64,000 nucleotides of DNA from NCBI RefSeq assembly GCF_036588685.1, contig NC_086382.1, positions 64,790,001 to 64,854,000 of the forward strand, in the 5' to 3' direction. The position numbers and the translations under genes were made by a program. Positions within the stretch are counted from its first letter, which is position 1, and each line of letters begins with the position of its first letter. This document shows positions 1 through 64,000 of the stretch, piece by piece. Below the pieces are notes generated by a model. The model ran no database searches. It saw only the letters and a program-made list of their open reading frames with translations, and had not been told where the DNA came from. The stretch is from Mytilus trossulus (taxonomy: Eukaryota).

Positions 1-886
1 TATTCCAATTTACAGTCAAATTAATCAGAAACTAGATCACAAGATGTAAGGTTATAGCCGGTCATGGTTTCTTATTTGAGGAAGGATGGATATAATATTA
101 AAAGTTGTTTATTATTATCAGGTTGTGTCAATAGCTACGATTACTTAAAGATTAACATGCTTAAGCGACATTTGTTTGTAATCGGAAGACAATTGTACAA
201 TTCATTTTCCATAACAATTAAAATAACCTAAACAAAGTGTAAGACATTGTTTAAATACCATGTTCGTGTAAGGGCTGCATGATTTTGTTCAGATATTTCA
301 AGAATTAATGACTTTTTGATAATGAAATAACTTCTTCCAAACATAACATATGCTGTTAATTGTATATAAAATTGAGAATGGAAATGGGGAATGTGTCAAA
401 GAGACAACAACCCGACCAAAATAAAAAAACACAACAGCAGAAGGTCACCAACAGGTCTTCAATGTAGCGAGAAATTCCCGCACCCGGAGGCGTCCTTCAG
501 CTGGCCCCTAAACAAATATATACTAGTTCAGTGATAATGAACGCCATACTAATTTCCAAATTGTACACAAGAAACTAAAATTTAAATAATACAAGACTAA
601 CAAAGGCCAGAGGCTCCTGACTTGGGACAGGCGCAAAAATGCGGCGGGGTTAAACATGTTTGTGAGATCTCAACCCTCCCCCTATACCTCTAACCAGTGT
701 AGAAAAGTTAAAGCATAACAATACGCACATTAAAATTCAGTTCAAGAGAAGTCCGAGTCTGATGTCAGAAGATGTAACCAAAGAAAATAAACAAAATGAC
801 AATAATACATAAATAACAACAGACTACTAGCAGTTAACTGACATGCCAGCTCCAGACTTCAATTAAACTGACTGAAAGATTATGAT

Positions 887-960
887 TTCATCATATGAAC
901 ATCAGGCACAATCCTTCCCGTAAGGGGTTTAGTATCATACCATCATAACATATATGAGAA
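887..960 (-). ncRNA. SECIS element (form 2) in PLE 3' UTR
   Basis: Minus strand reads UUCUCAUAUAUGUU-AUGAU-GGUAUGAUACU-AAA-CCCCUUACGGG-A-AGGAUUGUGCC-UGAU-GUUCAUAUGAUGAA. It has the AUGA/UGA core, an 11-bp helix II (10 of 11 pairs incl. G-U), unpaired AAA, an apical mini-stem CCC/GGG and helix I UCAUAU/AUAUGA. Confidence 0.8.
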
Positions 961-1007
961 GAACATAACCCGTGTCATGCCAACAACTGTTATTAGAATA
1001 AATGTGT

Positions 1008-1395
1008 TTAGTTCCGACGCAAAGACCTTATCAGTGACTCAATATTAACGCCAAAATATGCAATCTTTAATGACTTGACAACAGTATCGTAATTATATCC
1101 CTTCTTAATAAGTCTATTCAAAGGTTTTGTAAGTTTATGAGGTGAATACTGACACCTTTGTGCTTTATAAAGAATATTTCCATAAAAAATTGGATGTGAA
1201 ATACCTGAACGTATAAAAAGTCTGCATGTTGAGCTATATTTACGAATGATGTCTTTATACCGATGATAAAATTTAGTAAATGTTTTGACTAGTTTGTGAT
1301 ATCGAAAACCCTGGTGTAATAATTTTTCAGTAATACACAAATTTCTCTCGTTAAAATCTAAAACATTGTTACATACACGAGCGAATCGTACAAGT
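1008..1395 (-). pseudogene. C-terminal fragment of PLE reverse transcriptase ORF
   Basis: ORF track 1008..1340 matches the last 110 aa of ORF 57423..58238 apart from the start residue and one K/T change. Homology extends to 1395. Confidence 0.85.
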
Positions 1396-1924
1396 ATGCA
1401 CGCTCAGAATATGTTGAATTCTCACCATATTATCAGTTAAAGTGATGTGTAGAAATTATTTTGTATTTGTCAATTTCAGATAAAGACATTTCACTAGATG
1501 AATTCAAACATCCACAATGTCTTAATAACATCATATTATTTTACACAAAACCATCGATGCCTAAGACATGTAGAGCGATATTTTGTGATAATTTTATGAC
1601 ATCTCATTACAAACTATAGTAAGACATGTGTCCGTAAATTAATGAATTTTGTCGAAATTTCAAGAATATGTCGTAAATGTTATAGCCGATGTTATCTTTT
1701 ACGCTATGCTTGTAAAACTGTCTTATAATTTATAACTTTCAGATACCATGGATAATATTAATGAAGAATGTTAACATTTTAACACACTTACCAATTTATT
1801 ACATCTTTATTTTTTCAATGCAATGTTGATATATTGGCACAAATCTGAAATGAAATTTAGAAATGTACATATATATTTGTGTACCACATATATTAGCCAA
1901 AAGGAAAATGTTAGTAAATAAAGG

Positions 1925-2110
1925 CAATGGTAGCATAACGTTTTTTAAAAGTCTATAATCAATTAATCGAAAGCAAATCCGGGTCACAAACCAATACCGC
2001 GGCAAAAATTATAACAGTGATAAAAAACACCAACGAAATTACAAAAAAAAGAACTGTATCAAAAACAAATCCAACATACATATAAACAGACTATCTCATA
2101 ACAAAAAACC
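1925..2110. repeat. Dispersed repeat family D, degenerate copy
   Basis: Shares the AAAAGTC-TAATC-ATT...AAATCCGGGTCACAAAC...CAACATACATA pattern with 10030-10200, 17790-17965 and 39325-39490. Confidence 0.55.
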
Positions 2111-3709
2111 ATAGAGATAGTAACACAATATGTTTCTTTTAGAAGTTAAAGTAGAAAATCTGTCGATTAAATTTAAATTCTATTCTGTAATGAGTAATTG
2201 TATAGATTTGTAAAGAATGAGTTCAAACGCGGGTTTATGAAGATGATGATTAACCTAACCATATCTTTTATACTTTAGATTTTAAACAAGTGTTTGCTTT
2301 TTGCTTTTTAGGAGTGCGGTGATAGTCTCAAATAAACGTCTGAACACAACATACTTTTTTAATTGCATCTAATATAAGAGTATGTCAATAAGCAAACCCA
2401 TGTTATAATTCGAAATCTAATACCACTATTTGTTCGCCGTCATACAGAAAATAGCAGAACAACTAACGCAGCGTTTGATAAAATACACAAATGACAAAAA
2501 TCGTTTCCAGGAAGTGCGTAAAAAGTAAAAGATGAACGTTTATGAAAATACTGCAACAGAAATGATAAAACAATAACACCCCCCCTCCCCCCGGTACTGA
2601 TAAACTTTAAACCAAAGTTATAAAAATGAAGAAAATACACAAAATAAAGAGAGGATATCAACCTAGCAAAACCCGAAATTATATAATTATCTCATATAAA
2701 CTTATGTGATAACTGCTAAACAATCCGTAAAAAACAAAGAACCAAACACATTGGAAATTAAATTAATAAAATTGATCTTCATTAAGATTGGTTAATATCA
2801 TTTATAAAACTGCAGGAGTTTCTTCAAATCAGAACCGAACAATCAGAACAATTGCAAATTTAGTTATAAGTGACAATAAAAGTTTCAGATATAATTGCTG
2901 CACCACGGACCATCTTTAATGAGCAAGTTTCCGAGTACACAAAAAGGGAATGAAAAAAAAGTTGAATTTTTGTTAAACTGCGTGTGATAATTTAAATTGT
3001 TCGTTTGTTACTTTGAATATTTTTTTTGTAATATTTTATGCATGAATTGGAATTATAAAATATCTTATATTTGTCTATTTATTTTAATAAGTTATGAATT
3101 TTCTATCATTCAAGTTCTTTTGTTTGAAATAAATCAAGCAAAACATTGCCCTAATTGCATGTGTTTATTTTTTTGCGTTCCAAATAAGAATTACCATATG
3201 CTGATGTACGTTTTTGTTTATTTATTGTTATCAAAAACAATAATTGATACACCTAAGAACATAAAACCAAAATAGATTTCAAGAGGTTAACATATTAAGT
3301 ACAGAGTTCATGATTTTCCATAGTATTTCTACAAACAAGATAATAAATTATATGATATTACAATTAATCATGACAAACTGTGTATGGACTGTACGAGAAG
3401 TACTTCCCTTAATGTTCCTTTCAGACTGATGTAGGAGATAGTTAATTTAAATCACTTAAAAAAGTTAGTTGGAAAAGATGTTCAAAAAAATAATTTCTTG
3501 TTTACTTGCTTACTGCAATCAATGTATATCAAATAAATAAGTAAAGGACTACAATAACTTTGATCCTGAATATTGTATACTAAATTTGCACACAAAAAAA
3601 ACAACATGTAAGCATATTGTCGTGATAATTCGTTCGATATTTGTATCATCATTTCAGCCCTAATCTTATTGTTTTAATTTAACGGTTGGAATTTTCTTAG
3701 CTTCTGAAA

Positions 3710-3912
3710 TCGCATCCAGTGTTAAATTAAATGCGAAATAAACAGATAACACCATGCCTAAAAAAGAAACAGACAAACCAAAGTACAAATGAGACAACTT
3801 AGAAAACGCATGACTGAGCAATGCGAAACCCAATAAACACTTAAGGTGATCTCGGGTGCCCCGAAAGGGTAAACAGATCACACTCCATAAGTTGCACCTT
3901 TCGTGTTGCTAA
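3710..3912 (-). mobile_element. PLE family C 3' UTR remnant
   Basis: Reverse complement AACACGAAAGGTGC...TTACCCTTTCGGGGCACCCGAGATCACC aligns with 22155-22250 (+), which follows a PLE ORF end. Confidence 0.65.
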
Positions 3913-4664
3913 CTTTAAAACATATAAACATGCCTTAGGGAGTAAAAACTTTAGCATCTTATTAGTCTAACTACGAAGCTTGTCCATCTATTTCATTTGA
4001 AAAATGTCACGAAAAAAAAAGGTATATCGTTAAAACAACTTTAAAAGTATGTCGAAAACTTATTCCGATTGATCAGAGAACCCAATTTGCGGTTTACATG
4101 TCTGATGTAAAACTTTATATTTTGTATAAGTTCTGTAACATAAAGAAACTTCGACCACAAATCTGATAGAGTTGATTATATACAAAAAACTTACATAACA
4201 TATATTCATTGAAAGCTTGCCATCAGGAAAATAATTTGGTTTTACCGATACATTTTTATGTTATTTACATGATTATATCACTACATGATAGATATTACGT
4301 TTATCTTTTACACAGAGGGGCATCTTCTGACAGATAAAAACATGAAAGTTTCTAAAATGATAATCATTAGCGGCTCTACTTATTCAATGCAACATAGTGT
4401 ACCAAAGGGTGAAGGATCGTAGAGGGCGCAGTTGTTTAACCAATAACATAATAGAGTACATAACATATGTGTTACGTATAAGGAAGAGTATAGTCCTTGG
4501 AATACTGGTGATGTGGGTAAAACATATTGTCTATACATGCAGCAAACAAATACCACAAGGAAATACAAACTGTAATCTACAGCACAAATACAAATAATGT
4601 TACAAACCACATTCATATGACAGACACTACATTGGAATAATAAGATGAATGTTGTAATTGTACA

Positions 4665-5260
4665 CAATAAAAGAGAGGCAAATGATACCAACAGATATAT
4701 TAACGTATAAGTAAAAAAAACCCGGAAAATACGAAAAGACTGACAGCAGTTTACAGGCCTCAGCATTACAACTGAAGACTGAGCATCATGAATCCCACAA
4801 AAAATCGAATATGGTCTCAAGTGCTCCTGAAGGATGCTTATGTCTTGTTTCACATGTGACACTCATCGTATTTCACATGCAAGTACACACATGATAATAT
4901 GGTAAAATCACTTGGTCAAAAACTGGCACAATATGACGGGAATGTGTTACCACACTTTGAACATATCTTTTGTCACTTATGAACACATATTAAATAACGG
5001 TCAGATAACTGTTGATAATATCTGTAAAAGTTTGAAATTTCAGTAGCTTCCTTGTACGCAAACCTCTAATATTCAGCAAATGAAGATAGTGAATGCCACC
5101 TCTGAATTATCGCGTCAGCTAGGATATATATACTCAATACGCAGGCGTAGTTTAAATGATATTACAGATAAATTGAAACTTGTAAAATGGAAAGCTGGAA
5201 ATATCAATGTTGTCGTAGAATTTTGTTTGAATCGATCTACATTATTTTCAATTTCTTAGT
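4665..5260 (-). mobile_element. Decayed PLE (family C) with RT remnant and 3' UTR
   Basis: 5101-5230 minus translates to QTKFYDNIDISSFPFYKFQFICNII*TTPAY*VYIS*LTR*FR, which aligns with TKIYDKRDDFSFPIVNYPFLDGDVPLSPSYGVYISQLVRFAR of the young element. The 3' UTR motif is at 4775-4875. Confidence 0.7.
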
Positions 5261-8200
5261 TTGAATGTCCCTCTGTTATCAATCGCCCACTTTTAAGCCT
5301 TTATTTTGTGAAAAAAAAACAGTTTCAACATCATACGATGTATGAAAGGGTCTTTATGGTTTTATCTCTAGTTGGCCTCCATGACTACACATCACAGGAA
5401 GTCAAATAAAAAAGTTCACTTCTGATGACTGCATTGCTTAACTTTACAAGGCTAACGTTGTTGTATAACGAAGATAGTGCGTCAAAAGCTCGGGTAAAGG
5501 TAGCAGATTCCCACAGAGTGATAAGTTATATGGGTTGTCTGCTTGTGCATTCCATTATTGATATTTCATTCGTAAATTAAAACTAAAGCCTTTGCTTTTT
5601 AGAACATTTGTATCTAATTGAAAAGCTTTCTTTTCGAATGTTTTCTACAGAAACTTTGCAAACGCAGAAACTTTACGAATATTCCTATTTCAATAAGGAT
5701 GATTCCTTCACACATTCAATGGACATTTCAACAGAACCAAACATTACATTTGCCTTTTCTACGTTCGATGTAAAGGTAAATACAAATGCAATATGTTTAT
5801 AAAGCTTGATTTGAAGATGTGGACAAATGATGTAATGTGTACCCATGTTTTATTAGCAAAAAACATACCATTTAGTATGCCTGTATTCAATCGAAATAAA
5901 TCAATCGAGAGTAATCAACAAAATGCAATAGACCTTATAATCCTCACGTAACTAGTCAATGTCTAATGTCTTATGCAGACATAAAACATATATCTAAGTG
6001 ACAAAACTAATGATTTGTTTTTCTTTTTTAAGCAACAGTATTGGTAATACATTTACTATACAGAAAGTACAGTTTCCGACTCTTTTGCTTGACTCTTTTG
6101 CACTATTATTATAGCAAAGAGCTAATGCCGTTTCGTCTTTTCACTCCAAACAGTTATATACTTTTATCATGTTTTGTCAAATCAATTATAAAATCATTGC
6201 ATTGTAAGAACGCTATATTAAAAAGGAAATTTCAAACTAAAATAGTTGGAAACACTTACCGTCAATTATTGATTTTAGTACTCCAAATTAGATATTAAAA
6301 AAAATATTTCAACATTAAACAAGAAACGCTTACAGTAAATGAAGACGTTGTTTAAATATTGTGTAATATGTATGCTTAATGTACATATTGTATGCTTCGA
6401 CACTGCGTGGGTAGAAAAAAAGACAGAAGGCGTCTAAAGCACGTGCAATACCATGTATTGCCACACCTAAAATAAAAGACAACTTTATTATGATTGGAAC
6501 TGTAGATCTCTTATATTTATCGATTGTATATTGCCGATATAATCCATTTTTTGAATACTTAAATCATACTACAAGTTTACTACTATATGTAAGTATAGGC
6601 CCCAACTAAAAAATAATCAGTTTATTTGTGATGATCCTTAATATTCCACTGGGTATATTAACAAAAACAAAGCTCCGTTAAGATAATGTTTTATAGCAAG
6701 CAAGATCCGTTTGTTGTATTTCAAGCCAAAAACGGAGTATGTCTTTCACAAATAAACAAATGTGATGTTTTCAGCTTATTATTTCTTCTGATACATTACT
6801 TATATACGATGTTAAATAATCTCTCAAATTATCTATGAGTCGAATAAATTACTGATTTTGATCAACGAAGTAGTGAAAAATGTGTCCATAGCATAATTTT
6901 TCTTGACAGAAGAGCAAATATATATAACTGAAGTTGTACTGTTTGATTGCATTACTTCGAACTATTTATCATTGCTGAAAGATGCATAATTCACCTTTTC
7001 AAGTGGTAATTCTAGAACTATCGAGAAGCACAAATCAGTAATCAAATTTTGCTAGCAGCTGAACTTTTCAAGTCTTTATTTACGGAATAATCTACTGCTG
7101 TTTGTCAATTCTTTAAAATATACATCTCTTTATAGTGGAAGAGTTTTCCAGTCTGTTTGTAATTATATTTCTGCAGTTGTTTTTGAGATAAATGCTGACA
7201 TCGGCACTACACTATTTCAACGGTCAACTCCATGAATTGATTGACAGATACGATACGATATGTCTATAAATTTGCACTTTTTAGTATTTACTATTAAAGA
7301 AATAGGATTTTTTTAAATGGTAGAATTGTGTGAAATAATATTGTTATCTTTAAATGCTTTGCATGTCCGATTCTCAGTGTTTAAGACACACTCATATATA
7401 TATATTCATGCCTTTCAAATGTCCTGGTTTGAAATTTGTTTTAAAGGTGATTCTAGAGTAGAATAGTGGACGCACGTTTTTCACAAAGTGTTTGCTTAGT
7501 TGAGAAAGTTCTGAAAACAAATTGTACAAATTAACATAATGCTTTTTCTGTAGGTTTTTGTTTTAAATCTAAATGATTGTCTGCAATGTGAAACCAACAA
7601 ATTAGGACTAAAATGTATTTTCAAGTAATGATATGACAACATTTAACTTATATAAATTTTGTTGTTCATTTAATATGAAATTTTGACAGCAATATTTACA
7701 CACTCATGTAAATGTCGTTCTGATCAATCTAATTTTACTTTGTCGATTACGGTCCTTGGAAATGTGTGACAATTTTTTATAGTTTTTAAGAGTACACTCA
7801 GATATATTTACCCTTTCAACACTATAAAGCTTCATATCCGTTAAAAGGTCAGACCGAAACTGCTTAGTTTCAATCTTCAAGGAATGTTTTATTTATGTCA
7901 TAGAGTTTTATTTTGGATAAGCAGTTAATTTCCTGCAATAACATCAATAACTAATTGTCAAGTCGAGTTGCGTGTAATTGTTTTACGCAAATACAGTCCA
8001 TTGATGTTTTCTATATAGTAAGTATAAAAAGAAGAACTTTTAATATCATTTTTCAGGTAATAAAATATACTTATCTAAATGTTTAATTATCTCAAATCTC
8101 GTTTTGAATGTAAATTTAAGTAATATATTTATTGATCGCTTTTATCTATCTAGCATAATGATATGCAGAAAAAAATGTTTTCTTCTGATTTCACATTCTA

Positions 8201-8537
8201 TCAATTATAACAAAGGTTCAGTTTGAGACTGAGCGACACTAAATTTCATGCGTTAAACCTCATAAAGATGTTCAACGATAAACTTTTAACGGGGTTTGCT
8301 CATTGTTGAAGACCACACAAACAATAGTTATTATTTTCGTCCCTGTTTGTTTGTCAATAAATTCGTAGTCATCATATGTCCTTGTTTGTATACCTCTATA
8401 TTACCTTAAATCGCCGACCTTGTATTTATGCATAATATATTTCTACGTGATTAGGAAATCTAAGGTTGATATTAGGATAATGATTAAATGCAGTCACCTT
8501 ATTGAAAACAAATTCAACAATTAAAAATGGTGATGAC

Positions 8538-8622
8538 TTTTTCACAAAGATTTTAAGATATGATAGGAATAAAATTAAACTTTTTAACAAAGATTTTAGG
8601 ATATGATAGAATTAAAATTAAA
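8538..8622. repeat. ~42-bp tandem duplication
   Basis: TTTTCACAAAGATTTTAAGATATGATAGGAATAAAATTAAA is followed by TTTTAACAAAGATTTTAGGATATGATAGAATTAAAATTAAA. Confidence 0.8.
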
Positions 8623-9706
8623 TAGGTTGTAACCCAGTTGAAACACTGCGAGTCGGCTTCCATAGCTTCATGAAAACGTTATCATTGGGTCGACGTTCAA
8701 CGCATTCAGCTTAATCCTTATTAGGTTGTAGTCACTTCCTATATACAATGACATTAAAGGCACATTTCTAGTCCTGTTTTCCAGGATCGTTAATAGTTGA
8801 GTTCCTTTTACTTGATTATAAAGTCTAATCAACATGGTGGTTTATTGTTTTGACGTTTTATTACTGTTTTAAATAGAGGACCACAAATACACGTCTTGTA
8901 AATAAAAGCAAATTCCAAGTATCCTTCATTGTAAGTTAAATAATGAAAGCTGGAATTCATGTCATCTTTTTCTGAACTATTAATGCTATTAAACATGATA
9001 GTATCTTCAAATGCCTAAATCAAAATCAATAAATCTGATAAAAATACATTTTACATGAAATTGATAAATTAAAACTAGGCGGTGATATGCATTCTTTCGG
9101 CAGAATTTCCGTCATACAATGAAAGAAACACAGACTAATTTAGAGCAAATATGATAATACGTTGAATACAGTCCCAGATAAAATGTCTGGTAACGAATAT
9201 GTTCCTATATCTCATGAGAGGCATCGTTACTTTGAAACGGAAATACATTCATATAAAGCTGAGGTTTTGCACGTCGTAAAATCGAATTGGACCCAACACT
9301 ATCAATTTTCAAGAAAGCTTTCAGAATAGAAAGAAAAAGTAAATAAAAAGGACTGGTTTTGGAAAATATAACACATGTCTGAAATTGCAGTTTCTGCAAA
9401 ATGTAGAACAGAGTATGTTATGAATAGTTAGTCGATGTATATATTTGTTACAATGTTTACGTAGTTATTTTTTTTGTGACTTGCGAGGGAGGTTCTAGGG
9501 AAAACGTGTCTTGCTAAAATTCACGTGTCTTAACTCGTGAATAGTCGTCTAATGTAAAAAGGTAAATAAACAGTTATTGTTCTGAAAAGATGCGTTTTTC
9601 ATTTGTAGTAAATCCATCTCCGGTATTAGAATCCCAACAGTATCGTTATAATCTATTTTAGACATGACGAAGATCTTAATTGAAAAGAAGTTGGCTATAT
9701 ATATAT

Positions 9707-9998
9707 ATATACAATGCAGTAATCTATCAGCCACATTAACCGCTATTACGTCTTCATGCACTGTTCTTCACGTACATGTCGAAATCAAATTGATTAGAAT
9801 AGTTTTACGTTTGATAAACAATACTGTTTATTTATGAGCCACTGTATCTACATGCACTGTTTAATTACGTACATGTCAAGTTCAAATTAACTAAAATAAT
9901 TTGATATTTAGCATACAATGTTGATATTTCAGCAACTATTTCGACTCCGTGCACTGTTTTTTAAATACATGTTACATTCAAATTGGTGTAAATATATT
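9707..9998. repeat. Degenerate ~96-bp tandem repeat, 3 units
   Basis: C(A/G)TGCACTGTT...TACATGT...TCAAATT recurs at ~9755, ~9851 and ~9948, each preceded by ACAAT...AGC(C/A)AC. Confidence 0.7.
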
Positions 9999-10029
9999 GC
10001 CTTAAATTTACTCCCCCATGCCAATGCAA

Positions 10030-10200
10030 AAACAGCAACAGTCGTTTACCGTTATTCAAAAGACATAAATCGATTGAGAAAAAACGAAATCAATGAAACA
10101 AAAGAAACATTGAAGTGCAAAAAAAAACAACACAAAAAACGACAATGCAACCCACACAGCAACAACATATAAAATAATAACTGCCATTTTCTGACTTTCG
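10030..10200. repeat. Dispersed repeat family D copy
   Basis: TTCAAAAGACATAAATCGATTGAG...GAAACATTGAAGTGCAA...AACTGCCATTTTCTGACTT aligns with 17790-17965 and 39325-39490. Confidence 0.6.
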
Positions 10201-11849
10201 AAGTCGGCTAGAAAAATGTTAAATTATTGTTTTCAATGTATCAATGATACTGTACATCACATCGATGCCAAAACAATATGTACAATTTTGTTATCTTAAT
10301 TCATCGTTATCGTAACCTTTGCACTTGAAATATGAATACAGTGTCTTTTCAAATTCATGAAACAAAAATTTGATTTTAGAAATTTTACTTGCAGTATACA
10401 AAACAAAAGGGGAATATAAAAAAAGCGAAAAAAAGATAGAATTTTGAAACGAATTGTAAGAAAAGAGGTTTTATAATAAGTTTTGAGAAAAATAAAAGAA
10501 AAAATGGTTTCACCAAACTGTTTTTCTTGCTACAAGTGAAAATACAAAATTTCACTATCAGTCCAATATAATGTTTTTAATAAAAGAATTATCTACTCTT
10601 AAATGACTTAGTTGACAAAATAATTTTTCTAAAAATAATTATTGGCCATTTGTTTTTATATTTTGTATAATGCAATTAAACACCAAGTTTTTAAGTATTT
10701 AAACAAACAGTCTGACCAATAAATTGCAGATCTGTCTCCAAATTTGCAGATTTGGGCAAATAACTCGAACGATTGTGTACTGCGATTGTACAATCCAAGA
10801 TGGCGGTATATCAAGAATCTACCATAAAACGTTCCGAAGGTAGCGAAAACCTTAGTACAAGCACGATTTAATCAACATTATTTTAATTATTCGGTGCCAT
10901 CTTATATGAAAACCAGTTCGTGACACGTTTTTGTTATGGACATTGTAAATGTTTATATTTTTATACCAGGTTCACATTATATTAAAAATATGCAGTGAAA
11001 ATGTACACGACTAACCAAGATTTCCTGAAAAATAGAACTTTTCTTAAGTATGATCAGAAAGCTGTTCTAATTGACGGTCGAACTTTTATTGACTATTTGG
11101 AAAATAAAAGAATTATCAAAATTTACTTTAAGATTATTCAATAACTAAACAAAAATGATAAAATTGAATATACTATTCGTCCTCAAATTGCAATGAGAGA
11201 CATATGTGTGGGACACAAGAATAAAATAGATACTATTTTCAGAAACATACCCTATTTTTTAAGAATAATAGTCGAATGGTTGACAAATGATTTAAAAATG
11301 AAGAATAAAGTATAATTTGCTTTCCTCCTTTAATTAAAGAAATATAAAATGAACCAAATGGTGGGGTGTCATAATTATAAAAACGAAAGGATACGTCTAT
11401 CTGATCTGTTTATCAATGACCAGTTAAACTAATTAGTAATAATGATGAAAGCATACCTTATAGACACCATACAGATAAGAAGAAGCGAAATTGTGTAAAA
11501 GATCAGATTTCGAGACCAATTAAAATTATCTAATATAAAATGTGTTTAGTAAGTGCAACAATTATTTTCTGTATTTCTCTGTCGGGAAGACATATAAATT
11601 GAAATTAACCGGTTAAAAAACAAGTGTCAATCTACATTATAATGTTTGTTGAATTAGTATAATTAACGACAACCAATATTTCAGCTCTTGATTTTAATGA
11701 AACTTGTTCATAAATCCAAAGGTGAATTCATATAAACTTGATATTAATGGCAAAATATCATCGTACAAGCAATGTCTAAAACTTAAATAATAATCAACAA
11801 TATTCCGTTATTTATTTTCATTTCTTACTGTACTACTTAACAAAAAAAA

Positions 11850-11935
11850 ACGCATCATAGATACTATAATTTACATATAGTGTATGTATCGTCTACAAAA
11901 GACTCCTCAGTGACACTCGATTCCAAAACATTAAT
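11850..11935 (-). repeat. Degenerate hammerhead-ribozyme (retrozyme-like) repeat fragment
   Basis: Minus strand GTGTCA-CTGAGGA-GTCTTTTGTAGAC-GATA. The GAAA box is mutated and stem III is lost. Confidence 0.6.
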
Positions 11936-12398
11936 AATGAAAAAACTCATCCATGACAGACCGCTTTAAAATTATTCACTATGACATTGTTGAAACATTT
12001 GATCAAAAACAAGAATTATGATTATTTCCAAATAAAAAAGCAAAATCGATGACAGATATGAACCAACGACAATCACTGTTTAACAGCCTCCTCACTTGGA
12101 ACAGCAACACAAATAATGCGGAAGAAAGATGTTGGTCACTGTGAATGCGATATATGTTTTATCCAAGTAAATCCAAAAATTATTAGTCTTATTAAAATTG
12201 TAACACGTGTAATTGTAGAATAACCAGACGTATTTGACAGTTTAACAGATGATAAAAATACCACCCACCAATTCACCTGCAAACGTACAAAAAAAGACAA
12301 ACAGTATATAACAACACATGGCCCAGGTAGCAAGCTGACTTTGTACACGCACCTTTATGCACGCAATAACCTTCTCTATAAAACTGTGCTAATAATAT

Positions 12399-12704
12399 AA
12401 ATAGTTATCATAGGTACCAGGATTATAATTTTGTACGCCTGACGCGCGTTTCGTCTACATAAGACTCATCAGTTACGCTCATATCAAAATATTTAGAAAC
12501 TCAAACAAGTACAAAGTTGAGGAGCATTGAAGATCCAAAATTCCAACGAGTGATGCCAAATACGGCTAAGGAAATCTATGCCTGGGATAAGAAAATCCTT
12601 AGCTGTTCGTAAAATTCAAAGTTTTGTAAACAGGAAATTTATAAAAATGCCCACATTATTGATATTCAAGGCAACATCGAAATGTTAACTACTGAGCTGG
12701 TGAT
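12399..12704 (-). mobile_element. Retrozyme-like non-autonomous repeat (~300-bp partial monomer) carrying a type I hammerhead
   Basis: Contains the hammerhead at 12434-12480. Flanks (GTACCAGG...; AAAGTTGAGGAGCATTGA) are shared with copies at 27805, 54880 and 62755. The extent to 12704 rests on recalled similarity to mussel retrozyme monomers. Confidence 0.65.
12434..12480 (-). ncRNA. Minimal type I hammerhead ribozyme
   Basis: Minus strand GAGCGUAA-CUGAUGA-GUCU UAUGU AGAC-GAAA-C GCGC G-UC^AGGCGU. Core intact, stem II present, palindromic 1-bp stem III. The two core-proximal stem I pairs are mismatched. Confidence 0.8.
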
Positions 12705-12734
12705 ATAAAACATATTTCAAAATTGTCATGTTTG

Positions 12735-12875
12735 ATACCCTTTATAGGCTGATGTTCTGCGTGAGCCATAGCTACGCGTTGAAGGTCGTACTTTGACTTA
12801 TAACGGTATACTTTCACAATTTGTGACTATGAAAGAGCGCCGAAGATTCATTTTGCAATCCACACATCTTCTTTT
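12735..12875 (+). repeat. PLE 3'-terminal remnant
   Basis: GTTGAAGGTCGTACTTTGACTTATAA...GCAATCCACACATCTTCTTTT aligns with 34490-34592 and, in reverse complement, with 43150-43260. Confidence 0.6.
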
Positions 12876-15800
12876 GAATTTGAAACATTATATGAATTCC
12901 TTTTGTATTTGTAAAGTTTTACACCTTCTCTGAATTAAAAGTAATTGATGTCGTATTTCCTGCATGATTCGTCTTTGTGCGGAAGCCTTCCCTTCGACAT
13001 AATTAAATTCAAATTGAATGCTTAAATAAATGAGTCATTTGAATTGCAAACTGAATAATCTGACTGAAGTTTTAAGCAAAAGTTCAGTTTTATATACTAG
13101 TTACGCATTTTAATCCTTGACGGCGAAGAACATTTTCATGGCACGTTTCTAAAGATTTACTAAAGTTGTTAGTATATGCCGTGACGAAATAAAAGGTGTT
13201 TATATTATAAATTGAATGAAGTAGCAGCATGACCGCAATTAATTTAAAACAAAAACAAACCAACAACCAATAGTCTATAGCGAGAAAGATATATATACAT
13301 ATATAATAAAGATACGCGACGTAGTTATACTTATTTTTTTAAAATGTACTTTTCAATAAGTGCTTTGATACAATAAACAACGTAAACATTAATCTTACCG
13401 CTAACACCAATACATAAACACAAAAAGTAATGCAATGAAATGAATAACCATTGCTTCATATATAGTAACTAGTAAATCATGAAGTCATACGTCTTATTGT
13501 AATGCAAGAAGACATTCAACCTTGTAGACTTTGGTTTTAATCAATTTACTAAATCCAAGTCAGACAAAAGTAAATTACACCGGAGTATTGTTACAAAAAA
13601 CATCACAATAAGTGCATATAGGTTACATTCATAGAAATATATGCAGTCAGATCTTTTAAAAATTGCGTGTTTTTTGTTATTTGTGGACAATGCATGTCCA
13701 AAATGTGTTCCGTTTTTAACAGTAGAAACCTGATGAATAAACGTAGACGAAACAAGAAATCTCACTTATTAGTTCCGCATTATGTAGTTGATAGAATGCT
13801 GAAATATTTACTGAATATGTATATGTGTGTTTCCAATTTAAAAATTAAAAGAGCAGATCGTAAATTATTGTGCACTTACGGAGTCAACTCTTATAACAAG
13901 TAAATGAGCTATAATATCTTCCAATGTGTTTTCTTTTGAATTCGAATGAAATGTTGTAGAAAACAACTTACCACAGCTGGTATCAGATGCCGACATAGTA
14001 TAATCCAAGAGTTCATTTGACCTAAAACATATCAAATAGAGTTTTTTTTCACATTTATTGTTACTCCGCTACGACATGCAGTCCACTGAATATAATTTAT
14101 AATTAGCTCACGCTTTTACATCAGCATCACGTAATCAGTTTAAGAACTAAATGAAACTTATGTTTCGTATCTGAAAATATAATTTATATGTAATGTGTTC
14201 TCTGTTTAAGCATTTGCGGTTTTAAGATTTTACGCACAGAAAAATAATTGACAGCAATCAGAACTAAAACATATAAACATCGTCATCACTACGGTCCTAT
14301 ATATACTTTACGTATCAAACTTCATATAGTTTGATTTATACTCATGTCTTTTAGAACTGATAAGCAGAAGGTTTAATTAATTTTTGAGAGGGGTAAAAAA
14401 ACAAGAATCATTCTCTTGAAATGTTGAACGCCCTCAAATCTTGCTATGTGCACTGTTCTTTTGATAGTAGATTCAGAGAATGAGTTTTTGTTTGTAGCAA
14501 CAATTCTATATACCAATATCGAATTCATTTGTGTTTGAATGAGTAACAACGGGTTTCCAGTGTTCAATCGTCGTTAAAAACGTTATTGGATAATCGTCTT
14601 TTTCTGTGATGTAATACTATCAGCATTGTGGCATTACACATGTACAGGAAATGCTCAAATTTCAAAGTCAAAGTTCTGTGCAGACTAACAATTGTAATCT
14701 TTGATTTTAATGATTCTCAAGTATTTCTCTCTAACAGAAACATGTCAATGTGTTTACCACAGTTTATATCGTTATATCGTGTTTTCTGTTTTCATAATCA
14801 TAATTTCTCTAAAGATAAGAGCACTATTTTATGTATTACTATATTGGAATCAGGGTATTTATAACTAATCAACCTGTTAAAATGTTGGTATGATTTTTGA
14901 CAAATGTCATTTCAGCGTAACCAATGTATTAATGTATTTTCATTTGTTTTAATATAATGCATACATAAGTGAAAATTTACTCAGACTTTCGATGTCTGAA
15001 AGTAGCAATAAAACATTGCATCGAAAAATTCGTAAATCATGTTCATTAGACCGAACACATTGTCATTTGATATATTTGGTTTGAATGGCGGAGGTGCATT
15101 CTTTGTGCAGTTTATAATATTTCGCCAAGTAATATTTCAATGATCTTCTTGAAAAAGTATACGTCATTTATGAATTTAAATGACTATGCTGACGGTGTTA
15201 TTCAATACAAAAAATTCATAAGATTTACCTTACTTTTTTCAACCTTTACTAGTATTTAGTTAACTTTAGATTTCTCTACTTCATTAAGTCTAGGTAAAAG
15301 AACATGAAACCAAAACTATTAGGTTGAAAAGTTTTCATGAAACAGATGAAAAAGGGAAAATACTTTTATTGAAGATTAATGAAATAAAAATCATAGTTTC
15401 AATGGCAGCAGTAATAAGAATGCCATTTCAAAGCTTACATCGTCTTACGTTTTATTAGCTAATACAGATAATGACCTTGCCATGATTAATCGGATATTGC
15501 GACGGAATTATTTAAAACGATTGTTTGCAAATTACGACAAATATCCTGATCAGCTTTCGGACTGTTTTAAAGTTTTATTAAAAAAATGTTCATACTTATT
15601 GACTTTGGTCTCTTTTGCATTTAATATTGAAACCTTTCAATGTTAAATAGGAGTTCAAAATGTCTTTTTGTGCTTTTATTGGGAGGTAAAAAAAAATCCC
15701 CGAACACGTTTTCTTTGAACCTCGGAATCTTTGTAATGCTATAACGAAGCTTTTTATTTGTTATTTTATGCATTATCGTCACGTTTTGACTAAGAGCATA

Positions 15801-17789
15801 GGTAATATATACGACGATTTAAATATATCTTTTCGAACGCCTCGGTCAATTAAAATTACAGTTCGTTTGAAACTTATTTCTAATGAAATTATTAAAATTT
15901 GACAAAAATATTGAAACCAACTATTCTACATAATTCTCCAAAACCAAATTAATATTTTTTTTAGAGTTTGGTGATAACAACAGGTGTATTAGGTACTTAT
16001 CTGATTTATTCACAATTGTAATTAATGATGCATTTTCTATAGTAAAACGATCCCATGACAAAGTAAGTAGAAAGGACGATACAGATTTTAAGCCAGAAAT
16101 GCATTTTCAGGAATGTCAAATTGTCAAATGATATTAAACTGAAAAGTGTTGTTAAGTCCTCAACAGGGAGTATGTGTCATGTGAAAATTTAGATGAAAAA
16201 AAAAATGAATATTTTAGCTTTGCACATAATCGATTTAACTTAGATTGTACTATTTACATTTAATTATTGAATCATACATATTAAAAAGGATACTATTAGC
16301 TTATATTCCACTGTTGTTTAATCTGAAAGTTAGAAATCATGTTACTAAATAAAACGCTAAAACACCTACGGTAAACTAAACGCCGACCATTTTAAACGAC
16401 CTGACAGTTGACATGGTTCAGTAATCTGCTTGTATTGTAAATCCCGATTTATATCTTATCGTCCAAAGAAAAGATATAAGAAAACTCTGTTTAAAGTTCA
16501 ACCTCTATTGGAAAACTTTTTTAATGTTTTTATTTATCGTATTGTTCTATATATCTAATTCAGTCACGCAGTGAAAAATCGTGACATACTCGGAAACACC
16601 CTTTGTAGTATAACCTGCTTCTAAACGCATGTGCATGTACGAATAGTATGACCGAACAAGAGAATCAGGTATTAGTGCCAATAAATAATTAAGGAAGAAT
16701 GTTATTTTAAAACGTATACAAAATCATTTAATCTGAAACCATCGAGGAATTTTGTTTCCATGTACATTTATCTGATTAGAGTTTACTTATAAAAAAGAAT
16801 TGCATCTCTTATTGGATTGGCGAGATGAACTCTTATCGGCTACGAAATTAATTCGGTTTATAGATAAAACATATCAGTATGCATGTCTTCAAACTATTCT
16901 GCTGCTCAAAATATAAGATTGTAAGATATACTAGTGTCTGCTTTAAATTGAAAAATGTTTTCATCAATCAAATTTTCAAAACAAAACAAAAAAATGCAAT
17001 TTTATTTATACTGTTAAATTTCATTTTGTTACTAGAAAATACTTTTATTTTATATTGAATCGTACGAAGCCATTCTATTACAGATATTTGTGAAAATGTT
17101 ATATAATGCTAATAAAGATACAGTTTCTGATGTTGGTATTTTACGAAATGTAAATCATGTTAACATCACCCATTGCTAATCAGCACACTTCAAAACCTGA
17201 GAGGCATCATCGATACGTTTCTATTAATGTCGTAAATCTGACAATTTTGTCTATCATAAGGTAAAACAGCATGATTTATCAACGATATATAAGGGAGCTG
17301 TCATATAGGAAGCCGACTTCATTTAGAGAGTAAATAAAATTAGATCTGTCGGAATTCCTTGGTTATATTTTCTAAGTATGAATAAAGTAAAATGTTGATA
17401 TCATTGAAACAGAATACGGACGATACAAAAGTGATAAGACATCTATCAAACATGTAACTTACTAGCGAAGTATCAGACAATAAAAACACGGAACAATCGA
17501 GTTTGTCTGTAGTTTGATATTGACATTTGTTATTCGAATAGGACGATATCCCTCAAAAAGTGGCGTTTTTTGCAGAGCTAGAAGACTTGATTTTGATAGG
17601 CTACTTTTCTCCCTCAAATTCGAAAAAAAAAAAAATGGAAAAGACATGCATATGTATCAAACACGTGAACATGATTCAATAATTCATACAATATCATTCT
17701 GTAAAATAACAATACTTCTATTTTAAACATGTTAAATATGTTTTTCTTCTGTATTGTACTTTTATCAGTGATTTTAATTATGACGAAAG

Positions 17790-17965
17790 TGGTTTAACGC
17801 TGTTTAAAAGTCATATATGGATTGATAGAAAACACATTCCTATTACAAATTAAAGCCAAGGGAAACACATCAATCAATGGAACAACAGAAACACTAACGT
17901 GTTACAACACACACACGCCAACATACATATAGTTACAGACTATACGATTACAACTGCCTTATTCT
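17790..17965. repeat. Dispersed repeat family D copy
   Basis: GCTGTTTAAAAGTCATA...GGGAAACACATCAA...AACAACAGAAACACT...ACGCCAACATACATA...AACTGCC. Confidence 0.6.
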
Positions 17966-20900
17966 TTTTATTTATATTTTGTTTTTGTTTTTGTAAAATT
18001 TGTTTAATTTATTTCCTTATAAAAACAACAAAAACAGTATCATCTGAAAGCTTTCAGTGACATTGATTGATATCAAACTAATATGTACAGAGTAAACACA
18101 TTACCTCAAGAAATATGATACCCTTAATGTTGATTTCTGTACATAGTTTACAAAAATTCTATAAAAACCTCAATTACAAAATCTCCAGTTCAATATTCCA
18201 TTATGTCTTATATATATAGCAAGTCTTTTTGCTTTCAATTGAACAATATACTAATTGTGTTAGATGGTATTCCCAGTGGTTAATTTATATCATATACAGT
18301 TCATACATTTCACTAACACTACACTTATACGCAGCTCAGTATAAAAGAACAAAGACATTTATGATGTAGAGAATTGATTTAATGTAAAAAAGAATCATAA
18401 TCCTTAATAACTTGATAAGACATACATTTGTATCATGTTAAATGAATAACAAGTGATTTTAGATTATGGAACTTGTCTGTAGAGTGTCATAGTCCTGTAA
18501 GATAGTGATACAGATTTGACAGTTAGTTTGTCCTTCTCCAAAATGTTCTCTAAATTCTACGTTGAAAAACTAAGATATTAAAAAGAAATAAAGGTTACTC
18601 TCGAAAAGCAAAACCTTTTTTTCAAGATATTCAGATATGCTCTGTTACTCCCAGTTGTTCACCAATCGTACAAAAACGTTACCGTGAACTGTTTGGGTTA
18701 CACCGTTCCCGATGAAAGTAAACTGCAAAAAGCATCTAGGAAATGCATAAAAGCTCACGTCAAGACATCAAAAATTTTCACATCTGTTTTTTTTTATTAT
18801 TGTATCCACTCCGAGCTGAAGTAAAAAATAAATATCAAAATAATTTGACCATACACATCAAAGTTTGATTTTACACATCAACTTTCCATTTCAGACCTTA
18901 TTTAAATTTACTATTATTATTCCTTCATATTATGTAACTAAATAAATATGTATAACAGTTTGGTTAAAAGGAATACAGACATCAACTTTAGAAAAGTAAT
19001 AATACAGATATTTAAACGAGTAAATTACAAACTCGACACATAATCAGCTTACTTTTCTATCATATTAATTGCTCACAATCAAAAATCGCTATAGATTTGT
19101 ACTGCTGCTTTTATGAAAAGCTCATTTTAAAGTTTGCTTTATCAATTTATGATATAACTTGAATTTTGGACAATTTTGAAGTAAAAGAAAAAAGTCATTT
19201 GGTAGCTGTTGAACTAGTCCACATTTCGAACTGCTCTCGGAAAACCAAAGCAGCCTAGATTCCTACAAACATTACGCAAAATATATTTTAGTGAGGTAAA
19301 CTAACTTATTTGTCCATTGAAACTGTTTTTAAAGTATACATTCTGTTAGTCAAGGATAAGTAGATGTAATTAAAAAAACAATATATGTACAACACACAAT
19401 GCAGTCATGATAGCAATCACATTACTTAAATGAATGTATTAGTAAGTATTTTTAACCTATATAAGATTATTGTAGAGAGACATGATATATATAGTATTGT
19501 CCTTAAGATTTTGAAAAAGTCATATATTCAAAAATATCAATGACTATAATACAGATCAATTAAATTTCAATTTTCTATCGATGTAAGTTTACTATATAAA
19601 CAATTCAGTTTTTTCTTGGTTCATCTGTTACAGATGTCAATATCAAACAAATTCATTTCGAGTGGTATTTATGTACTTTGATGAAATTGTGAAATTGTGA
19701 AATTTAGCAATGTTGTTATTCGAAGTTTTACTTTTTTCAAATTAGAACTAACAAGCGGACATACAAAGGAAGAGGATGTAAACAGCTATAAATCAAAACA
19801 CAGTTGTCAAAGATGAATCATTAACATATGTAGGTTAAAGTGTCAATAGTTCAGATGGGAAAAAACAAACAGTCTTAATTAAGTAAAAGTAATATTAAGA
19901 CAACAGCCATCAATGATTTAAAGAACGTCAGAGTATTAAATGTCACATAAAAATAATGGCGGGCTTAACTATGATGCTGCTTTCAATCTAGGACAGGGTG
20001 TATAGCATCAAAACATATCACAAAATGTAAAAATCTAATAAATTGGATCGAGACAAAGCACATAAACAACGAAAGATAAAAGCACAAAGTAACAATCGGT
20101 CTCCAGCTGTTAAAATCATATCCAAATCAAACAAATTCCAAGTTTCCAATGGAAAATAAATATGGGATGTGATACCATGAACGCCGTGAATAGTCTTAAA
20201 CAATTAATATGGGGGAAAATGATTAATTATAACTCAGTCAACATCTCATCCCATATAAATGTTTATTTTCTGTTTTAATTCAATCAGCTTGATATGTCAC
20301 TGCTCCAAATATGCATTTTACATTTCGACATCTGTTTTGTCACGAATAAAAGATTAATGGTACTTCATGGAGGATGAGATCATCAATCGGAATCGTTTCA
20401 AAATAATTTCGACAACGAAACCTGAATGTGTTCATGACATGTAAACATTTGAGTCAATATATTAACTTTGAGCGGTCAATCTGAAACTTGTTCAATAGAA
20501 AGTTTTCGTTTTGATGTAATGAAGAAAGAAAGAAAGAAAACCGTAATTTTAACTTTATCTATATATATTTTTCTTATATATACCATCAAGAATCCGTGGA
20601 ATATATATTGCAGAAATATGTTATAAAAAAGGTCTAACAAGTTTAGCATGCATTCATGATATAATATCAACTTTTCATGCTTTAGTTGAAATATTAGGTT
20701 TTTTACTTTATTTTTGTATCGCTCTGCATATCTGTGTATATCAAAACAAACATATTTGAATATATTTTGAAGAGAATTTATTGGAAAACCTGTAATAAAA
20801 GGTAAGGAAATGCAAATATGAATAGCAATCTTTTTTCTTAATATATTTACAGTTTTATGGTTCTCTTTGTCATATTGCTTTTTGATGTTTTTGGTCTTTA

Positions 20901-21137
20901 CCATTATAAGTATTCGAGCGTCCCACATTTATGGTAAATCCAGAAAAGTTACTCAGATGTATGAAACTTATTGTTGTTTTAAAGTTTCTTTAACCATTGT
21001 AGACTATGACTGTGCATAGAAAACTACGTTATATGTTGAGACGATTTGCGGGAATGTACTTAATTTACAGTAACCTTCTCTGACTCAAATTGAGTTTTCA
21101 CAATAACTTATTCACTATCAGATATTGGAATGGAATC

Positions 21138-21306
21138 AATAGATATAGGAAGATGTGATATAAGTGTCAATGAGACAACTCTCAATCCAAGTAATAATTT
21201 TTAAAAGTAAAGCATTATAGGTCAAGATACGGCCTTCAATACAAAGCCTTGGCTCACATCGAACAGCAAGCTATAATAGGCCCCACAAATTACTAGTGTA
21301 AAACCA
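21138..21306 (-). mobile_element. Family B short PLE 3'-end copy (~165 bp)
   Basis: GATATAGGAAGATGTG...CAATGAGACAACTCTC...TTACTAGTGTAAAACCA aligns with 43147-43313, 47537-47703 and 61775-61942. Confidence 0.75.
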
Positions 21307-21956
21307 ACCAAGCATATATTTTTTTAAACATTTTACTGTTATTTCCAGCCTGCATTTTCACAAACACCAAAACAAAGCCAATCATTGCCCCTGTGAAAGC
21401 AAGGGAAAATCCACTTTTCGTCCATTGTAAAATATTATACAGATTATTCAAATGTGTCTTAATTACTAGAGCACTAAGTCATATTTATAAGAGTATTAAC
21501 TCTGTCTTCATTCTATCAATTCACATACCAAATAGATTGATAATAATCAAGATCAACATAATATTGCAAACAGGCGAAACATGAAGATATATAGTTTGCT
21601 TCACGTGTTGTTTCTCTTATCGTCAATTTACATTAGGGAAATAAAATACACACTACAAATGTTATCGTAAGAAATCATACATGTTTCAAATCATCATATT
21701 TCTTTCTTCAGAGTTAAACACCAGGAATTAAACGCGAGAGAAAAATAATCTTTTCCACAACAACAGATATGAAACGAAAACACATATGTTGCTTGTTTCG
21801 GCTTATGACAGGTAGTTTACGATTGTTGATAGGTTACACAAATTTGTTACAACTATGATTATACCTTTCCATCATATTATCTAATTGAAAACTACATTAC
21901 ATTTTCAAATATATTTTATTTTATTCATCTTTAAACCAAAAAGATGATCCAAAAAT

Positions 21957-22330
21957 GTTGAACGAGGAATACCGCTTTCTCAAAAAAAGCTAAGACAGGC
22001 CTAGGAATCAATCAAATTAAGATCATTGCTCAAGCAATTTTACGGTCGCCACCATGAGCTGATTGACCACTTTGACAAAAGTGTGTCAGAAATCATATCT
22101 AGTATTCTTCCACAGTCATAATAACCTTCCATCATTACCGAACTAAACAAAGAAATAACACGACGGGTGCCGTGTACGGTGCATGAAATGCTTACCCTTC
22201 CGGAGCACCTGATTTCACTCCCGGTTTGTAGTGGAGTTCGTGTTGTTTCTTATGTATTATTTAAAAATGTTGATGAACATGTCCTTTAGTTATGTGAGTG
22301 TTGGGTTACTCCTTGGTTTTGCTAGTTATT
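21957..22330 (+). mobile_element. PLE family C 3' fragment: RT ORF end plus structured 3' UTR
   Basis: 21957-22121 translates VERGIPLSQKKLRQA*ESIKLRSLLKQFYGRHHELIDHFDKSVSEIISSILPQS*, homologous to NERNLCITEKLLHQGFRYHKLVKTFTKFYHRYKDII of the young element. Confidence 0.75.
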
Positions 22331-22864
22331 CTCATTACCGAACTTGATATCATGACAACTATTTATAGTCCTACTTCAACTGACAAATGATAGATCTCGT
22401 TTACAAAGACGAGATATCAATCCTTACGTATACGTTATTTGTGTAAAATATCTAATGGTTCATCAAAATTAACCTAAATCAATGCCAAAATGTAGACTTC
22501 TGATGGATATAGGAATACAAGCATAACATCGAATAGCAGATTCTGTTTAATAAAGTGTTATATAACAATATATTGTATATATTATAAATTATTGATATGC
22601 TTCCATTTTATTACACAATTTCATTTTATCTTAAAACTTTCACGAAAATCGTTGTCAGGTGTAAAACGTAAAGGAAAACTTCTGTCATTATTTATAACAT
22701 TTCCAAGTCATTAACTAGTGCTTCTTTATCTTCAAAGCGTCATACCTTTATGCGTACACGCATATCAACTACGTTTCATTCTTTAATGAAGAATCAAATA
22801 ATAAATCAAAATTGTCGAACATGGACGGTTAAGAAACAACATGCATGTCGTGCACAAGTTGGTA

Positions 22865-23225
22865 TGACTGAAAAGGTAAAAAGTAAAATTATAAAAATAC
22901 CGAACTCAATGGGCAATTCAGAACGGAAAATGGCAAAATCAAAACTTTAAACACATTTAACGAATGTAAAACAACTGTCATAATCCTGACTAGGTATAGG
23001 AAGTTTATTATGTAGAAAATTGTGGATTAAACCTCTCACTTGTATGACATTCGCATAGAACTGAATAATATTGACAACAATGTGTGAGGAAAATAAAAAG
23101 ACGTAAAGGTAAAACTGTCAAAAATAGGGGTACAGCAGTCAACATTGTAACATGATCGCGATAAGTATTGATTAAAACAAATAGCTGAAACAACAGAAAA
23201 AAACACAATAAGGGATATAGACAAA
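22865..23225 (-). repeat. Dispersed repeat family E (probable PLE 3' UTR)
   Basis: Aligns with 53300-53640 in the same orientation and with 38190-38645 in reverse complement (CTCACTTGTATGAC; AAAAATAGGGGTACAGCAGTCAACATTGT). Confidence 0.7.
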
Positions 23226-26200
23226 GTACATATAAGGCAGAAATTATATACAACAGCAAGTTCTCACTAGATTACATATACTAGTCAATTGCAAGTAACA
23301 TTCATTTTAATTTTTGGGTAAAAAAGCGATTATGGTGAAAGTTAAAATCAGTATTTTTTTTTATATAGAACTTTTATCGGTTTGTAAATCAGCTATGTTC
23401 GTGACTATATATAGGCTTCGATGTTATTTGACAATATATCTTTTTTTTTAAATGAGTTGAAAAGACACAAGACCTTAACACTTTTTTACGATTGATAGTG
23501 TAATGTAATTTATGTGTCACTTCTTAATGCATTACTTCTTGAGATTTGTATAGCCAATCAATCACATTCGAAACGAATTAATACTTTAAAGTATTATGGT
23601 GAAAACATAATATGCTGTAAAATATACATTTTATTTCCGTACTACATGAAATGTATGACGACATTACGACTTGTATGTATTATAATATTATAAAGTTACT
23701 AAACCCATTGGCCAAGTGAAAGCATATCTATCACAGCTTCTTCAATTTTTGTCAGCTTTGATTGACTTCTCAGATATTGGGACAACCACTGAAATACTGG
23801 CTTATGACTGAAGACAGACACATCGAAACTTCAATATCAAATCCGTATATCTTTAAAACATTATAAGTAAAGGTTTCAAGATGTTGGTGTTATTAAATTT
23901 TTGATAAAAAAAATGCTAGTAATGCATTTATTATTTTTAATGAAATCAAAAACGTCGCATCTAACAAGTCATTATATGGTGCCATCGAAAAACTCCGTTC
24001 ACAAAAGTAACATTAACAATGAAAAAAAACAACACTTTACTCATTTATGCCTTGTTCTGGTTCAGCAAAAAGGTTTTGCTTACGGTAAACTGAGGTACCA
24101 GAATCATTTTGAATAACAATTAGCCCTCTCTGAATGCATGTAAATTTGAGATTTTACCGATGTCCGAAATAAATGATACACATACGTCTTAATTGCGAAA
24201 AACAAAATGTTGATATGTAAAGTATAATATACTTAATGCATTCTTTGTTAACTATGGAACATTTTAAAGGACTTTATAAAAAAATACATATATTATAGAA
24301 ACATAAATATATTATCAGACATGCATTAAAAAATTTACAGTTAGTTATGAATCCCTTACTCTTAGTTTTAACCACTTCCATCCAGAATTGTAATAGACGA
24401 AAGTGTTGTATATTGAACTTGTTCATAGCCGTAACATTTATTTTATATGTGTCACTGCACGTGCACGTTAATAAAAAGTAAATATCATTATACAATTGCT
24501 TTCCACAACTCGTTATATCGGATCTATTTTAAGTACATCACAGCGTATTAACATTATTACAGCTTGCTTTATTTACTATTGGATTTTAGGTGAAGATTTA
24601 TTTGTAACTTTTTCACATTTAAAATAATAACCTGATGTGAATCGATTAGAAAAATAGTTTTTTATATAGTCGAAAACATTTCCATGTACATTTTATAAAA
24701 ATGGTTTGTTGATTGTGATATAATGAACTTGCGTTTTCAAATTAAATGTTCATCTACAAATTATTCAAATGTAGTACGCTATATTTATTATAGTCGTCTA
24801 TGAATGTGTTGAGCTCTTGTAAAGTCACGATGACAACAATGCCACCAACTTTTCGTCTATTTGAATTTTTAACTGGTTAAATAAATCATATCGTGCCTCA
24901 TGAAATCATGGAAGTCTACGGAATAGATAAGAAGAAGTAAGAGCATGTCATGATTTGGACAAATAAAATACTGTTATAAAGAGCAGGAAATATGTAATCT
25001 TGATGATTTATGCTCAGCTTCTAAATCACCAGTTATATAACATCGATTTAACAAGTAGATTTAAATTCCATTTGTCCGGAAGATAAACTACTAAGATATT
25101 TAATGCAATAAATACTTTTCGTAAAATTAGTTTTTAAACTTAAAATAGTGTTGATTTTAACAGCCTGATATCACATTAATAAGATAACGTCACTGTCGGA
25201 AAACTCATTCTCTATGATTTAGTTTTTTCTTCAATATCGGTAACACCAAAGACCCTTCAAAAGAATGCAATTTCAATTTTCAATTTGAACTTATAAATAA
25301 GTGATCTGATATACAGGCGCAATTGACCGTCGGAATCTCAAAGTTGATTGGACTGACACAAATAGATTTCGATATGCATGTAAAGTAAATTTAAATCAAT
25401 TAATTTTGAAGGATATTTTTCGTTGGTATAACAGGTATATGAAGATAAAAGAGACAACACGATCGCGCGATTCAAATGTATAACCAAAAAATATCAAATG
25501 CAACACCTGTAAAGTTATATCCTTTATGAATGCATGACTTACGTACAAAATTTCGGTAAACTGGCACATACAAAACCAACGAAATCAAGAAGTATGTACA
25601 CAAGAAGGGACCAATACAAGGTCAGAACAAATCGTGGACAATTATCAATAGAAATACTGCTTTTTCTGTTGTCGTTTTGTTTTAGGAATACCATGCGAAT
25701 TATTATACTAATGCCATAACAAAAGGTTTTGTCCATAAAGAAAAAAAGAGGTTTTAAAATGAAAAAATAAGACCCTATGGCAATGGTAAAGACAAATCAA
25801 CCCATTTACAAACAAAACTATGTGACAAACATTAAGTTAAATGTTTTTCAGTCACTGTTGTTTGTTGCAAAACAAAACGCTTGCTATGTTCTCCAACATC
25901 TTCCTATCTAATATTATCAATTTATTCTCGTTTTGGTTTTAACAAAAACAGAATTTTCGTTAAGGATAGTAATATTTTAATAAAAATGTTGACTAAATTA
26001 TTGATGGTTTTTCGTCTATATATACATTGAATTTCCCTTTCCAAGGCCTTTGGTATTTTTTTCTTTCTTTTAATTAATTTATATTGTGCTAGTTATTTTC
26101 AAGCAGAGAAGGGAAAATTGTAGTAAACACGAATGAGTGTATACTTTCACCACTATGTAATTAACGACGCAGTATTCCAATCCTCATATTTTAGCGTCAA

Positions 26201-27804
26201 TATTTGCATGAGCACAATAATGCTGCCTACAGTACAAGTTTTATTACCATACTTTCAATGTGGGTACAAAGAAATTCGAGCTTTTACTCATACGTTTTTC
26301 TGAACAGTTTATATGTTCTGTATAACCGTGGAAAGTTTATTAAGAAGGCGGTTTGAAGTATCTAAAAACTACTGCCGAACCACATTAATTACTTGTAGAT
26401 GAAAACTAGTTAACACTAGTTGTAACCAATAAGAAACCTTTCAACAGACCAATACGAAATAGAATTAAGATCAGCTGCTTCACTGGTTAAACACTTAATT
26501 TATGTAATTTTTATCATTTATATTTTAAGGGCATGCTTTCTCTCTCAATGTCCAAATGCCTCATTTACTTTTACACGAAACACCCTTTTATCCTTGCGGT
26601 ACCATACTGTTTTCCCTATTACATTTAACATTGATGGAATACATACAAATATTGAAAAGAATTTTGTAATCTAATAGCTATAAAGAATCTAAAATTCGAT
26701 AATAGTCCTACCTATTTGTATTGAAAATGGATAATGGTTAAAAATACAATTAATAATCAACAGGTGCCCGTAAATTATATCATAGGCTGCTTCCCGTGCA
26801 ATTCAGCAACATTAGAAACAGTTGTTTGTACCATTTAGCTTCTGTATATCTCACTTGATTAAAGAATATTTTAATTAAATTTGAAACTTATCAAACGAAA
26901 TGAATTTGCTTGTTTTTCAAAAAACTTAAACATGTACTTTATCTTAAGATTGGCATGCGATCATGTTTTGCTTAATGGTTGTTTTTTGTAAGGTTGTATA
27001 GTTCAACATGAGAAGGAAATTTAAACTTGTTTTTATATAATATGTTTTTCTTTGATAAAGTTGCATAGAAGTATTCATATATGATTACATAAACGAAACT
27101 GGATTATCAAAGGTCTATCAATCTGCTGGCAATATATTTTTTAAAACTTGTTTATTCCATATGTATTATTTAATGTAAAAAAAGGAAAATAAAGGAAATG
27201 AGACACCTATAGACAACTACAGATAAATTAACAATTACAGGTCACTGACGGCCTTCAACAATGAACAAAGGCCATAACACAGTCAACTACAAATGACAAT
27301 GTCAAACAACTCAATCGAGACTCTTTAAGCAAACCCGTCAAACAAGCAATATTTATTTCTGGAAAAAAAAACATGATCAGAATCATCTTTTTGAAATATT
27401 TAAAAAAAAAAAAAAAAAGTCTTTGGTTTTTTTAATTATGATCAATCGTCAATGGGTTCATTGAAGTTTGATGATATAGTCTTCTGTAGACTTCCATCAA
27501 AACATTGTTACATTTATGCATCCGTTTTGCTATGCAAATTGTATGAATTAAAACAACTTCCGTTTAGAATTCAAATATTAAATCTGAATCATCGTGTAAG
27601 GAAAGTACCACGTTCTGTGTACGAAAAACAAACTTATCTGTGTGTAGCCTATTGCAAGACATGTGTTCTCCAATGAAACTTACTATTGTTTTCAAAGTTA
27701 GTGGCAGCTCAAATTTTATACATTTTATCCATGTCGTCTCACTTTGCTAAACGTATATATTGTATTCAATATTTAAACCATTGTATGCTTGGCAATACTA
27801 AATA

Positions 27805-27950
27805 AACTCATCTTATATTAGATACCAGGATTAAAATATATTTACATCAGACGCACGTTTCGTCTACAAAAGACTTATCAGTGACGCTCGAATCAAAAAT
27901 TGTTAAAATGCCAAATAAAGTACGAAGCTGAAAAGCATTGAGGACAAAAT
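27805..27950 (-). repeat. Retrozyme-like repeat with hammerhead (core G8A variant)
   Basis: Minus strand GAGCGTCA-CTGATAA-GTCTTTTGTAGAC-GAAA-CGTGCG-TC^TGATGT. Stem I pairs, but the CUGAUGA box reads CUGAUAA. Confidence 0.75.
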
Positions 27951-30584
27951 GAAAATCAAGGAAAGTAAAACAGCCATTGTATACTCAGCAGCTTTAAATG
28001 TTCAGGTGTAAATGTAGCAATTCTGATTGGATTTTTCCTGTTTTAATGCAAAATGTGAGATTTTAACGTTTTAAGCTATTTAAGATTTAACATTAATGTT
28101 TCTCTGTCAACTAACCAGATTCCCATTAGACATTGACAGATAATGTCAACAGACCCAGGTCTTGATAAACAACATGAGGGAATAAAATTGTTTAGTTATA
28201 GAACTTAATAAAAAATGAAAACGAAGTTACACTATCATTACTTGATAAAATGTTGATGTCAATTTTTCTACCGATTGCACCTTAAATCATTAAGGTCTTT
28301 ATTTACAGTTGATATCTGCTCTTTTTGGGGTCATTTGTTAACATTAATGTACACTGTGACGCAAAGGATGAGAATAAATATCTATATATGGAATCCTGTC
28401 AAGCTAACAGGAAACGGACACAAGTTCAGTGTGAAACGTTAACAGTAATTTTAATAGATTTTATGTCATGTTTCTGAAACATCTTATTTCTGCAATATAC
28501 AGTTATACATGTAATAGAAAAGAGACGACCTAAGTGTTAAAAAGCATAAAGTGCAAGATACAACAAATAGAATAATTTGATAATTATCAACTTTAATTTT
28601 AGTTAAAATTTGTTAAATTCTGACGGCTCTGTGTCCTATGACTCATGAATACGTAATCCAATTTAATGGCATTGCATTATCTTAAAAGTTTTTTTATTTT
28701 TGTTTTAATCAAGTTTTTAAATGAAACAAATGACGTCAAAACAGAATAAATCATTGTAACGAAAAATATTAGGGGTCAATTTTTTAAACGAAATCAACCA
28801 TGATATTTAATACTGTCGCGTTTTATTTATTAAACACGATCATTTTGCAATGGATGCCCTTGCAATATTTTGATTTAACATAAATATTGGAATTAGAGTT
28901 AAGATCAATGAATTTTTATTTTTTTATTTTGATAACTTAGGAAATACACACAGTCATGAATACGCTGTGAACAGGAATTAGGTATAAACTAATAAACTTT
29001 TTAGTAATCTGAATTAAAAAACAAAAGTTTTACAATTAACTAAAGACATCAGTGTCTGTATATTCCGGTTATTTTACAAGTAAACTTTAACAAATAATTA
29101 TCATTTTCACAAACATGTGAAGGGTGTAAACGCAGATTATGTAATGGGCAGGGCAAATGACATAAAGATTGATAACACAGAAACATATTGTATAGACAGA
29201 TAGAGACAACGTGTTAATTACCAGCATTGATGTTAATCACTGAGGTGTGTGTGTGAATATGAAATAGAACGTATAGGACGATAACAGAACAGAACAGAAA
29301 TAAAACTACATGTATATAAGCTTGTATTCGTAAGATATCTATTTGTATTTAAAGATTGTTGACATATCTGTTCATTTGTTTTTAAACAAAGAAGTAGTTT
29401 TGCACAGAGTATCAAACGATGTATAAACAATGTGTCTTCTCAGCTTTATGAGAAATAAAAAATTCGAAACATCGGTAAAATAAGCAAATATTACCTAGAA
29501 ACGTCATACAACCAAGTATGGTCAATTGTAAAATAAAAACATTGTTATGCTCTTAAATAGAAAATTGTACATCAACTGCTACTACAGAGAACAATTCACA
29601 TCAGCATTATTGGTAAAATGACAGTTATTAACACACATACTTGTTACTAAGAATAATTGACCTACGGAATATCTGTACTTTTTACCACAAAGCCTACTCA
29701 ATTATAACGGGGAACTTTTTACACTTGAATTTATTATGATATGAGATAGTCAAATATAGTCAAATATGAGTAACTAGAGCACATGGTAGGTTATATTAAG
29801 TTTGATGTATGGACTTCTTTTTTATTATGTTTTATAACCTTGTATTGTTTTGGGTATTTTATCTCATATATAAGTTATTCTGAACAGACATAATTTATAT
29901 TATGTAGAAAAAATAGTGTTAATGTATGGTTCTGGTATTTTCACTGACCTTGATCGATTAAATATTGCCTTTGCATAGCATCAAGGTTATTAAAAGGTTA
30001 AATAAAAGAGACTGATCATGTATTATGTGATGCCTTACCATCAGATACGTGTTTTCAATACTCTACGGGTAATTTAGGTGACGCATCTAAGATCAAGGTT
30101 CATGTCGAGGTTTGTTCTGTCCATAACGTTTTTTATGGACACTAGTACTTCTGTATCTATCTATTATTTGTTCTCGTGTATCGTCTTTTTTTTCTCTTGA
30201 TTAATGGTTTTGATTGACCTCTGCATTTACTGTTTTTGTTCTAATGAACCTTATTAAAACGAAATATTTGTCTGGTGTAGGAACAATATCAGCATGGTAT
30301 CTTTGATTAGTTTTTATAACTACAGGCACGTTGCAACTTCTGGTTAACGGTTCGTCACAGAGGGAATCACAATCTCAGAAGTACGAACTCTTGTTTTGTA
30401 ATGAATTCTCATCAATACAAAATGTTTTCATTTTGTGTAAATTACCTATATATACAATTAAAAGTTATTAGAAAACTTATAAGGTTATATCTCCATGGCA
30501 AATGTTGCTTTGGTCGTTATTGAATACCTATTGACGTCCTGGGTTTTTTTCAAGTTTAACAAATTCGACAACAGATTTGAATTT

Positions 30585-30690
30585 TATTTGCCCTCTTTCT
30601 GTGTTATTAGACCGTCAATGATGAGACTTATGTAGACAAAACATGCTTTAGGCGTTGAAGGTATTAACCTGGTATTGTTATGAGGTTTTA
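30585..30690 (+). repeat. Degenerate retrozyme-like hammerhead repeat
   Basis: CCGTCAATGATGAGACTTATGTAGACAAAACATGCTTTAGGCGT...CCTGGTA aligns with the reverse complement of 12413-12480. Confidence 0.6.
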
Positions 30691-31224
30691 AAACTTTGGT
30701 TTTCAATTTGTGTTACTGATTTTGTAACATGTACAGCAGTGTTGTTTCTTCTATGTGTTACAATTAACTGCACGAAGGGAACATTTGCCATGAAGATGCA
30801 AACCTAATAAGTTTTCTAAACACTTGACGGTAAATATGAGTAACGGAATAGGTGAATTAACACTAATGACACCCCAAGCCAGCACAATGCAATCTTTTTA
30901 GTAGACAACTAAACAAAAAACTCGTAAATCTCATCCTGCATTGGACACAAAAATTAAGTTATAACCATACAACATTATCCTGTAACGAGATTTATTTACT
31001 TTGGACATCAACACTTAGAGTTTGAGATTGACACCATCTTATCTTTATCGGTAGTATTACAAAAGGAACAAAATCATGCAGATAATAGTCCAGTAAAATG
31101 TGCATTTATCAATGCTTTTACAACCAATAGAAGGACAAACAAGAAAATGCATTCTTTATTTGAAGTTAACATGAATAATTTTAAAAAAGACAATATTTAT
31201 AAGTCATTGCCAAGTTGTGAATGG

Positions 31225-31392
31225 ATTCAGTGGTTGTCGTTTATGTGTTCCATATTTGTGTTTTGTTAATTTTTTTAAATAAATAAGGCCGTTAGTTTTC
31301 CTCGTTTGACTTGTTTTAAATCGTCATTTCGAGGTATTTTATGGCTTGTATAATGTAAAGAGCCTAACTTGTGTCGTATAACTTCAGTTCAT
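31225..31392 (+). repeat. PLE 3' UTR remnant
   Basis: CAGTGGTTGTCGTTTATGTG...AAATAAGGCCGTTAGTTTTC aligns with 34344-34460. Confidence 0.65.
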
Positions 31393-33269
31393 TAATAAGA
31401 TAAAAAAAAAAGCATTACTTTAAAAAGAAGAATACCATCTGCAGTAAAAGTTATAATAAACGTTACTTGTAATGTCAATAGTAAGTGATGATTCAACTCA
31501 TATAATTTGGTTTTCTCCTCCTTCTCTATGGAGTCAAATTGATACAATGTAATTTGAAGGAGAGTTCCGAAATTGGTTAGGTGATAAACAACCACCAGAA
31601 ATCTAAATGCCAAATGCAAATATATATGAAATACGTTAAGATGGTGGAATCATTTATCGAAAATAAACCTTATAATTTTGATTAAATACAGCGGGCATTT
31701 TGACCAATTTCTTACATGTTTATTGCTTCGTAGAATATTTTATTTGGCTTAGTGAGAAAAAATACTACGTGTACAATGATTGTAAATAGCAATTTTCTAG
31801 ACTTTAAAACAACAATAAACTTAAAGCATATAGACTTTAAGAACATATTACACTTGAGAAGAGCGTTTTCAAATATTGCATGCTGAAAAGTATGCATTAG
31901 AGGTACTTTGAAGCTTTATAACACATTATAGTATTTCGTTGACCGCGTTCTTTAATGGTTAATTGGTTTAAGTCACTCGTCTAGACTTGCTTCAAGTCTC
32001 TTTCTTATCAGTTTATTTTCAATCTATAACCTATCAAGACTTTGTTATTATAAAACAGAATCTGTTTGCTGATAACTGACCTTATCGCCTATACTTATAA
32101 CCCTGGGATACGGTCATCCCTCTCATTAATTATCAGCACAATTGCAATCAATTTGATTTCAGTACACTTGTTAAAAGTGTTTCAAACAAGATAGTAGATG
32201 TTTTGAAGTCCAATTGTTTTCCGAAAAATAAACATAACACCGAACCTAAGTTAATTGCTATGCGCATGAGACAATTTTCTCGATTCGTTTTATTCAAAAA
32301 CATTTAAACATGAGATTTGAATACTAAGCGTGTGTAAATATCTGAATATAGCTAAGGATATACAATAAATATGTAAACAAAAAATTAAAAACACCAAACA
32401 AATTTGGCTTCCAAAATTAAATGGAAGTGTAATAATTCCAGAGATTTGCCATTAATTAAAAGAACCATGTTGTTTACATAAAGGTTGTTGACTTTGATGA
32501 AGTCGATTTATTATTTGATACTGATTGCCTCTCTGCAAAACATGTCACATTTGTGCGTTGTCAAAAAGATCGATATTCTACTATTATCTTAGGGTGGAAT
32601 ACCATATAAAATTGTTACCCGGTGCAATAGCAATTCGGCATTTTATTCAAGTAAAAAGGATTCAAACTCATCTTATCGACGACATATAAATGCTGACGTA
32701 GACGTCTTTCGGTCTCTAGTACAGATTTGTCTCATTGGCAATCATACCACGTCTATTGTTTTCAAATTTTACATATCTAAGCATAACAAAAACAAATGTT
32801 CAGCACAACATACTTGATCTTCAAATCCCCGTTTCCAGCAACAAAACGAGGTTCAATAGTGTTATGATTGAAGCATGATTATGTAGTACAAGGACAGTTC
32901 AAGTCACTTATCAATTAATGATATTAATTACCACTTTAGAAGAAAATGTCATCGTAATATATTGCAATTTAAAATAATTATCATTGACATGAAACGCATA
33001 TTTTTTACTGTATTTGTCATTATATACAGATGGAGTCATCACGAATAAAATGAGTAACACACAATGTAACATAGTATCAATTTTTATTTTTAAATTTGTA
33101 AAAGTTTAACTATTTTAACACAATGAGTGCAGTTTTATCAAGTAAATGAAATGAAAGGCGGGAAATATCAAAGTTGATATTCAAACGTATGCGTCGACCA
33201 CACATGCGTCGATAAACAACAATAAAGCACAAACTATACTACACAAAACACATATCATAACTACAGACT

Positions 33270-34594
33270 TACAAGAGGTGATATGAGATGATTAAAGCTG
33301 TTAATTTTCTCCTTGATAATATATATGTACGTTTCGCCATCAAAGTTTATCGACATGTTGTAGGTATCCCCATGGGCACTAATTGTGCCCCTTTAATAGC
33401 AGACTTGTTTTTGTACTATTACTAATCACAGTTTATGACTAAATTCAGTAAAGACCCGTCGAATTTGAATTTTATTGATAAATTCAACAAAACGTACCGT
33501 TATCTTGATAATATGTTTTCGTTAAATAATCAAGAATGTTCTCAATATACTGCTGAAATTTACCCAAAGGAACTTTCTTTAAATAAATCAAATTTATTTG
33601 GTAATAACTGTCCTTTCCTGGATTTAGATATTTCTGTTTTAAAGGAGAATTTTTCTTTTTCAGATGGTGATGTTCCTTTGGCACATTTTTACGGTTTTTA
33701 TATTTCACAACTTGTTCATTATGACCGTGTCTGATGTGACGTTTTTGATTTTAACGAACGCAACCTATGTATTACTGGTAAATTATTAAACCAGGGATAT
33801 CGTTACCATAAATTACTTTTACTAAATTTGTCCATAGATATAAAGATTTGGTATTGAAGTTTGGTTATACCTGTAGAAAACTTATTTCAAAAGGGATAGC
33901 AAATCGTCATTTTTACGGGAATGTTGTTAACCTTGCCCGGAAATTTAGAAATGATCCATGTAAACTTGTCGCTTCTTGAAATAAACTTATTCTAAAAGGT
34001 TACCTATTCAACACTGTAATACGGATTGATAGTTTAGTCTTAGATGCATGATATTTTTATTGGTTGTTCGTGACTTTGAACTAGCTGTCAGATAACTGCA
34101 AGTACTCTCAGTTCTGTTCATTGTGTCTTTTTGTGTCGGGATGTATAAGTACCCGGCCACGTCCACTTATATTTTTGTCCATCTGATGAGTTAAGCCTTT
34201 TTCAACTGATTTTTATAGTTTGTTCTTATGTTGTACTGTTATACCACTGTCCCAGATTAGGGGAGGGTTTGGATCCCGCTTACATGTTTAACCCCGCCAC
34301 ATTATTTATGTATGTGCCTGTCCCCAGTCTGGAGCCTGTAAATTAGTGATTGTCGTTTGTTTATGTGTTACATATTTGTTTTTCGTAGATTTTTGTACAT
34401 AAATAAGGCTGTTAGTTTTCTCGTTTGAATTGTTTTACATTGTCTTATCGGGACCTCGTATAGCTGACTATGCGGTATGGGCTTTGCTTTGTTGAAGGCC
34501 GTACGGTGACCTATAGTTGTTAATGTCTGTGTCATTTTGGTCTTTTGTGGATAGTTGTCTCATTGGCAATCATACCACATCTTCTATTTTATAT
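33270..34594 (+). mobile_element. Older 5'-truncated Naiad-type PLE (related subfamily), nested in a family C remnant
   Basis: Translates EMIKAVNFLLDNIYVRFAIKVYRHVVGIPMGTNCAPLIADLFLYYY*SQFMTKFSKDP...TYRYLDN...CPFLDLDI...YISQLVHYDRV*CDVFDFNERNLCITGKLLNQGYRYHKL. The 3' UTR ends in TTGTCTCATTGGCAATCATACCACATCTTCTATTTTTAT. Confidence 0.9.
33285..34020 (+). pseudogene. Decayed PLE reverse transcriptase
   Basis: RT motifs GIPMGTNCAP, YRYLDN (YLDD decayed) and FLDLDI. Contains premature TAA, TGA, an internal deletion and a frameshift. Confidence 0.85.
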
Positions 34595-35440
34595 TAGAAA
34601 CACGAACTTTACTATCAAAGAAGTGAAATGAGGTGCTACGCAAGGATAATCAGATCCTACCCTTTAAATGCATGACACCAATCATATTTTTTTTAAATGT
34701 CAAGTCTTCATATTGAAACATTAGGAGAAACAAATAAAGACTTGTATATTTTTCAGAATCAAATCATACACACAATTGGATTTTTTTGCGCTTGGATTAA
34801 ACCTGATCAAACCTGGATCAGCAAGTTAATGTTTTAAAAAAATAATTCAACATTTACTTATTGTTCGCACATTTGGATAGTTCAATTCAATATCGAATCT
34901 GTTTCTATATCCATTGTACTTTTAATACACACAATATATCTAAATACTGAAGACAGTCTAAAAATCTGCACAATATTCAGCTTGAAAATATTTTTTTTTG
35001 TGATTTAGGCACATTCCTCTTACAAAGGCAAAGTCTAATGAATTTATTTTTCTAATAAATAACTATTCAAAATGTCATTTCCAAGTGATATAAATAATTA
35101 TCAACAACAATAACTTTCATTCCATCGTCAAGTATGTACGATAAACAAACATGTAAATTGAGGAATTAATTAAACGTAACATCTTTATGGTAAGCTATTA
35201 TATAATTACATTAACACAGCTACGTCAAAATATGACCCTGAAGAAGTACTTTTATTTGTTACAACAACAATTAAGTGTTCACAATTGCATGACCTCGATC
35301 ATAACGATAAAACTTTATTTAAATGTGTGCTAAATAAAATAAAAACGAAATTATTAGCCTCTTTTTAGGCGAGCATATCAACTTCTCTATGCTGAATGTA
35401 GGCTTAACAGAGCTTGATGTAAGCAAAACCCCATACTATA

Positions 35441-36290
35441 TAAAGCTGAGAAGGAAAAGAAGAATATGTCATAGTTACAACAATACAAAAACACACAGAA
35501 GAACATACTTGGGAATCAAATAGGTCTTTAACGCAGGGAGAAAATCCCGCAACCAAATGCTGGTTTCAGCTGACTCCAAATACATAAATATATACTATGG
35601 TCGGGTGGTTGTCACTTTGACATATTCACCGTTTCCTTTCTCAATTTTAGTTCAGATTATGTCTTCATCATGTGTAAATCAAGCACAAATCCTGCCGTTA
35701 GGGGATAAGTAACATGCCTTGATTTATTATTAACACTACCCATACCAAGATAACAACTGGTTTTAAAATAATTGTGTTTATATTTCAGCCAAGCACCCAT
35801 GAGGAAATAAATTATCATTTCAAAAATTCCATTTTTAGTGACTTGATATCAGTATCGTTACTTTATTTTCTCTGAAACAGTCGTTTGGTTAGCTATGGAG
35901 CCAAACTTTACAAACTTTTGTAGAATATTACCTAAAAAAATTGGACACGAAAATCCTGAACCTACAGTGTATGCACGTTAATATATATTTGCGAATGATG
36001 GCCTCGTACCAAAAACAAATAAAGAAGAAATTTTGCGATATTGAAAAAGCTGTTGTCCGAACTTTCAGTAAAACAGAGATTTCTTTCGTTCAATTCAAGT
36101 ACAATGTTACATACACAAGGAAACCGAAGAAGATGAGATATATGAATACCAATATATTGTTCCAGGAGAATACCACCATCTGGGAACGTAAAATTAACAA
36201 GAGCAAATAAAAAGTAATTTCTTTTATTGTAAGTTATAGTAGTAATCGTCCCTTTAAGATTAAAAAAAATGATGATACTCACATTTAGTT
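35441..36290 (-). mobile_element. Old, diverged copy of the young Naiad-type PLE family
   Basis: ORF 35962..36282 contains FALVNFTFPDGGILLEQYIGIHISHLLRFPCVCNIVLELNERNLCFTE. The 3' UTR (35441-35780) aligns with 370-530 and 885-1010 and includes a decayed SECIS at ~35664-35730. Confidence 0.8.
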
Positions 36291-38019
36291 TTTGCGATAT
36301 TTATGCGCAATATCGAAAGGTCAGAAACTCCTATTCGAAACCTTTGACCAAAACATTATTATCAGCTAAAACTCTATACAATATAACACAACACGTTTCG
36401 TAAAATTAGTTTTCCGACGTTATTCTTTATGAACGAGAGCAGATTTATCGACCAAATGAAGACGTATTGCAATTTGTTTTACAAAAAAGTTCTTACTCGA
36501 TATACAAAAAGAAATAAACTAATATATTCTGATTATTTATCAATTGCTGTTATAAGTCCTACCTGTAATGATGTATAACATATTAAAACTCGTCCACTCC
36601 GTGTGTAATACATTCCCAAAATTACAAAATCATAAAAAGATATCGACTTCTCCATACATCCTACCGATCTAACTAACAGACAAAGTTTGTAAAGAGATAC
36701 ACGTTACAATTATAGTGAAACAGCTTAAGAGGCTACGTTTTTGTTTTGTTTTAGAAACAACATACAATTCTATTAGTTATCCGGAAAATGGATATGTTCA
36801 TTGTTGAAATATAATTAAGATTGAAGTGCTGTTAATTAGACTCTGTTGTAGTAATATTATCTAAAAAGATTAGTCCGTTTCGTGGCTGCAAAAGACTTGT
36901 TTTACCGATTTAATGATTTTCCTATGATACCAAGAAAACTATCTATCGGATATCCTGCGGTAAATGCCATTTAATAACTGTATTACGTGTTTTGAGACAA
37001 AGATGTAAAGAGCTATCTTTTAGAGCTTACCAAACATTGATCATTGACTACTAAAACCAAGTGAAGAATGACAAAATAAAGACCAGGACACATTCAAAAA
37101 CAAATAGTTGTTTCTGGAATAACTTGAATCAGGTTAACTCTTATCGAAAAGGGTTGGAAAGTCAGAAATACTAGTATACATTTTTTGAAGCATTTCGACC
37201 AATTCGCAAACGGGTCTCATAAATCAGTTTAAAAATTTTTGATAGATGATAACATACTTTATAAGTTAAATGGTCATGAAACTACCAGAAGTAATTCTTA
37301 TAACGACAGATAAAATTAAGGAAAAAGCGAATGAGTTTTATGGTCTTCTAAGCTTTTGAAATAAGTACAAATGTATTACAGAAAATGTCAATGGACACGG
37401 AAGTGTTTACTTTACGCAATCGTCACATTTACACGACATTAAAGATGAATCAAATTGAATCATACTCTAAAATGCATGGCTTCTTTTAGATATAATTCAG
37501 ACTGATTTCTTTATTAAGCTCATTAATTTATCTAATAAGTTAAACCTTAACAAGACATTACAAGTTTGTAAGTATCGAGATGACATTTTCGATTAACAAT
37601 GCCAATTGAAAGTGCCAGACAAGATCTGCTAAGGAAAATAAACAAATATTATCATTTCTGATACAACTGTAACAGAGAAGTATTTAAGAACATATTTTAA
37701 TTATTTGTCCGTTTTGGAACAAGACAATCCAATGTCTGAATATTGTATCCCATCATTTAAAACACAGAACTTTTTTCTATACGCAAAGTTCATATCAATT
37801 TTTCTCACCAAATATCTTAAAATATTATAGTTTTGTCTTTCAATACCCACTTTCGAAAAGTAAGTTGGACTAGAGAATATTTTACTACTTAATATAATAG
37901 TTCCAGGTTGAACCAGATTTTTACAATGTGGAAATATTTGAACAAACTACTTTTCACGTGACAGTTATTTGCTTTAAAACTTTTTGAATTGTTAATTGTA
38001 AACATGTTTGATCGACTGA

Positions 38020-38645
38020 CCCCATTTTGCTAATTGTCTATATGCCTTTTGTGGGTCCTTGTTAAATGCCGTGGTTCCGTACTTATACATCCCGTCATTG
38101 TGCTATTGTACTATGGTAATTTTTGTATAGTTTATTTCATTATTAATCAAGTGCTATATATATATGATTTATTGTGCATCTTTGAAACCTTTTTGTTTGT
38201 TTTTATAGTGACTATGATTACAATGTTGACCGCTGTACCTCAATTTTTACCTATTATAAAATTGAGAATGGAAATGGGGAATGTGTCAAAGAGACAACAA
38301 CCCGACCAAATAAAAAACAACAGCAGAAGGTCACCAACAGGTCTTCAATGTAGCGAGAAATTCCCGCACCCGGAGGCGTCCTTCAGCTGGCCCCTAAACA
38401 AATATATACTAGTTCAGTCTGTTTGTTTTATTCACACAGTGTTGAAACTATAAACTGGAATTCTATGCGACTTTCATACAAGTGAGATTTTTATAAAACA
38501 AGGTTTATTCTACAATTTTCTAATTAAGTAAATGCCGGTACCAAGTCAGGAATATGATAGTTTGTTTCCCGTCGTTTGATGTGTTTGAACTATTGTGTTA
38601 TGCCATTTGTTTATGGACTTTCCGTTTTGAAAATTGCTAGGAGTT
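38020..38645 (+). repeat. Family E repeat interrupted by a young PLE 3'-end insertion
   Basis: Flanks ...TTTTTACCTATT | CTGTTTGTTTTATTCACAC... are contiguous in the homologues at 23085-23130 and 53530-53580. Confidence 0.7.
38256..38418 (-). mobile_element. ~160-bp 3'-terminal copy of the young PLE
   Basis: Nearly identical to 366-533 (ATAAAATTGAGAATGG...TACTAGTTCAGT), differing in A-tract length. Confidence 0.9.
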
Positions 38646-39324
38646 TACAGACCAACATACGAAACTAGAATTCATAAAACATAAAACCTTGATTTTGAGT
38701 TTAACTACCATATGGCGATAACCAGTAATGGTATATTGATGAAGCAGAAAATAAAGATTGCAGTTAAATTATTGATGTTGTACAAGATTTGCTATTAAAT
38801 GGCATACCATGCAGACTGATAATTTGCAATAGACACGAAGTTTTCATAACGTATGATTTCTTGGTTGGCATAAAATATTACGAACGAATTTCGACATGTT
38901 AGTTGATTACAATTAAATTAACTTATTCTTATAATCTCTGAACTATTGACATACCACAAAATTATACCAATTTAACTCCTTTTTCGTTATATCACAAACA
39001 CGGAAATTTGAACAGCTTTGTTATTACGGGAAAGAAGAAATTGTCACATGCGGTCTGTATTTTACAGTCCCTTTCACTAAAGTCACACAATTATTAAGAT
39101 TAGTTATTGTCTGAACATGTACAAATATTGTTAAAAAGTATGGATTATGGCTAATTTCGTCCTCACATTCTCGGCTTAGAGAAAGTATCTCCACAAAAGA
39201 TCTATGAAAGCATACGATTTTTCTGTTGTTTTCGTTTCTTATCGTTTTTGAATAAACAAATTAATGATAAAGCTGTTTATCAAGTTAAAACAACATAATG
39301 AAAAAAAATATTAAACATTAAGGC

Positions 39325-39490
39325 TACTGCAATATACACCTGTTCAACAGTCATAAATCGATTAAAAGAAAGAAAAAAAAACTGGATTATAAACTGAAAC
39401 TGAGAGATACAAATCAGCTATAAGAGGGAAACAAGAAAACAACAAGAACTTTAAATTCAAAAATAAAAGCAAACGCCAACATACAAATTG
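39325..39490. repeat. Dispersed repeat family D copy
   Basis: CTGTTCAACAGTCATAAATCGATT...AAACTGAAACTGAGAG...CTATAAGAGG...AAACGCCAACATACA. Confidence 0.6.
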
Positions 39491-42400
39491 TTATTATATC
39501 GTAGCTACTGGATGTCTATATTATTTGTTTTGTAACGATAACAAATCTGGGTATCAAACGTACCAATCGTGACAACAGTAATGCTTAACTTTTTGTCAAC
39601 TGTCGTCAAGTTAATTTGCAGTCACTAGTTGTGTTTCTTCTATATAAAAGTCAAATTTATTCCAGATAATTACTTTATCTAATATTGAATCCCACACATG
39701 TAAAAAAGTAAAGAAAATTTCTAAAAGCACTTAAAAAAACTATTTTGATAAAAACGTTCATCGAAAAATAATATCTGCAATTATATTATCTTTCATGGAA
39801 AAATTCTTTTTTGAAATTTTATAATGGGAAATCATCATTAAAGTAATACGGATTTGCCAAAAGCAAATTAGCTTATTGGAGTGACGTAGACATCATTTAC
39901 TGTAAAACTATGTCAGCCCAAATATCATTTTGCACTTAATTTATAGAATGACGGTTCATGAAAAAAAAAAAATTATTCATACGAAATTGGTTTTATAAAG
40001 CTTAAGTAGCATATTGATGACAAAATGTTTGAAATAACATAAAAGTGAATTGTATATATTTAAAATGTTTAAAGAAACAGTAAAGGGATAACATATTGAA
40101 CACATAAATGAGATTAAATGGTCTGCTTATTGTTCACGAATTATCACAGAACTGTATATTTCCTGCATTCATACTATTGATTCAACATTTTGAATAACAC
40201 TGAAAATGAAAGTAAAAAGTTATCCGTCAAAACTATAGTCAGGAATGTATTCAAAAAAACAAAACGGTTGTATGTTTTCCGGAATTTACGATAATTCTAA
40301 CTTTTTTCAAAATTTGCCACTTTTTATTATAAAAACCATGATATTCAATGTTATATGCAAAAACAGTGTGTATACGTTGATATTATGGAAGTAACTTTCT
40401 TTAAACTGTAAAGCGATACATAACAATTCGATCAGTGAACTGTTTTACTTTTTAGTTGCTTAATTGTGGAAATCTGATGATTACAAATGAACTAAATGAA
40501 CAGAGATGATGTGCACACAACGTTAATATGTTTTGAACGTTTATAGTTTCGAAAGAGCAAATAACAGGCGGAGATATCAACGGGACATAAAGACTGGTAA
40601 GACGAACGGAAACAGACATCGGTATTGCAAAAAAAAAACCGACAAAAACAATCAATTTTCCTGGTTTGTAGCCATCTTTTAGTTATCCATTTATTTTTCA
40701 CTTGTTTATACCATGTTCGATTACATTACAATATGATATCAAAAACTGTTTTCCCTACAAACATGAACTTTTAAATAATCTCTTCCAAAAGCAGCATAAA
40801 AGCCGACTTTTGAATCAGCTGTTACAACCATAGTCTGCAATAAGTTTCGAAATAAATGAGAAAAATATAATTAAAAGTACCTCTTCATCAACTATACCAG
40901 TAACGGATATGTTTTAAAATCGGTATGGAGTATACTAATTTAATTTAGAAAGCAATTAGTATCGAACATAAAATATAAATACTATTTTGGCATTTGGGCT
41001 GCAGACAAGCAGTTATTGAAATGAAAAGAAAGTATAAGCTTTTCATATCGCACTTATAAGTGGTAATTGGTGAATATATGCCAAATCAATGTTGTTAACA
41101 TTTCGTTGGGGATGTTATGAGACCTAAAAAAAAATACTTTCAAAATACTACATAAATCATCAAATGATTAAATCAGCCATTTGTCAATAAATGCATGAAG
41201 ACTTTAAAATTATTAATACATTTTTCGTGACATATGATTTGAGATATATAGGTTATATTATGGCATTTTTTCATATCAGACCCAATATCAGTCCTATGTC
41301 AAGATATCAGCCCTACCTTAAGGATTGGTTTGACCATAGGTTGTTAAGGGGTCTGATATGTGAAGTTCTTTTTATCATATTCTTCAGCAGAAAACACACA
41401 GTCTAAGGTCTGTGTTGAAGACCGTACTTTTACCTATCAGGATTTACTTTTATCAATTGTGAGTTGAATGGAAAGTTGTCTCATTGGCACTTATACCACA
41501 TTATTCGATATTTAAAACTTTTTTTTTTAAACGTTGAAATAAAATATATGTTGTTATATTTGTTTTGCATTTTCAATAATCACAAATTTTCTTGTTACTT
41601 AAATTTTTTTATTCAACTTTGTTATGTTTTACACAAATAAAACCGTACCGTTGAGGTGTATTTCGCGGAATTTGTCGAATGACGTCGAAATGTCATGCAA
41701 TAATGTTACAAAAAAGCATGTCATGATAACCGTAAACAGTTGATATTAACGGAAAGCAATTAATAACAAAAGACATATTACACGGCTAAGGAATTCTTCA
41801 AATTTAATGATGAATAAATATATGTACAAATTAGTTTTATCATGAGTATAAGATGATTTATTATCAAATGACATTATCAGCACAGATAACTTATTTTTTT
41901 CCAGTACTGCCTGACGTTACACGGCATTTGGTGTTCTGTGTATGTCTTATTCTGCTCGCCAAAGTTAAATTTGCCAGGTTGTTAAAACTTATGGTCATGT
42001 TTAGTTGTATATGTTTTTATAGAAACATGTCATATAAATATTGAAGGTCATGCTTTGAACGAAAATCATTTAACAACATGCTATCGTACGATTCCATTTT
42101 ACACTACAGGCTTTAAAACATATACGAGATGTTATTGACAACAAGGTGTTGCTGTTAGTACCATCTTTAATGCAGATGAAATTAGAATGACTGTGAGAAA
42201 ATCAAAGTAATCAATATGTGAAAATTTACAAATGTAAAACATATATTCTCAGTTTGAAATTGTTCAATTTCATTTTTGCAATATATAGTGTTTTGAAAAT
42301 CCCCCGAACTGAATGACACATCAATTGAATCAGTTGAACAGATGTTTTTCAAAGGTCAATGTTCTTTGATTTTTTAACTTTTGCTACACATATAGTATAG

Positions 42401-43146
42401 AAGATTTAATACAGCATTCAAGGTTTATGTTTTCTAAACTTCTATACTTGGAAAACATATTTCCGTTAACGGTTGATTTCTATTTAGATTGATGACAAAA
42501 TTGTCTCTCCCGCTACTTGCAGTAATTTACCCTTTCCCAACCTAATTGCTTTTAGTTCATGAATTCAAACGTAGCTTTAAGAATGTCGTGTAAATATAAG
42601 ACTTTGCACTCCTGAATAACACTGTGGGTGTGGGGTGATTGATCTATGTCCACACACAAAAATACAAAATAAATGAAAAATCTATACTTTGTTAAAATCA
42701 AAACACTACATCATCTAAAAATTGGAACCACAAGAGTGTAATTTACAAAGTTGCAAAATGAGTCATCAATCATAGTAGATTTTAATATAATGTTAAAGGA
42801 ACCGACGAATATATTATCATATTAACTTCAACCAATGAATTGTGCATACTGATCCTTATACATTTTTTTGGGTTTTTTTTGTTTGGTATTTTTGTCTATG
42901 TATTTTATCTTCATACGCTAGATAACGACTTTGGATCTTAAAAGCTCCAAAAAGACACATTGTTTTTCAATATTCAGACTAATCCATCGCGGTAAATTCA
43001 GCACCATCGTGATTTATTTACTAATATCAGTTGTATTTTGTGTTGAAAAGAACTAGCTTTCCATAACATTGAGTATTCTTATTTCGATACTTTCTGTCTA
43101 TTTTTTTTTAAAGTTGTGTTTGTTCCTAATACCGATATTTTAAGCT

Positions 43147-43395
43147 AATAGATATAGAAAGATGTGGTGTGAGTGCCAATGAGACAACTCTCCATCCAAG
43201 TAACAATTTAAAAAGTAAACCATTATAGGTTAAAGTACGGCCTTCAACACGAAGCCTTGGCTCACGCCGAACAACAAGCTGTAAAGGGTCCCAAAATTAC
43301 TAGTGTAAAACCATTCAAACGGGAAAACCAACGGTCTAATCTATATAAACAAAACGAGAAACACATATATATTACATAAACAAACGACAACAACT
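43147..43395 (-). mobile_element. Family B PLE 3'-end copy (duplicated at 47537-47785)
   Basis: GATATAGAAAGATGTGGTGTGAGTGCCAATGAGACAACTCTCCATCC. The reverse complement matches the 3' terminus of the 33270-34594 element. Confidence 0.75.
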
Positions 43396-43596
43396 ATTAC
43401 AACTGATTGTAGTTCAGTTGCTGTCGTTGTTTAATGACTGTCATATTGTTTCCGTAAATCGTTTGTTATGAATTTGGATGTCAATTGAGTCCATGTTTCT
43501 CATTTTTCATGGGCCGTTAATTGATTTATTTCTGAAAATTTACGTCGGGGCTTTTAATAGCCGAATATACGTACTTTATTAATTTATCTCAAAGCC

Positions 43597-43743
43597 AAGT
43601 GGCGGATCTGGGTATTGTTCCGGGGACCGGAACCCCCATTTTTTGGGGACGATCAATACATTTGAATGGAGACATTTAGTTGGAAACGTTTCTTCATTCT
43701 GGCTTTTATAGCCCCCTTTTAGAAATGAATGGATCTGCCCCTG
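43597..43743. mobile_element. Small MITE-like element with 6-bp target-site duplication
   Basis: Ends AAGTGGCGGATCT and GGATCTGCCCCTG are imperfect inverted repeats (9 of 13). Flanked by AAAGCC at 43591-96 and 43744-49. Only the left part survives in copy B (47987-48033). Confidence 0.65.
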
Positions 43744-44221
43744 AAAGCCTATATCCGCTTTATTTAAATTTTGGTGGATTATCGAGTCATAGACCATTTA
43801 CCATATCTTCTTATTTTCATAACCCTGCCCAATAAAATATAAAATTAAGTTACTATTTTGATGAACCCTCCTAGACAGATATGACTACCTTACGGACATA
43901 TTACACACCAACTTTTGCTTTCGTATTGAAAATAGTATGTAACAATAGAACCTTACCGCGAAACTTGACCAATGAATACTGAAACTTTTATTTGTTGTGG
44001 TATCTATTGGTGTTTAATTTATACTGAGTGCCAATGAAAACGCAACACTTGTTTTTTCCAAAATAAAATTTATATTAGAAATGATAATCTTTCAAAATAA
44101 ATTGTTCTTGAAAATTAACAATTCTAACAAAAGATCGATATCAAACAAAAAAATTTCATTGTCATCTTTCAGACGCTTTAGGTAAACGAAACATCCAATG
44201 TCGAATCATCAACTCACAGTC

Positions 44222-44917
44222 CTAACAAAACATGTTACAACCCCGTTGTGCAGCGCAATCTCGACAGCGCCGAGGAATTGATCATCCCGGACGTTTAATG
44301 TGATCTCGAGGAATGTTGTTCCACTTGTCCCGCATATCAAACTCAAGCTGACTTTATGATATTGGTGGTGGTTTTCATCGTCTAAACCATCTCCAATCTG
44401 ATGCAAAATTTGCTCGATCGGACCAAAATCGGGCGAAACACATGACTTTGGGCCAATATTGGTGCCAAATGTCTATGTAATCATTACTTACGGGTTTGGG
44501 TAACATTGAATGATTTTTGGTCTACAGAATTCAATATGTACGCCTTACGGCCATTTAGATGTCACTGAGGAAAGACTTTGGTGCTCTATAACAATTTCTG
44601 CGCAAATGGTGCTTTACTAAAATTGCTCCAAAGGATCTACCGTGACCACCATTGAACTCTCGTGACCTTTTTACACCCATCAGAGTCAATGTCGAATATG
44701 TTTAAGACCAAACGTATCGGTCTGGCTGAACGTTTCTTGCTTTTTGTACCCCGGGATGTCGCTTAACATTAAATGATTCATTTTTGGTTGAATTTGTGGA
44801 TGATTTGGGTTATTGTAGAGGCTACAACTTCAGTCTTCTCGTAATTGTATGCAGCGAAAGGCTTCATTGGATCATGCTCAAAACTGCATGTCGCTGGTTG
44901 TCAGAAAGTCCTGGCAT
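44222..44917 (-). pseudogene. Decayed, internally deleted Tc1-like transposase (copy A)
   Basis: Starts MPGLSDNQRHAVLSMIQ*. Has WP..SPDFGPIEQI (Tc1 WPxxSPDLNPIE motif) and C-terminal RDKWNNIPRDHIKR..SIPRRCRDCAAQRGCNMFC*. Multiple frameshifts and stops. Confidence 0.85.
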
Positions 44918-45074
44918 TTACTCAGATGTTTATTGCAGTTTCCTTACAATATTGGCGGGAAAATTAATGACATTAGCCAAGCTTTAAATGGCAAAATCGT
45001 AAAAATGGTGCGTATGTTGAAAAGCGGTGAACTCGGATTATGTCTGTTCAAAATAGCCCTTACTTCGCATTTGT

Positions 45075-48000
45075 TCCATTTATTTTTCACTTGTTTATAC
45101 CATGTTCGATTACATTACAATATGATATCAAAAACTGTTTTCCCTACAAACATGAACTTTTAAATAATCTCTTCCAAAAGCAGCATAAAAGCCGACTTTT
45201 GAATCAGCTGTTACAACCATAGTCTGCAATAAGTTTCGAAATAAATGAGAAAAATATAATTAAAAGTACCTCTTCATCAACTATACCAGTAACGGATATG
45301 TTTTAAAATCGGTATGGAGTATACTAATTTAATTTAGAAAGCAATTAGTATCGAACATAAAATATAAATACTATTTTGGCATTTGGGCTGCAGACAAGCA
45401 GTTATTGAAATGAAAAGAAAGTATAAGCTTTTCATATCGCACTTATAAGTGGTAATTGGTGAATATATGCCAAATCAATGTTGTTAACATTTCGTTGGGG
45501 ATGTTATGAGACCTAAAAAAAAATACTTTCAAAATACTACATAAATCATCAAATGATTAAATCAGCCATGTGTCAATAAATGCATGAAGACTTTAAAATT
45601 ATTAATACATTTTTCGTGACATATGATTTGAGATATATAGGTTATATTATGGCATTTTTTCATATCAGACCCAATATCAGTCCTATGTCAAGATATCAGC
45701 CCTACCTTAAGGATTGGTTTGACCATAGGTTGTTAAGGGGTCTGATATGTGAAGTTCTTTTTGTCATATTCTTCAGCAGAAAACACACAGTCTAAGGTCT
45801 GTGTTGAAGACCGTACTTTTACCTATCAGGATTTACTTTTATCAATTGTGAGTTGAATGGAAAGTTGTCTCATTGGCACTTATACCACATTATTCGATAT
45901 TTAAAACTTTTTTTTTTAAACGTTGAAATAAAATATATGTTGTTATATTTGTTTTGCATTTTCAATAATCACAAATTTTCTTGTTACTTAAAATTTTTTT
46001 ATTCAACTTTGTTATGTTTTACACAAATAAAACCGTACCGTTGAGGTGTATTTCGCGGAATTTGTCGAATGACGTCGAAATGTCATGCAATAATGTTACA
46101 AAAAAGCATGTCATGATAACCGTAAACAGTTGATATTAACGGAAAGCAATTAATAACAAAAGACATATTACACGGCTAAGGAATTCTTCAAATTTAATGA
46201 TGAATAAATATATGTACAAATTAGTTTTATCATGAGTATAAGATGATTTATTATCAAATGACATTATCAGCACAGATAATTTATTTTTTTCCAGTACTGC
46301 CTGACGTTACACGGCATTTGGTGTTCTGTGTATGTCTTATTCTGCTCGCCAAAGTTAAATTTGCCAGGTTGTTAAAACTTATGGTCATGTTTAGTTGTAT
46401 ATGTTTTTATAGAAACATGTCATATAAATATTGAAGGTCATGCTTTGAACGAAAATCATTTAACAACATGCTATCGTACGATTCCATTTTACACTACAGG
46501 CTTTAAAACATATACGAGATGTTATTGACAACAAGGTGTTGCTGTTAGTACCATCTTTAATGCAGATGAAATTAGAATGACTGTGAGAAAATCAAAGTAA
46601 TCAATATGTGAAAATTTACAAATGTAAAACATATATTCTCAGTTTGAAATTGTTCAATTTCATTTTTGCAATATATAGTGTTTTGAAAATCCCCCGAACT
46701 GACTGACACATCAATTGAATCAGTTGAACAGATGTTTTTCAAAGGTCAATGTTCTTGGATTTTTTAACTTTTGCTACACATATAGTATAGAAGATTTAAT
46801 ACAGCATTCAAGGTTTATGTTTTCTAAACTTCTATACTTGGAAAACATATTTCCGTTAACGGTTGATTTCTATTTAGATTGATGACAAAATTGTCTCTCC
46901 CGCTACTTGCAGTAATTTACCCTTTCCCAACCTAATTGCTTTTAGTTCATGAATTCAAACGTAGCTTTAAGAATGTCGTGTAAATATAAGACTTTGCACT
47001 CCTGAATAACACTGTGGGTGTGGGGTGATTGATCTATGTCCACACACAAAAATACAAAATAAATGAAAAATCTATATTTTGTTAAAATCAAAACACTACA
47101 TCATCTAAAAATTGGAACCACAAGAGTGTAATTTACAAAGTTGCAAAATGAGTCATCAATCATAGTAGATTTTAATATAATGTTAAAGGAACCGACGAAT
47201 ATATTATCATATTAACTTCAACCAATGAATTGTGCATACTGATCCTTATACATTTTTTTGGTTTTTTTTTGTTTGGTATTTTTGTCTATGTATTTTATCT
47301 TCATACGCTAGATAACGACTTTGGATCTTAAAAGCTCCAAAAAGACACATTGTTTTTCAATATTCAGACTAATCCATCGCGGTAAATTCAGCACCATCGT
47401 GATTTATTTACTAATATCAGTTGTATTTTGTGTTGAAAAGAACTAGCTTTCCATAACATTGAGTATTCTTATTTCGATACTTTCTGTCTATTTTTTTTTA
47501 AAGTTGTGTTTGTTCCTAATACCGATATTTTAAGCTAATAGATATAGAAAGATGTGGTGTGAGTGCCAATGAGACAACTCTCCATCCAAGTAACAATTTA
47601 AAAAGTAAACCATTATAGGTTAAAGTACGGCCTTCAACACGAAGCCTTGGCTCACGCCGAACAACAAGCTGTAAAGGGTCCCAAAATTACTAGTGTAAAA
47701 CCATTCAAACGGGAAAACCAACGGTCTAATCTATATAAACAAAACGAGAAACACATATATGTTACATAAACAAACGACAACAACTATTACAACTGATTGT
47801 TGTTCAGTTGCTGTCGTTGTTTAATGACTGTCATATTGTTTTCGTAAATCGTTTGTTATGAATTTGGATGTCAATTGAGTCCATGTTTCACATTTTTCAT
47901 GGGCCGTTAATTGATTTATTTCTGAAAATTTACGTCCGGGCTTTTAATAGCCGAATATACGTACTTTATTAATTTATCTCAAAGCCAAGTGGCGGATCTG

Positions 48001-48942
48001 GGTATTGTTCCGGGGACCGGAACCCCCATTTTTCAGACGCTTTAGGTAAACGAAACATCCAATGTCGAATCATCAACTCACAGTCCTAACAAAACATGTT
48101 ACAACCCCGTTGTGCAGCGCAATCTCGACAGCGCCGTGGAATTGATCATCCCGGACGTTTAATGTGATCTCGAGGAATGTTGTTCCACTTGTCCCGCATA
48201 TCAAACTCAAGCTGACTTTATGATATTGGTGGTGGTTTTCATCGTCTAAACCATCTCCAATCTGATGCAAAATTTGCTCGATCGGACCAAAATCGGGCGA
48301 AACACATGACTTTGGGCTGATATTGGTGCCAAATGTCTATGTAATCATTACTTACGGGTTTGGGTAACATTGAATGATTTTTGGTCTACATAATTCAATA
48401 TGTACGCCTTACGGCCATTTAGATGTCACTGAGGAAAGACTTTGGTGCTCTATAACAATTTCTGCGCAAATGGTGCTTTACTAAAATTGCTCCAAAGGAT
48501 CTACCGTGACCACCATTGAACTCTCGTGACCTTTGTACACCCATCAGAGTCAATATCGAATATGTTTAAGACCAAACGTATCGGTCTGGCTGAACGTTTC
48601 TTGCTTTTTGTACCCCGGGATGTCGCTTAACATTAAATGATCCATTTTTGGTTGAATTTGTGGATGATTTGGGTTATTGTAGAGGCTACAACTTCAGTCT
48701 TCTCGTAATTGTATGCAGCGAAAGGCTTCATTGGATCATGCTCAAAACTGCATGTCGCTGGTTGTCAGAAAGTCCTGGCATTTACTCGGATGTTTATTGC
48801 AGTTTCCTTACAATATTGGCGGGAAAATTAATGACATTAGCCAAGCTTTAAATGGCAAAATCGTAAAAATGGTGCGTATGTTGAAAAGCGGTGAACTCGG
48901 ATTATGTCCGTTCAAAATAGCCCTTACTTCGCATTTGTTCCA
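45075..48942 (+). repeat. Segmental tandem duplication, copy B (lacks 526 bp corresponding to ~43644-44169)
   Basis: Junctions show TCCA microhomology (40686-89, 45075-78, 48939-42) and TTT microhomology (48031-33). Confidence 0.95.
48086..48781 (-). pseudogene. Decayed Tc1-like transposase (copy B)
   Basis: Duplicate of 44222-44917 at offset 3864. Confidence 0.85.
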
Positions 48943-51544
48943 AAAATCACTCAACCGTAAAGTTGTCGTCAATGGTCTTAAAAGTCATTTTATACCAACT
49001 ATACAAAGTTTTAATATAAATAAAATAAAATTATAAGATTTTTTTGAAAAACAAAAGTGTTGCGTTTTCATTGGCACTCAGTATATTTATGCTTGTTTTT
49101 TTTATTTATCCTGTAATTAGCCTTTTATTGTACAAATAACAGGTACAAATTAATGTTTGCTATATTTGTATAGCATGCAAATTATGCATTGTGACCAGCC
49201 CACATGTTGCTGGAACTATTTTTTCACCATCTTAACCTTGTGTCACCTTGAAGCTTTGCAACTATGTAAACAATATGCCACTATCGTTTTCTTCTTTTTA
49301 TATTGCAAAAAGTTGTGACTCAGGAACCAGCAAAATAATGTCGTTAGCAATAAATAAAACAAACAATCATTTTTTTTCAATTGTATTATTCTTATCTGGA
49401 CAACGAACAGACAAATATGGTTTAGAAATGCATCTGTTAATTCAATTTTTTTAATGCATACCATTAGTTGAAATAACGTACATTGGAACACACACAATAA
49501 CCAAAGGGAAAATACAGCGCAAATCATGCTTATATTGCAACATATTAAAAAATCAAGCCTTCGTATTAAAGTTTATCCTTTTTTGCAAACAACTAAAGAT
49601 AGGTGACTGATGTAATGTGTCCGTTGAGTCATTGGTGAGCTCAATTCCAATCAGTATTGGTAAGAGTCGATAGTATATACACTATCCTGAACACAATTTC
49701 CTCCTAAATGAGATTGGTAGTTTTTTATTATGTCATATCAGTTATGTTTACAATGAACTTTAAAACTAATATGGCGATCGTACTGATGTAATGGATTATT
49801 CTATAATGTGATCATATTTATCTAAATGCAGCTTTATTTGTATAGGATCCATAAAGCGTAAAAGTGAATTTTATGTAATTGATCGTCACGATCTGACGGA
49901 CATTTTTCTACTGTTAATCAACGACAGTCTTTAAAAATTCATAGAAAAAATATCTGTTTAGAATTACTATTTTCATTAATTTTCTAATTCAAATTTAGAT
50001 AGTTTGATACATGAAATAGGAATTTTCGTTTATTATATATTAATAATTCCAAAGAGGAACGTAGAAACAATAATGCACTCATAATTAAACAACTTTTATA
50101 TGCAGTCTAAAAAATACTGTCATATTTCTAGTAGTTTAAATTAATTACGAATTCATCAAGATTGTTTTTTTCATTTTCTATACTGTTAATTTACCTGTCG
50201 GAATTCACAAGATATCTTTTATTTCAGTGATATGAAACATCAAATGTTTTTCGATATCCTTCAAAACACAACATGTAAAGTTCGAAAGTTTTATCCAATA
50301 ATTTTAAAAAATTAAGGCAGTTTTTATGCTTCATAAAAAAAGTAATTGTTTGATGTTTTACATACCTTTTGTTATATAAAAAAATCACTAATACATATTA
50401 TTCCTCATATAATAACTGACATGACAATTTAGCACAGGTCATTTGAAAACAGATCTAGAGTAACAATGAATGAATAGTATGTTACCATTGAAAACAATAA
50501 AATGTGAAAATACTTTACCTTGAAACTACTGACTGTTATAACTATTTAGCCTATTCTATACATATCTGTTATTTATTTCAATAAATACAAAATAGTATTT
50601 TGATCCAATTCCCTTCAATAACTAGACTAAATGATGGGTATCCTTTGTAAGTGTCATTGTATAAATGATTCCATACTAGAGGTTTGGGTTTAATTTAAAA
50701 CCAATGATTACTAGCGACACGCGCGAATTTGATTAAAAAGGCTTACTATCGAATTTTATTATTGCAATGAAGACAAATAGTTACTGTGGACAAACATAAT
50801 TTTATAGCATAAAGGGCGAAGCCTGTTAAATGTTGAGAGGTTTAGAGGAATAAGCATGATGAGGAGAAAAAAGATATAAAAATGTCAATTAATGTCTTTT
50901 TAGATAAAAAGAACGTTATTTAAAGGTTACATGCTGCCTGATAGGTTTACGTTATGAAAGAAGATTTAATGTATTTATTGATATTCATACCAAAACGTTC
51001 GAAGTTCAGGGTTCGAATTATTTTATTGAACATAAAGAGGGAGGGGCATAATAAACCAATAGAGTACAAATTTGTTTTCTGATTGAAGGTGACATAAGCC
51101 TTTTGTGTCCAACTAAATCCGCTACAGGAAAAAAAAAGTAATAGGAAAAAAAGAAAACAAATCTACACTTTTTTCATTACGATTTCCAAAAACTGAACAC
51201 TATTTTGAACTGAATAAAGAAACAAAAAACTGGTACAAACGGCTTTTCAATTTAAAAAGACGATATTGAGTATAGTCGAAGATGAGCGAATTTTTCCAAT
51301 TTTACACATTTAGACAGCAGCTCAAATCATGGGATCGGACAGGCTCAGAAACATGAACAAGTGTTAAACATTTTTTGTTAGAATATAACCCTTTCGAATT
51401 AAATATATCAGTTAAAGAATCATCAGACATGATTCCAGAAGAGGCAATTACAAAAAACGAAACATTTTTGAGACAAAATAACAACGAAAACAAAACAAAA
51501 TAAAAAAATAAAAAAACCAACAAGAATACATGTTTATATAATTA

Positions 51545-51615
51545 ATTATTACAGGTATCAAGCTTATAATTGAGCCGTCAGACGCACGTTTACGTCCACA
51601 TACAACTCACCATTC
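51545..51615 (-). repeat. Degenerate retrozyme-like hammerhead fragment
   Basis: AGGTATCAAGCTTATAATT...CAGACGCACGTTTACGTCCACATACAACTCACCA aligns with 12411-12472. Confidence 0.55.
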
Positions 51616-53299
51616 AACGTAATATCATTTTTCCTATTTCTATTACAGTTATATTACATTTGCGGAGAAGGAAAATTTAAACTTGAGGCATCATTCAACT
51701 CCATGTCAACACGAGGATAAAACAGTTTCATCAAACTTGCCAAACTTTGATTTAATAACTGGTAAATGCTGAAGTACAACCTTAAGACACAGTTTGTTAC
51801 CAGTGTTGTAGAATAAAAACATTTTATTGGACCATAATCTCGTTCACATAACCCAATATACTAGACAATTGTATTACTTTGTCATTTCCATTATTTATGT
51901 CAAGCCTCACATCCCTTAGGTAGTGGCAGTAAAGCGTAGTTAGAATTGTGTAAGAGTCGTACTTGCAGACTTTACTGATGTGTCCACTCTTGTGTACTTT
52001 GTAGCTTTAGACAAAAGTTTGGTTTATCCAGGTCAATACTTGTTACAAAATTCAATAAACATTATAACCGAAGGACCCTCTGAGATGAGGTTATTAAACA
52101 TGTTGATTAAATGACCTTTTAGAATGAGACTCAATACTAATAATACCTTCTCAAACATTGCTTTTTTAAAAACATTACTTATAATCTGAAAATAATATTA
52201 AGATTATAGGTATAATGTTAAAATTTCTATCGACATTAAAATAAGACGACTAAGAACAAACAGACATCAATGCAGCCTTGATGTTGATAAAAGTGGTATG
52301 TTTTCTTACATAGATCCAATTCAAACAGTTAGAACAAGAACATAATTGCATTTATATCGCTTTTCAGAAAATGGAACCTTTTAACCAGTACTTTTACAAT
52401 TGTCAGGCGTATATATTATATTGGCAATATTATAACTTAAAGGGAACAGACGCCGATTAATGCCGTATTCCAGTACAAATAAAGTTTTTCTTTAATATAA
52501 CGTGTTTCCGACTAAAATGGTTCCGGAAACTCAACAGTATTCAATATTGGATCAATTATGGCAGCGCTATTTTAGAACCGAGGCGTATTCCATTAAAGCA
52601 AAATATTCTCGAAAATGTTAAAATCTGAGCATTTTTTTTTTGAATATTTAGAAAAACTTAAATTTTATTACAAAAAAACCTTTGTGTTTTTAATTTTTTT
52701 TTTTGTGTGTGTCAAAACGATACGCATATTTCAGAATGCAAACTTGTATCGTATGGCTTTTTAAGCAGTGAAACTGAATTGGATAGAACTAGAAAACGAT
52801 TGCATATTACATAAATTTCCGATAAACTGTTGTTATATAAACACCTCCTTAAAAATGACTTATTTTAGAACAAATGTCTAGATTATAAATGCACCAAGAT
52901 GATTTAAAACTGCTGTTTTGATTATGACAATTTAGTTTTATCAATACGATACATAAACATTAAAAAAAAAAGCACAGGAACCAATAAATTCAATCCATAA
53001 AAAGTTCCCCAAAAAGAGGTCGTATAAAGGAACAATATGTAGCTTGAAACCTTTTTTGTTTAATTCATTAAAATGGAAAACAATTGTTTTGTTAGTTTTT
53101 TGGGGATTCATAAACATAAGATGTATTGAATGTTAAAAAAATGAAATAACAAGTCAGCGAAGATATATAAGGGTGATTAAACACTCGTAAGTCGAGAGAA
53201 ACTGACATTGCCATGGCAAACCACAAGACTACGAGAGTCAAACAAGTATACATAGCCACAACAGAGAAATCTTGAAACTGGTGGTCTGCACGAGTAATT

Positions 53300-53640
53300 T
53301 AAAATGGTTTAAAGGAACATTACAAAAATACAGAGCTCCAAAAAATAATTTAAATCAGAAATTTTCTTATCTAATGGCAATTTTAAAAACTCAAACACAT
53401 CAAACCAATGCCGTTGTCCTGACTTGGTACATGTTTTTGCTTATATCGGAAATTGATTAACCGTAATTTAATATCTATTCAAATATCTCACTTGTGATAA
53501 ACTCACATAAAATTCCATTGACAACAATTTTTTGAACAAAACGAACTAACATAAAAGGTAAACATTTCAAAAATAGGGGTAGAACCGTCAACACTGTGTT
53601 ATAATCTTAATCTTAATCACTATAAAAACAAACAAATATG
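53300..53640 (-). repeat. Family E repeat copy
   Basis: Aligns with 22875-23180 (ATGGCAA...AAAACTCAAACACAT; CCTGACTTGGTACA; CTCACTTGT; AAAATAGGGGTA). Confidence 0.65.
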
Positions 53641-54059
53641 TACTTAACTAATGACATCCTTCGTGTTACTCTTTGGAAGTGCAATTTCGGAGGATGATAT
53701 TGAAATCGAGAAAAAGATAACGAATTTTATCTTCCAACAATTAAAAAATTATCCGTGGTGATTCGAAACACAGTTATCACATGCCGGCCATAAACTCGTG
53801 ATGGTGTATACAATTTCAAATAATGTAAACAATTCAACCACTTGTAATTCCTGTAAGCATCAACCATCAATCAAGGTGTGACTGTCCACTATGCAGTTTA
53901 AAATATTTTTCAGGGATTACTTTCGCAATGAACTTTAGAGCTGTAACTGTATGGACTGCTATAACATTGTTATACAGTCTTTTATGCACTAAAAAACGTT
54001 TAAAGAATAGATATTGATTCCAAAATCCTATTATTGGTTTATCATTAGTTTTTTTTTTA

Positions 54060-54780
54060 TTTCAATCTCCGACTATTTGAACAGCAGTTGATGGTAGATA
54101 TGCTATGCTGCTTAATTAAATAGAACAAACGGTTTACTTTTTTAATGTCATAATCTAATATATAGTGTTTTTATGTTCTAAGTAATGAACTTCCTTTTTT
54201 CGTTTGAAATTTTTCCCCGCTCGGTGCAAATTACATAACTTGTCAAGCTATGCGTTTGATGTATATTCCCTGCCATCAATTATCATCGCGTTGCTGTTAT
54301 TTGTCCTACATATTTTATTTATTCATTAATTCGTCGTAGATAGTATACCATTTTACCATTACTGAATTTGACGATAACCTTTGTTTATACTTGAATGTAA
54401 AAAAGTTCAAGCATACTGCAATTAAAAACGTTTTTGGTGATGTTTATTTCTATGTGAAATTTTGTGAGAGTGAAGATAATATGAATGAGTATTAACAGCG
54501 CTGGATATAATGGCGCCAATGTAAGAAAATTTAACAGAGGCTGACACGCACTTTAATAAATACAAAGCACATTGCAGTTTTATACTCTATTGAGTCACAT
54601 GACCAATCACTGACTATCTCTCTATTTTACAGCCATGTGAAATAGACACATTATCAAAATAAATGACTTTTACATTATATTTGTTAAATGATAAATGCTG
54701 ATTTAATATAATGTCGTTAATCTGCTTTGCAGAATCGAAGCTACAGTCGATTGTTACAATAGATATTACAGAAAAAAAAA
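54060..54780 (+). repeat. Old tandem duplication, unit 1
   Basis: 54075-54315 aligns with 55510-55735, and 54495-54772 aligns with 56473-56746 (GCGCTGGATATA..GGCGCCAAT; ACATTGCAGT; GAGTCA.ATGACC.ATCA.TGACTATCTCT; GTCGTTAATCT). Confidence 0.75.
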
Positions 54781-54879
54781 TCTGTTAGTCATTTCCAATC
54801 TTCCATGATCTGTCTTCCTGAAACTGAAAATTTTAATTTCGATTTCGATTTTGAACAACTGACTATAACAATGGGCTTT

Positions 54880-55010
54880 AGATGTTATCAAATGGTACCA
54901 GGCTTATACATTTATACATCAGACGCGCGTTTCGTCTTCATAAGACTCACCAGAGACGCTCAGATCAAAATAGTTAGGAAACCAAGCATGTAAAAGTTAA
55001 AGAGCATTCA
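54880..55010 (-). repeat. Retrozyme-like repeat with hammerhead (core A6G variant)
   Basis: Minus strand GAGCGTCT-CTGGTGA-GTCTTATGAAGAC-GAAA-CGCGCG-TC^TGATGT. Confidence 0.75.
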
Positions 55011-55504
55011 GAGGCAAACATTTATTTATTAAAACTATGCCACGAAACCTTAGGAGACTTTTTTTTTAAACGATATTCATACACAACAAATACATGTTTT
55101 TAGTGAGTACTAATTCGGTTATATGTGATACTTGTTGTTGTCAGAATCAAGGAAAAGTGGACGGCATTTTGCTTACAAAATTACAAAAATATCAAATGTC
55201 AGTGGTTATCTGTGCTACAGACATCTCATACGGTCATTCAACTGAAAAGCCTGTCAATCGTTCATAAAGGAGACACCAATTTGACCACTTTGAATCGTTA
55301 GTTTAATAGCTTTCTTGTAGGCAGCTAACCTCTATCAAAGTGTGAGATATGTTCTCTTAAGTGATTTGCAGTTGTTTACGTCTGTCGTATAAGCTTCAAA
55401 ACTGCATGTGCCAGAGGTGTTATAAATTGACAATACAGTATGTAACGCATTATATAAAATTATATAATTAATTTATCGTACTTTGTTTTTCATTTTTTCT
55501 TATC

Positions 55505-56750
55505 GAATTTTTGAACAACAGCTTATGGTAGAGATTCTACTGTGCTTCATTTATTTATTTTTATATGTCATAATCTATTATATACTGTTTTTATTTCCTT
55601 AGTAATGATAATTTGATAGTGTCTGTTATTTTTTGCGGTTGCTCCAATTTGCACAACCTGTCAAGCTATTTGTTTGATACTATTGACTTTTATTCATTAT
55701 CATGGTATTGTTGTGATTTGAACTACATGTATTTGTTATATAACCTTCAATATGAAATACGGTGATGGTGTATGGATACCAATAAGACAATAGCAATAAT
55801 AGACAAATTCACGACCTTCAACAATGGGAAAAAGCCTATATCTCATAGTCGGATAGAAAATATACGACTTAAACATATAAGAAACAATTCATTGGAGAAA
55901 TTTACCTATAACGAAAAACAAGTATAACAATGCGAAAAAACGACAAAAACTGAAATACTGGCTTCTGACTGAGGACAGATACATAAATATGTTTCGGGGT
56001 TAAACTTGTTTGATGGACTTATTCCTATTCTATCCTTTGACATTGGTGTACCAATACAACATAAAAACGAACTACATAATCAGTTAAGAAAGGGCTTACG
56101 CAATCAGATGCATACCATACGCATAAAAATCTATCTAAAACAAAGACCGGTCGTGTGATTGTATTCACAACACAAAAAAAAACGCAGCAAAGTTCAGATC
56201 TGAGAGTACGGGCAGTTAACTGACTTGAATAACTTTTGTTAAAATATTTGTTTTTTAACACAAGCATTCTATAGTTGTAGACATATACTATTTCTTGCCT
56301 TTTGAACAAATGTATAACAATTGCCATAACGGGAGGCGAAACAGTGATATAAAAGAGTAAAAAAAGGGCCGTACTTTGACCTTAAATTGAAAAGTTTTTA
56401 TACATTGTGAATTCAATGCAGAGATCTGTTACTGGTACGTATACCACATCTTCTTAAATACATCAAGAGGAAACGGCGCTGGATATACGGGCGCCAATAT
56501 CTGACATATAAACTGAAGTTATCATGGATTTTAATGAAATAAAGTACATTGCAGTAGAACCATAATGGAGTCATATGACCGATCATTGACTATCTCTTTA
56601 CGTTTCAGCAATAGGAAACAGACAAATTATCACAATGAACGACTTATACATTATATTAACTAAATTATAACTGCTATTTTAAGAAAAGTCGTTAATCTTC
56701 TTTAGAAATGGAGGCTAGAGTAGATTACAACAAAATATATTACGGATACA
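55505..56750 (+). repeat. Old tandem duplication, unit 2, interrupted by PLE 3' UTR remnants (~55760-56240 minus; ~56365-56455 plus)
   Basis: Homologous to 54060-54780. The insert CAGATCTGAGAGTACGGGCAGTTAACTGAC is the reverse-complement homologue of 34087-34116. Confidence 0.7.
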
Positions 56751-57301
56751 GTTTTGTATTAGCAATAACTATTCTTAAAAATAAAATTGAGAATGGAAAT
56801 GGGGAATGTGTCAAAGAGACAACAACCCGACCAAAATAAAAAAACACAACAGCAGAAGGTCACCAACAGGTCTTCAATGTAGCGAGAAATTCCCACACCC
56901 GGAGTCGTCCTTCAGCTGGCCCCTAAACAAATATATACTAGTTCAGTGATAATGAACGCCATACTAATTTCCAAATTGTACACAAGAAACTAAAATTTAA
57001 ATAATACAAGACTAACAAAGGCCAGAGGCTCCTGACTTGGGACAGGCGCAAAAATGCGGCGGGGTTAAACATGTTTGTGAGATCTCAACCCTCCCCCTAT
57101 ACCTCTAACCAGTGTAGAAAAGTAAAAGCATAACAATACGCACATTAAAATTCAGTTCAAGAGAAGTCCGAGTCTGATGTCAGAAGATGTAACCAAAGAA
57201 AATAAACAAAATGACAATAATACATAAATAACAACAGACTACTAGCAGTTAACTGACATGCCAGCTCCAGACTTCAATTAAACTGACTGAAAGATTATGA
57301 T

Positions 57302-57375
57302 TTCATCATATGAACATCAGGCACAATCCTTCCCGTAAGGGGTTTAGTATCATACCATCATAACATATATGAGAA
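57302..57375 (-). ncRNA. SECIS element (form 2) in PLE 3' UTR
   Basis: Identical to 887-960. Confidence 0.8.
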
Positions 57376-57422
57376 GAACATAACCCGTGTCATGCCAACA
57401 ACTGTTTTTAGAATAAATGTGT

Positions 57423-58208
57423 TTAGTTCCGACGCAAAGACCTTATCAGTGACTCAATATTAACGCCAAAATATGCAATCTTTAATGACTTGACAACAGT
57501 ATCGTAATTATATCCCTTCTTAATAAGTCTATTCAAAGGTTTTGTAAGTGTATGAGGTGAATACTGACACCTTTGTGCTTTATAAAGAATATTTCCATAA
57601 AAAATTGGATGTGAAATACCTGAACGTATAAAAAGTCTGCATGTTGAGCTATATTTACGAATGATGTCTTTATACCGATGATAAAATTTAGTAAATGTTT
57701 TGACTAGTTTGTGATATCGAAAACCCTGGTGTAATAATTTTTCAGTAATACATAAATTTCTCTCGTTAAAATCTAAAACATTGTTACATACACGAGCGAA
57801 TCGTACAAGTTGAGATATATAAACACCGTAAGATGGTGACAAGGGAACGTCACCATCTAAAAACGGATAATTAACGATAGGAAATGAAAAATCATCCCTT
57901 TTATCATAAATTTTAGTATTCAGCTTTCCGTTAGTGATATAGATATCAAGATCGAGGAAAGGGCAGTGGTCATTGTTAGTATTAGCTTTATTTAAAGTGA
58001 GTTCACCAGGATAAATTTCATTAATATACATACTGAAGTCGTCATTATTGAGAGCCAAAATATCATCCAAATATCTAAAAGTATTATTAAATTTGTTTAT
58101 CAGATGTTGTTTTGATGGGTCTTTGCTTATTTTTGTCATAAATTGTAACTCGTAACAATACAAAAAGAGGTCCGCAATAAGTGGTGCACAGTTAGTCCCC
58201 ATTGGAAT
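57423..58208 (-). CDS. PLE reverse transcriptase, 5'-truncated (RT motifs B-E, thumb and C-terminal extension; no GIY-YIG)
   Basis: IPMGTNCAPLIADLFL, FRYLDD, CPFLDLDI, IYDKRDDFSFPIVNYPFL, YGVYISQLVRFAR. The first ~10 aa of the ORF-track entry come from flanking DNA, so expression as listed is unlikely. Confidence 0.85.
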   Translation of the reverse strand: MPMGTNCAPLIADLFLYCYELQFMTKISKDPSKQHLINKFNNTFRYLDDILALNNDDFSMYINEIYPGELTLNKANTNNDHCPFLDLDIYITNGKLNTKIYDKRDDFSFPIVNYPFLDGDVPLSPSYGVYISQLVRFARVCNNVLDFNERNLCITEKLLHQGFRYHKLVKTFTKFYHRYKDIIRKYSSTCRLFIRSGISHPIFYGNILYKAQRCQYSPHTLTKPLNRLIKKGYNYDTVVKSLKIAYFGVNIESLIRSLRRN

Positions 58209-58619
58209 TCTGTCTGAATGAAATTTAATACGCACCAAATGTACAAGATTCTAAGAATACACAGCGGATGAATTCTGCTAGCTTTCACCAATGAGCAAAC
58301 ATTAATTGTACCATATGATAGGGGACGTTCAATTTTAATTTACCTCGGAATTCCTATAACAGAGGAGTCATTTTGTCGATACCTTGTGATTGTTAACTAA
58401 TGGATCTACAGGACTTGTTTTTCATCATGCCTAAAGTTTGGTTTTGATTGTATAAAACAGTCTGGACTGTTAACATAATGTACGACAGTTTTGTAATCAC
58501 ATCCATATCGTTGTTTTGAAAAATATGTATATTCGTACGGTTCAGTGTCAATGCCGGGCAGCAGAAAAAAAGGTGGCATGTAAGATATTTATTTATCTTA
58601 TTTTCACGTAATATATCAT

Positions 58620-58682
58620 GTCAGCTGTTTGGTCGGGTTGTTGTCTTTTTGGTCCATTCTCCATTTCCATTTTCAATTTATT
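58620..58682 (+). repeat. Short 3'-terminal remnant of the young PLE family
   Basis: GGTCGGGTTGTTGTCTTTTTGGTCCATTCTCCATTTCCATTTTCAATTTAT aligns with the reverse complement of 366-418. Confidence 0.7.
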
Positions 58683-59544
58683 CTTAATTAATACTACAAT
58701 GTATACTCAAGCTGAACCGTGGAAGTGGATTTGATAAAGCTGAATGGGAAGAAATATTGTAAATTTTATGCTCTACAATTTGAAAAGTAACTATTATCAT
58801 AGCTCATCTTATATCTATAAATATAAGGGAGATGATAAACCCTTTAGGCTACATATAAACATTTCTCTTAATGTTGTAGTCATTATGATAATTCTGTAAT
58901 ATATTTTGACTCTATTGTTTATGTTCTTTTTAAAGGAAAACAAACGTCAAACGAATCAAGTATATATATATATAGTGTCCTTAAAAGTTTAAATGTCCCG
59001 GAGGTCATTTCCTTAATCACGTAACTGAACATAGTAAATTTCCAGTACGTATAAATTGTCTAGGATATTTATTTAATTTGATTTGTTGTAGCATCCAGTA
59101 ACAATTCCGCTGTACGTATTTCTGTTTTCTAACTAGTGCTTTCAGTTTCATATAGGATTTAATTATCGGTGTTTGTGATACAGATAAGTTTAATAACACA
59201 ATGAATTAACCATTTTAAGGCCGCAAATAATTCTTTAAAGGCATAAGGGTATTCACTTTCCATTGAGGGCGATTGTGTTAAATTTGCCAACAGGAATTTA
59301 CTATCTGTATCAAGGACATTTACACATTGTAATATAATAAGGTATATTTGTTTAATATTTACTTAGAACATGGTCCTTTAAAACATCTTGACGTCAATGT
59401 ATTAGCACTACCTTATAAATGTTTAAAATGCTTAATAAAGTAGCATGCATTTCTATGAAGATAACTTTGAATGTAAATGTGTTTCCTTACCATTATGAAT
59501 CTTTTAAAATAAGGTTTAAAAAGTAGCGGTTGATAAATATTTTG

Positions 59545-59797
59545 TACAACTCATTAACATAGACATTCATGTTTAGGAGCCTGAGTTTCAGTGTTTGTCG
59601 TTTGATGCTTTGTTACATATTCATTTTTTTGGTACATTAATTCGTCCGTTAGTATTCTCGTGTTATTTGTTTTACATTTGTAATTTCGGGGTCTTTTATA
59701 GGTGAATATGCATGGTCTTTGCTCATTGTTGAAAGCCATACGGTGACATATAGTGGAGAGTTGTCTCCTGGGCAATAATACTACATCTTTTGTTTTG
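59545..59797 (+). repeat. PLE 3' UTR remnant
   Basis: GGAGCCTG...TGTCGTTTG...TTTGCTCATTGTTGAAAGCCATACGGTGAC...GTTGTCTCCTGGGCAATAATACTACATCTT aligns with 34330-34590. Confidence 0.7.
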
Positions 59798-61774
59798 TAA
59801 GAATGATTGTCATAGATTTTCGAGTTGATACAGTCATTTTGTGAATGAGAAAAACGTTTATTATATGGAACCGTTGTTAATTTATATTTTCTCTATGTTT
59901 TCACTATTTTCACAAGTGATATAACTGTTTTTGGAATAGATTGGTCAAAATTGTATTATGACGTCAACTATTCTTGGTTTCTTTGAAGTTTTCTATTGTG
60001 GCGTGATAAAAAGACCATGTCTTTGTGGTAAACGACAGTATTTAAATTAATGGTTTCATAGATGTTTACGTCATATCGTAAAACTATATAAATAACAAAA
60101 TTATAGATTTATATAACAAGTAGTTTTTGTTAAAAATGTGAAATCATCATAATTCAAGGGTTTGCCAATTTTCTTTAACTTAATTATACTAAAAGGTACA
60201 ATATACAGATTAACAATAACTAAGTGATTTAATCTGGGTAAATATAAATGTTTTTCACATTTTCAAATTAAAATGCAAAGACAAATACGCATAGTCCTTT
60301 GTTTATTCCAATAATTGGTTTATAAAGGATACATATAATTTGTTTTATTTTTTGCAAAGCGGGTGTTTTTTTGCGCAAATATTGGTTATTTATATAATTA
60401 AGCAAGATCTGATTATATTCTATTCCGATTAAGACACGTTGTTTCATATGTTTAGTAGAAACACACAAGCAAATTGACGATGGAAAACTAACAATTCTGA
60501 ATAACAAATGAAAAATAATATTTTAGAACATTTAGATAATATTTAACTGATTAAAGAGTTCACGATAATTTTTACCCTTAGAAGCAGCCACACAACACTA
60601 CACACGGGTGACCCGATGTATTGTTATAAATCCCTTGGTAATTGGTTGTTGCATTGTTTTTGGGATAGTGGATTATAGATCGTATCACATGATTTAATGT
60701 CATTGAGTTTTTCCCGAAATGAACCCCATCTCCCAAACTACAACAGATAAAGACTTGCGGTCTTCACTACGGGTTTTATGTGACTTTTCAACGATGAGTA
60801 AATATGTCATATTATGTGTAAAAGCAATGAAATTATCCCAAATCAATTTCTGCTTAAAGAATTATCAATTTGGTTATACCCATTGATTTGTGAGTTCCAG
60901 TTTAAAGAGAATAAATACATGTACCAGACTACCAGAGCAGTGCATGTGTTTTATGACAATTCATCAATAAGCAGAATCAAATATCCCTTGAGATTTTTGC
61001 TTGCTGTATAATGGATCAAATAGTTTCGTGCATTCACTATTTCAACAGTGTTACTGAAAAACAATTAGATTATATATTTAGAAATAATTGCATCAGCTCA
61101 ATTGATCTGAAGAGTAAACCATGAATGATTGCAAAGATTAAATTATGTGAAGAAGAATTATATTTTATTAAAATATTGCAGTGCAGCCCGATATATAAAC
61201 TGTATAACATGTTTATACTTGCTTATCTACAATGAACTATTATTTACCCGATGGAAATCAAATTCAGTTTGATTGAAAAAAACAAACAAAAGTATCATCT
61301 AAATTTCTATAATGGGTAAGGTGTTTACAAGGAATCAATATCGTTTGAAAATGAAACCAATATACTATAATAATTATTAAAGGTTACTGTAAAACATGTA
61401 GAACAGTATTGTGTTTGGAGAACACCCGTTGTTCGCATCATGAAGGTATAAACAAGACTTGTTCTAACTGTAGTTTTGTAGTCTTGATCCGTTGAGGTAA
61501 TGTGTCTTTTTTTTTTTTTTAAACAAAATGAAACTTTTGAAAATGGTTTAAGGACTAACTAGAAACGATAACCAAAACAAAAATTAATAGTATGACTATC
61601 GATGTAGCATTTTATTAGTGGTCTGATAAACGAGAAGTGAGATTTGGGTCATTTGGATGTCTCTATATTTAATTTTTTTCTGAAATTTCTACTTATTTTG
61701 ATCTGGTTTTGTGCGTTTTTCAACGCCAAGGTGGTGGGTAAAAACACATAAAACAATGTCGAAAGTATATAATA

Positions 61775-61942
61775 AATGGATATAGGAAAATGTGGTATGG
61801 TGCAAATGAGAAAACTCTCCATCCAAATAACAATTTATAAAGATAAACCATTATAGGTCAATGCACAGCCTTCAACACGGATCCTTGGCCCACACCGAAC
61901 AATAATCTATAAAGGGCCCCAAAATTACTAGTTTAAAACCAT
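61775..61942 (-). mobile_element. Family B short PLE 3'-end copy (~165 bp)
   Basis: Aligns with 21138-21306 and ends at TTACTAGTTTAAAACCAT. Confidence 0.75.
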
Positions 61943-62754
61943 AAGTTCTTTTAAACATACATTGTGCCACGTATGTTTCATTTAAGAACATATTTTTTAA
62001 AGTATTATGCAATATCTAATTGAATGTAAAGGTATGGTTTCTCACTAACTGGTGTTTTTGTGCAAATAGTTTGCAAATTAAGCGATTCATAATTTAACAC
62101 CTCATCTTGAACGAATTCATTGTCTGATTAAAAATGATCTATGGAGACTATTCGTGACTTGAAATAATTGATTGGAAGGCTTAATAAAAGTAACTACTTT
62201 ATGCAACACATTTGTACTGCTTTTAATTACTTCTAAACCGGGAAAATAACACACACAAACAAATGTTTTCAAAGAGATATATTTTTGATTCAAGAATAAC
62301 AGTGTATCATTTACCTGTTAGATAATTAATTGCCCGTCTTTTGAAATAAAAAGTTCTTTATCTGCTTTTGTTCTTGCACTACACGTTTTGGTTATTAAAT
62401 GAAAAATCTTTCAAATGAAGTGCAGAGTACTTTTTATTCTTTTTTAAGTAAGCCAATATTATATAAATGATAATACTTAACAAAACAAAAGGAACAACCT
62501 TAAGCCGATCTAAGATTAGAACAAAAATGCATTATGAGAACCCTCCATTTTGTATCCAACGGGAATCTTCTTTGTGATGGTTACATTTCGTTTTATATTG
62601 CTAGATTCACTAAATAACGTTTAAAGTTTACAATTTAATCAACCTTGGAGATTTCATAGCTTATTTACGTTCAGTCGTCCAGGAATGGAAGGATGTGTCA
62701 AGTTTAGAAGAATAAAAACTTGAATGTCTGTCCCTTATATATATTACAAAACGC

Positions 62755-62915
62755 ATCAAATATACCAGGTTTTTAATTTCATGCATCAGACGAGCGTTTC
62801 GTCTACAAAAGATACATGGATGAAGCTCAAATCCTAAAATGTTAAAAGGCCATATAAGGTTAAAGAGCATTAAAGATCGACTTCCGAACAGTTTGTGTGC
62901 TAAATATCAATGAAC
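62755..62915 (-). repeat. Degenerate retrozyme-like hammerhead repeat
   Basis: ATACCAGG...CATCAGACGAGCGTTTCGTCTACAAAAGA...AAAGAGCATT. The CUGAUGA box is decayed. Confidence 0.65.
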
Positions 62916-63847
62916 TGAAGAATAATAAGGCCAGAACACATGTCGACAGAAGCGATACGGTAGTTAAAACATAAAAATACAATTGTTTTGTAATATCATT
63001 TACAGTTTTAAAAACGAAGCTAGCTTGAGGACGTTAAGTATGTGAAAATGTTTGGTGTTTATATACAATATGAATTCCAATGAAGGTTTAGAAGTTTAAA
63101 GATAAAGATACACTTTGGGTTACAAACTGAATAATAGTATAGTTATGCAATTTTAATCAAATACTACATGACAAATATTTTATGTAAAGTTCCTCTTTTC
63201 CTTAGAAATATTCCATAAAGCTGACTGATTAGCCATAATGCGTTCAATAATGACAATATTTCATCTCTGTGTCATATTAATAAACAATAAACTGTTGTTG
63301 GACATCATAATGCTTTTGTAATATTTGCATTTTGATGACTGTTTATTGTAGTGTAATACAATATAACGTTTCTGGGCTACTCAAATCAAGGCTTAAATTG
63401 TAACATCACAGAATCATAGGCTTCGAAGGAGATATAAATAAAAACAACGCATTAGATAATATCATACGAGTGTCCGACGAAGATTGAAATCAATATGATA
63501 ATCTTTTGTACAAGTTTCTCAATATTATACCCAAGTTAATCATATCATTTTCATGTGTTATTTCAAACAATTTTTTGTCTATGGAGTACACAATTACCCA
63601 TTCACTTTACTTGTGTTAATAACACAGAAATATTGTATTCCCTTAGTGCTGATAGTAACGAGGTATATTTGAAGGGAAAACACAGAATCACTTTGTTACA
63701 ATGTTAGCATATACATTATTAAAATCACATCAAAGTCTGAAAACGACAAGTGTCATAATAAATGTTTGGCTAAGTGAGAGTGAAATGAAATGTAGAAATG
63801 TAATATACAAATAATTGTTTGAACTATTTGATATAAAACAAAAACGT

Positions 63848-64000
63848 ACTAGTACATATTTGTTTAGGGGTCAGCTGAAGGACGCCTCCGGGTGCGGGAA
63901 TTTCTCGCTACATTGAAGACCTGTTGGTGACCTTCTGCTGTTGTTTTTATTTGGTCGGGTTGTTGTCTCTTTGACACATTCCCCATTTCCATTCTCAATT
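63848..64000 (+). mobile_element. ~155-bp 3'-terminal copy of the young PLE, opposite orientation, runs to window edge
   Basis: Reverse complement of 370-527, beginning at ACTAGT. Confidence 0.9.

What the first reader, a model, noticed from the sequence alone, without database searches (positions are those of the whole stretch)
887..960. SECIS element in the 3' UTR of a recently active Penelope-like retroelement: a probable selenoprotein-encoding transposon
Seen in sequence: about 60 nt after the TAA stop of the RT ORF, the sense (minus) strand folds as a form-2 eukaryotic SECIS. It has helix I (UCAUAU/AUAUGA), the AUGAU/UGAU non-Watson-Crick core, an 11-bp helix II (GGUAUGAUACU/AGGAUUGUGCC), unpaired AAA and an apical CCC/GGG mini-stem. 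The same sequence is at 57302-57375. Established: SECIS directs UGA recoding to selenocysteine, and to my recollection SECIS-bearing Naiad PLEs have been reported in spiders and clams. Inference: the full-length element encodes a Sec-containing endonuclease/RT, so retrotransposition would depend on selenium supply and host SBP2/eEFSec. The ORF stops at TAA rather than TGA, which fits. No TGA lies in the ~261 codons retained here, so any Sec codon must be in the missing 5' part. I cannot tell whether this family has already been described.
Basis: partly seen in the sequence, partly recalled or inferred. Interest (0 to 1): 0.9.

Follow-up and report, generated by a model that had tools for sequence, protein, structure and literature searches.

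The report
Selenocysteine signal in a retrotransposon tail
The hairpin is a genuine selenocysteine-insertion signal (SECIS) carried by two dead, truncated copies of a very young Naiad-type Penelope-like retrotransposon. Complete copies of it elsewhere in the genome spell four conserved cysteines as UGA, so this is a new family of a rare kind of element first described in 2021.

Summary
Observation confirmed. Window 889-959(-) and 57304-57374(-) hold identical form-2 SECIS hairpins with the AUGA/UGAU core, an 11-position helix II, unpaired AAA and a CCC/GGG mini-stem. Rfam SECIS_1 scores them 32.8 bits, just under the cut-off of 35; sibling copies score 37-42.9.

Interpretation supported. Both window copies are 5'-truncated insertions (128 and 261 codons kept) of a 4,016-bp element. 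An uninterrupted genomic copy has a 1,002-codon GIY-YIG endonuclease plus RT ORF. It has no TAA or TAG and four in-frame TGA, at codons 55, 86, 97 and 522. Each aligns to a cysteine that never varies in 36-49 Cys-type relatives.

Seventeen relatives from marine metagenome contigs, about 40% identical in protein, carry 1-5 TGA at the same cysteine sites. Most that reach the 3' UTR also have a SECIS there. Across eight of these SECIS, 11 of 17 pairs show compensatory changes. The TGA-bearing elements form one clade (SH-aLRT 99).

The host has tRNA-Sec, and 694 perfect copies of the SECIS core lie in the genome. Sec insertion itself is inferred, not shown.

The kind is published (Craig et al. 2021, clams and spiders). 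This scan had already found the same family on other DNA of this genome. Verdict: new member of a known kind. The window copies themselves are inert relics.

The parts
889..959 (-). SECIS copy A, form 2. AUGA 946-943, AAA 930-928, mini-stem 927-925 with 919-917, UGAU 904-901, helix I 957-952 with 896-891.
   Evidence: Rfam SECIS_1 32.8 bits at 892-956. Clade-specific model R1 73.8 bits. Minimum-energy fold reproduces the structure.
367..1395 (-). Element copy A: a 5'-truncated insertion covering unit nt 2988-4016, made of the RT C-terminal remnant plus the 644-nt 3' UTR.
   Evidence: blastn against a full-length genomic unit, 99.5% identity. 99.4% identical to copy B.
1008..1394 (-). ORF remnant of copy A: codons 875-1002 of the 1,002-codon ORF plus TAA at 1010-1008. 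It has no in-frame TGA.
   Evidence: tblastn 100% over 128 aa. Translation.
57304..57374 (-). SECIS copy B, identical in sequence to copy A.
   Evidence: Exact match of the 46-nt core. R1 73.8 bits.
56782..58210 (-). Element copy B: a 5'-truncated insertion covering unit nt 2588-4016.
   Evidence: blastn 99.65% over 1,429 bp.
57423..58208 (-). ORF remnant of copy B: codons 742-1002, including the RT motif YLDD, plus TAA. It has no in-frame TGA.
   Evidence: tblastn 99.6% over 261 aa. Translation.
35666..35734 (-). Decayed SECIS relic of an older related Naiad. The sequence is recognisably homologous, but the core AUGA reads AUCA and the AAA reads UAU.
   Evidence: R1 16.1 bits, E 0.02 in a 3.6-kb search, alignment shown. 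It lies downstream of the old RT fragment at 35915-36252(-).
35915..36252 (-). Old, degenerate RT fragment of a related Naiad family, 39-50% aa identity.
   Evidence: tblastn.
33282..34024 (+). Old RT fragment of a sister Naiad family, 47-58% aa identity. It carries a TAA, a frameshift and a TGA at 33732-33734. No SECIS was detected downstream.
   Evidence: tblastn. Translation. No SECIS hit.
38257..38418 (-). Extreme 5'-truncated 3' end of the same family (unit nt 3851-4016), without SECIS.
   Evidence: blastn 96.4%.
63848..64000 (+). Another short 3'-end fragment (unit nt 3856-4013), cut by the window end, without SECIS.
   Evidence: blastn 94.3%.

Best explanation
The hairpin is a functional-type eukaryotic SECIS that belongs to the 3' UTR of a young, abundant Naiad-type Penelope-like retrotransposon.

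In complete copies the single 1,002-codon ORF (GIY-YIG endonuclease, CxC linker, RT) contains four UGA codons. They sit at the second Cys of the CX4CxxC finger, the Cys before GIY, the first Cys of the CCHH finger, and the Cys 8 residues after DKA. The SECIS begins 54-64 nt after the TAA stop, and 1.5-2.9 kb downstream of those UGAs.

The proposed mechanism is that the SECIS recruits the host SBP2, eEFSec and Sec-tRNA machinery, so that the UGAs are read as selenocysteine and the full endonuclease-RT protein is made. This step is inferred from sequence, not shown.

The two copies in this window are 5'-truncated dead-on-arrival insertions. They keep the SECIS but none of the UGA codons, so locally the SECIS is an inert passenger.
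For: SHOWN
1. SECIS signature. The invariant AUGA...AAA...GA core is present. SECIS_1 scores the window copy 32.8 bits over all 64 model positions. Sibling copies that differ by 1-6 nt score 37-42.9, above the cut-off of 35, and the top 30 SECIS_1 hits of the genome all lie in this element family.
2. ORF. An uninterrupted genomic copy has 1,002 codons with no TAA or TAG, against about 59 expected from composition. It has four TGA, at codons 55, 86, 97 and 522.
3. Cys alignment. In an alignment with 49 full-length Cys-type relatives (25-37% identity) the four TGA fall on Cys in 36/36, 42/42, 43/43 and 49/49 aligned sequences. Only 8 columns of the protein are at least 90% Cys. The chance that four random nonsense hits all land on such columns is about 9e-8.
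4. Relatives. In 17 metagenome contigs whose proteins are about 40% identical to this element's, the DKA+8 codon is TGA in 17/17. The other Cys sites switch between TGA and TGT/TGC, giving 1-5 TGA per element. Relatives whose contigs reach the 3' UTR show a SECIS-like match after the stop in all but a few cases; L070 and L067 match only weakly.
5. Covariation. Across 8 SECIS, 89% of cells pair, against 32-55% when the partners are slid. Eleven of 17 pairs change on both sides, against 1-3 when slid. None of 500 shuffles reaches the observed covariation score. All 8 fold as form 2.
6. Phylogeny. The TGA-bearing elements form one clade among 48 Cys-type proteins, SH-aLRT 99.
7. Host. The genome has two strong tRNA-Sec genes, 79.6 and 77 bits against a cut-off of 47.
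8. Recent activity. The top 40 matches are 100% identical, the SECIS core has 694 perfect copies, and truncated-plus-full tandem arrangements are present.
9. Precedent. Naiad selenoproteins with 3-4 UGA and a 3' SECIS were reported in PMC8557442.
Against: - No expression, ribosome or protein data could be obtained.
- The window copy's SECIS_1 score is below Rfam's gathering cut-off. Its helix II has one A.G mismatch and three G.U pairs.
- Folding energy is not better than shuffles (z -0.85).
- Conservation of the TGA codons within this family says little, because the copies are nearly identical by recency.
- I could not obtain DNA of Cys-type Naiads, so I could not show that they lack a SECIS.
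- The covariation set holds only 8 sequences from about 3 lineages.
Confidence: 0.88

Rival explanations
1. The hairpin is a kink-turn or 3'-UTR recognition structure that the element uses for something other than recoding, for example RT template recognition or binding an L7Ae-type protein. On this reading its match to the SECIS model is convergent.
For: LINE and PLE reverse transcriptases often recognise 3' stem-loops (general knowledge). The same stretch gives weak C/D-box snoRNA hits, which also reflect a kink-turn-like UGAUGA. The SECIS_1 score is under the cut-off.
Against: The full SECIS grammar is kept: AUGA, an 11-bp helix II, unpaired AAA, a mini-stem and GA. It stays invariant in relatives whose helices have changed sequence. 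It co-occurs with in-frame TGA at Cys sites in every lineage examined. This reading leaves unexplained how a 1,002-codon ORF with four UGAs would be translated.
Confidence: 0.05
2. The TGA codons are inactivating nonsense mutations in a non-autonomous family that is copied in trans by a Cys-encoding relative, and the SECIS-like hairpin is irrelevant.
For: Non-autonomous amplification is common among retroelements. Within-family identity cannot distinguish selection from recency.
Against: All four TGA sit on invariant Cys columns (P about 9e-8). There is no TAA or TAG in 1,002 codons of an A+T-rich ORF. The same sites are TGA in relatives about 40% identical in protein, which have otherwise open frames. 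The TGA-bearing clade is old and diversified.
Confidence: 0.03
3. One or both SECIS copies in this window have been co-opted by a host gene and direct Sec insertion in a host mRNA.
For: Craig et al. proposed that 5'-truncated SECIS-bearing Naiads could donate a SECIS to host 3' UTRs. The genome holds at least 694 perfect copies.
Against: No host coding sequence was recognisable near either copy. The only ORFs of 110 aa or more in the window are element remnants or low-complexity. The copies are 99.4-100% identical to the family, which means very recent, unselected insertions.
Confidence: 0.02

Closest known systems
Naiad selenoprotein families of clams, Naiad_Scon (Sinonovacula constricta) and Naiad_Mmer (Mercenaria mercenaria); Craig et al. 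2021, PMC8557442
   Same: Both are Penelope-like elements with an N-terminal GIY-YIG. Both have in-frame UGA at the Cys before GIY, the first Cys of CCHH and the Cys 8 aa after DKA. Both have a SECIS in the 3' UTR after a UAA/UAG stop, a bivalve-type host setting, high copy number, 5' truncation and tandem pLTR-like arrangements.
   Different: This family has a fourth UGA at the second Cys of the CX4CxxC finger. The paper reports that site only for a spider family; Naiad_Scon's fourth UGA is in RT6(D). The SECIS here is form 2 and starts 54-64 nt after the stop, whereas the paper reports type I at 1-21 bp. The sister lineage found here in metagenome contigs does start 1 nt after TAG. The assembly's hits fall mainly on contigs C1-C14. 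I read that loosely as about 14 chromosome-scale pieces, which would not fit the clams' 19-chromosome karyotype as I recall it; contig lengths were not tabulated, so this is a hint only. Earlier scan notes call the host a mussel.
Naiad selenoprotein families of spiders, Naiad_Sdum and Naiad_Smim (Stegodyphus); same paper
   Same: They have multiple UGA at conserved Cys, including the CX2-5CxxC finger, plus a 3' SECIS.
   Different: The paper infers an independent origin for them. They have no UGA at the CCHH finger, and the host phylum differs.
Cys-type Naiad elements, e.g. Penelope-2_CGi of oysters
   Same: Same domain order and motifs: CX2-5CxxC, GIY-YIG/CCHH, CxC, DKA, RT. Protein identity is 25-37%.
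   Different: Cys codons stand where this family has TGA. Whether they lack a SECIS could not be tested here.
Selenoprotein P
   Same: One mRNA has several UGA codons decoded processively through a 3'-UTR SECIS. It is especially Sec-rich in bivalves (cited in PMC8557442).
   Different: It is a host gene with two SECIS elements and a transport function. There is no homology.

Membership tests
Eukaryotic SECIS (Rfam RF00031 SECIS_1) | AUGA on the 5' strand and GA on the 3' strand forming the non-Watson-Crick quartet | tested here: met
   AUGA at 946-943 and UGAU at 904-901. Both are invariant in all 8 aligned SECIS.
Eukaryotic SECIS (Rfam RF00031 SECIS_1) | Helix II of about 9-12 bp between the core and unpaired A residues (AAA/AA) | tested here: met
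   Helix II has 11 positions (10 paired, 1 A.G), followed by AAA at 930-928. Seven of its 11 pairs show compensatory change across families.
Eukaryotic SECIS (Rfam RF00031 SECIS_1) | Covariance-model score at or above the curated gathering cut-off (35 bits) | tested here: not met
   The window copies score 32.8 bits and give no hit at the gathering threshold. Nine sibling copies in the genome reach 35.4-42.9 bits.
Eukaryotic SECIS (Rfam RF00031 SECIS_1) | Location in the 3' UTR of an mRNA with an in-frame UGA | tested here: met
   Met for the family: the SECIS follows the TAA of an ORF with four TGA. The two window copies have lost the UGA-bearing part.
Eukaryotic SECIS (Rfam RF00031 SECIS_1) | Directs Sec insertion and binds SBP2 | not testable with these tools
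   This needs a reporter assay, 75Se labelling or a binding assay.
Naiad clade of Penelope-like elements | N-terminal GIY-YIG endonuclease with an upstream CX2-5CxxC and an interleaved CCHH finger | tested here: met
   C50-x4-U55-xx-C58, then U86 before IIY, then U97-x4-C102 followed by QYVGET and the His residues. All align with 49 relatives.
Naiad clade of Penelope-like elements | CxC linker motif and DKA motif upstream of a C-terminal RT | tested here: met
   C385-N-C387 and PADKAANN at 510-517. RT motifs include YLDD.
Naiad clade of Penelope-like elements | [quoted passage not shown] | tested here: met
   A truncated copy directly abuts a full copy in L031, L032, L033 and L035. The window copies are truncated at unit nt 2988 and 2588.
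Naiad clade of Penelope-like elements | Phylogenetic placement with named Naiad reference sequences; IFD in the RT | not tested
   The database relatives are unnamed. The paper's supplement is not held. The IFD was not examined.
Selenoprotein-encoding Naiads (Craig et al. 2021) | In-frame UGA codons that correspond to conserved Cys of other Naiads | tested here: met
   4 of 4 TGA fall on invariant Cys columns. Three are the same sites as in the clam families.
Selenoprotein-encoding Naiads (Craig et al. 2021) | SECIS downstream of the non-UGA stop codon | tested here: met
   TAA is at unit nt 3373 and the SECIS AUGA at nt 3437.

The most novel reading that the evidence does not exclude
Bivalve genomes may harbour one old, diversified, selenium-dependent Naiad clade in which individual catalytic or zinc-finger cysteines switch between Cys and Sec over short evolutionary distances. 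I saw 1 to 5 Sec codons per family, including a site not reported before, the first Cys of the CxC motif. The bursts of this clade would scatter hundreds to thousands of ready-made SECIS elements through the genome. Those copies could seed new host selenoprotein genes, or compete with host selenoprotein mRNAs for SBP2.
Probability: 0.15. Interest if true: 0.7.

Novelty: new member of a known kind. Interest (0 to 1): 0.4.

Why it matters
Transposons that need selenocysteine are known from a single 2021 paper with four families. This family adds several things:
- It is very recently active, with 694 perfect SECIS cores in one genome.
- It combines four Sec sites not reported together before.
- It has a form-2 SECIS.
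- Its metagenome relatives show that the Sec-using Naiads sampled here form a single clade, in which the number of Sec codons ranges from 1 to 5.

That gives a natural series for asking why Cys to Sec replacement is favoured at zinc-finger and active-site cysteines. It also gives a concrete reservoir for testing whether transposons donate SECIS elements to host genes.

A practical point for annotation: gene callers cut these ORFs at the UGAs. The closest database proteins end exactly at the Sec positions.

Tried and rejected
- Pfam recognises neither half of the protein: RVT_1 reaches only 14 bits, and the rest is nothing or noise.
- The first full-length unit I read (L031) seemed to need a +1 frameshift near nt 2016. 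Comparison with about 33 copies showed a 2-bp deletion that only 2 matches carry (the unit itself and one other), so programmed frameshifting was rejected.
- Variation among the top-scoring genomic SECIS copies was not used as covariation evidence. Those loci were picked by model score, which enriches for chance mutations that improve pairing.
Older subfamilies and the sister family of 33282-34024 could therefore not be fetched.
- The listing of cluster members gave no names or organisms.
- The paper's supplementary consensus sequences are not held.
- A scan of viral contigs for Cys-type Naiad DNA, meant as a negative control for the SECIS, found only unrelated GIY-YIG domains.
- A search of earlier scan notes for host species identity gave nothing.
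- No structure or complex prediction was run, because none would bear on the question.

Full report
**1. What is in the window**

The feature is on the minus strand. An ORF ends with TAA at 1010-1008, and 61 nt later comes AUGA (946-943).

- Helix I is UCAUAU (957-952) with AUAUGA (896-891).
- The core is AUGA with UGAU (904-901).
- Helix II is 941-931 with 915-905. It has 11 positions: 7 Watson-Crick pairs, 3 G.U pairs and one A.G mismatch.
- The unpaired AAA is at 930-928.
- A CCC/GGG mini-stem closes the top.

The 46-nt core occurs twice in the window, at 901-946 and 57316-57361, with none expected by chance.

Rfam's SECIS_1 model aligns over all 64 of its positions with 32.8 bits. That is E 9e-5 in a 451-bp search and about 0.06 at the scale of the whole genome. 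The curated cut-off is 35 bits, so the whole-window scan at gathering threshold reported nothing. RNAfold gives the same structure as its minimum-energy fold, with an unremarkable z-score of -0.85.

**2. What carries it**

The two hairpins lie in two copies of one repeat, 366-1395 and 56781-57810, which are 99.4% identical and have unrelated flanks.

Against a full-length genomic unit of 4,016 bp:
- Copy A covers unit nt 2988-4016.
- Copy B covers unit nt 2588-4016.

Both are therefore independent 5'-truncated insertions. They keep 128 and 261 C-terminal codons of an RT-like ORF (motif YLDD) and a 644-nt 3' UTR. Neither contains an in-frame TGA.

**3. The complete element**

The window is G000:C10:64790001-64854000 in a 1.30-Gb assembly. 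An 818-bp RT probe found at least 1,502 candidate places. All 40 that were scored are 100% identical over 788 bp or more.

Several loci show a truncated copy directly abutting a full copy at a 4.0-kb period. This is the pseudo-LTR arrangement typical of Penelope-like elements.

One uninterrupted copy was read only to number the codons (L033:3728-7743, minus). It has:
- ATG at unit nt 367.
- 1,002 codons.
- TAA at nt 3373.
- No TAA or TAG inside.
- Four in-frame TGA, at codons 55, 86, 97 and 522.
- The SECIS AUGA at nt 3437.

From the ORF's base composition, about 42 TAA and 17 TAG would be expected in 1,002 random codons.

A 2-bp deletion that breaks the frame in the first unit I read is carried by only 2 of the roughly 33 matches.

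**4. The TGA codons are cysteine positions**

A full HMMER search with residues 98-521 found 2,591 relatives. I aligned 49 full-length ones, 25-37% identical. They have Cys opposite:
- codon 55 in 36 of 36 aligned sequences,
- codon 86 in 42 of 42,
- codon 97 in 43 of 43,
- codon 522 in 49 of 49.

Only eight columns of the whole protein are at least 90% Cys, and four of them are the TGA codons. Four random nonsense hits would all land on such columns with a probability of about 9e-8.

The sites are:
- the second Cys of CX4CxxC,
- the Cys before GIY,
- the first Cys of the CCHH finger,
- the Cys 8 residues after DKA.

The last three are the sites reported for the clam Naiad selenoproteins (PMC8557442).

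**5. Independent lineages**

The closest database proteins, 40-69% identical, are short ORF pieces. They stop exactly before the DKA+8 position and start just after the CCHH position. Their genes are evidently cut by stops at the same places.

A scan of metagenome contigs returned 29 loci. In the 17 that include the N-terminal part:
- The DKA+8 codon is TGA in all 17.
- The CCHH codon is TGA in 16.
- The pre-GIY codon, the CX4CxxC codon and a fifth site, the first Cys of the CxC motif (Cys385 in this family), are TGA in some and TGT/TGC in others.

This gives 1 to 5 TGA per element. Two further TGA, one each in L076 and L069, fall at unconserved positions and look like private damage.

In relatives whose contigs reach the 3' UTR, a SECIS or SECIS-like match generally follows the stop:
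- It starts 1 nt after TAG in L069 and L071-L074 and L076.
- It starts 54-58 nt after TAA in L077-L079, which are this same family at 99% protein identity.
- It starts 138 nt after TAA in L081.
- L070 has only a weak match, 15.5 bits with the clade model, and SECIS_1 does not detect it.
- L067's copy is interrupted by an insertion and scores 30.9 bits.

**6. Covariation**

I aligned eight SECIS from these lineages. They keep AUGA, AAA and GA invariant while the helices change sequence.
- 89% of cells form standard pairs, against 32-55% when the partners are slid by 1-3 columns.
- 11 of 17 pairs show changes on both sides, against 1-3 when slid.
- None of 500 shuffles reaches the observed covariation score.

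Each sequence folds on its own into helix I, internal loop, helix II, AAA and a mini-stem of differing sequence. That is form 2.

A covariance model built from them (R1) finds further copies in L083 and L086-L091. It scores the two window copies at 73.8 bits.

**7. One clade**

A maximum-likelihood tree of the 418-residue region used 15 TGA-bearing rows and 48 Cys-type rows. It puts all TGA-bearing elements on one side of a branch with SH-aLRT 99. This family groups with L081.

The tree is midpoint-rooted and was built with the quick search. Within this sample, a single origin is therefore compatible with the data rather than proven.

**8. Host capacity and abundance**

The genome has two strong tRNA-Sec genes, at 79.6 and 77 bits against a cut-off of 47.

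The exact 46-nt SECIS core occurs 694 times, and its reversed control 0 times. The 30 best SECIS_1 hits of the genome all lie in this element family or its older subfamilies, at 85-99% identity.

**9. Mechanism**

Shown:
- the SECIS grammar and its conservation,
- the Cys-position TGA codons,
- the otherwise open frame,
- the recency of amplification,
- tRNA-Sec in the host.

Inferred:
- The element's mRNA is translated with Sec at the four UGAs through the 3' SECIS and the host SBP2/eEFSec machinery.
- Production of endonuclease-RT therefore depends on selenium status.

The window copies lack every UGA. Their SECIS has no element-encoded job here, and I found no host gene nearby.

**10. Comparison with what is known**

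Craig et al. 2021 (PMC8557442) described Naiads and reported four selenoprotein-encoding families. Two were from clams and two from spiders, with 3-4 UGA and type I SECIS 1-21 bp after the stop.

The present family is of that kind. It differs in three ways:
- its combination of Sec sites, adding the CX4CxxC site,
- its SECIS form,
- the spacing between stop and SECIS.

Full-text searches found no later paper on such elements.

Earlier notes of this scan record the same family on other pieces of this genome with the same reading. I reached it independently from the sequence. I add the metagenome series, the covariation test and the tree.

I could not name the host. Earlier notes call it a mussel. 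The genomic hits fall mainly on contigs C1-C14, which I read loosely as about 14 chromosome-scale pieces. Contig lengths were not tabulated, so this is a hint only.

**11. Limits**

- No expression or protein evidence was obtained.
- There is no negative control on Cys-type Naiad DNA.
- There is no direct comparison with the published consensus sequences.
Copies were only compared and described.

**Verdict**

This is a new member of a known kind. The copies in this window are inert relics.

Noticed in passing
window 33732-33734 (+), within the old Naiad RT fragment 33282-34024: There is an in-frame TGA opposite Cys882 of the young family (RVC versus RV-TGA-C). That column is Cys in 28 of 48 relatives. 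The copy also has a TAA and a frameshift, so the TGA could be a Sec codon of a sister family or mere decay. No SECIS was detected downstream.
   Followed up: partly
window 35666-35734 (-): This is a recognisable but dead SECIS of an older related element. AUGA reads AUCA and AAA reads UAU. It lies about 180 nt downstream of the RT fragment at 35915-36252(-).
   Followed up: yes
window 40686-48942: There is a tandem duplication of a unit of about 4.39 kb. 40686-43643 matches 45075-48033 at 99.6%, and 44163-45078 matches 48027-48942 at 98.9%. I saw no convincing coding capacity.
   Followed up: no
G000:C10:63843916-63855579 and 64461689-64492367 (about 0.3-0.9 Mb before the window): There are long tandem arrays of an 81-nt tRNA-like gene at a period of about 891-900 bp. 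They score 45.9 bits on the tRNA-Sec model, just under its cut-off of 47. They are probably a long-variable-arm tRNA (Ser/Leu type) array rather than tRNA-Sec.
   Followed up: no
L067-L095 (marine metagenome contigs): Contigs of about 4 kb from many marine metagenomes are complete or near-complete Sec-type Naiad elements, presumably from bivalve DNA in the samples. Gene callers split their ORFs at the UGA codons.
   Followed up: partly
L070:4555-4618 (+): There is a weak twister-P1 ribozyme match (24.1 bits against a cut-off of 67) in the 3' region of a Sec-type Naiad relative. It is probably chance.
   Followed up: no
window 38257-38418 (-), 63848-64000 (+), 58628-58679: Very short 3'-terminal fragments of the element (the last 50-165 nt) recur in the window. 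They are either extreme 5' truncations or a short non-autonomous element sharing the tail.
   Followed up: no
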